NCBI GenBank assembly: GCA_036444275.1
Contig: JAZGAD010000011.1
Span: 1-22,899 of the forward strand
DNA from: Candidatus Hydrothermarchaeales archaeon
Lineage (GTDB): Archaea > Hydrothermarchaeota > Hydrothermarchaeia > Hydrothermarchaeales > JAZGAD01
Reading direction: 5' to 3'
Length of the DNA stretch: 22,899 nucleotides
How positions within the stretch are numbered: the stretch's first letter is position 1; each line of letters opens with the position of its first letter. The notes beneath the pieces are model-generated. The model worked only from the letters and a program-made list of their open reading frames with translations, searched no databases and had not been told where the DNA came from. The position numbers and the translations under genes are program-made. Of this stretch, positions 1-22,899 are shown in pieces.

Positions 1-965
1 ATTCCAACGTCGTTGTTCGAGGCAGTGACATTCGAGATGGATGAATTCGTGGTATTGGCAAATAGCACCCCTTGCCCGTTTTTCTTAAACGTCAAGTCCT
101 TTACTGTGACGTTGACGCTGTTGACAATGCCCACGTACCCGGCGTCTGTGGAGGAATTTATCACCTGATTAGAGACCTCGACGAGGTAGTAGATGGGCTT
201 GCCGTCTACTGTGTTGCTGGTATCGATGGTGTGGACGAAATCTGATATGGAATTGCCGTCTACCCAAAAGTTGTAGGTGTTCGCAGATATGTTATTGCCT
301 GTGAGGGTGTTGTTGGTCGATTCGACAGGATTAGTAGGATCACCAGGAGTAATCAGGATACCCACAATGTTGTTTTGCAAGCTGTTATTCCTTATGGTGT
401 TATGAGAGCCCAATACTAGAATGCCACTGCTTGGTGGCCCTTCTTCCCCAGTCATGCCGGTGTTATTGTTGGCTGTGTTGTTGGATATTGTGGTGTAAGA
501 TCCGAGGAGAACTATACCAATGCTGTTGTTCGAGGCATCAACGTTCTCAATTTTTGAGTAATTCGAGTTAAAGAGGTATACACCGTCACTACCAGTAGCA
601 CCCGTCAAGGTGAACCCACTGATATTCACGCTGTTTGCAGTGACCTCGAAGACGTGGTCGCTTGAATTGGAAGCGTTTACAACCGTAACACTCACACCAG
701 CACCGACTAGGTTCACTGACACATTGACATCCACGTTCTCGGTGTAGAAGCCGGCTACGACCGTCACGTTGTCCCCATCGGTTGCATTGTTAATTCCAGC
801 CGTTATATTGGCCCAACCCGTTGCTTCACTCAAGCCGTCCCACGGGCCAGTATTGGTCCCGTTAACATAAATCGTTGCAGCGCTCACGCTTCCAGCCAAT
901 ACTAATATTCCAATTAAAACTACTATGACGATTCCCCCCCTTATTAGGAAAGGCCTCCCACCCAA
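1..965 (-). CDS. Secreted/cell-surface protein with right-handed parallel beta-helix (NosD/pectin-lyase-like) repeats; 3' end runs off the window
   Basis: Hand translation from TTG at 965 (GAGGTG SD at 976-971, in-frame TGA just upstream) gives MGGRPFLIRGGIVIVVLIGILVLAGSVSA-ATIYVNG...GDNVTVVAGFYTENVDVN...DTSNTVDGKPIYYL. It has a signal peptide, Asn-rich NN-x-GI repeats and many N-x-S/T sequons, and the frame is open to position 1. Confidence 0.85.
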   Translation of the reverse strand, partial: MGGRPFLIRGGIVIVVLIGILVLAGSVSAATIYVNGTNTGPWDGLSEATGWANITAGINNATDGDNVTVVAGFYTENVDVNVSVNLVGAGVSVTVVNASNSSDHVFEVTANSVNISGFTLTGATGSDGVYLFNSNYSKIENVDASNNSIGIVLLGSYTTISNNTANNNTGMTGEEGPPSSGILVLGSHNTIRNNSLQNNIVGILITPGDPTNPVESTNNTLTGNNISANTYNFWVDGNSISDFVHTIDTSNTVDGKPIYYLVEVSNQVINSSTDAGYVGIVNSVNVTVKDLTFKKNGQGVLFANTTNSSISNVTASNNDVG

Positions 966-1192
966 CTTCTCACCTCACCTTATGTCTTCATCGCTCTCAT
1001 ATTTATAATTACCTTTTTTCATTACAACAAAGCGCTTTCTCCCAAGCGCCGTACGAGATTTGCTGCTCATTTCAGGACCAGCTAGTATCCGTATCATACA
1101 TTTTCTTAATTTATGTAAACTAATAATGTTTAACAAATACGGAATAGCAAATAGAAATACTTAAATATCAGGACTGGGATTCCCTTTGTGAT

Positions 1193-2041
1193 ATGATAGA
1201 TAGCAGACACCTTCTTCTACTGTTACTCCTAGTAGCTGGCTGCATTTCTCAAGGGCCTCAGCAACCTCAACCAAAGCAGAGGGATGAACTAACCCTAGCC
1301 ACAACCACAAGCGCCTATGATTCAGGTCTCCTTTCTGTTTTGTTACCTCCTTTCGAGGAAAAGTACAACTGCAAGGTCAAGGTGATAGCCCAGGGCACCG
1401 GGGCAGCGCTAAGAAAAGCTGAGCTCGGAGGTGCAGATATAGTGATAGTGCATGCTCCTGCAGCAGAGGAGAAATTCGTTTCTGATGGCTACGGCATAAA
1501 CAGGCGTCGCATAATGCATAATGACTTCGTCATCGTAGGACCAACAGCTGATCCAGCAGGCATTAAAGGTCTGGAAGACGCTGCATACGCCCTCAAAAAA
1601 ATCGCTGAAAGTAGAGCAGCCTTCTTCTCCAGGGGCGATAATTCCGGCACCCACAAGAAAGAGAAGACCCTCTGGAAAAAAACAGGAATAGAACCTGAGG
1701 GAAGATGGTACCGGCAAACTGGCGTCGGTATGGGTGCTACAATAATAATAACTGACCAAGTAGGGGGTTATACCCTAACCGATAGAAGCACCTTTCTGAC
1801 CATGCGAGAAAAAATTGCACTACATATTCTAGTCGAGGGTGACCCCCTCCTCCTAAATCCCTACAGCGCCATAGCCGTAAATCCTGCCAAGCATCCTGAG
1901 ATAAACTACCAGCTTGCAATGGCCTTCATAGGCTATCTCACCTCTCCGCAGGGACAAAAGATAATACTCGAATTCGGCAGAGAGAAATACGGCGAGGATC
2001 TCTTCCATCCAGACGCGATACTCATGGAGGCCTTGGAATGA
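1193..2041 (+). CDS. tupA: Tungstate ABC transporter substrate-binding lipoprotein
   Basis: LATTTSAYDSGLL (the TTTS motif of TupA), VHAP, SRGDNSGTH and YTLTDRSTF motifs; lipobox-like LLVAGC. Confidence 0.92.
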   Translation: MIDSRHLLLLLLLVAGCISQGPQQPQPKQRDELTLATTTSAYDSGLLSVLLPPFEEKYNCKVKVIAQGTGAALRKAELGGADIVIVHAPAAEEKFVSDGYGINRRRIMHNDFVIVGPTADPAGIKGLEDAAYALKKIAESRAAFFSRGDNSGTHKKEKTLWKKTGIEPEGRWYRQTGVGMGATIIITDQVGGYTLTDRSTFLTMREKIALHILVEGDPLLLNPYSAIAVNPAKHPEINYQLAMAFIGYLTSPQGQKIILEFGREKYGEDLFHPDAILMEALE

Positions 2042-2757
2042 GCAGCCTGCACTTCCTACTGGATGGCGTATTAAAGGCTATAGAGCTTATGCTCTCCCTT
2101 GATCCATATCTCTTAAGCGCCACTAAGGTGTCCCTGCAAGTCTCAGGAGTAGCGCTGATCCTAAGCACTCTTACAGCTATACCACTCGCAGTCCTAATTG
2201 CCATGAAAGAATTCAGGGGTAAGCGGCTCCTTACCACAATCATAAACAGCAGCATGGGACTTCCACCCGTAGTAGTCGGCCTAGTAGTACTCCTCTTCCT
2301 CATACGATCAGGCCCCCTGGGCTTTCTAGCTTTGTTGTATACTCCTACGGCAATGATCATAGCCCAGTATATCCTAGCTACACCCATAATAACCGGAGTG
2401 GCGATACCGGCAATTAGCAGCGTGGAGAAGAAGATAGGCGAGGTAGCTATCTCCCTTGGAGCAAGCGATTTAGACGTGGCGATTCTTGCTTTAAAAGAGG
2501 CAAAGCTCGGTGTGATTACAGCGATTCTAGCTGGCTTCGGGAGGGCGATAGCCGAGGTTGGATCGGTCTTGATTGTAGGTGGTAATATCGCTTTCTTGGA
2601 AAGGGGACATGAAATATCATATACTAGAACTCTTACCACTGCAATAACAGTGGAGACTAGGAAGGGAGACTTCTCTACAGCTATAGCGCTGGGCATTATA
2701 CTCATCGCTCTAGCATTTCTTGTAAACCTAGCTGTAACACTAGTGAAGGAGAGGTAG
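2038..2757 (+). CDS. tupB: Tungstate ABC transporter permease
   Basis: MGLPPVVVGL, GPLG..LLYTP.AMIIAQ, AGFGRAIAEVGSVLIVGGNI and TRTLTTAI motifs; ATGA overlap with tupA. Confidence 0.92.
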   Translation: MSSLHFLLDGVLKAIELMLSLDPYLLSATKVSLQVSGVALILSTLTAIPLAVLIAMKEFRGKRLLTTIINSSMGLPPVVVGLVVLLFLIRSGPLGFLALLYTPTAMIIAQYILATPIITGVAIPAISSVEKKIGEVAISLGASDLDVAILALKEAKLGVITAILAGFGRAIAEVGSVLIVGGNIAFLERGHEISYTRTLTTAITVETRKGDFSTAIALGIILIALAFLVNLAVTLVKER

Positions 2758-2758
2758 C

Positions 2759-3838
2759 ATGCTTAGGGTAGAAAATCTGTGCAAGAGCTACGATGGAAAA
2801 GAGGTCTTGAAGGGCATAGACTTCGAAGTAGAAAAAGGAGAGATATTCACTATTATAGGGCCAAGCGGTTCTGGAAAGACCACCTTGCTCCGACTGCTTG
2901 ACCTCCTGGATCAGCCCACAAAGGGGAGGATATTCTTCGATGGAGTGGACATAACTGGCAGGCACAATCTGGAGCTCCGGAGAAGAATGGCGATGGTCTT
3001 CCAGGGGGCTCCCATCTTTAACATGAGCGTCTATGACAATGTTGCCTATGGATTAAGGCTAAGGAAAGAGCGGAAAGAGGAGATAGATGGGAAGGTTGAG
3101 AATGCATTGGAATTAGTAGGGCTTATGGGCTACGAAGATAGAAATGCGAAGACCCTCTCAGGCGGAGAAGCGCAAAGAGTAGCATTTGCGATGGCCACTG
3201 TCTTCCAGCCTGAATTGCTCCTTTTAGATGAGCCCACAGCCAACTTAGATCCTATCAATGAAGCTCTGGTGGAGGAAATAATCAGGAGAATAAAGAACTT
3301 GGGAATAACTGTCGTTCTAGCAACACATAAACAGGCAGAGGCAATGGGACTGGCTGACCATGTTGCAGTCTTGAATGAGGGTATGATAGAGCAGTTCGGC
3401 GAGCCAAAGGATATCTTCCATCGACCGAGAACCCTGTTTGTGGCTAGGTTCGTAGGTGCAAGGAACATTCTCCAAGGAAAGGTGGAGCATTCAGATGCAA
3501 GCGATGATAAGACTATTATCGCTATTGAAGATTTCAAGGTAGAGACGCCCTATAGAGCGGTTGAAAAAGGAGCAAGTGTATATTTCTGCATCCGTCCCGA
3601 GGAGGTCATGCTTTTGCGGGAGGATAGGCCTATCACTCCGAGGCACACCAACATACTACAAGGCAGGATATTGGATATACACCCCTTTGGCAGTGCCATG
3701 CTCAGACTAAATGTAAGAGTTAAAGACCTGGATTTCGTAGTAGATATCCCGAGGCATGTGCTTGAAAAAATGGAGTTAAATACCGGAAAAGAAGTCAGGA
3801 TTTCCTTGAAGGCCAGCTCCTGTAATATCCTTGAATGA
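2759..3838 (+). CDS. tupC: Tungstate ABC transporter ATP-binding protein with C-terminal TOBE-like region
   Basis: Walker A GPSGSGKT, signature LSGGEAQR, Walker B LLLLDEPT; C-terminal IRPEEV beta-rich extension; starts 1 bp after tupB. Confidence 0.88.
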   Translation: MLRVENLCKSYDGKEVLKGIDFEVEKGEIFTIIGPSGSGKTTLLRLLDLLDQPTKGRIFFDGVDITGRHNLELRRRMAMVFQGAPIFNMSVYDNVAYGLRLRKERKEEIDGKVENALELVGLMGYEDRNAKTLSGGEAQRVAFAMATVFQPELLLLDEPTANLDPINEALVEEIIRRIKNLGITVVLATHKQAEAMGLADHVAVLNEGMIEQFGEPKDIFHRPRTLFVARFVGARNILQGKVEHSDASDDKTIIAIEDFKVETPYRAVEKGASVYFCIRPEEVMLLREDRPITPRHTNILQGRILDIHPFGSAMLRLNVRVKDLDFVVDIPRHVLEKMELNTGKEVRISLKASSCNILE

Positions 3839-4114
3839 TTATTCTTTCAGACCGTACTCCGTCGGTACATTCAGCCGATTAGACATCTTGTAGGCCCATT
3901 CGTCAGCGGTGAGAAAATTCAAGCCATAGCCAAGGGGTTCGGATCCCTCGGGTTGATTACCTAGATTGCTCACTACGACCTTATCCTTCAACTTCCAGAC
4001 GTCGTATTCACCGTGGAGTTCGCAATCCCCCTGCTCTGCCTCTGCCCCTTCTTCCTTTAACAGGCATTTTTTGTTTCCAACCAAACATTTCCCATCAATG
4101 TAATTCTGGCACAT
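3839..4114 (-). CDS. Hypothetical small protein with Cys-rich N-terminus
   Basis: 91 aa; ATG preceded by GAGGGAG; four Cys plus a His in the first 34 residues; fills the gap between tupC and ahcY. Confidence 0.65.
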   Translation of the reverse strand: MCQNYIDGKCLVGNKKCLLKEEGAEAEQGDCELHGEYDVWKLKDKVVVSNLGNQPEGSEPLGYGLNFLTADEWAYKMSNRLNVPTEYGLKE

Positions 4115-4163
4115 GTTTCTCCCTCGAAGGACTTCATTAACGATGGATATACCATAAATTATT

Positions 4164-5420
4164 TTATGTCCCTATCTCCCAGCTGCTGAGGTACTTCGCC
4201 TGCTCTTTCGTTAGCTTGTCTATCTTTACCCCCATGCTCTCGAGTTTCAGCCTAGCGACTTTCTTGTCGATATATTCTGGGACTGGATATACTTTTGGTT
4301 CGAGCTTCTTCCCTTCGGCCTTGATGTATTCTGCGCACAGAGCTTGATTCGCAAAGCTCATGTCCATGACGCTAGCCGGGTGCCCTTCAGCGGCAGCAAG
4401 GTTGATGAGGCGTCCTTCTCCCAAGAGATAGAGGTGGCGGCCGTCCTTCATGGTGTATTCATCCACGTACTCGCGTATCCTCCGCTTGCCTTTGGACAGC
4501 TCTTCAAGGTCAGGGATATTTATCTCCACGTTGAAGTGACCAGAATTCGCTAGAATTGCACCATCCTTCATAGCCGTGAAGTGCTCCTTCCTAAGGATGC
4601 TCATATCGCCGCTTACCGTGACGAAGATCTCCCCTATACTAGCAGCTTCCTTCATAGGCATAACACGGTAGCCATCCATGACAGCTTCTAGTGCCTTGAG
4701 GGGATCGACTTCGGTGATAATAACGTTTGCCCCCATGCCTTCAGCCCTCATTGCTAGGCCGCGGCCGCACCATCCATAGCCGGAGATTACGAAATTCTTA
4801 CCAGCAAGCAAAATATTAGTAGCCCGTAGTATGCCGTCTATAGTACTCTGCCCAGTGCCGTAGCGATTATCAAAGAAGTGTTTGGTGCTAGCGTCATTTA
4901 CAGCGATCACCGGATAGCGAAGTACACCTTGTTTTTCCATGCTCTGGAACCTTATCACGCCCGTGGTAGTCTCCTCTGTGCCTGCGACTATCCCTTCTAG
5001 GAGTTCCTTCCTATCAGAGTGAATAGTAGATACCAAGTCCCCGCCGTCATCCATGGTGATCTCCGGTTGCATGTCAAGCACCTTGTGAACATGCTTGTAA
5101 TAGGTATCATTATCCTCCCCGTTTATAGCGAAAACGGGTATGCCATAATGTTTTACCAAGGAGGCAGCAACATCGTCCTGCGTACTCAAGGGATTCGAGG
5201 CACATAAAGCCACTTTTGCGCCACCTGCCTTTAAGGCATCAACTAGGTTAGCTGTCTCTGAAGTAACGTGCAGACAGGCCCCTAATTTCAGTCCCGCCAG
5301 GGGTTTTTCCCTCTCGAATCTCTTCTTTATAATGTTCAATACAGGCATCTGCCGAGATGCCCATTCTATCTGTAGCTTCCCCTTCTCTGCTAACTTCAAG
5401 TCCTTTACATCATAATCCAT
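4164..5420 (-). CDS. ahcY: Adenosylhomocysteinase (SAH hydrolase)
   Basis: [49 protein letters not shown] and MDMSFANQ motifs. Confidence 0.98.
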
Positions 5421-5626
5421 AGTTTCACCTTATTTGATTAGATTAAACTCACCAGACCAGCTAAGATAGGTTTAAAGGATTTAAATAAATTTGCCATGGT
5501 TTCTAATGTGAAAATTGAGGACTGAGGAACCTAAATTTTATATAATATATGCTTTCATATTTATCCCGTGGGATGGTGTGATGCCTTCGAATTGCACTAT
5601 ACTATCTCTAATAAAAGGAGGTCCTT

Positions 5627-5902
5627 ATGACGGAGTCCAAGAAGCGTTTTACTACGGAAGAAGCCAAGAGAATAGGCGAGGAAATCGGCATAGATTGGAG
5701 CGAATTCGATGTCGAACAATTTAGGATGGGCATCGACGTTGAACTTGAGCATGGGACGATAGACCCTTCTACTGATGTAACTCACGACGACCCGATAACG
5801 ACCGGCAAAATCGCGCTCGCACACCTAAACGAATTTCCAGACTATTACACGAGACTTGAAAAAATGGAAGAAGAGGCGGAGCGATCCCACAGCGAACACT
5901 AG
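5627..5902 (+). CDS. Conserved hypothetical protein (DUF5661-like)
   Basis: FDVEQFRMGIDVELEHG...TGKIALAHLNEFPDYYTRLEKME; strong AGGAGGT SD. Family name is from recall. Confidence 0.8.
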   Translation: MTESKKRFTTEEAKRIGEEIGIDWSEFDVEQFRMGIDVELEHGTIDPSTDVTHDDPITTGKIALAHLNEFPDYYTRLEKMEEEAERSHSEH

Positions 5903-5940
5903 GATACCCAATAAAGATAGGTCTTGTTTTTGAAAGATAT

Positions 5941-5966
5941 TTCCGCGTGCCCATCCATCGTAACCA
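5941..5966 (+). repeat. Dispersed intergenic repeat, copy A
   Basis: TTCCGCGTGCCCATCCATCGTAACCA; 21/26 identical to 7621-7646 and 20/26 to 8890-8915. Confidence 0.75.
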
Positions 5967-6013
5967 TCGTATTTTGGTTGGTTCATGTCTAAATAATATT
6001 CTGCATGTTAAAA

Positions 6014-6029
6014 TGTAAACATGTTTACA
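6014..6029. promoter_or_regulatory. Perfect 16-bp palindrome, probable vapBC autorepression operator
   Basis: TGTAAACATGTTTACA directly upstream of the antitoxin SD. Confidence 0.7.
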
Positions 6030-6042
6030 AAAGGTGAGAAGT

Positions 6043-6279
6043 TTGAATATAACCATAAGGGATGTAGACGAAAAAGTCTTCAGGAAGTTTAAGGCAGAAG
6101 CGGTAAAAGAGGGCGCACGGCTCGGTAACGCGGTAACGAAGGCGATGAAATTCTGGCTGGATAAGAGGGGAAAAGAAAAGCGCCACAAAAAAAGCCTCGT
6201 GGAATTAAAGTCGTTTGACTGGGGTGCCGGCACCGAAAAAAGCAGCGTAGAAATCAATGAGATACTTTACGGTGGTTAG
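6043..6279 (+). CDS. vapB: Putative VapB antitoxin (ribbon-helix-helix-like)
   Basis: NITIRDVDEKVFRKFKAEA N-terminus and S.EINEILYG C-terminus; abuts the PIN gene. TTG at 6043 follows an AGGTGA SD; the ORF track start GTG 6034 lies within that SD. Confidence 0.8.
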   Translation: MNITIRDVDEKVFRKFKAEAVKEGARLGNAVTKAMKFWLDKRGKEKRHKKSLVELKSFDWGAGTEKSSVEINEILYGG

Positions 6280-6678
6280 ATGGGAGTGTTCATCGACTCC
6301 AGCGTGTTTGTAGCATATTACAACGAACGGGATCTGCACCACAAAGCGTCGGTAGAATTGATAAAGAAATGCGTCGAGGGCGACTTTGGAGAACTCTTCA
6401 CTTCTGACTACGTATTCGACGAGGCAGTTACCGTAACGTTTGTCAAAACTGGCTTGAAAAAAGCGGTTGAACTTGGCCACTATCTATTAAACTCAGAAGT
6501 CTCATTACTTGAAGTCGACAGAGATGCCTTCAACACAGCTTGGGAGAGGTTTAAAAGCGTAGAGATGAGCTTCACCGACTGCACGAATATTGCAGTGATG
6601 AGACTCCATGGAATAGACAAAATTCTAACCTTCGACAGAGGATTCAAACAGGTAAAGGAGATAAAAGTCATACCATAG
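6280..6678 (+). CDS. vapC: PIN-domain VapC toxin (ribonuclease)
   Basis: VFIDSS, VFDEA, SFTDC and LTFDRGF supply the four conserved acidic residues of PIN domains. Confidence 0.92.
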   Translation: MGVFIDSSVFVAYYNERDLHHKASVELIKKCVEGDFGELFTSDYVFDEAVTVTFVKTGLKKAVELGHYLLNSEVSLLEVDRDAFNTAWERFKSVEMSFTDCTNIAVMRLHGIDKILTFDRGFKQVKEIKVIP

Positions 6679-6703
6679 TCGGCCGCCAGATATCTTTAAT
6701 AAT

Positions 6704-7126
6704 ATGATATGCCCAGATACTTCTGAAATGGCAGAAATTGGAAGAGTAAATGTAAAGTTTGGATGGATAGGGATTCTTTTATTCACAATCTTCGGGGGTT
6801 TTCTTGAGATAAAGCTTTTAGATGCGGTCTGGGCTGAGCAGTTCCTTGCACCAACACGTGCGCTATGGAGGTCTGCCCACGTACATGGTCTACTTTTATC
6901 TTTTTACAACCTCTTTTATGGTATCCAAATAGACGGGGCAAACTTAACTGAGCGGGCCAAGCGCGGAGGGAGCGTTCATGCCATAATAGGAGCTATAGTT
7001 CTCCCAATCTCCTTATTCCTCTCTGCTTTTTACTATCCATTGCGCTATCTTGCAGCACTTGGAGGGCTTGCTGTTATTGCGTCTGCCGTTGTTATGGTCA
7101 AAGGGCAGCTTGAACGACGTGATTAA
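6704..7126 (+). CDS. Hypothetical four-helix membrane protein with RSAHVHG motif
   Basis: Four hydrophobic segments; the true start may be ATG 6728 (MAEIG). Confidence 0.7.
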   Translation: MICPDTSEMAEIGRVNVKFGWIGILLFTIFGGFLEIKLLDAVWAEQFLAPTRALWRSAHVHGLLLSFYNLFYGIQIDGANLTERAKRGGSVHAIIGAIVLPISLFLSAFYYPLRYLAALGGLAVIASAVVMVKGQLERRD

Positions 7127-7205
7127 CAACTCATTAACTAACGAGGAGATTAGAGGTAAAGATGTTAGAAAGATCTATCCTATTACAGTAAAGGTGATAA
7201 TATGA
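7127..7205 (+). pseudogene. Possible 3' remnant of a toxin gene (DUF4258/BrnT-like C-terminus)
   Basis: Frame reads NEEIRGKDVRKIYPITVKVII* with TGA (7203-7205) overlapping the next ATG (ATGA); no convincing start. Confidence 0.35.
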
Positions 7206-7555
7206 AAAAAACTTCGAAGGTGTTGCCTTATCCTTGTAGGTGCGGCGGCAAGCTTGTGAAGGCACCGATACACATTGAATACTTCGGGGTGGACTTCGGT
7301 ATTAGGGATGGACATGTCTGTACGGAATGCGGCGATGAATATCTGACCGACGAGATATGGCAGGAGATAGAGGACAAGGCTAAAGAGTTGGGGATCTTCG
7401 GTATCGAGAAGAAAGTTAAGATAAGGAAATCGGGCAACTCACTCGTAGTTACCATACCTCCAGAGATTGCTAAGTACACGGGCATTAAAAAAGAGACTCT
7501 CGTAAGTCTGATACCCTCTGGAAAAGGAAAAATAGAGATCGAAGTAGCAGGGTGA
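7202..7555 (+). CDS. Zn-ribbon (MqsA/YgiT-like) plus AbrB/MazE/SpoVT DNA-binding domain protein, probable antitoxin
   Basis: CRCGG...CTECGDEY zinc ribbon; KIRKSGNSLVVTIPPEI swapped-hairpin motif; AGGTGA SD. Confidence 0.85.
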   Translation: MKKTSKVLPYPCRCGGKLVKAPIHIEYFGVDFGIRDGHVCTECGDEYLTDEIWQEIEDKAKELGIFGIEKKVKIRKSGNSLVVTIPPEIAKYTGIKKETLVSLIPSGKGKIEIEVAG

Positions 7556-7620
7556 GGAAACTCATCATAATCACCTTACGTGGAACATAGACGAGCAGGA
7601 CTCCCTACAATTACAACTGA

Positions 7621-7646
7621 TTCCCCGTGCCCATACATAGAAACCT
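7621..7646 (+). repeat. Dispersed intergenic repeat, copy B
   Basis: TTCCCCGTGCCCATACATAGAAACCT; 21/26 identical to each of copies A and C. Confidence 0.75.
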
Positions 7647-7719
7647 CTGCCAACCACTTCTTTTCAAAAAATACGGCACAGGTTAAAGTTACAAAAGGTT
7701 ACTAAAAGGAGGGTTTAGA

Positions 7720-8223
7720 TTGCCAAAGACATTTCCCGTGCGCCTTACAGAAGCTGGGAGTATAGCCGACACCTTTGAGGTAGTTAAGGACGCCGTGTGG
7801 CAATCCCTGCGGAAGAGTCGAGCTGGCCTCAACCTAGGCATAGCAGAACTAGGTGGACAAGAGAACTTCTTCATCGGGGCCTTTTACCCAGTTGGATCAA
7901 ACATGATAGTGATGAACAAGGCTCCCATCAGGAGGATTCATGAAACGGATTACGCACTCTTCAAGCCCTATTCATTCCATATTCTATTACACGAATACCT
8001 CCATGCTATTGGCTACCTCGATGAGACCACCACTAGGGGGTTAACCCAAAAAATCACTGAGGAGACCCTGGGTGCCAGTCATACTGCAACCCTAATGGCA
8101 AATGATCTATCCGAATATCTTCCGAATCTGGCTTATCCCGAGGTGGGGTGGCAACCCGGTAGCGAACTGATGATAGAATTAGTGCCAGGCTTCGATCGCT
8201 CGAACACCAACTATATAGCTTGA
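7720..8223 (+). CDS. Hypothetical protein with HExxH zincin-like metal-binding motif
   Basis: HILLHEYLHAIGYLDE; TTG start after an AGGAGG SD. Confidence 0.8.
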   Translation: MPKTFPVRLTEAGSIADTFEVVKDAVWQSLRKSRAGLNLGIAELGGQENFFIGAFYPVGSNMIVMNKAPIRRIHETDYALFKPYSFHILLHEYLHAIGYLDETTTRGLTQKITEETLGASHTATLMANDLSEYLPNLAYPEVGWQPGSELMIELVPGFDRSNTNYIA

Positions 8224-8264
8224 TCTAGGAGTTCCTTCTGGAATACGCGTAGAAAAATTTGGGC

Positions 8265-8840
8265 TTATTGTTCAATCGTGACCTTTTCCATCTTGTCCCC
8301 TGCCCTCAAGGACTTAACTATGTCCATCCCTTCAGTTACCTTTCCGAAAACTGCGTATTTTCCGTCTAACATATGTGCTGGCGCCAAGGTCACATAAAAC
8401 TGGCTAGAGGCACTGTTTGGATCCTGCGCGCGCGCCATGGCAACTGCGCCTTCAACATGTTTAAGTTCTGGATCTACTTCCAACAGGATGGTCTTGGCAG
8501 AGCCGCCAGTCCCATCTCCCCGCGGGTCACCCCCTTGGATAACAAATCCCGGTTCGTACCTATGGAATGTTAGGCCGTCATAGAAACCGGATTCCACAAG
8601 CTCGATAAAATTTGCAACGGTGGTCGACGCACGTTTGGCGTATAACTCGAATCTGAATTTCCCCTTGTTCGTTAATATTACCGCGGTTGGATTGTCTGTC
8701 ATTGTTTCACTTCCTTCTTCTAAAACCTCTGCAGAAGAAAATGTCTTTTCATCGATGTTATTAGTTATTTCAGTCTTTGTTTCGCTTCCTATACAACCAG
8801 CTACAAGCATAAGCACAATAAATGCGACGATTATCCTCAT
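8265..8840 (-). CDS. Cyclophilin-type peptidyl-prolyl cis-trans isomerase, predicted lipoprotein
   Basis: [31 protein letters not shown] and YAVFGKV motifs. ATG 8840 gives [16 protein letters not shown] (lipobox) and lies downstream of a BRE/TATA, so it is preferred to the ORF track start 8903. Confidence 0.93.
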
Positions 8841-8865
8841 GCGCACCTCTTTTAACCTATCAGTG

Positions 8866-8880
8866 TTTATAAATCCTTCG
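8866..8880 (-). promoter_or_regulatory. Probable BRE-TATA promoter of the cyclophilin gene
   Basis: Minus strand CGAAGGA-TTTATAAA, about 25 nt upstream of ATG 8840. Confidence 0.5.
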
Positions 8881-8884
8881 AAAT

Positions 8885-8916
8885 TAAGTTTCCGTGCGCC
8901 CATCCACAGAAACCTA
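8885..8916 (+). repeat. Dispersed intergenic repeat, copy C (most symmetric copy)
   Basis: TAAGTTTCCGTG-CGCCCATC-CACAGAAACCTA: 12-bp arms matching 10/12 as inverted repeats around an 8-bp asymmetric spacer. Confidence 0.75.
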
Positions 8917-8946
8917 GAAGTCGGTCATTATCCTGAACGGGTCGAC

Positions 8947-9618
8947 CTACTCGACTCCCATCTCGTTGAGGAATGCCATAGCAGCACCGTTTACGTCCTT
9001 GGCGCAGGTTATAGCCCTTCCGACAACGAGGATGTCTGCTTGAGAGGCAAGGGCTTCCTTCACTTTTGGCACTTTGATTCCACCTGCAACTGCCACAGGG
9101 CCTCCGCCTAATGCATCCTTTATTTGAGGAATGTTGCCCCACTGGTGCTCGGCGTCGGTTAGCTCCAGGTCAATGGCCCTATGGAGCTCGACAATATCGG
9201 GCTTGACTCTTAACTGATTTAATACATTGATGGGGTCGTGGAGGCTGATGGTGTCCAACAGCGCCAAGACGCCCACCTTGTGGCATTCCTCGATGAACTC
9301 CTCTTGTGTCTCGATGGGAGCAACACCTGCGAATGCCGCCACATCAGCCTTGGCTTTACCTGCTATCTTGGCCTCTCGTTTTCCTGAGCTGAGTGTCTTC
9401 AAGTCGGCCAGCACCACGGACTCGGGCGTGATTTGGTGGATTTTCTCAATCACCTCCACGCCGTACCTCTTGATCAATGGGGTTCCTGCCTCTATGATAA
9501 TGGCATTATGTCTAGGCAGGGCCCTGATGATGCCCTCGACCCTCCTCCAGTCCGGGATGTCGAAGGCCACCTCTAAGTAGGGTGGGTTCTTCAGTAGGTC
9601 CTTTTTGGATTCCGTCAT
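8947..9618 (-). CDS. hps: Stand-alone 3-hexulose-6-phosphate synthase domain (OMPDC/HUMPS family), duplicate of the Fae-Hps C-terminal domain
   Basis: VAFD, IEAGTPLIK, ADLKTL, ELHRAID, VAGG and VVGRAIT motifs; collinear with residues ~175-380 of the upstream fusion; the ancestral tail continues past the TAG to 8914. Confidence 0.9.
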   Translation of the reverse strand: MTESKKDLLKNPPYLEVAFDIPDWRRVEGIIRALPRHNAIIIEAGTPLIKRYGVEVIEKIHQITPESVVLADLKTLSSGKREAKIAGKAKADVAAFAGVAPIETQEEFIEECHKVGVLALLDTISLHDPINVLNQLRVKPDIVELHRAIDLELTDAEHQWGNIPQIKDALGGGPVAVAGGIKVPKVKEALASQADILVVGRAITCAKDVNGAAMAFLNEMGVE

Positions 9619-9629
9619 TGCCTTTTCCT

Positions 9630-10802
9630 CTAAAAGTCGGTCATTACCCTGAACTGGTCGACCTCATAAACTCCCATCTCGTTGAGGAATGCCATTGCAG
9701 TGCCGTGAACGTTCTTGGCACTGGTGATGGCCTTACCGACCACAAGGATGTCCGCACCCGAAGCCAAGGTTTCCTTGATCTTCGGCACCTCAATCCCGCC
9801 AGCCACGGCCACTAGGGTGTTGCCTCCACAGGCCTTTTTTATCCCCTGAACCAGCTTCTGGTCGGGAATCCCCTGGAGCTCGACGATATTGGGTTTTAAG
9901 CGCAGCTGCTTGATTACTTCCACCGGGTCAGGCAGATTGATGGTGTCCATGAGGGCTAAAGCGCCCACTTTGAGGCACTCTTCTATGAACCTCTCCATGG
10001 TCTTTAGGGGCGCCCGCCCCGAGAATGATATGACATCTGCCGTGGCATCCCCTGCCATTCTGGCCTCCAAGTTCCCGGTATCCAGGGTTTTCATGTCCGC
10101 GATGACTATAGATTCTGGCCTAATCTGATGAATCTTCTGGCAGACCTCCACACCGTACCTCTTGATTAGAGGAGTCCCGGCCTTGATTATGATTGCATCC
10201 TTTCTCGGAAGGGACTTGAGGATGCCCTCAGCCCGCCTCCAGTCATCAGTTTCGAGGGCTACCCCAAGGTACGGGGGCATCGCTAGATTGTTTATCCTGA
10301 ATCCTATCATGTCATGCGTCGACTTATCTTTTTCCTCTAAAACCTTATCGATGCATGGGAACTTATTTATAGCCCGTCTAAGGGCAAGCTTTGTGGCTCC
10401 ATAATTATACCTATATATCCGCTGGTAGTCCTTGGCACGGGGATGGATGAAAACCGAGACGATGACCGCTAGGTCTTCCACTGAGTCTTTGGGGATGACC
10501 CCCTCCTCGACCACATCCACGACTGCCTTCGCCACAGCACTCTGCGCAGGGCCAAATATCCTCTCTGCGCCCTCAAGGTCCTTTATGGTTACCTTTGGCA
10601 CGATGAGCGTAGTTGGCTTAACTGGAAGATTGGGCCGAACCACAGCTAGGATGGGGGTATGTCCCATTCTGGGCTGGGCCAGTGAACTGGCAAACGCTTG
10701 GCCGACAGGTCCATTCTTCTTACCAACAACTAAGTCTATATGAGCGATTTCTGGCATCTCCCCTACAAGGGCCTCCCCTACCAAAAAATCGTTGTCAGTC
10801 AT
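9630..10802 (-). CDS. fae-hps: Formaldehyde-activating enzyme / hexulose-6-phosphate synthase fusion with a degenerate Hps active site
   Basis: Fae domain: GEALVG, AHIDL, GHTP, PKVTI, FGPAQSAVAKAV, YRYNYGAT. Hps domain: DMKTLDTGNLEA, AVAGG and C-terminal DQFRVMTDF. Confidence 0.95.
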   Translation of the reverse strand: MTDNDFLVGEALVGEMPEIAHIDLVVGKKNGPVGQAFASSLAQPRMGHTPILAVVRPNLPVKPTTLIVPKVTIKDLEGAERIFGPAQSAVAKAVVDVVEEGVIPKDSVEDLAVIVSVFIHPRAKDYQRIYRYNYGATKLALRRAINKFPCIDKVLEEKDKSTHDMIGFRINNLAMPPYLGVALETDDWRRAEGILKSLPRKDAIIIKAGTPLIKRYGVEVCQKIHQIRPESIVIADMKTLDTGNLEARMAGDATADVISFSGRAPLKTMERFIEECLKVGALALMDTINLPDPVEVIKQLRLKPNIVELQGIPDQKLVQGIKKACGGNTLVAVAGGIEVPKIKETLASGADILVVGKAITSAKNVHGTAMAFLNEMGVYEVDQFRVMTDF

Positions 10803-11106
10803 AATGGTCTACTCTGTGCTCGTAATTCCTGTCCTTAGCGAATTCGACGAGTTCGCTACTTTCGTGCCATATCCTTATGTGGATAAACCCTTTTCGTTCG
10901 TCAAGGCCCATAATCTCTCTTACAAAAGTAGGAAAATCCGGGGGAAGCGGTTTGTTCTTTCTTATAAGATAATCCAGGTAGTCTTTAAGGAACAGTATCC
11001 TGCCCTCGTTGCCCTTGTCCTTCAATTTTAACTTCAATTTTTTGTGAAATACACTTTCCTGCTCATCAACTTCAGAATTCTTATCCAAATTAATCACCGA
11101 ATTCAA
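10795..11106 (-). CDS. Hypothetical protein overlapping the fae-hps start
   Basis: 103-aa ORF with protein-like composition; its stop overlaps the fae-hps start by 8 bp; TTG start uncertain. Confidence 0.5.
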   Translation of the reverse strand: MNSVINLDKNSEVDEQESVFHKKLKLKLKDKGNEGRILFLKDYLDYLIRKNKPLPPDFPTFVREIMGLDERKGFIHIRIWHESSELVEFAKDRNYEHRVDHYD

Positions 11107-11224
11107 CCATTAACGATTCACTATTTAACATTTTTCTCGTTTAAGCGGTCGATTAGGCTTCCGCTAAATAAATGTCTCTTGGCCTTCGCCATGTTCGAGA
11201 GCTTTTCAATCATAGTAGAAGGTG

Positions 11225-11254
11225 TGATGCGATGGATATTGATGCGATGGATAT
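11225..11254 (+). repeat. Perfect 15-bp tandem duplication
   Basis: TGATGCGATGGATAT at 11225-11239 and again at 11240-11254. Confidence 0.9.
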
Positions 11255-11284
11255 AAATCTTAATAAGTCGAATCTATTTTCATC

Positions 11285-12220
11285 ATGGGAGGCATGGAAG
11301 AGCGAGAACTCATAATAATCGGAGGAGGCCCAGCTGGTCTGACCGCAGGCATCTACGGTGTTAGAGCCGAATTAAGCGTATTGGTACTCGAAGCCCAGGC
11401 CCCAGGTGGGCTGATAGCTACTGCAGGGCTAGTAGAGAATTATCCTGGTTTCCCAGACGGTATTATGGGTATCGATCTAGCTGAGAACATGCGTAAACAA
11501 GCCGAGAACGCAGGTGTAGAGATCCGGAGCTTTGAGGCGGTCCAGAAGCTGGAATACAGAAATAAAGGCTTCTTTATCACCACATCCAAGACAAAGTATA
11601 GGGCAAAGGCGGTGGTAATAGCAACAGGCCTAAGGCATCGGAAGCTGGGGATACCTGGCGAGACGGAGTACTCCGGAAAGGGTGTCAGCTACTGCTTTAC
11701 CTGCGATGGACCGTTATATAAGGGGAAGGAAGTGGTAGTTGTTGGAGGTGGAACAGGAGCGGTGGAGGCGTCGCTCTTCATTGAAAATATTGCTTCAAGG
11801 GTTACAATAGTGACCAAGAGTGATAGAGTAAAAACAGCTGAGGCGATCCTGAAGACACGCCTGGATAAGAGTGGAGTGAATATCTCCCTGCGTACTAAGC
11901 CCATTGAGGTAATTGGAGCTGAGGTCGTGAAAGGTTTAAGGGTCTTGGATTTGGATAGTAACAAGGAGAGAGTTATCGATGCAGATGGAATATTCATCGA
12001 GATAGGCATGAAGCCCAACACCGCCTTTCTAGACGATTTAGGGGTAAAGATGGAGAAAGGATTTGTCGCAGTTGATGAGTACATGCGGACAAACGTAGAA
12101 GGGCTATACGCGGCTGGAGACGTTACTGTTAAGAGTTTAAAACAGCTGGGCATAGCAGTAGCTCAAGGGAGTTTAGCATTACTGGACGCATATAAATACC
12201 TGAAAGGCTTGGATGTCTGA
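11285..12220 (+). CDS. trxB: Thioredoxin reductase-family flavoprotein (low-Mr type) with atypical pyridine-nucleotide site
   Basis: IIGGGPAGLTA, ENYPGF, ATG, SYCFTCDG (CxxC) and GLYAAGD motifs; second Rossmann GGGTGA present but HRR is replaced by TKS. Confidence 0.88.
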   Translation: MGGMEERELIIIGGGPAGLTAGIYGVRAELSVLVLEAQAPGGLIATAGLVENYPGFPDGIMGIDLAENMRKQAENAGVEIRSFEAVQKLEYRNKGFFITTSKTKYRAKAVVIATGLRHRKLGIPGETEYSGKGVSYCFTCDGPLYKGKEVVVVGGGTGAVEASLFIENIASRVTIVTKSDRVKTAEAILKTRLDKSGVNISLRTKPIEVIGAEVVKGLRVLDLDSNKERVIDADGIFIEIGMKPNTAFLDDLGVKMEKGFVAVDEYMRTNVEGLYAAGDVTVKSLKQLGIAVAQGSLALLDAYKYLKGLDV

Positions 12221-12267
12221 ATTCAAACGAAGTTATAACTCCCTTAGATACTTGTAGGAAACATTCA

Positions 12268-13473
12268 CTAGCCCTTAATGATCTTTCTCAATTCTTCCAA
12301 GTCAGGTTCTATCTCTATAGGCGCCTCACGATTTTGGAAAACGATCTCAGGGTCTTTGAGAGCGTGCCCTGTAGCGATACATACTATCCGCTCATCAGGA
12401 TCTATAACACTTCCCAGCAATTTTGTCAGGCTGGCTATGGGTGCTGCTGAAGCTGGCTCCACACCTATTCCCTCCATCTCTGCTAGAAGCCTTTGTGCCT
12501 TCAATATCTCGATATCGGTGACGCTATCAGCATAGCCATCTGATTCTCGTAGGGCGCGCAGTGCTTTTGGAGCATTAACTGGAGCCCCTATCCTAATAGC
12601 AGTGGCTATAGTTTCGGGGTTATCTTGAAGGACCACGTTCCCGCCTTCCTTGAAGGCTTTGGTAACAGGGGAGGCGCCTTCAGCTTGTATTCCCACCATC
12701 TTTGGCAGTGAGTCTATGAATCCTAGGGCATGCAACTCCTTAAAGCCCTTCCAAATAGCGGAGATGTTACCGCAGTTGCCCATTGGAACGACAACTCTAT
12801 CTGGGGCTTGCCAGTCGAGTTGCTCGGCTATCTCAAAAGCCTCTGTCTTTTGGCCCTCCAAGCGCCATGGATTTATTGAATTCATGAGGTAGATCCCGAA
12901 CTTATCGCTGGCTTCTCTCATCAATCGCAAGGCTTCATCGAAGTTTCCCTTGATCCCTACAACCTGTGCTCCATGGAGCATTCCCTGAGCCAGCTTTCCC
13001 TTGGCAATCTTTCCCGCGGGTAAGAGCACGATGCATTTTAATCCAGCTTTCGCTGCATAGGCAGAGAGAGATGCTGAGGTATTGCCGGTTGAAGCGCAGC
13101 CTACTGTGTCGAAGCCGAACTCTAATGCCTTGCTCACTCCAAACGTCATACCCCTGTCCTTGAAGGAGCCCGTAGGGTTCGCTCCTTCGTTCTTTACATA
13201 CAGCTCTTTTGCCCCAACATGTTTCCCGAGTCTTGCCGCTCTATATAAGGGAGTGCCGCCTTCATTTAGGGAGACGATATTCGCATTCTCAGAGATGGGT
13301 AGTAATTCCCGGTACCTCCAGACTCCAAATTCCCTGTCTTTAAAAACCCTCTTATTAACTTTTATTTTGGCTAGATCAAGGAAGACTTCCAGTAGGCCGC
13401 CACATTCGCATGTGACTATTACGTTCTCAGGGGGATATTCACTCTCACACTCTATACACTTCAAACAGAACAT
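12268..13473 (-). CDS. thrC: Threonine synthase
   Basis: N-terminal CxxC..CxC; EGGTPL, NPTGSFKDRG (PLP Lys), CASTGNTSAS, NSINPWRLEGQKT, PMGNCGN and EPASA motifs. Confidence 0.95.
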   Translation of the reverse strand: MFCLKCIECESEYPPENVIVTCECGGLLEVFLDLAKIKVNKRVFKDREFGVWRYRELLPISENANIVSLNEGGTPLYRAARLGKHVGAKELYVKNEGANPTGSFKDRGMTFGVSKALEFGFDTVGCASTGNTSASLSAYAAKAGLKCIVLLPAGKIAKGKLAQGMLHGAQVVGIKGNFDEALRLMREASDKFGIYLMNSINPWRLEGQKTEAFEIAEQLDWQAPDRVVVPMGNCGNISAIWKGFKELHALGFIDSLPKMVGIQAEGASPVTKAFKEGGNVVLQDNPETIATAIRIGAPVNAPKALRALRESDGYADSVTDIEILKAQRLLAEMEGIGVEPASAAPIASLTKLLGSVIDPDERIVCIATGHALKDPEIVFQNREAPIEIEPDLEELRKIIKG

Positions 13474-13487
13474 TCTATCTCACTCAC

Positions 13488-14609
13488 TTAGAGGCTCACC
13501 GATGTCTCGCCCTCATGGATACTCCCTTCCCTGATCACTGATTCATTTATATCCATTATTTTATAATGTTTTGCCAGTATGTTAGGCTTGAACTTTATAG
13601 TTAGATCTCGTAGGGGAAATTCGCTATCTTTCTCTAGAGTTATGAGTAGCGTCTTATCCTTTATATAAGTGGTTGCATAGAGCATCTCCCGGGCCCGCCA
13701 CCACTCTGCTATTTCCTTCAAATTGGTCTTCCATAGATTCTTGTCGTTGGCATACTTCAAGAAGCCTTCCAGAATCTTCAGGCCGTTGCCAGAGTTTAGG
13801 GGTTCGACGTGGGATAGAAGAACGAATACACCTCCATTATCGTAGAATCTATTGAACCTGCGTTTCAAACTTTCCAAGTCGCCCTTACCTATCTTCGAGT
13901 AGCCCCAGAAATAGTCTCCATTAGCGGTGAAATCCAAGAGACTTAAATCCTTTGGGTGATAGGGATAGTAGAGCGACTCGCAGAGCCTTTTGTTTGACGG
14001 CAACATAAGCGGATTGAGCCTGGTTTCAGAGCTGTAGGAGAACTCTTCGGAGTCCAATATCATTAGAGTATCCATGTTGGCTGAAAAACCGGGGGAACGG
14101 AACCCAGCTACGTTGAAGGTAGCCTGCTCCATTATCCTCTTACCCTTTCTTATCCTCCTTTTTTGCTCGCTGTAGGGCAAGTGCCCTAACTCCTTCACCC
14201 GCCGTAAGGTAATTCTTCTAGTCGGAGAACTATGCGTCAAGCCGTGTAATGCTACTTCATGGCCTCTTTTATCGGCATCCTTAAGGAGCTTCACGGTCTC
14301 TGAATCCCGGTTTATTATATTCCTGCCCTTGAAGAAAGGTACGACGAAGAAAACCACCTTTACACCATAGCTTTCTACCAGCTCCAGGATTTTTTTAATC
14401 TTCTCGGGCTTGGTGATTGCATTCACGTCATCACATGTAAGCACCAAAGCTGCCTGATGTCCCCTTGGGTATAGGCTGACCTCAATGTGCTGGTCCTCTA
14501 AAAAGTCTACTGGTGGACCAAGTAGTAGGTCCCGGTAATAATACCTAGTTAAGTAGATAAAGATACTGAATAATGCTGCCAGTATTGCAAAGAACCAAAT
14601 GGAATCCAT
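13488..14609 (-). CDS. Membrane-anchored polysaccharide deacetylase family protein (NodB/CE4-like)
   Basis: N-terminal TM helix; LTCDD, HEVALHGLTH and FRSPGF motifs. Confidence 0.82.
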   Translation of the reverse strand: MDSIWFFAILAALFSIFIYLTRYYYRDLLLGPPVDFLEDQHIEVSLYPRGHQAALVLTCDDVNAITKPEKIKKILELVESYGVKVVFFVVPFFKGRNIINRDSETVKLLKDADKRGHEVALHGLTHSSPTRRITLRRVKELGHLPYSEQKRRIRKGKRIMEQATFNVAGFRSPGFSANMDTLMILDSEEFSYSSETRLNPLMLPSNKRLCESLYYPYHPKDLSLLDFTANGDYFWGYSKIGKGDLESLKRRFNRFYDNGGVFVLLSHVEPLNSGNGLKILEGFLKYANDKNLWKTNLKEIAEWWRAREMLYATTYIKDKTLLITLEKDSEFPLRDLTIKFKPNILAKHYKIMDINESVIREGSIHEGETSVSL

Positions 14610-14658
14610 GCTCTTGGATTGAGCGGTAGAGCATAAATTTTTTTTCTCACAAAAGAAT

Positions 14659-14697
14659 CGAAAGATATATAAGGTTGATATATATCAAATTGATATA
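14659..14697 (+). promoter_or_regulatory. BRE/TATA promoter followed by overlapping inverted-repeat operator(s) for the PadR operon
   Basis: CGAAAG-ATATATAA, then the perfect palindrome TTGATATATATCAA (14675-14688) and TATATCAA-A-TTGATATA (14681-14697). Confidence 0.7.
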
Positions 14698-14698
14698 A

Positions 14699-15223
14699 GT
14701 GGTATATGTGTCTCTTTCACAACTTACGATCCTAGGAGTCTTAATGGAAAAGCCTATGCACGGCTATGAAGTCAAGCAGTACCTTGGGGAAAGAATGGGG
14801 GTCTTCTGGATGATAAACTATGGCTCGATCTATCCGACGTTAAAGGAGCTGGAGAAGCAGGGATGTGTGGCTTGTAAAATGGAGCCTTCTATCCCGACTA
14901 GAAAGGTATATTCAATAACCGAAGAAGGAAAGAAGAGGTTCATTGAACTACTAAAGAAGAGACTGGAAAAGGAGCCGCATGTACGAGATGAGTTCACTCT
15001 GCATTTATTCTTCCTCGACTACTTGAGTGAAAGAGAATCCAGGAGTTTTCTAGAGGCGAAAAAACAGGGAAACAAGAGGATCCTCAAGACTCTCGTGGAG
15101 AAGGGGAAAAAGCTTAAACAAGAGCTTCCACGGTACAGGTACTCAGCTTTAAATAGAGGGATAATGCATATCAAGACCGAGCTGGATTGGCTTGAGAAAG
15201 TCTTAGAAGGAGGTAAAATATGA
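14699..15223 (+). CDS. PadR family transcriptional regulator
   Basis: PMHGYEV, GSIYPTLKELEKQG and RKVYSITEEG motifs; C-terminal helical domain ending ELDWLE. Start could be GTG 14708. Confidence 0.93.
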   Translation: MVYVSLSQLTILGVLMEKPMHGYEVKQYLGERMGVFWMINYGSIYPTLKELEKQGCVACKMEPSIPTRKVYSITEEGKKRFIELLKKRLEKEPHVRDEFTLHLFFLDYLSERESRSFLEAKKQGNKRILKTLVEKGKKLKQELPRYRYSALNRGIMHIKTELDWLEKVLEGGKI

Positions 15224-16764
15224 GGTTTCATATCCTACTGGTGTTATTGGCTGTACTGCCACTTGTTAGCGCTTCTAATGTCGATTTTTACATTACTGGA
15301 GTGCAGCCCCAGCAGTTGGCGCCTGGGGAGAGCACTGTTCTGAATATCACCCTGAAGAATTTGGGGACCGATTATGCGGTATATGTTAAGAGTATTTTGG
15401 ATCCTGCGGGCACTTCTCCCTTAGTAGCGGTTGGTTCAGCGAAGATATACCTAACCAAGAAGGCTGGGGAAGCCACAGTATCAAGTGAATTATTTGGTGT
15501 TATCTCACAGGGGGAGGAGGTTACTGCGCAATACCCCATATTCGTGAATGAAGACGCCACATTTGGAGTTCACAATATCCCTCTCAAGGTGCTTTGGAAA
15601 GATTCGCTTTTAACGGCTGAAGAAGAAACTCTCTATTTTGGTATCAAGATATCAGGGGAAGCAGACCTAGTAATATCTGGAGTAAATAGTTCTCCATCAA
15701 GGATCTTCGCTGATGATGAGTTCACCCTCCTAACGAGCCTTGAGAACATCGGCAAGGATAGTGCAGATTCTGTAAAAGCTGAGCTTCTCATGCCTGAAGA
15801 ATTCTCTGGTGATTCACTAGCGTTTTTAGGCACCATAGGAAAGGATGCCTCTGCAGTCGGAAGATACAACTTGAAGGCAGCAAAAGAAGCAAAGGCAGGT
15901 GCATATGATTTCTCCTTGAGGATTTCCTATCTGGAGGAGGGTATAACGCATGAGGTGGAAAGGGACTTTCAGGTCTTTGTACATGAGTACGGGGAAATCA
16001 CCTTAGCTATAACTGATGTCTCTACTGAGCCCTCTAAAGTCTATCCAGATTCGGACTTCGTATTATCCTTAGGCCTTGAAAACGTGGGCAAACAGGATGC
16101 GAAATCTGTGGAATTAGTCCTTGGGTTGCCTACGGGTGTATCTGGAGAATACAGCTCCTTCCTAGGTACTCTTGCAAAGGAAGGCAAGTCTACGGCGAAG
16201 TTCAATCTAAAGGCGTCTAGGGATATGCTACCAGGGCCCTATGATAGTACGATGAAGATAGGATATGTTGATGAGCGTGGCCTTACTCAGGAGGCAGAAA
16301 AAGATTTCCAGATATTCATCCACAAGCGCGGGGAAGTTAAGCTCGAAATTGCTGGAGTGAGCACTTCTCCGACGAAGATTTATCCTGGTTCTGATTTCAC
16401 GCTTTCTATTCAGCTGGAAAACATTGGTACTCAGGATGCAAAATCTGTCAAAACAGAGATAACACCCCTAAAAGAATTTATCGGGGAATATTCTTCCTTT
16501 ATAGGCAAGATAGAGGAGGATGACGTTTCTTCAGGGATCTTTGACCTTAGACTTGTAAAAGATGCAAAGCCGCAGTCTTACAACATTACAATGAAGGTCA
16601 TATATATCGATGAGAAGGGAGCTGAATTCTCAGATGATATGAAATTTGCACTGTTTGTTGACGAAGCTCCCCAGAGTAACAAAACAACCATCGTCATATC
16701 GATAGTGGTGATAGGTGCTGTAGGCTTTTACCTCTGGAAGAAGAGAAGAGTAGAAGTCGAATAA
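15220..16764 (+). CDS. COG1361-type S-layer-domain protein with four Ig/CARDB-like repeats, signal peptide and C-terminal TM anchor
   Basis: Repeated P.....F.L...LEN.G...AKSV units; C-terminal TM followed by WKKRR; ATGA overlap with PadR. Confidence 0.85.
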   Translation: MRFHILLVLLAVLPLVSASNVDFYITGVQPQQLAPGESTVLNITLKNLGTDYAVYVKSILDPAGTSPLVAVGSAKIYLTKKAGEATVSSELFGVISQGEEVTAQYPIFVNEDATFGVHNIPLKVLWKDSLLTAEEETLYFGIKISGEADLVISGVNSSPSRIFADDEFTLLTSLENIGKDSADSVKAELLMPEEFSGDSLAFLGTIGKDASAVGRYNLKAAKEAKAGAYDFSLRISYLEEGITHEVERDFQVFVHEYGEITLAITDVSTEPSKVYPDSDFVLSLGLENVGKQDAKSVELVLGLPTGVSGEYSSFLGTLAKEGKSTAKFNLKASRDMLPGPYDSTMKIGYVDERGLTQEAEKDFQIFIHKRGEVKLEIAGVSTSPTKIYPGSDFTLSIQLENIGTQDAKSVKTEITPLKEFIGEYSSFIGKIEEDDVSSGIFDLRLVKDAKPQSYNITMKVIYIDEKGAEFSDDMKFALFVDEAPQSNKTTIVISIVVIGAVGFYLWKKRRVEVE

Positions 16765-16798
16765 CTTCCTCTGTCCTTTACCAACTATGGGAGGATAA

Positions 16799-17470
16799 GT
16801 GTTGAGCATCATAAAGCTTGAAAATGTCGAGAAGATCTATAAAATGGGAAAGGTAGAGGTCCCGGCGCTTCGCGGCATAGACATCGACATAAAAAAAGGC
16901 GAATATGTCTCCATAATAGGCCCCTCCGGAAGCGGGAAGAGTACCATTATGAATCTTATAGGTGCCCTCGACAGACCCACCAGGGGCAAGGTCTTCATCG
17001 ATGGGAACGACGTCTCCAAGATGAATGAAGACGCATTGGCCGCCATCAGGAGAAAGAAAATCGGATTTGTCTTCCAGCAGTTCAACATGATACCCAGACT
17101 TACTGCCCTGGAAAATGTCGAGTTGCCTATGTGGTTTGCAGGGCTTTCTAAAGTCGATAGAGCCAAGAGGGCAGCGGAGTTGTTAAAAAATGTGGGCTTG
17201 GGTGGCAGGATGCGGCACAAACCGACCGAACTCTCCGGGGGGGAGATACAGAGGGTCGCGATAGCCAGGGCTTTGTCCAATGAACCGGAGATACTTCTGG
17301 CAGATGAGCCGACAGGGAACCTGGATACAAAATCCGGAGAGGGTATTATGGAGATTTTGAAGGACCTCAACGAGCGGGGTAAAACCATCATCCTGGTCAC
17401 CCACGAAGAGGAGTTCGCGAAGAGGGCAGAGAGAACTGTGCATATCCGCGACGGGAAGATTGTGACCTGA
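16799..17470 (+). CDS. ABC transporter ATP-binding protein (LolD/MacB-like)
   Basis: GPSGSGKST, IGFVFQQFN, LSGGEIQR, LADEPTGNLD and VTHE motifs. Confidence 0.95.
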   Translation: MLSIIKLENVEKIYKMGKVEVPALRGIDIDIKKGEYVSIIGPSGSGKSTIMNLIGALDRPTRGKVFIDGNDVSKMNEDALAAIRRKKIGFVFQQFNMIPRLTALENVELPMWFAGLSKVDRAKRAAELLKNVGLGGRMRHKPTELSGGEIQRVAIARALSNEPEILLADEPTGNLDTKSGEGIMEILKDLNERGKTIILVTHEEEFAKRAERTVHIRDGKIVT

Positions 17471-17474
17471 AAAA

Positions 17475-18656
17475 ATGCTACAATACATTGAGATGTCGCT
17501 TAAAAACCTGGCATACCAGAGGATGCGCGCGGTTTTAACTCTTCTAGGTGTGATAATCGGGATTACTGCGGTTGTTTCTATGGTGTCCATCGGGGCAGGC
17601 ATGACCAAGGCTGTAGAGGAGCAGTTTGAGGCCTTCGGGACAAACAAGATAATTATATCCTCTACTGCCGAAATGGGTTTCAAGGGCCGGGGACTTGTTG
17701 ATGCCGATGTTGAGGACATCGAGGAGATAATGGGTGTGGCGTTCGTCTCACCTATGTACAGCATTGCCACTGGGAGCGAATTTAAGGGTGATGAGAAAAT
17801 CGCAAACATTTGGGGCCTAGACCCAGACAAGTCCGAGCGAACTTTTTCGGATGTCGGCGGGTACCAGCTATATAGGGGGCGGTGGCTCCGGTCTGGGGAC
17901 CGCAACGTAATCGTCATCGGATTCACGATCCACGACGACTTCTACAATAAAAGGGTCGAGCTGGGAAACAACATAAAGATACAGGGGGAGAAATTCCGCG
18001 TAGTGGGCATCTTCCAAGAGACCGGGGATCCGGACCACGACAATACCATCATGGTGAACCTCGATCGAATAAGGGAACTCATGGGGAGAGAGGACAGCGT
18101 TACCGCCGTTGTGGCTAGAGTGACAGATGGCTATGACGTGAACATCGTCCGCCAGAGGATAGAGGAGAGGCTTAAAAGACGCCATGAGAGCGCAGAGTTC
18201 ACCATACTCACTTCCCAGCAACTTATTGAGACCATCTCGTCGGCTTTAAAGGTCATTCAGGTGGTCTTTGGGGGTATAGCAGGTGTTTCCCTAGTCATTG
18301 GTGGCATAGGTATTGCGAACACCATGATAATGAACGTCTTGGAGAGAACCCGTGAGATAGGTATTATGAAGGCCACTGGGGCGACAAACTCCCAGGTGAT
18401 GAGGATATTCCTCTTCGAGTCTGGAGTCTTCGGTTTCGTTGGAGGCTCCATCGGTGTCTTCTTCGGCTACGTCATCTCAAAGATGATAAATGTGGCCGCT
18501 GAAAAATACCTGGGCCCAGGTCTTTTGACGACGGCCGTGACCCCCGAGATGGTGCTCTATGCATTGGTTTTCTCTGTGGTGGTGGGCATTGTATCGGGTT
18601 TGTATCCTGCTTATAAGGCTGTGAAATTGGATCCTGTGGAGGCGCTCCGGGCATGA
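17475..18656 (+). CDS. ABC transporter permease, MacB/FtsX family (copy 1)
   Basis: RAVLTLLGVIIG, GGIGIANTM...ERTREIGIMKATGA and YPAYKAVKLDPVEALR motifs. Confidence 0.93.
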   Translation: MLQYIEMSLKNLAYQRMRAVLTLLGVIIGITAVVSMVSIGAGMTKAVEEQFEAFGTNKIIISSTAEMGFKGRGLVDADVEDIEEIMGVAFVSPMYSIATGSEFKGDEKIANIWGLDPDKSERTFSDVGGYQLYRGRWLRSGDRNVIVIGFTIHDDFYNKRVELGNNIKIQGEKFRVVGIFQETGDPDHDNTIMVNLDRIRELMGREDSVTAVVARVTDGYDVNIVRQRIEERLKRRHESAEFTILTSQQLIETISSALKVIQVVFGGIAGVSLVIGGIGIANTMIMNVLERTREIGIMKATGATNSQVMRIFLFESGVFGFVGGSIGVFFGYVISKMINVAAEKYLGPGLLTTAVTPEMVLYALVFSVVVGIVSGLYPAYKAVKLDPVEALRA

Positions 18657-19843
18657 TTGAATATATCGAATATTCCCTAAGGAATATGGTTCAGCAGAAG
18701 TCTAGAACCGTACTCACGCTTTCCGGCATTGTCATCGGCATCGCGGTGATCGTGGCGGTGATATCCCTTGGTGAAGGTATGAGGTTAACTATGAACGAGC
18801 AACTTGAGAAGGTAGGGGGTGACATGATTTATGTCATGCCGGCTGGTATTTTTGGAGGCGGCTTCGGCCCCCCTCAGGAGTTCGTACCCTTTGGCATTGG
18901 TGAGCTACGGGAGATAAGCACTATCCCAGGCGTGAAGAAGACGGCCCCGATGTATTTTACTACTGCTCGTATGAAAAAGGGTTCAGAGGAGAATACCGCA
19001 TACATCATCGGCGCAACCGAGGTGGCCATAGAATTATATCGCGACTTTCTTACTCTAAAGGAGGGCCGCTACATCAAGGAAACCGAGACCGACGCTGTCT
19101 TCATCGGATATTATATCTCGACCGGGATGTTCGATAGAGACGTGAGGGTGGGGGATTCCCTTAAAATCAGCGGGAAGAAGTTCAGGGTTGTGGGGGTAGT
19201 CGCGGAAATTGGATCTAAGCAGGATGACTCCCAAATTTATATGTCATTAAAGGCCGCCCAGTTGCTCTTCGACGTAGGGGACGATATCAACTTAATCTAC
19301 GTTCAGACCGACAACAACGAAATCGTGGGCGAGGTCTCCCAGAAGATAGAGGACCGCATCAAAAAGCTTAGGGGCGGCAAGGACTTTGATGTCATGACCA
19401 CCGAGGACTCTGCTGAACAGGTAAATCAGATCTTAGATATATTGACTTTCGTTTTAGGCGGTATTGCATCGGTGTCCCTTCTTGTGGGCGGGGTCATCAT
19501 AATGAACACAATGATTATGAGCGTCATTGAGCGCACCAGAGAGATCGGTGTAATGAAGGCAATAGGTGCCACGAATTACACCATTCTAAGCATGTTCCTC
19601 TCGGAGGCTGCGCTTGTTGGATTCTTCGGGGGGGTATTAGGTGTAATTCTAGGTGGAGTAATATCAAAGGTTATAGAGATCGTTGGTAAGGCTTATGTTG
19701 GGACAATGTTCCAAACCCACATATCAATGGAGTTGGTAATTGGAGCAATTTTATTTGCCTTAATATTAGGCTCTATATCCGGTGCCTATCCTGCATGGAG
19801 AGCGTCAAAGCTGGACCCTGTAGAAGCGCTTAGATACGAATGA
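18653..19843 (+). CDS. ABC transporter permease, MacB/FtsX family (copy 2)
   Basis: RTVLTLSGIVIG, ERTREIGVMKAIGA and YPAWRASKLDPVEALRYE motifs; ATGA overlap with copy 1. Confidence 0.93.
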   Translation: MIEYIEYSLRNMVQQKSRTVLTLSGIVIGIAVIVAVISLGEGMRLTMNEQLEKVGGDMIYVMPAGIFGGGFGPPQEFVPFGIGELREISTIPGVKKTAPMYFTTARMKKGSEENTAYIIGATEVAIELYRDFLTLKEGRYIKETETDAVFIGYYISTGMFDRDVRVGDSLKISGKKFRVVGVVAEIGSKQDDSQIYMSLKAAQLLFDVGDDINLIYVQTDNNEIVGEVSQKIEDRIKKLRGGKDFDVMTTEDSAEQVNQILDILTFVLGGIASVSLLVGGVIIMNTMIMSVIERTREIGVMKAIGATNYTILSMFLSEAALVGFFGGVLGVILGGVISKVIEIVGKAYVGTMFQTHISMELVIGAILFALILGSISGAYPAWRASKLDPVEALRYE

Positions 19844-19886
19844 AAGGAAATAAAAAAGAAAAGGAAGTTGAAGAAGCTTCTCTTCA
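19844..19886 (-). terminator. Probable terminator on the minus strand (short hairpin plus pyrimidine/T tract)
   Basis: TGAAGA-N6-TCTTCA (19869-19886) followed on the minus strand by CCTTTTCTTTTTTATTTCC. Confidence 0.45.
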
Positions 19887-20080
19887 CTTAACAACACGAA
19901 ATCAGCTATGGTTTTAGTCTTGAAATAGCCTTGCATTGACAGCACTGTCTCGGCTATTCCGAGCTCGATGAGGTGGTCCAGCAGTTCCACAGCCTCCTCC
20001 GGCTATGCTTTCCCCTCATAGCATTTCCTCAGAATCTTCAGCAATTCCTTGTCCAGGTGATCAGGATTTGTAGCAGGCAC
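19884..20080 (-). pseudogene. Possible gene remnant with in-frame TAG
   Basis: DHLDKELLKILRKCYEGKA*PEEAVELLDHLIELGIAETVLSMQGYFKTKTIADF reads like helical protein on both sides of TAG 20005-20003 and ends at the terminator-like tract. Confidence 0.35.
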
Positions 20081-20140
20081 AAGCCCTTATTTAATGTTTG
20101 TGAATTGTCCTCTTTGGCTTCTTTTGAACCCTCGAATAAC

Positions 20141-22899
20141 TCAAGCCTTTGCTTCAGAAGCAACGTCGCTGCCGTTTTCTATCCCAGCCTTTTGCGTCTG
20201 CTCTCTCCCAGAACCAGCAATCACCATCACCACCTGCCTCCTGTCCCAGACGTTAGTCTTGACGTACATCTTCTTATTACCCCTGACTCTAAGCCAGTCC
20301 TGCTCGCTCTCGTTCAAGACCTGCCTGACTATCTCTCCGACGCCCTCATAGGCATCTGGTCCTCCCAGGATCACGACGAACTTGCTTGTGTTGTATTTGC
20401 TGAAGTTCTTCGGGCTGGTGTAGATTATCTCAATGCCCTTGTTCTTTAGCAAGGCAGTGAAATTGGCACAGAGATTGTAGTCAATGGAATTGGCAAGAAG
20501 GATAATCTTTGGTTTTGGAGGAGCTCCACCTCCTCCGCCTCCAGAGGGAGGCGTTGAACCTGAGGATGTTCGGCCTGTTAGCGTATATGTACTGAAATGA
20601 TAGACATCGGCAGAGGCGTATCCTTCTGAAATAGTGGTGGGCTGGGAGAGCCAAGAGTCAGAAGAACTGTTATACCAATTTATTTTCACTGTACTTGCAT
20701 CATAACCCGATGGGATCTTCATCTTTATGGTGATGTATTCCATATTACTTGCATTGATACCAGGAGCCTCGATTTGGATGAACTTTCCAATCATGTTTGA
20801 CAGCGGTGTTTCCGTGCCCTCCTCCTCAGGATTCAATGTGCACTCGGCAACCTGGATGGGAATGTCAGAAACAGCAGCTTTTGGCTTAACCTCGACTTCA
20901 ATGCCTATCAAAGAATCGCTCAACACCTTCTTGATAACGCCAGTAGAGGCTTCATCTGGGGTAACGCTAAACACGCTCTTATTGGCATCAACTATTAGCT
21001 CATCTATCCTCGCCTTCTTGTATACATTGCTGAAGTTGACGAAGACTCCATTCTTCTCCTTTCTGATGCTCGCCTTCTTTCCAGCCTTGCTCTGGATGTA
21101 GCCAGATGAATCGATCTCTGCATGCACAACAATAGTTCTGGGAGGAATGCTGTAGTTCAGTATCGTATCACTCACGCTCACGTTAGAGACGTTGATAGCA
21201 TTCCCTATCGTCACATTGGCACCAAAGGAGATACTGCCGTTGAAGACCACATCGTCGCCATAGAGAACATCATCAGCCCAAGATACATCGGTGCCGTTCT
21301 CAAATATCGGCCTGAAGCCGCCTTCTACATCAAAGTCGCAGGCATCGCCCTTGAAATCACCGTCTGTATCTGTTTGTAATGGATTATAGGTGCCAGGACA
21401 GTTGTCAACTCCATCCCTCACTCCATCACCGTCATTGTCCTCCACCATGTCAGCCCCCAGCGGGCATCCTCCCGTAAAAGGCGTGCCGTATTGGGTTGGG
21501 CATTTGTCTATCTCATCTGGCAACCCATCATTGTCAGAATCTTGAATAGTTTGCGTTAATGGGCAACCTTCATTGATTATCTCGCCCGCTGTGCTTGGGC
21601 ACTTATCATCGCTGTCTAGAACTCCATCACTGTCAGAGTCTGTCCCTGCCAGTGGACATCCATTGTTGGACAGGGGGCCAGCCTCGCTTACACAAGAATC
21701 CTTGTTGTCAGGTATTCCATCGCTATCACTGTCCGTTATATCCGTTATGGGGCAGCCCTTATTGAATACTGGGCCTGCCATGCTTGGACATGCATCATCG
21801 CTGTCAACGATTCCGTCAGCATCGGCATCCCCGGATAAGGGGCACCCAGCATTGGATAATGGACCCGGCTGACTTGGACAGGCATCATCGGCATCAGCTA
21901 CCCCATCATTATCTACATCTACTACACCCTGCAATGGACATCCTGCGTTAGAAAATGGGCCTGCCATGGTTGGACAGGCATCTTTGCTATCAGGCACCCC
22001 GTCGCCATCAGAGTCAACAGGCCCACCCAGAGCATAGGTGCCAAATTTGGTCAGGTTTACCCAGAGGTAGTTTGCCGTAATATTGATCTCTCCGTCGTTA
22101 ACCCAGTTCAAGGCATAGGTAACCTTTACCCATTTAGAGGAGCTCTCGTTCCACCAGTATAGTCTCAGAAAATTCTCGGTCAGGTTAATACTCTTTATCT
22201 CTTCGTCTGTATAGTAGATCCTGATTACAGTCCATTCTAGCTTGTTTTCCAGGTTCTCGCTGGAATCTACTTTTATGTACTTTAGGGCAGGTAGGCTGAG
22301 GGGTGAGGTTCCAGGTAGATTAACTGACGACTTTATCACATCGATAGAACCAGCTGTATCAGTTGAGGTAACTAAGTCGAGGGCTGTGTCTGCATCGGAA
22401 GCATTTATCGTGAGTGGGGTATTCGCCGTTGTGTTAATAGATGAATTTGAGTAGATATGCGCTACAACGAAGAAGGTTTTCTCTGTGTTGTTGACGTTTC
22501 CAAAAGTATCGTTGGCTATTACAGTAACATAGTAGGCTCCATACTGGGGTGTTTCATTGAAAACTGATAGAAAAACATTGCTGCCAAGTGAAGGTGGGGG
22601 TATATGTGAGGTAACGTTTTCAACACTTCCTACCGTCACAATCGAGGGTGTGTTGTAATTCTCACACCAAGCGTTGTCTTGGATATTCATAATACATAAA
22701 TTTGAAATGCTTATATCTGAATAAGAGGAGCTTCTTCTTTGGATACCTCCCAAATAGAAAACACTGGCATTGGTATAATAACCATTAGTATTTGCTTCTC
22801 CAGTATCTGACCCAACATAAGTCCATAACTTGTTAGTAGAATAATTTGAAACAAAAATCCAAGCTTCCCAACCAGATCCATGAGAATGAGTAGAAGGAT
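20141..22899 (-). CDS. Large modular cell-surface protein with thrombospondin type 3 repeats, two PGF-pre-PGF-like beta domains and a C-terminal alpha/beta domain; 5' end lies outside the window
   Basis: The frame is open upstream of the ORF track start 22753 to the window edge (PSTHSHGSGWEAWIFVSNYSTNKLW...). It carries DxDxDGxxDxxDxCP repeats, a Gly/Ser/Pro linker and a C-terminal ILGGPDA...VIAGSGR domain. Confidence 0.88.
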   Translation of the reverse strand, partial: PSTHSHGSGWEAWIFVSNYSTNKLWTYVGSDTGEANTNGYYTNASVFYLGGIQRRSSSYSDISISNLCIMNIQDNAWCENYNTPSIVTVGSVENVTSHIPPPSLGSNVFLSVFNETPQYGAYYVTVIANDTFGNVNNTEKTFFVVAHIYSNSSINTTANTPLTINASDADTALDLVTSTDTAGSIDVIKSSVNLPGTSPLSLPALKYIKVDSSENLENKLEWTVIRIYYTDEEIKSINLTENFLRLYWWNESSSKWVKVTYALNWVNDGEINITANYLWVNLTKFGTYALGGPVDSDGDGVPDSKDACPTMAGPFSNAGCPLQGVVDVDNDGVADADDACPSQPGPLSNAGCPLSGDADADGIVDSDDACPSMAGPVFNKGCPITDITDSDSDGIPDNKDSCVSEAGPLSNNGCPLAGTDSDSDGVLDSDDKCPSTAGEIINEGCPLTQTIQDSDNDGLPDEIDKCPTQYGTPFTGGCPLGADMVEDNDGDGVRDGVDNCPGTYNPLQTDTDGDFKGDACDFDVEGGFRPIFENGTDVSWADDVLYGDDVVFNGSISFGANVTIGNAINVSNVSVSDTILNYSIPPRTIVVHAEIDSSGYIQSKAGKKASIRKEKNGVFVNFSNVYKKARIDELIVDANKSVFSVTPDEASTGVIKKVLSDSLIGIEVEVKPKAAVSDIPIQVAECTLNPEEEGTETPLSNMIGKFIQIEAPGINASNMEYITIKMKIPSGYDASTVKINWYNSSSDSWLSQPTTISEGYASADVYHFSTYTLTGRTSSGSTPPSGGGGGGAPPKPKIILLANSIDYNLCANFTALLKNKGIEIIYTSPKNFSKYNTSKFVVILGGPDAYEGVGEIVRQVLNESEQDWLRVRGNKKMYVKTNVWDRRQVVMVIAGSGREQTQKAGIENGSDVASEAKA
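21335..22015 (-). repeat. Seven thrombospondin type 3-like Ca-binding peptide repeats (coding)
   Basis: Six DxDxDGxxDxxDxC(P/V)xxxGxxxxxGCP units, then one DNCP...NP.Q.DTDGD..GDACD unit. Confidence 0.88.

Follow-up and report, generated by a model that had tools for sequence, protein, structure and literature searches.

In Acinetobacter plasmids, the pdif sites described in PMC13141974 are 28 bp long and are built as 11-6-11, with conserved XerC and XerD arms on either side of variable spacers, and they bound their modules in inverse orientation. CALINs are clusters of attC sites that have no integrase, and are recognised in the description of Ghaly et al. (2022, PMC9668308) by two or more sites that share an orientation and are less than 4 kb apart. 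Restriction-modification units of the kind reported by Furuta, Abe and Kobayashi (2010, PMC2853133) insert with a long target duplication. Little is understood about the way in which toxin-antitoxin (TA) pairs travel: although they rank with the most mobile prokaryotic genes, they carry no mobility gene of their own.

The current study concerns an accessory patch next to the hps gene of a Hydrothermarchaeales genome (G000). The patch lies in a window of 22,899 nt (the whole stretch of DNA that was analysed), and 38 Hydrothermarchaeia genomes were compared.

The patch beside hps and its three repeats

Three co-oriented 26-mers (A, B and C, Table 1) are present on the plus strand, with the coordinates and letters given in the initial annotation. 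Counted on the sequence, 18 of the 26 positions are identical in all three, and the spacing is 1680 nt from A to B and 1269 nt from B to C. A degenerate pattern allowing up to three mismatches found exactly these three sites in the window, against 0.01 expected by chance, and three or more were found in none of 100 shuffles. The inverted arms attributed to copy C are also as claimed: read as 12-8-12, they match at 10 of 12 positions, A and B being less symmetric. In a 9-8-9 reading the arms match at six of nine positions in the consensus, eight of nine in C and fewer in A and B, and there is a weak GTTTC-N16-GAAAC dyad. The conserved part of the 26-mer is its centre, while the arms vary. The central GCCCAT is identical in five of the six well-kept copies; it differs in copy D and in the three copies of G022 (both described below). 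When eight copies were folded as DNA, no hairpin or attC-like fold-back appeared; the minimum free energies ranged from 0 to -3.6 kcal/mol and the z-scores from -0.5 to +1.3.

Table 1. Features of the patch and its edges, in order of position in the window
Feature	Position	Strand	Remarks
DUF5661 gene	5627..5902	+	left neighbour of patch; Pfam PF18905, E 2e-25
Repeat copy A	5941..5966	+	left edge of vapBC block, 76 nt upstream of vapB TTG start
Perfect 16-bp palindrome	6014..6029	.	in vapB promoter; kept in relatives without repeat
vapB, RHH antitoxin	6043..6279	+	Pfam
vapC, PIN toxin	6280..6678	+	Pfam
Membrane ORF	6704..7126	+	no Pfam match; found alone in G029 and G027
3' toxin-gene remnant	7143..7205	+	toxin gene intact before antitoxin in G009, G004 and G012
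Zn-ribbon + AbrB/MazE-type antitoxin	7202..7555	+	PF04014, PF24292, below curated cut-offs
Repeat copy B	7621..7646	+	between Zn-ribbon/AbrB antitoxin block and HExxH block
HExxH ORF	7720..8223	+	no Pfam family; on other side of vapBC in G020
Cyclophilin-type PPIase	8265..8840	-	Pfam PF00160, E 1e-44; start set by homologues
Repeat copy C	8890..8915	+	between cyclophilin promoter and decayed hps tail; most symmetric copy
Decayed hps C-terminal tail	8914..8946	-	behind present stop; old TAG overlaps end of copy C
hps	8947..9618	-	conserved anchor
fae-hps	9630..10802	-	conserved anchor

Pfam matches and homologues bear out the gene content first proposed for the patch (vapBC, membrane ORF, toxin remnant, antitoxin, HExxH ORF and cyclophilin). 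The vapBC DNA is 88–89% identical to that of G022, compared with about 73% for SAHH, and the palindrome in its promoter is probably the VapB operator. Homologues of the Zn-ribbon/AbrB antitoxin occur in G004, G009 and G012, and the cyclophilin-type PPIase has a signal or lipobox-like N-terminus. At E 1e-3 the patch has nothing in common with the other contigs of G000. The proposal that the repeats divide it into modules holds for part of its length: the patch is made up of at least five separately roaming gene units, and only three of its six junctions bear a repeat, those between vapC and the membrane ORF, between the membrane ORF and the toxin remnant, and between the HExxH ORF and the cyclophilin gene having none. 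Copy B sits in a 125-nt stretch without homology. The order of modules also differs between genomes, being HExxH-vapBC-hps in G020 and vapBC...HExxH-cyclophilin-hps in G000.

Across the order, hps/fae-hps forms a conserved anchor beside variable blocks, and gene swapping among relatives shows the end of hps to be a strain-variable insertion hotspot, as had been supposed. Since copy C abuts a TAG at the end of 10 decayed codons that match the C-terminus of Fae-Hps, it is reasonable to read this TAG as the ancestral hps stop that C was said to overlap. In three relatives (G010, G017 and G018) vapBC has the 3' end of hps on both sides instead; this hps-derived sequence is a duplicated local target confined to its locus, of about 220 nt in G010, 52/53 in G017 and 13/13 in G018. 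No genome with an empty site was found for the locus of the 26-mer.

Copies at other loci and in other genomes

The scan of genome and relatives that the initial annotation had called for delimits a small, sharply bounded family. A profile search of the 38 genomes (E up to 0.05) found nine copies in three of them, namely five in G000, one in G009 and three diverged copies in G022 (G022a–c). Six weaker matches (E 0.09–0.49) are at noise level, five of them inside long ORFs. With a weight matrix, five sites of G000 scored 34–40 bits and the next best 19.4 and 18.9, the best scores in three shuffled genomes being 18.8–22.0. The two further copies of G000, D and E, are at unlinked loci (C23:14777 and C6:14130). 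Likeness between copies does not extend beyond about -10 to +30 nt around the repeat, and their pairwise identities (18–22 of 26) are star-like: A, B and C share 20–21 positions with one another and 21–22 with the G009 copy. The 26-mer holds about 41 bits of information (uncorrected) where 19 would specify five sites, which, together with the star-like pattern, speaks for copying or for a recognition sequence that is long and specific, and not for a short operator evolved in situ. The sample is small; A/G022a and C/G022c are homologous pairs, so that the nine copies represent only about five independent loci.

Exact-pattern scans of three collections (genome_contigs, metagenome_contigs and viral_contigs) met the record of G009 itself and two matches inside ORFs, one of 321 aa in a Peregrinibacteria MAG and one of 337 aa in a bacterial-type contig, which are probably chance matches; viral_contigs gave none. 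No description of the 26-mer was found in the literature on Hydrothermarchae* toxin-antitoxin or on archaeal vapBC flanked by direct repeats. The repeat matched no tRNA or known RNA family. It is not a CRISPR repeat, as the copies are spaced 1.3–1.7 kb apart with genes between them, and no array of the 26-mer was seen in the 38 genomes or the three collections. An origin recognition box can also be set aside: on C23, copy D is about 8 kb away from orc1, and the gap upstream of orc1 has short dyads of another form, 12–14 nt long. In the plus frame the 26-mer reads F-x-V-P-I-H-R-N with synonymous changes, the variable positions falling mostly on every third base (about p 0.03 before frame correction, a rough estimate). 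A coding origin was nevertheless dropped, because no copy lies in an intact ORF and the back-translated pattern met only repeat copies in the 38 genomes.

The expectation that the repeat travels with TA cargo is supported at other loci and in other genomes. Seven of the nine copies are less than 200 nt from a TA gene, on either side of the operon, and four different TA families are involved (the genes being vapBC, the Zn-ribbon/AbrB antitoxin, PIN_3, ParE/RelE and HicB); the remaining two adjoin a cyclophilin gene. As background, about 6% of crude intergenic DNA is within 600 nt of the 29 TA matches listed. In G022, two copies in the same orientation enclose a vapBC that is 88% identical; it occupies the gap from an AIR-synthase-like gene to tldD, which holds a different TA pair in G009. 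Copy E follows the relE stop by 11 nt, opposite the end of the 23S rRNA. The flanks of this 23S/relBE locus are uninformative in relatives, in which the contigs break off at the rRNA ends. In G009, the gene in front of the copy is convergent; hicAB of this genome is bracketed by a different 26-nt duplication of its own (25 of 26 matching, and including the end of the upstream ORF), with the motif 85 nt beyond. Copies D, E and that of G009 have no partner across their module.

The repeat also marks block ends, since the homology of the vapBC and cyclophilin blocks between G000 and G022 stops at or inside it: the vapBC block begins to align at A's left edge, and the alignment of the cyclophilin block fades within the right half of C. 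For the A/G022 pair, 16 of 26 positions are alike inside the repeat, against about 82–88% in the flanking promoter. Beside copy D, G000 has a PIN TA block in common with G013, G024 and G010, and the common stretch ends about 20 nt short of the repeat.

Recombination and the possible origins of the repeat

As previously noted, the window contains no recombinase domain (Pfam). The genome has two tyrosine recombinases, an interrupted Xer-like gene and an integrase that is absent from the other motif-bearing genomes, and neither of these PF00589 genes is near a copy; the surroundings of both contain no integron-like array. G009 (96% complete) has no match to PF00589, PF00239 or PF01797, and with these three models no recombinase common to all three carrier genomes was found, nor was a common transposase; the carrier MAGs are incomplete (81%, 96% and 88%). 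The search for excision junctions was negative: no joint between copies, as a deletion or a circle would leave, was seen in the contigs of four public runs, in which rare variants drop out. Contigs of two public runs bridge copy B with the arrangement unchanged. In run X1, none of the contigs listed spans 5921–5990; one maps to 5169–5920 and continues into 146 unlike letters, and another maps to 5991–6402 with 86 unlike letters on its left, which may reflect a strain difference at copy A.

The reading we favour, tentatively, is that the 26-mer is a portable att-type junction at the ends of small roaming modules, mainly TA pairs, in a few Hydrothermarchaeales genomes. A module would leave as a circle with one copy of the repeat and enter elsewhere through a crossover with a resident copy; entry would leave direct repeats on both sides, and successive events could build a row such as A-B-C beside hps. 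The weakly dyad-symmetric 9-8-9 layout would supply the site, with GCCCAT as the crossover region, and the enzyme would act in trans. The archaeal cassette or module system put forward in the initial annotation keeps its block ends, its TA cargo and its hotspot at hps, but not its membership of the pdif/Xer modules, a common recombinase or an excision joint. A broader form of the idea, that this hairpin-less, sequence-defined 26-bp attachment site constitutes an archaeal chromosomal gene-cassette system, is conceivable but rather doubtful. Such a system would exchange TA and stress genes among several hotspots (the ends of hps and of the rRNA operon, and the gap before tldD) and across Hydrothermarchaeales families. 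Its trans-acting recombinase would be of an unrecognised kind, because one carrier genome shows no tyrosine, serine or Y1 recombinase.

A transcription-factor site, offered from the start as an alternative, is weakened by the present data and seems unlikely. The 26-mer would then be the operator of a small stress and proteostasis set (vapBC, the PIN TA pair, the HExxH protein and the cyclophilin, with tldD and a divergent DnaJ-domain gene in G022), travelling with its genes as part of their promoters. Six copies (A, B, C, D, G022a and G022c) do have a TATA-like run, upstream of a gene, at a distance of 14–23 nt. G022c stands between the cyclophilin gene and the divergent DnaJ-domain gene, and tldD is 155 nt downstream of G022b, while copy E and the G009 copy, placed as described above, have no gene downstream. 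Copies A and B point towards their gene and C and D away from it, although the weak dyad means that either orientation could work, and the distances of these copies become 41, 35, 16 and 19 nt if TATA boxes 25–30 nt before the starts are real; an operator in fixed position and orientation to a coherent gene set is not what is seen. In the closest relative, G001, a stretch between the TATA box and the start of the cyclophilin gene matches the repeat's right half over 14 identical nt, yet the vapB promoter is kept in G010, G017, G018 and G020 without any repeat. There are only five sites in the genome, and copies in only three of the 38 genomes, and the information content is about twice the need of a regulon of this size. 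Finally, TA operons of these four families are usually under the control of their own antitoxins, which also counts against a shared operator.

There is similarly little likelihood that the repeats are passive scars, that is, insertions with local target duplication of which A, B and C would be worn and now functionless copies of one sequence after hps. Duplicated local targets do bracket the TA pairs of relatives (vapBC in G010, G017 and G018, hicAB in G009), in the same pattern as reported for restriction-modification units (PMC2853133), and copy C abuts the old hps stop. A target duplication would, however, be unique to its own locus, and the 26-mer is found, between flanks that are unrelated, at two unlinked loci of G000 and also in G009 and G022; moreover, A, B and C resemble one another no more closely than they resemble the G009 copy. 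The patch holds no hps remnant (local alignment score 21; shuffles, mean 21.5, maximum 27), and derivation of the 26-mer from the hps 3' end, suggested by a gapped likeness seen by eye, was rejected on that same score. The earlier notion of scars of repeated integration at one site therefore fits the hps-derived duplications of the relatives, and suits the 26-mer poorly because it is also found at unlinked loci. Very unlikely is a tiny mobile or copied repeat, or the preferred target of some element, building up in dispensable intergenic DNA by accessory genes: its likeness has sharp edges, G001 has half-repeat matches, and the place homologous to D in G013 reads as if about 21 nt of repeat were missing between two TAG triplets (a single comparison that may be chance), but there are no terminal inverted repeats, no hairpin, no partner end, only nine copies and no transposase in common.

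Should the favoured att-type junction be a true crossover site, it would represent a simple and testable archaeal cassette system, distinct from integrons and dif modules; if it is instead a regulator's site, it would define a small accessory stress regulon. Two footprints of TA movement, variable duplications of a local target and a specific portable 26-bp junction, would stand together in one archaeal order. In either case, gene flux in these uncultured deep-sea archaea can usefully be followed at two natural markers, the end of hps and the gap before tldD.

Comparison with known systems

Four known kinds of site do not account for the 26-mer: pdif sites, integron attC sites, MITE ends and origin boxes. 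The MITE or IS end, another of the original alternatives, is contradicted by the absence of any reverse-strand copy on the copy-bearing contigs and by the confinement of likeness to the repeat. In common with pdif modules (PMC13141974), there are sites of about 26–28 bp at the bounds of small shuffling modules with TA cargo; pdif modules shuffle between replicons, and typically carry TA pairs such as higBA. Unlike the pdif sites described there, the 26-mers are direct, have a conserved centre and variable arms, and are on an archaeal chromosome; the copies bracketing vapBC in G022 are direct as well. At least one carrier genome, G009, shows no Xer-type recombinase, and the likeness in layout to Xer sites comes down to the weak dyad. 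Identity of the crossover region, as in tyrosine-recombinase sites, is found in five of the six well-kept copies, but a cognate recombinase was not seen in the window, in G009 or in common among the carriers.

Chromosomal integron arrays frequently carry TA pairs that have promoters of their own. Like the cassette arrays, CALINs and archaeal integrons treated in PMC9668308, the current locus has co-oriented sites less than 4 kb apart that separate small accessory units (1680 and 1269 nt, all on the plus strand), and as in CALINs no adjacent integrase is needed. The attC site, as characterised in that source, is defined by single-strand fold-back, whereas copies of the 26-mer do not fold and it is their sequence, not a structure, that is conserved. 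The units here are also multi-gene and of mixed orientation, and copies occur singly elsewhere, unlike integron cassettes.

The resemblance to the units of PMC2853133 lies in an addiction-type unit without a mobility gene and with direct repeats around it, as seen for vapBC in G010, G017 and G018 and for hicAB in G009; the repeat reported there is a local target unique to its locus, while copies of the 26-mer are scattered over unlinked loci and several genomes. Direct repeats beside a gene end (hps, 23S rRNA, a membrane-protein gene) also recall the attL/attR of integrase-borne elements at gene 3' ends. Unlike those elements, the modules have no integrase in or near them, are only 0.8–1.7 kb in size, and have several sites in a row.

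Copies of the repeat and their settings

The window, a complete contig of 22.9 kb from a source genome of 1.49 Mb (61 contigs, 81% complete), has the character of ordinary chromosome. It carries a binding-protein-dependent ABC transporter, S-adenosylhomocysteine hydrolase, Fae-Hps and Hps, together with thioredoxin-reductase-like and PLP enzymes and a PadR regulator with an ABC export set. The three 26-mers reported by the initial annotation lie where it had placed them (copies A–C in the table), all on the plus strand, with spacings of 1680 and 1269 nt and 18 of 26 positions invariant. A degenerate pattern (up to three mismatches) matches nothing else in the window, where 0.01 matches are expected by chance, and three sites were reached in none of 100 shuffles. 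The gene content described between the copies was likewise borne out by the window annotation and by homologues: an RHH antitoxin and PIN toxin (vapBC), a membrane ORF, a toxin-gene remnant, a Zn-ribbon/AbrB antitoxin, an HExxH ORF and, on the opposite strand, a cyclophilin. The remnant is the final ~60 nt of a gene that is full-length in three other genomes of the class (G009, G004, G012). Copy C, as had been noticed, abuts the TAG closing a decayed 10-codon hps tail that still matches the Fae-Hps C-terminus. The hps gene now stops at a TAG standing for a Tyr codon of the Fae-Hps tail, behind which ten more codons and a stop persist; G020 is among the relatives with a likewise decayed tail, but in a different frame. 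The vapB promoter contains a perfect 16-bp palindrome, conserved across families at the homologous places in G010, G018, G020 and G022, which is probably the VapB operator.

The genome-wide weight matrix scan suggested in the initial annotation gave five sites of 34–40 bits, namely A–C and two copies on other contigs (D, E); the next-best scores in the source genome were 19.4 and 18.9, and three shuffled genomes attain 18.8–22.0. Pattern searches of the comparison set (38 species genomes of the class, 35 of the order) added one copy, in G009, with no control matches in carrier genomes, and three diverged copies in G022 were found by aligning homologous flanks. A profile built from these nine returned exactly the same nine from the 38 genomes at E ≤ 0.05; five of six weaker matches (E 0.09–0.49) fall within long ORFs. 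With filters off, searching the window and seven related loci by profile gave no extra copies, and public genome, metagenome and viral collections held, beyond the known copies, just two matches, both inside bacterial ORFs and taken as chance.

Coordinates and settings of the repeat copies and associated features (G000, source genome; L numbers, loci)
Feature	Location	Position (nt)	Setting
Copy A	Window	5941–5966	76 nt upstream of vapB
Copy B	Window	7621–7646	65 nt past Zn-ribbon/AbrB antitoxin; 73 nt ahead of HExxH gene
Copy C	Window	8890–8915	49 nt ahead of cyclophilin start; abuts old hps stop
Copy D	G000:C23	14777	58 nt ahead of antitoxin of PIN_3 pair
Copy E	G000:C6	14130	11 nt past ParE/RelE toxin stop; 117 nt past 23S rRNA 3' end
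G009 copy	G009		194 nt from hicB; 22 nt past stop of membrane-protein gene
G022a	G022		~75 nt ahead of vapB
G022b	G022		~5 nt past vapC stop
G022c	G022		Amid divergent cyclophilin and DnaJ-domain genes
Palindrome	Window	6014–6029	vapB promoter
Decayed hps tail	Window	8914–8949	
Gap beside D	G000:C23	14803–15127	Between copy D and nitroreductase gene
Xer-like gene	G000:C10	46762–47779	
orc1/cdc6 upstream gap	L129 (G000:C23:20000–27000)	2667–3203	Dyads at 2699–2712, 2901–2914
14-nt match	G001:C1 (L044)	~740–765	Cyclophilin leader
AIR-synthase-like/tldD gap	G009:C15 (L076)	338–1500	PIN/antitoxin pair
Duplicated hps 3' end	G010:C72 (L013)	1053–1247	~220 nt, with 60-nt internal gap
Duplicated hps 3' end	G017:C101 (L021)		52/53 nt
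Duplicated hps 3' end	G018:C110 (L014)		13/13 nt
hicAB direct repeats	G009:C11 (L023)	131–156, 693–718	26 nt, 25/26 matching

A few bases outside the 26-mer, the copies are no longer alike. Copies A, B and C agree with one another at 20–21 of 26 positions, and each agrees with the G009 copy at 21–22. Information content is ~41 bits uncorrected and ~32 after small-sample correction, 19 bits being needed for five sites; the sample is small (nine copies, about five independent loci, three genomes). The star-like similarity, sharp edges and information content all speak for a long, specific site, copied or selected as one unit. A 9-8-9 reading of the repeat, with a weak dyad, is possible, and its central GCCCAT is identical in five of the six well-kept copies. 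In those six, third positions of one plus-strand frame vary at 7 of 8 places and other positions at 7 of 18, with codon-like changes (CGT/AGA, ATC/ATA, CAT/CAC), as though the repeat coded F-x-V-P-I-H-R-N; no ORF or gene with this peptide was found in the class.

Seven of the nine copies have a toxin-antitoxin (TA) gene within 200 nt, four TA families being represented, and copies lie either upstream or downstream of the operon. Since the source genome holds at least 21 PF01850 and at least 7 PF05016 matches, most of its TA loci are without a copy. Of the intergenic DNA, crudely defined, just ~6% is within 600 nt of the 29 listed TA matches. With A and B taken together the source genome has four independent loci, three of them TA-adjacent, and by a rough estimate the probability of this by chance is about 1e-3 in order of magnitude. 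Beside copy D, 325 nt are devoid of a convincing ORF, which is unusual for a compact genome.

Roaming blocks and duplicated gene ends

The order orf10795-fae-hps-hps is conserved across the taxonomic order, and the content beyond hps is variable: a convergent vapBC in G010, G017, G018 and G020, a cyclophilin in G013 and G006 and, at a distance of 1.3 kb, in G008, and other genes in G003. Even G013 and G020, which belong to the same genus, differ here. Gene order also differs, being HExxH-vapBC-hps in G020 and vapBC...HExxH-cyclophilin-hps in the window. The vapBC DNA of the source genome is 88–89% identical to that of G022, compared with ~73% for SAHH and ~70% for fae-hps of G022's genus. In G022, vapBC is flanked by an AIR-synthase-like gene and by tldD, and co-oriented repeat copies bracket it. 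In G009 this gap is occupied by an unrelated PIN/antitoxin pair, on the opposite strand relative to G022 (L018/L040); the gap represents a second TA hotspot.

Base-by-base alignment with G022 shows vapBC-block homology running from the left edge of copy A to the vapC stop; cyclophilin-block homology crosses the promoter and breaks off two-thirds of the way through copy C, counted from its left edge. The PIN_3 pair beside copy D shares 72–77% identity with G013, G024 and G010, reaching to ~20 nt short of D, and these three have no repeat copy at the homologous place. Copy B lies inside a 125-nt stretch unlike both the antitoxin block of G004, G009 and G012 and the HExxH promoter of G020. The 26-mer is a real, rare, sequence-specific repeat edging roaming TA-rich modules.

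Direct repeats of another kind surround TA pairs in relatives. In G010, G017 and G018 a second, truncated hps 3' end lies on the far side of vapBC, a footprint left either by insertion that duplicated the target to a variable extent or by homology-driven integration. In G009, hicAB (its hicA with an in-frame TAG) lies between direct repeats that take in the upstream ORF's end. These cases show that TA pairs of the order enter at gene ends, leaving direct repeats. Passive duplication scars would account for the relatives' hps repeats, but the dispersal of the 26-mer does not fit, and as an explanation of copies A–E and their counterparts such scars are unlikely. The 26-mer is not of this local-duplication kind, because further copies, their flanks unrelated, occur at unlinked loci and in other genomes, because the patch of accessory genes between DUF5661 and hps carries no hps remnant, and because A, B and C are mutually no closer than they are to the G009 copy.

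Junction, operator or mobile repeat

Because copies stand at block ends, bracket vapBC in G022 and form a co-oriented row in the window, the 26-mer fits best as an att-type junction sequence of roaming modules. A module circle bearing one copy would cross over with a resident copy, leaving direct repeats that flank the module. The step from junction sequence to crossover site is one that we infer, and because searches for a recombinase and for a joint came out negative, this reading is held tentatively, at slightly less than even confidence. The window has no recombinase, as the initial annotation had stated, and no tRNA or known RNA family was found in it. The source genome has two tyrosine recombinases, an interrupted Xer-like gene and the integrase of an integrated element, the latter found in no other repeat-carrying genome. 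The Xer-like gene consists of two overlapping frames with one internal TAG, either because the gene is broken or because the assembly is at fault. G009 gave no matches to tyrosine, serine or Y1 recombinase families, and the eight tyrosine-recombinase genes of G022 are all on contigs that lack a repeat copy. PF00589 (tyrosine recombinase) has no match at E 0.001 in G009, G017 and G025 (86–96% complete); if true, these would lack an Xer-type dimer resolvase. Contigs of four public runs contained no joint between copies; public-run contigs bridge B and C, arrangement unchanged, in related strains. Two contigs of run X1 depart from the window at 5920 and 5991, on either side of copy A, which may be a strain difference.

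A transcription-factor operator is improbable. Six copies do lie 14–23 nt from a TATA-like run, the nearby TA pairs, cyclophilin, HExxH protein, tldD and DnaJ-domain gene could pass as a stress set, and 14 nt of the repeat's right half recur in the leader of the cyclophilin gene of G001, the closest relative. However, orientation and spacing vary among copies, two have no gene ahead of them, four genomes keep the vapB promoter without the repeat, the site is rare and its information is about twice a regulon's need. The G001 match comprises the right half plus copy C flank, and lies in opposite orientation to the gene, between TATA box and start codon. A tiny mobile repeat or preferred target, to which one suggestive comparison points, is more doubtful still.

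A MITE or IS end, a CRISPR repeat and an origin box were rejected for the 26-mer; the actual candidate for an origin, which has short dyads of another kind (TTCCA...TGGAAA-type), lies upstream of orc1 on C23. This 540-nt gap upstream of orc1/cdc6, which also holds a 30-nt repeat pair, is probably the replication origin; polD and radB lie downstream of orc1.

Relation to known module systems

No prior description of the 26-mer was found in literature on Hydrothermarchaeota TA or on archaeal vapBC with direct repeats. In its working the repeat comes closest to integron cassette arrays and dif-module sets, and it shares the defining features of neither. The attC fold-back, the criterion given in PMC9668308, is absent from the copies: eight of them, folded as single-stranded DNA, did no better than shuffled sequences. 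Dif modules, as portrayed in PMC13141974, have 11-6-11 sites in inverse orientation whose arms are conserved; no such sites occur here. The 26-mer system is filed as a variant of site-bracketed gene modules, with its mechanism a proposal.

Follow-up and report, generated by a model that had tools for sequence, protein, structure and literature searches.

A tandem pair of Hps domains with complementary active-site losses in Hydrothermarchaeales points to a heterodimeric hexulose-6-phosphate synthase attached to Fae

The window (the whole stretch of DNA analysed here, 22,899 nucleotides of contig JAZGAD010000011.1 from a Candidatus Hydrothermarchaeales archaeon) encodes two adjacent Hps domains, one fused to Fae and one stand-alone, that lack different parts of the same active site. 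In the homodimers of the OMPDC/KGPDC/HPS suprafamily, a site consists of the barrel of one subunit and a loop of the other, which carries the second Asp of the motif DxKxxD. The stand-alone Hps retains the barrel part of this site and has no second Asp. The fused domain, referred to here as Hps', retains the loop and has lost much of its own barrel site. From these complementary losses of a shared site we infer a heterodimer with a single complete site, and we consider it probable that Hps' and Hps work only as a heterodimer, which would have one composite active site and be docked on Fae. The reciprocal pattern recurs in all relatives examined, and thus is not due to chance.

The two genes are encoded on the minus strand (Table 1). 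The fusion gene comes first, and the stand-alone gene follows in a different reading frame after the 11-nucleotide gap given in the preliminary description of this DNA. In 15 of 16 distinct pair loci, the genes are separated by operon-like spacers of 1-30 nt. We considered and rejected a single gene with read-through or frameshifting, as the frames differ and the spacer lengths vary between lineages (1, 11, 12, 13, 14, 17, 21, 24 and 30 nt). For the ORF directly upstream of the fusion, no family was identified in Pfam or NCBIfam, and there was no usable protein-atlas match. A homologue of this ORF occurs in 73 segments, where it accompanies paired and single Fae-Hps genes alike; therefore it is not specific to the split.

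Table 1. Positions of the paired genes, their domains and selected codons in the window.
Feature	Coordinates	Strand	Remarks
Fae-Hps' fusion gene	9630..10802	-	390 aa plus TAG stop; intact Fae domain and degenerate Hps barrel
Stand-alone Hps gene	8947..9618	-	223 aa plus stop; own barrel site complete, trans loop degenerate (SSGKRE versus DTGNLE)
Fae domain	10308..10784	-	Residues 7-165 of the fusion; holds H21/D23 of the AHID motif
Degenerate Hps' barrel	9669..10286	-	Residues 173-378 of the fusion
Codon GAT (D241), second Asp of DxKxxD	10080..10082	-	Proposed trans donor to the partner's site
Codon AAG (K207), in place of the Mg-ligand Glu	10182..10184	-	Residue and codon checked
Codon AGC (S77), at the trans-Asp position (D64 of HPS 3ajx)	9388..9390	-	Residue and codon checked
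11-nt spacer AGGAAAAGGCA	9619..9629	-	Between the TAG stop of the fusion and the ATG of the stand-alone gene; purine-rich, ribosome-binding-like motif
Conserved 103-aa ORF, no family assigned	10795..11106	-	Directly upstream; 8-nt overlap with the fusion start

Pfam domains identified are Fae (residues 8-165) and OMPdecase (residues 178-369) in the fusion, and OMPdecase (residues 14-214) in the stand-alone protein. The Fae domain matches PF08714 over profile positions 1-158 of 159 (8.3e-70) and TIGR03126 with 251.8 bits (cut-off 118), and the claim that it is intact, with the His of its AHID motif, holds. The entire fusion matches the NCBIfam model for Fae-Hps, NF009833 (516.2 bits, cut-off 274, model positions 2-392 of 392). 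Both Hps domains pass PF00215, the OMPDC fold (76.2 and 75.5 bits, cut-off 27). Both score below the cut-off of 200 bits for TIGR03128 (RuMP_HxlA; 113.7 bits for the stand-alone protein and 96.4 for the fusion), a model of the bacterial HxlA that may not discriminate archaeal Hps. BLASTP aligns residues 173-378 of the fusion with residues 9-222 of the stand-alone protein at 63% identity (E 5e-84), with the offset of 164 residues noticed previously. The net 8-residue loop deletion in the fused copy, also noticed there, resolves into a 9-residue and a 1-residue gap.

Alignment columns (e.g., K43, D22, E18) are given in stand-alone numbering, to which 164 is added for the fused residue ahead of the fused-copy deletion. 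In the stand-alone Hps, D20 (GAC), E43 (GAG), D72, K74, D122, H146 and R201 are all present, and S77 (AGC) occupies the position of the second Asp of DxKxxD. The site list of HPS 3ajx (D8, E30, G32-T33-P34, D59, K61, D109, H134, A164-G165 and G186; Table 1 of PMC5980557) is matched by D20/E43/G45-T46-P47/D72/K74/D122/H146/A178-G179/G200. At the site positions the fusion has E184, K207, D236, K238, D241 (GAT), Q310 and K357. The fused copy has lost the first Asp (E184), the Mg-binding Glu (K207), the His (Q310) and a loop, and its DxKxxD-TGNLE is intact. The HPS catalytic signature (Asp, Glu, Asp-x-Lys, His) is thus not found in this barrel, which has E184, K207 and Q310 and the deletion after beta-6. 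By sequence the fusion is a Fae-Hps, but bifunctionality of this polypeptide alone is not supported. The residues and codons named in the preliminary description for both copies, including AGC for S77, were all recovered.

In a structure-based family alignment, S77 aligns with D64 (HPS 3ajx), D67 (KGPDC) and D75 (OMPDC), and K207 aligns with the Mg-ligand Glu (E30 of HPS 3ajx, E33 of KGPDC), a position at which OMPDC has Lys (K42; Table 1 of PMC5980557). The Arg of the 'GR' motif had been taken as a further mark of the dead site. The residues are as described (R201 and K357), but this Arg has little diagnostic value: the difference between K357 and R201 is hardly informative alone because solved bacterial HPS chains carry S or G there in the alignments (g187 in Table 1 of PMC5980557). 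The Hps' of the window is the least degenerate of the fused clade, with GT, AGG and G-K still in place.

A role in trans for the second Asp had been asserted for the whole superfamily; for KGPDC, in which Asp67 is contributed in trans, and likewise for HPS, this is general background, to which the interface predicted below adds. For OMPDC it could be traced to print: the residue of the yeast enzyme is written D96', i.e., from the second subunit, in the accessible part of PMC12874384.

We compared 41 Hps domains from 30 loci (the genome set) and the best 120 of 1136 matches in a protein database, which include 68 stand-alone-type, 20 fused-type and 27 canonical clusters. In the genome set, all 11 stand-alone copies (84% mean column identity) keep D20, E43, T46, D72, K74, H146, R147, D150, AGG and GR, and none has Asp77 (10 Ser, 1 Lys). 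Adjacent fused copies have K43 (10/10), lack D20 (0/10) and retain D72, K74 and DTGNLE (10/10). The single Fae-Hps (14/14) and the other Hps fusions (6/6) are canonical at all scored positions.

The same holds among the best 120 of 1136 database matches. Position 77 of the 68 stand-alone-type clusters is S in 53, G in 7, T in 4 and V, N, A or K in one each, and is never Asp. D20, E43, T46, D72 and K74 are present in 68/68 and H146 in every cluster that covers the position; indeed, the matches to the 3ajx site list are kept in all of the 68 clusters that cover each position. The fused-type clusters have D-K-DTGNLE and K43 in 20/20 cases, and the canonical clusters retain Asp77 in 27/27.

A column analysis was based on 20, 15 and 33 distinct sequences and on 121 columns that are invariant in single Fae-Hps. 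Eight of the 121 are altered in the stand-alone copy, and four of these eight (77, 78, 80 and 81) belong to the donated loop and are 100% kept in Hps'. Changes in the fused copy affect 25 columns, among them 18, 20, 22, 43, 46, 146-149, 160 and 180, and 20 of these 25 are 100% kept in the stand-alone copy. An earlier list of pocket positions was partly chosen after inspection of the data; the list used here is Table 1 of PMC5980557. At the HPS site positions defined by this literature list, of which 20 do not vary in single Fae-Hps, conservation is 0.96 in the stand-alone copy and 0.54 in Hps'. The list holds 9/25 of the columns changed in the fused copy and 0/8 of those changed in the stand-alone copy (Fisher one-sided p = 0.006; the sequences are related, so the value is no more than indicative). 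Within the fused clade, positions 146 (Q/H/R), 180 (E/G/D/N) and 201 (R/E/K/S/D) are variable, and the lid is deleted. D72, K74 and D122 are invariant in this clade, and several derived states are nearly so among the best 120 of 1136 matches (K43 in 20/20 clusters, D22 in 19/20, A46 and M73 in 18/20 each).

The pair was identified in 11 of 35 Hydrothermarchaeales genomes, in one of which a contig end truncates the fused gene. None of the 35 genomes of the order has both the pair and a canonical Fae-Hps. Ten metagenome contigs encode the stand-alone type; the fused type lies upstream in nine, and the tenth begins at the stand-alone gene. Wherever DNA is available, neither type was found without the other, with no K43-type fusion that lacks a stand-alone partner, and the reciprocal substitutions co-occur in all of these sister genomes and contigs. 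All pair loci examined have intact reading frames.

The genome from which the window derives (81% complete) encodes only two Hps domains, both in the pair, and only one Fae, in the fusion. A separate Phi (198 bits, cut-off 160) is encoded, and Mch and Ftr are also present. No other Hps domain was identified in this genome (G000) or in two related ones, G006 and G008 (both 96% complete). Eight of ten relatives with the pair also carry a fusion of Hps to an RraA-like domain (Pfam) with a canonical site, so HPS activity in those organisms need not come from the pair. Canonical stand-alone Hps genes exist elsewhere (L096, L098).

Phylogenetic analysis supports the stand-alone clade (100/100), the clade of paired fusions (100/99) and the sisterhood of both (100/99), and both pair clades nest within the single Fae-Hps of the same order. 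As judged from this tree, the two copies are the products of a single duplication. Both copies are under purifying selection. The stand-alone copy has a median dN/dS of 0.090 (41/190 pairs usable) and Hps' one of 0.155 (32/105 pairs usable); medians for the Fae domain of the fusion and for single-gene Hps are 0.071 (12/91 pairs usable) and 0.057 (66/595 pairs usable), respectively. The value for Hps' implies that the domain is not evolving neutrally. Evolution of Hps' is about 1.5 times faster than that of the stand-alone copy; in 90 of 91 matched comparisons, dN is higher for Hps'.

The heterodimer was also modelled. The model has an ipSAE of 0.91, a mark reached by 58 of 80 solved complexes and 2 of 110 mismatched pairs, and the best of three controls scored 0.01, but this pass may reflect memory of the solved HPS, KGPDC and OMPDC homodimers and cannot tell a heterodimer from homodimers. 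The model runs share at least 98% of contacts, with a partner pLDDT of at least 88 and a pLDDT of 88 for both chains. The predicted interface is pseudo-symmetric, and involves residues 20, 22, 46-47, 73-74, 76-78 and 81-82 of both chains. Outside the pocket and the loop, the fused copy keeps 0.92 of the predicted interface versus 0.75 in the rest of the domain, a comparison for which the pocket list is partly post hoc. Among the best 120 of 1136 matches, the stand-alone loop has gained K/R at positions 80-81 in 67/68 clusters (R81 in 55), and the mouth of the fused pocket has gained D22 in 19/20 clusters and E18 in 13/20. The 'dead' half of the interface was re-fixed on both sides, with opposite charges. 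Of the checks suggested in the preliminary description, the family alignment, the co-occurrence of the substitutions under purifying selection and, for the heterodimer, the complex model all favour its interpretation.

We propose that, in an ancestor within the Hydrothermarchaeales, a tandem duplication copied the Hps half of a canonical Fae-Hps gene, and that each copy went on to lose a different, complementary half of the shared inter-subunit site. Hps' no longer has a barrel site of its own (Mg-ligand Glu to Lys, first Asp to Glu or Val, a variable His, a deleted lid loop and drifting phosphate loops), with the donated loop D-T-G-N-L-E kept unchanged. In the stand-alone copy, the whole barrel site was retained and the donated Asp was lost. 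Either homodimer would be inactive, and the heterodimer would have one complete site, formed by the stand-alone barrel and D241 of the fusion. Hps' would be a non-catalytic adaptor with two roles, completion of the site and its attachment to Fae. When the enzymes run towards pentose formation, hexulose-6-P (from fructose-6-P via the separate Phi) would be converted to ribulose-5-P and formaldehyde, and the attached Fae would condense the released formaldehyde with H4MPT.

Alternatively, the stand-alone Hps may be self-sufficient as a homodimer or monomer, with the trans Asp dispensable. Hps' would then be a dead structural domain (e.g., one that holds Fae oligomers) that has no catalytic part and for which binding of the partner is optional. 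The stand-alone barrel site is indeed fully intact and highly conserved, stand-alone Hps genes with canonical sites occur in other loci, and the heterodimer model is compatible with homodimers too. We nevertheless consider this unlikely. Asp77 is invariant in the canonical clusters, the single Fae-Hps and the other fusions, and is therefore normally not dispensable. Among the best 120 of 1136 matches, the dead domain keeps the Asp and TGNLE in all of its clusters while most of its own site drifts (D72, K74 and D122 excepted), and it is the stand-alone copy that changed this loop; a loop kept merely for packing of homodimers should have been retained in the stand-alone copy too. The strict co-occurrence of the two genes also argues against self-sufficiency, as do the changed loop and the changed fused pocket, both re-fixed with opposite charges. 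Decay of a redundant pair, with one or both copies becoming pseudogenes and the Hps-RraA-like fusion doing the work, would fit the presence of that fusion in most relatives with the pair and the faster evolution of Hps'. It is scarcely credible given intact frames everywhere examined, dN/dS values of 0.09 and 0.155, the same pattern in 68 and 20 distinct clusters (best 120 of 1136 matches), and three genomes in which the pair provides the only Hps domains identified.

The fused pocket is not simply decaying, as K43 never varies and D22, A46 and M73 rarely do, and it could have acquired a new function instead of serving as a scaffold. The change of Glu to Lys might recreate a metal-free, OMPDC-like Lys-Asp-Lys array, and the barrel might bind or convert another ligand or be regulatory, with or without completing the site of the partner. 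OMPDC carries Lys at the Glu position (PMC5980557), D72, K74 and D122 are invariant, and the dN/dS of Hps' is consistent with such a role. However, the phosphate-binding and lid side of the pocket varies within the clade, and the partner residue that faces the pocket can be S, G, T, K, V, N or A. The derived, conserved residues 20, 22, 46 and 73 sit at the predicted interface, so packing against the loop of the partner explains their conservation, and we find a new ligand or regulatory role highly improbable. A distinctly unlikely variant of the heterodimer is that the 'dead' half of the interface was rebuilt as a new element. The metal-free pocket of Hps', with its invariant Lys in place of the Mg-ligand Glu and its acquired D22 and E18, would receive the conserved Arg81/Lys80 of the stand-alone loop, which would lock hetero-specific pairing and possibly create a regulatory or formaldehyde-guiding site that couples HPS to Fae. 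If so, the presumed double-ring assembly of the (Fae-Hps)10 type would become one Fae ring with five asymmetric Hps':Hps heterodimers.

Canonical bifunctional Fae-Hps is known from methanogens and their relatives, e.g., Methanosarcina barkeri. The fusion has the two-domain architecture of this enzyme (NF009833 / PRK13307) with a whole-model match of 516 bits, the pair falls among single Fae-Hps of its own order, and the H4MPT pathway and Phi are present. In canonical Fae-Hps, however, a single polypeptide provides the barrel site as well as the donated loop, which gives the homodimer two sites. In the pair, the Glu, the first Asp, the His and the lid are missing from the fused barrel, and the intact barrel encoded by the second gene lacks the donated Asp. 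On its own, the fusion is probably not bifunctional, and the small protein is probably inactive. If the heterodimer with one composite site is correct, about 88 clusters among the best 120 of 1136 database matches are mis-described (labels include 'bifunctional Fae/Hps', 'OMP decarboxylase/HUMPS family' and 'hypothetical'). Metabolic reconstructions of Hydrothermarchaeota simply count Fae-Hps as present, as far as the accessible part of PMC6946796 indicates. The split would matter for such reconstructions.

To our knowledge, all described members of the OMPDC suprafamily are homodimers with two equivalent sites. The stand-alone Hps shares the fold and site signature of homodimeric HPS, KGPDC (UlaD) and OMPDC (PDB 3ajx, 9lj9, 3f4w, 1kv8, 1dv7). 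For HPS 3ajx, D8/E30/D59/K61/D109/H134 correspond to D20/E43/D72/K74/D122/H146, and the predicted dimer interface runs through 20, 46-47, 73-74 and 76-82, as in the suprafamily. Unlike in these enzymes, the halves of the shared site reside on two diverged paralogues, which would give one live and one dead site. No published description of a split or heteromeric HPS was found in a literature search of main texts, conducted partly by title. If correct, the pair would be the first heteromeric member of the OMPDC/KGPDC/HPS group found in that search, and a very clean natural case of the conversion of a shared-site homodimer to an obligate heterodimer via reciprocal degenerative loss after duplication, i.e., subfunctionalisation within one active site shared between subunits. 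Because sister lineages of the order still have a single-gene form that resembles the ancestor, the evolutionary path could be retraced and tested by swapping a handful of residues.

The closest parallels are prozymes. In the portions of the sources available, Trypanosoma brucei AdoMetDC/prozyme (PMC5201418) and PRMT1 ENZ/PRO (bioRxiv 776112) are cases in which a dead paralogue is retained by selection and is proposed to form an active hetero-oligomer with the live copy; the heterodimeric tRNA deaminase Tad2/Tad3 is grouped with enzymes activated by dead paralogues (accessible part of PMC8217354). As in these cases, a paralogue without catalytic residues is under purifying selection beside a live copy. 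The physical Hps':Hps heteromer, with activity dependent on the dead paralogue, is predicted here, and the pass of its model reflects likeness to known dimers. The prozyme cases are, from the same sources, eukaryotic and mostly allosteric. The present case is archaeal and reciprocal, in that each partner lacks a different part of one site, and the enzyme for the following pathway step is fused to the dead partner. The theme of a dead paralogue that completes an active one is known, and as far as the literature search found it is new for the OMPDC suprafamily.

The window encodes a Fae-Hps fusion and, downstream in a different reading frame, a stand-alone Hps (coordinates are tabulated below). 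The fusion carries Fae (residues 8-165) and OMPdecase (residues 178-369) Pfam domains and matches NCBIfam NF009833 with 516 bits (cut-off 274). The stand-alone protein is a single OMPdecase/HUMPS-fold domain (Pfam) and scores highest against the Hps portion of NF009833 (260.8 bits, model positions 165-381). Aligned at an offset of 164 residues, the two barrels share 63% identity, with a net deletion of 8 residues in the fused copy. The residues and codons quoted in the preliminary description all agree with the window sequence, and the reciprocal site losses that it observed are confirmed and recur across relatives.

Coordinates of the gene pair and of other features discussed in the text
Feature	Location	Strand	Basis
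Fae-Hps fusion ORF, 390 aa	9630-10802	minus	ORF and domain search
Spacer, 11 nt, AGGAAAAGGCA	between fusion and stand-alone ORFs	minus	window sequence
Stand-alone Hps ORF, 223 aa	8947-9618	minus	ORF and domain search
103-aa ORF, overlapping the fusion start by 8 nt	10795-11106	minus	
Phi (6-phospho-3-hexuloisomerase), separate 198-aa frame, window's genome	C30:12762-13319	plus	198 bits (cut-off 160)
Stand-alone Hps, 235-aa frames, metagenome contigs L096 and L098	about 2452-3156	plus	
Toxin-antitoxin-like pairs flanking stand-alone Hps, relative G010	L038:2162-4644		
Hps-AOR fusion, relative G015	L027:1498-3648	minus	

Asp67 of KGPDC is said, in papers of Wise, Yew, Gerlt and Rayment, to act in trans from the other subunit. 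Positions of the two barrels (stand-alone numbering) were mapped using HMMER alignments to the solved HPS chains 9lj9, 3ajx and 3f4w and the structure-based sites in Table 1 of PMC5980557. D20, E43, G45-T46-P47, D72, K74, D122, H146, A178-G179 and G200 correspond to D8, E30, G32-T33-P34, D59, K61, D109, H134, A164-G165 and G186 of 3ajx. S77 aligns with D64 of 3ajx, D67 of KGPDC and D75 of OMPDC (1dv7); in OMPDC the second Asp of DxKxxD is supplied by the other subunit and is written D96' in the excerpted text of PMC12874384. Fusion K207 occupies the position of the Mg-ligand Glu of HPS and KGPDC, where the same Table 1 source gives a Lys (K42) for OMPDC. The 'GR' Arg (R201 versus fusion K357) is a weak marker, since the chain alignments and PMC5980557 have S or G there in bacterial HPS, and K357 carries little weight.

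We searched 41 genomes (that of the window, G000, and 40 relatives; 35 in the order and 38 in the class) with the stand-alone protein. Within the order, the tandem pair is present in 11 of 35 genomes (G000, G003, G006, G008, G010, G013, G017, G018, where a contig end cuts the fused copy, G020, G025 and G029) and one canonical Fae-Hps in 13, and 11 genomes, 57% to 97% complete, gave no match at E <= 1e-30. Pair and canonical Fae-Hps occur together in none of the 35. A residue table of 41 Hps domains shows the barrel site kept in all 11 stand-alone copies and Asp77 in none (10 Ser, 1 Lys). All 10 fused paired domains have K43, D72, K74 and D77-TGNLE, and none has D20; position 146 is Q, H, R or K and the phosphate loops vary. 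The 14 single Fae-Hps and 6 other Hps fusions are canonical in both the barrel site and the loop proposed to be donated in trans.

The stand-alone type was found at 10 of 55 metagenome loci. A K43-type fused domain lies directly upstream on nine of these contigs, and the tenth starts at the stand-alone gene. The other 45 loci carry canonical Hps, including two stand-alone genes (L096 and L098; 61% identical, no Fae in frame) that retain Asp77 (DTGDLE). Thus, stand-alone status alone does not entail loss of the trans Asp. From a 5.8-billion-protein collection, the best 120 of 1136 matches were sorted into 68 stand-alone-type, 20 fused-type and 27 canonical clusters and 5 partial or odd entries; public labels of the matched proteins are 'bifunctional enzyme Fae/Hps', 'OMP decarboxylase / HUMPS family protein' and 'hypothetical'. 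Among these best 120, all stand-alone-type clusters retain the barrel-site residues and have S (53), G (7), T (4) or V, N, A or K (1 each) at position 77; every fused-type cluster has D-K-DTGNLE and K43 (20/20 each). In two N-terminally short proteins of 207 aa, P0090 and P0093 (62% identical to the stand-alone Hps), the TGNLE loop and the barrel site are canonical apart from Gly77; these could be independent losses of the trans Asp or else partial genes.

A maximum-likelihood tree of all 41 Hps domains, two truncated rows included, supports a stand-alone clade (100/100), a fused-pair clade (100/99) and their sister relation (100/99). Both lie inside the order's single Fae-Hps, the outgroup being the Hps-RraA-like and AOR fusions, which indicates a single tandem duplication and later divergence. 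Single Fae-Hps domains (33 distinct sequences) share 121 invariant columns. The stand-alone clade (20 sequences) is altered at 8 of these, four of them in the loop (77, 78, 80 and 81), where 100% of fused copies are ancestral. The fused clade (15 sequences) is altered at 25, including 18, 20, 22, 43, 46, 146-149, 160 and 180; at 20 of these, every stand-alone copy has the ancestral residue. In a literature-only test using the HPS sites tabulated in PMC5980557, of which 20 do not vary among single Fae-Hps, retention is 0.96 in the stand-alone versus 0.54 in the fused copy. Altered columns fall within that site list in 9/25 fused and 0/8 stand-alone cases (Fisher p = 0.006, indicative only as the sequences are kin).

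We made one structure prediction of the pair, from custom alignments of 27 and 26 rows. The heterodimer predicted in the preliminary description passes the controls (ipSAE 0.91, runs 0.90, 0.92 and 0.91, with the highest of three controls at 0.01; 58/80 solved complexes and 2/110 mismatched pairs attain the mark), and the runs share at least 98% of contacts with partner pLDDT of at least 88. As solved homodimers exist for the family, this pass may reflect likeness to them. The model shows that the pair can, in prediction, adopt the family's dimer, and is no evidence of a preference for the hetero form. Its interface is pseudo-symmetric, with positions 20, 22, 46-47, 49-54, 73-74, 76-78, 81-82, 84-86, 97, 99-101 and 124-125 in both chains. 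Among the best 120 of 1136 matches, 67/68 stand-alone clusters have K or R at 80-81 (R81 in 55), where the canonical residues are N-L, and the fused pocket mouth has acquired D22 (19/20 clusters) and E18 (13/20). On these counts the remodelled half of the interface is more than drift. Other predicted interface positions of the fused barrel are kept at 0.92, versus 0.75 for the rest of the domain.

Pseudo-two-fold symmetry would bring the loop of each chain up against the pocket mouth of its partner. The half made of fused loop and stand-alone pocket would then be the ancestral state frozen on both sides, and the half made of stand-alone loop and fused pocket would be rebuilt on both. Each homodimer would join an altered with an unaltered element and the heterodimer would match like with like, the strongest argument for the latter. 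The intact stand-alone barrel would also suit a self-sufficient enzyme beside a purely structural fused Hps domain, which we regard as unlikely. Less likely still is a novel role for the fused pocket, to which K43 and D22 might be assigned.

Decay of the pair is very improbable on the substitution rates. These were computed on domains aligned over 206 or more positions and classed by phmmer score; identical sequences were removed, and the outgroup and L023-L026, which are divergent single Fae-Hps, were left out. For pairs within 0.05 < dS < 1.5, the median dN/dS is 0.090 for the stand-alone (41/190 pairs usable), 0.155 for the fused barrel (32/105), 0.071 for the Fae domain of the fusion (12/91), 0.057 for single-gene Hps (66/595) and 0.084 for single-gene Fae (73/595). 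In 90/91 matched comparisons dN is greater for the fused barrel (median ratio 1.49). Judged from its dN/dS and this ratio, constraint on it is relaxed, yet selection clearly still acts on it. We consider an obligate heterodimer with one composite active site probable, and all comparative tests run support this prediction.

The genome of the window (1.49 Mb, 81% complete) contains no further Hps domain and no Hps-Phi fusion at that completeness. Its single Fae is the fused one, and it encodes a separate Phi, Mch and two Ftr genes. The pair would be expected to serve the reverse RuMP pathway by which archaea make ribulose-5-P, with H4MPT taking up the formaldehyde. Fae-Hps and 'Hps-Phi' are merely listed as present in Hydrothermarchaeota in the excerpted text of PMC6946796; the third Hps class in the relatives is an Hps-RraA-like fusion, not the 'Hps-Phi' named there. 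This fusion, with a canonical site, occurs in 8/10 pair-bearing relatives, which weakens the case for the pair being indispensable in all genomes. The pair is the only Hps in G000, G006 and G008.

The spacer of the pair is 1-30 nt in 15/16 distinct loci. In G010, one opposite-strand toxin-antitoxin-like gene pair lies between the two genes (814-nt gap) and another downstream of the stand-alone Hps, followed by a 95-aa remnant, with an internal deletion, of another stand-alone copy; the genes of both pairs read by eye as PIN-like and ribbon-helix-helix-like. The 103-aa ORF matches no family in Pfam or NCBIfam. It has homologues immediately upstream of Fae-Hps in 73 segments of the retrieved loci, among paired and single-gene lineages alike (full-length matches E 1e-38 to 1e-56), and is possibly a third, uncharacterised operon member. 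Two family-f7 genomes lacking any Fae-Hps match, G015 and G007 (locus L028), encode canonical Hps at the C-terminus of an aldehyde:ferredoxin oxidoreductase (AFOR_N and AFOR_C, 456 bits; open frames of 815 and 722 aa). This suggests an alternative formaldehyde hand-off, with oxidation in place of capture on H4MPT; none of the listed paper titles on such a combination seemed relevant.

Our literature searches turned up no account of an HPS or Fae-Hps that is heteromeric. The principle is known from prozymes, as far as the excerpted sources describe them: a dead paralogue completes a live one, as we propose for the fused and stand-alone Hps.
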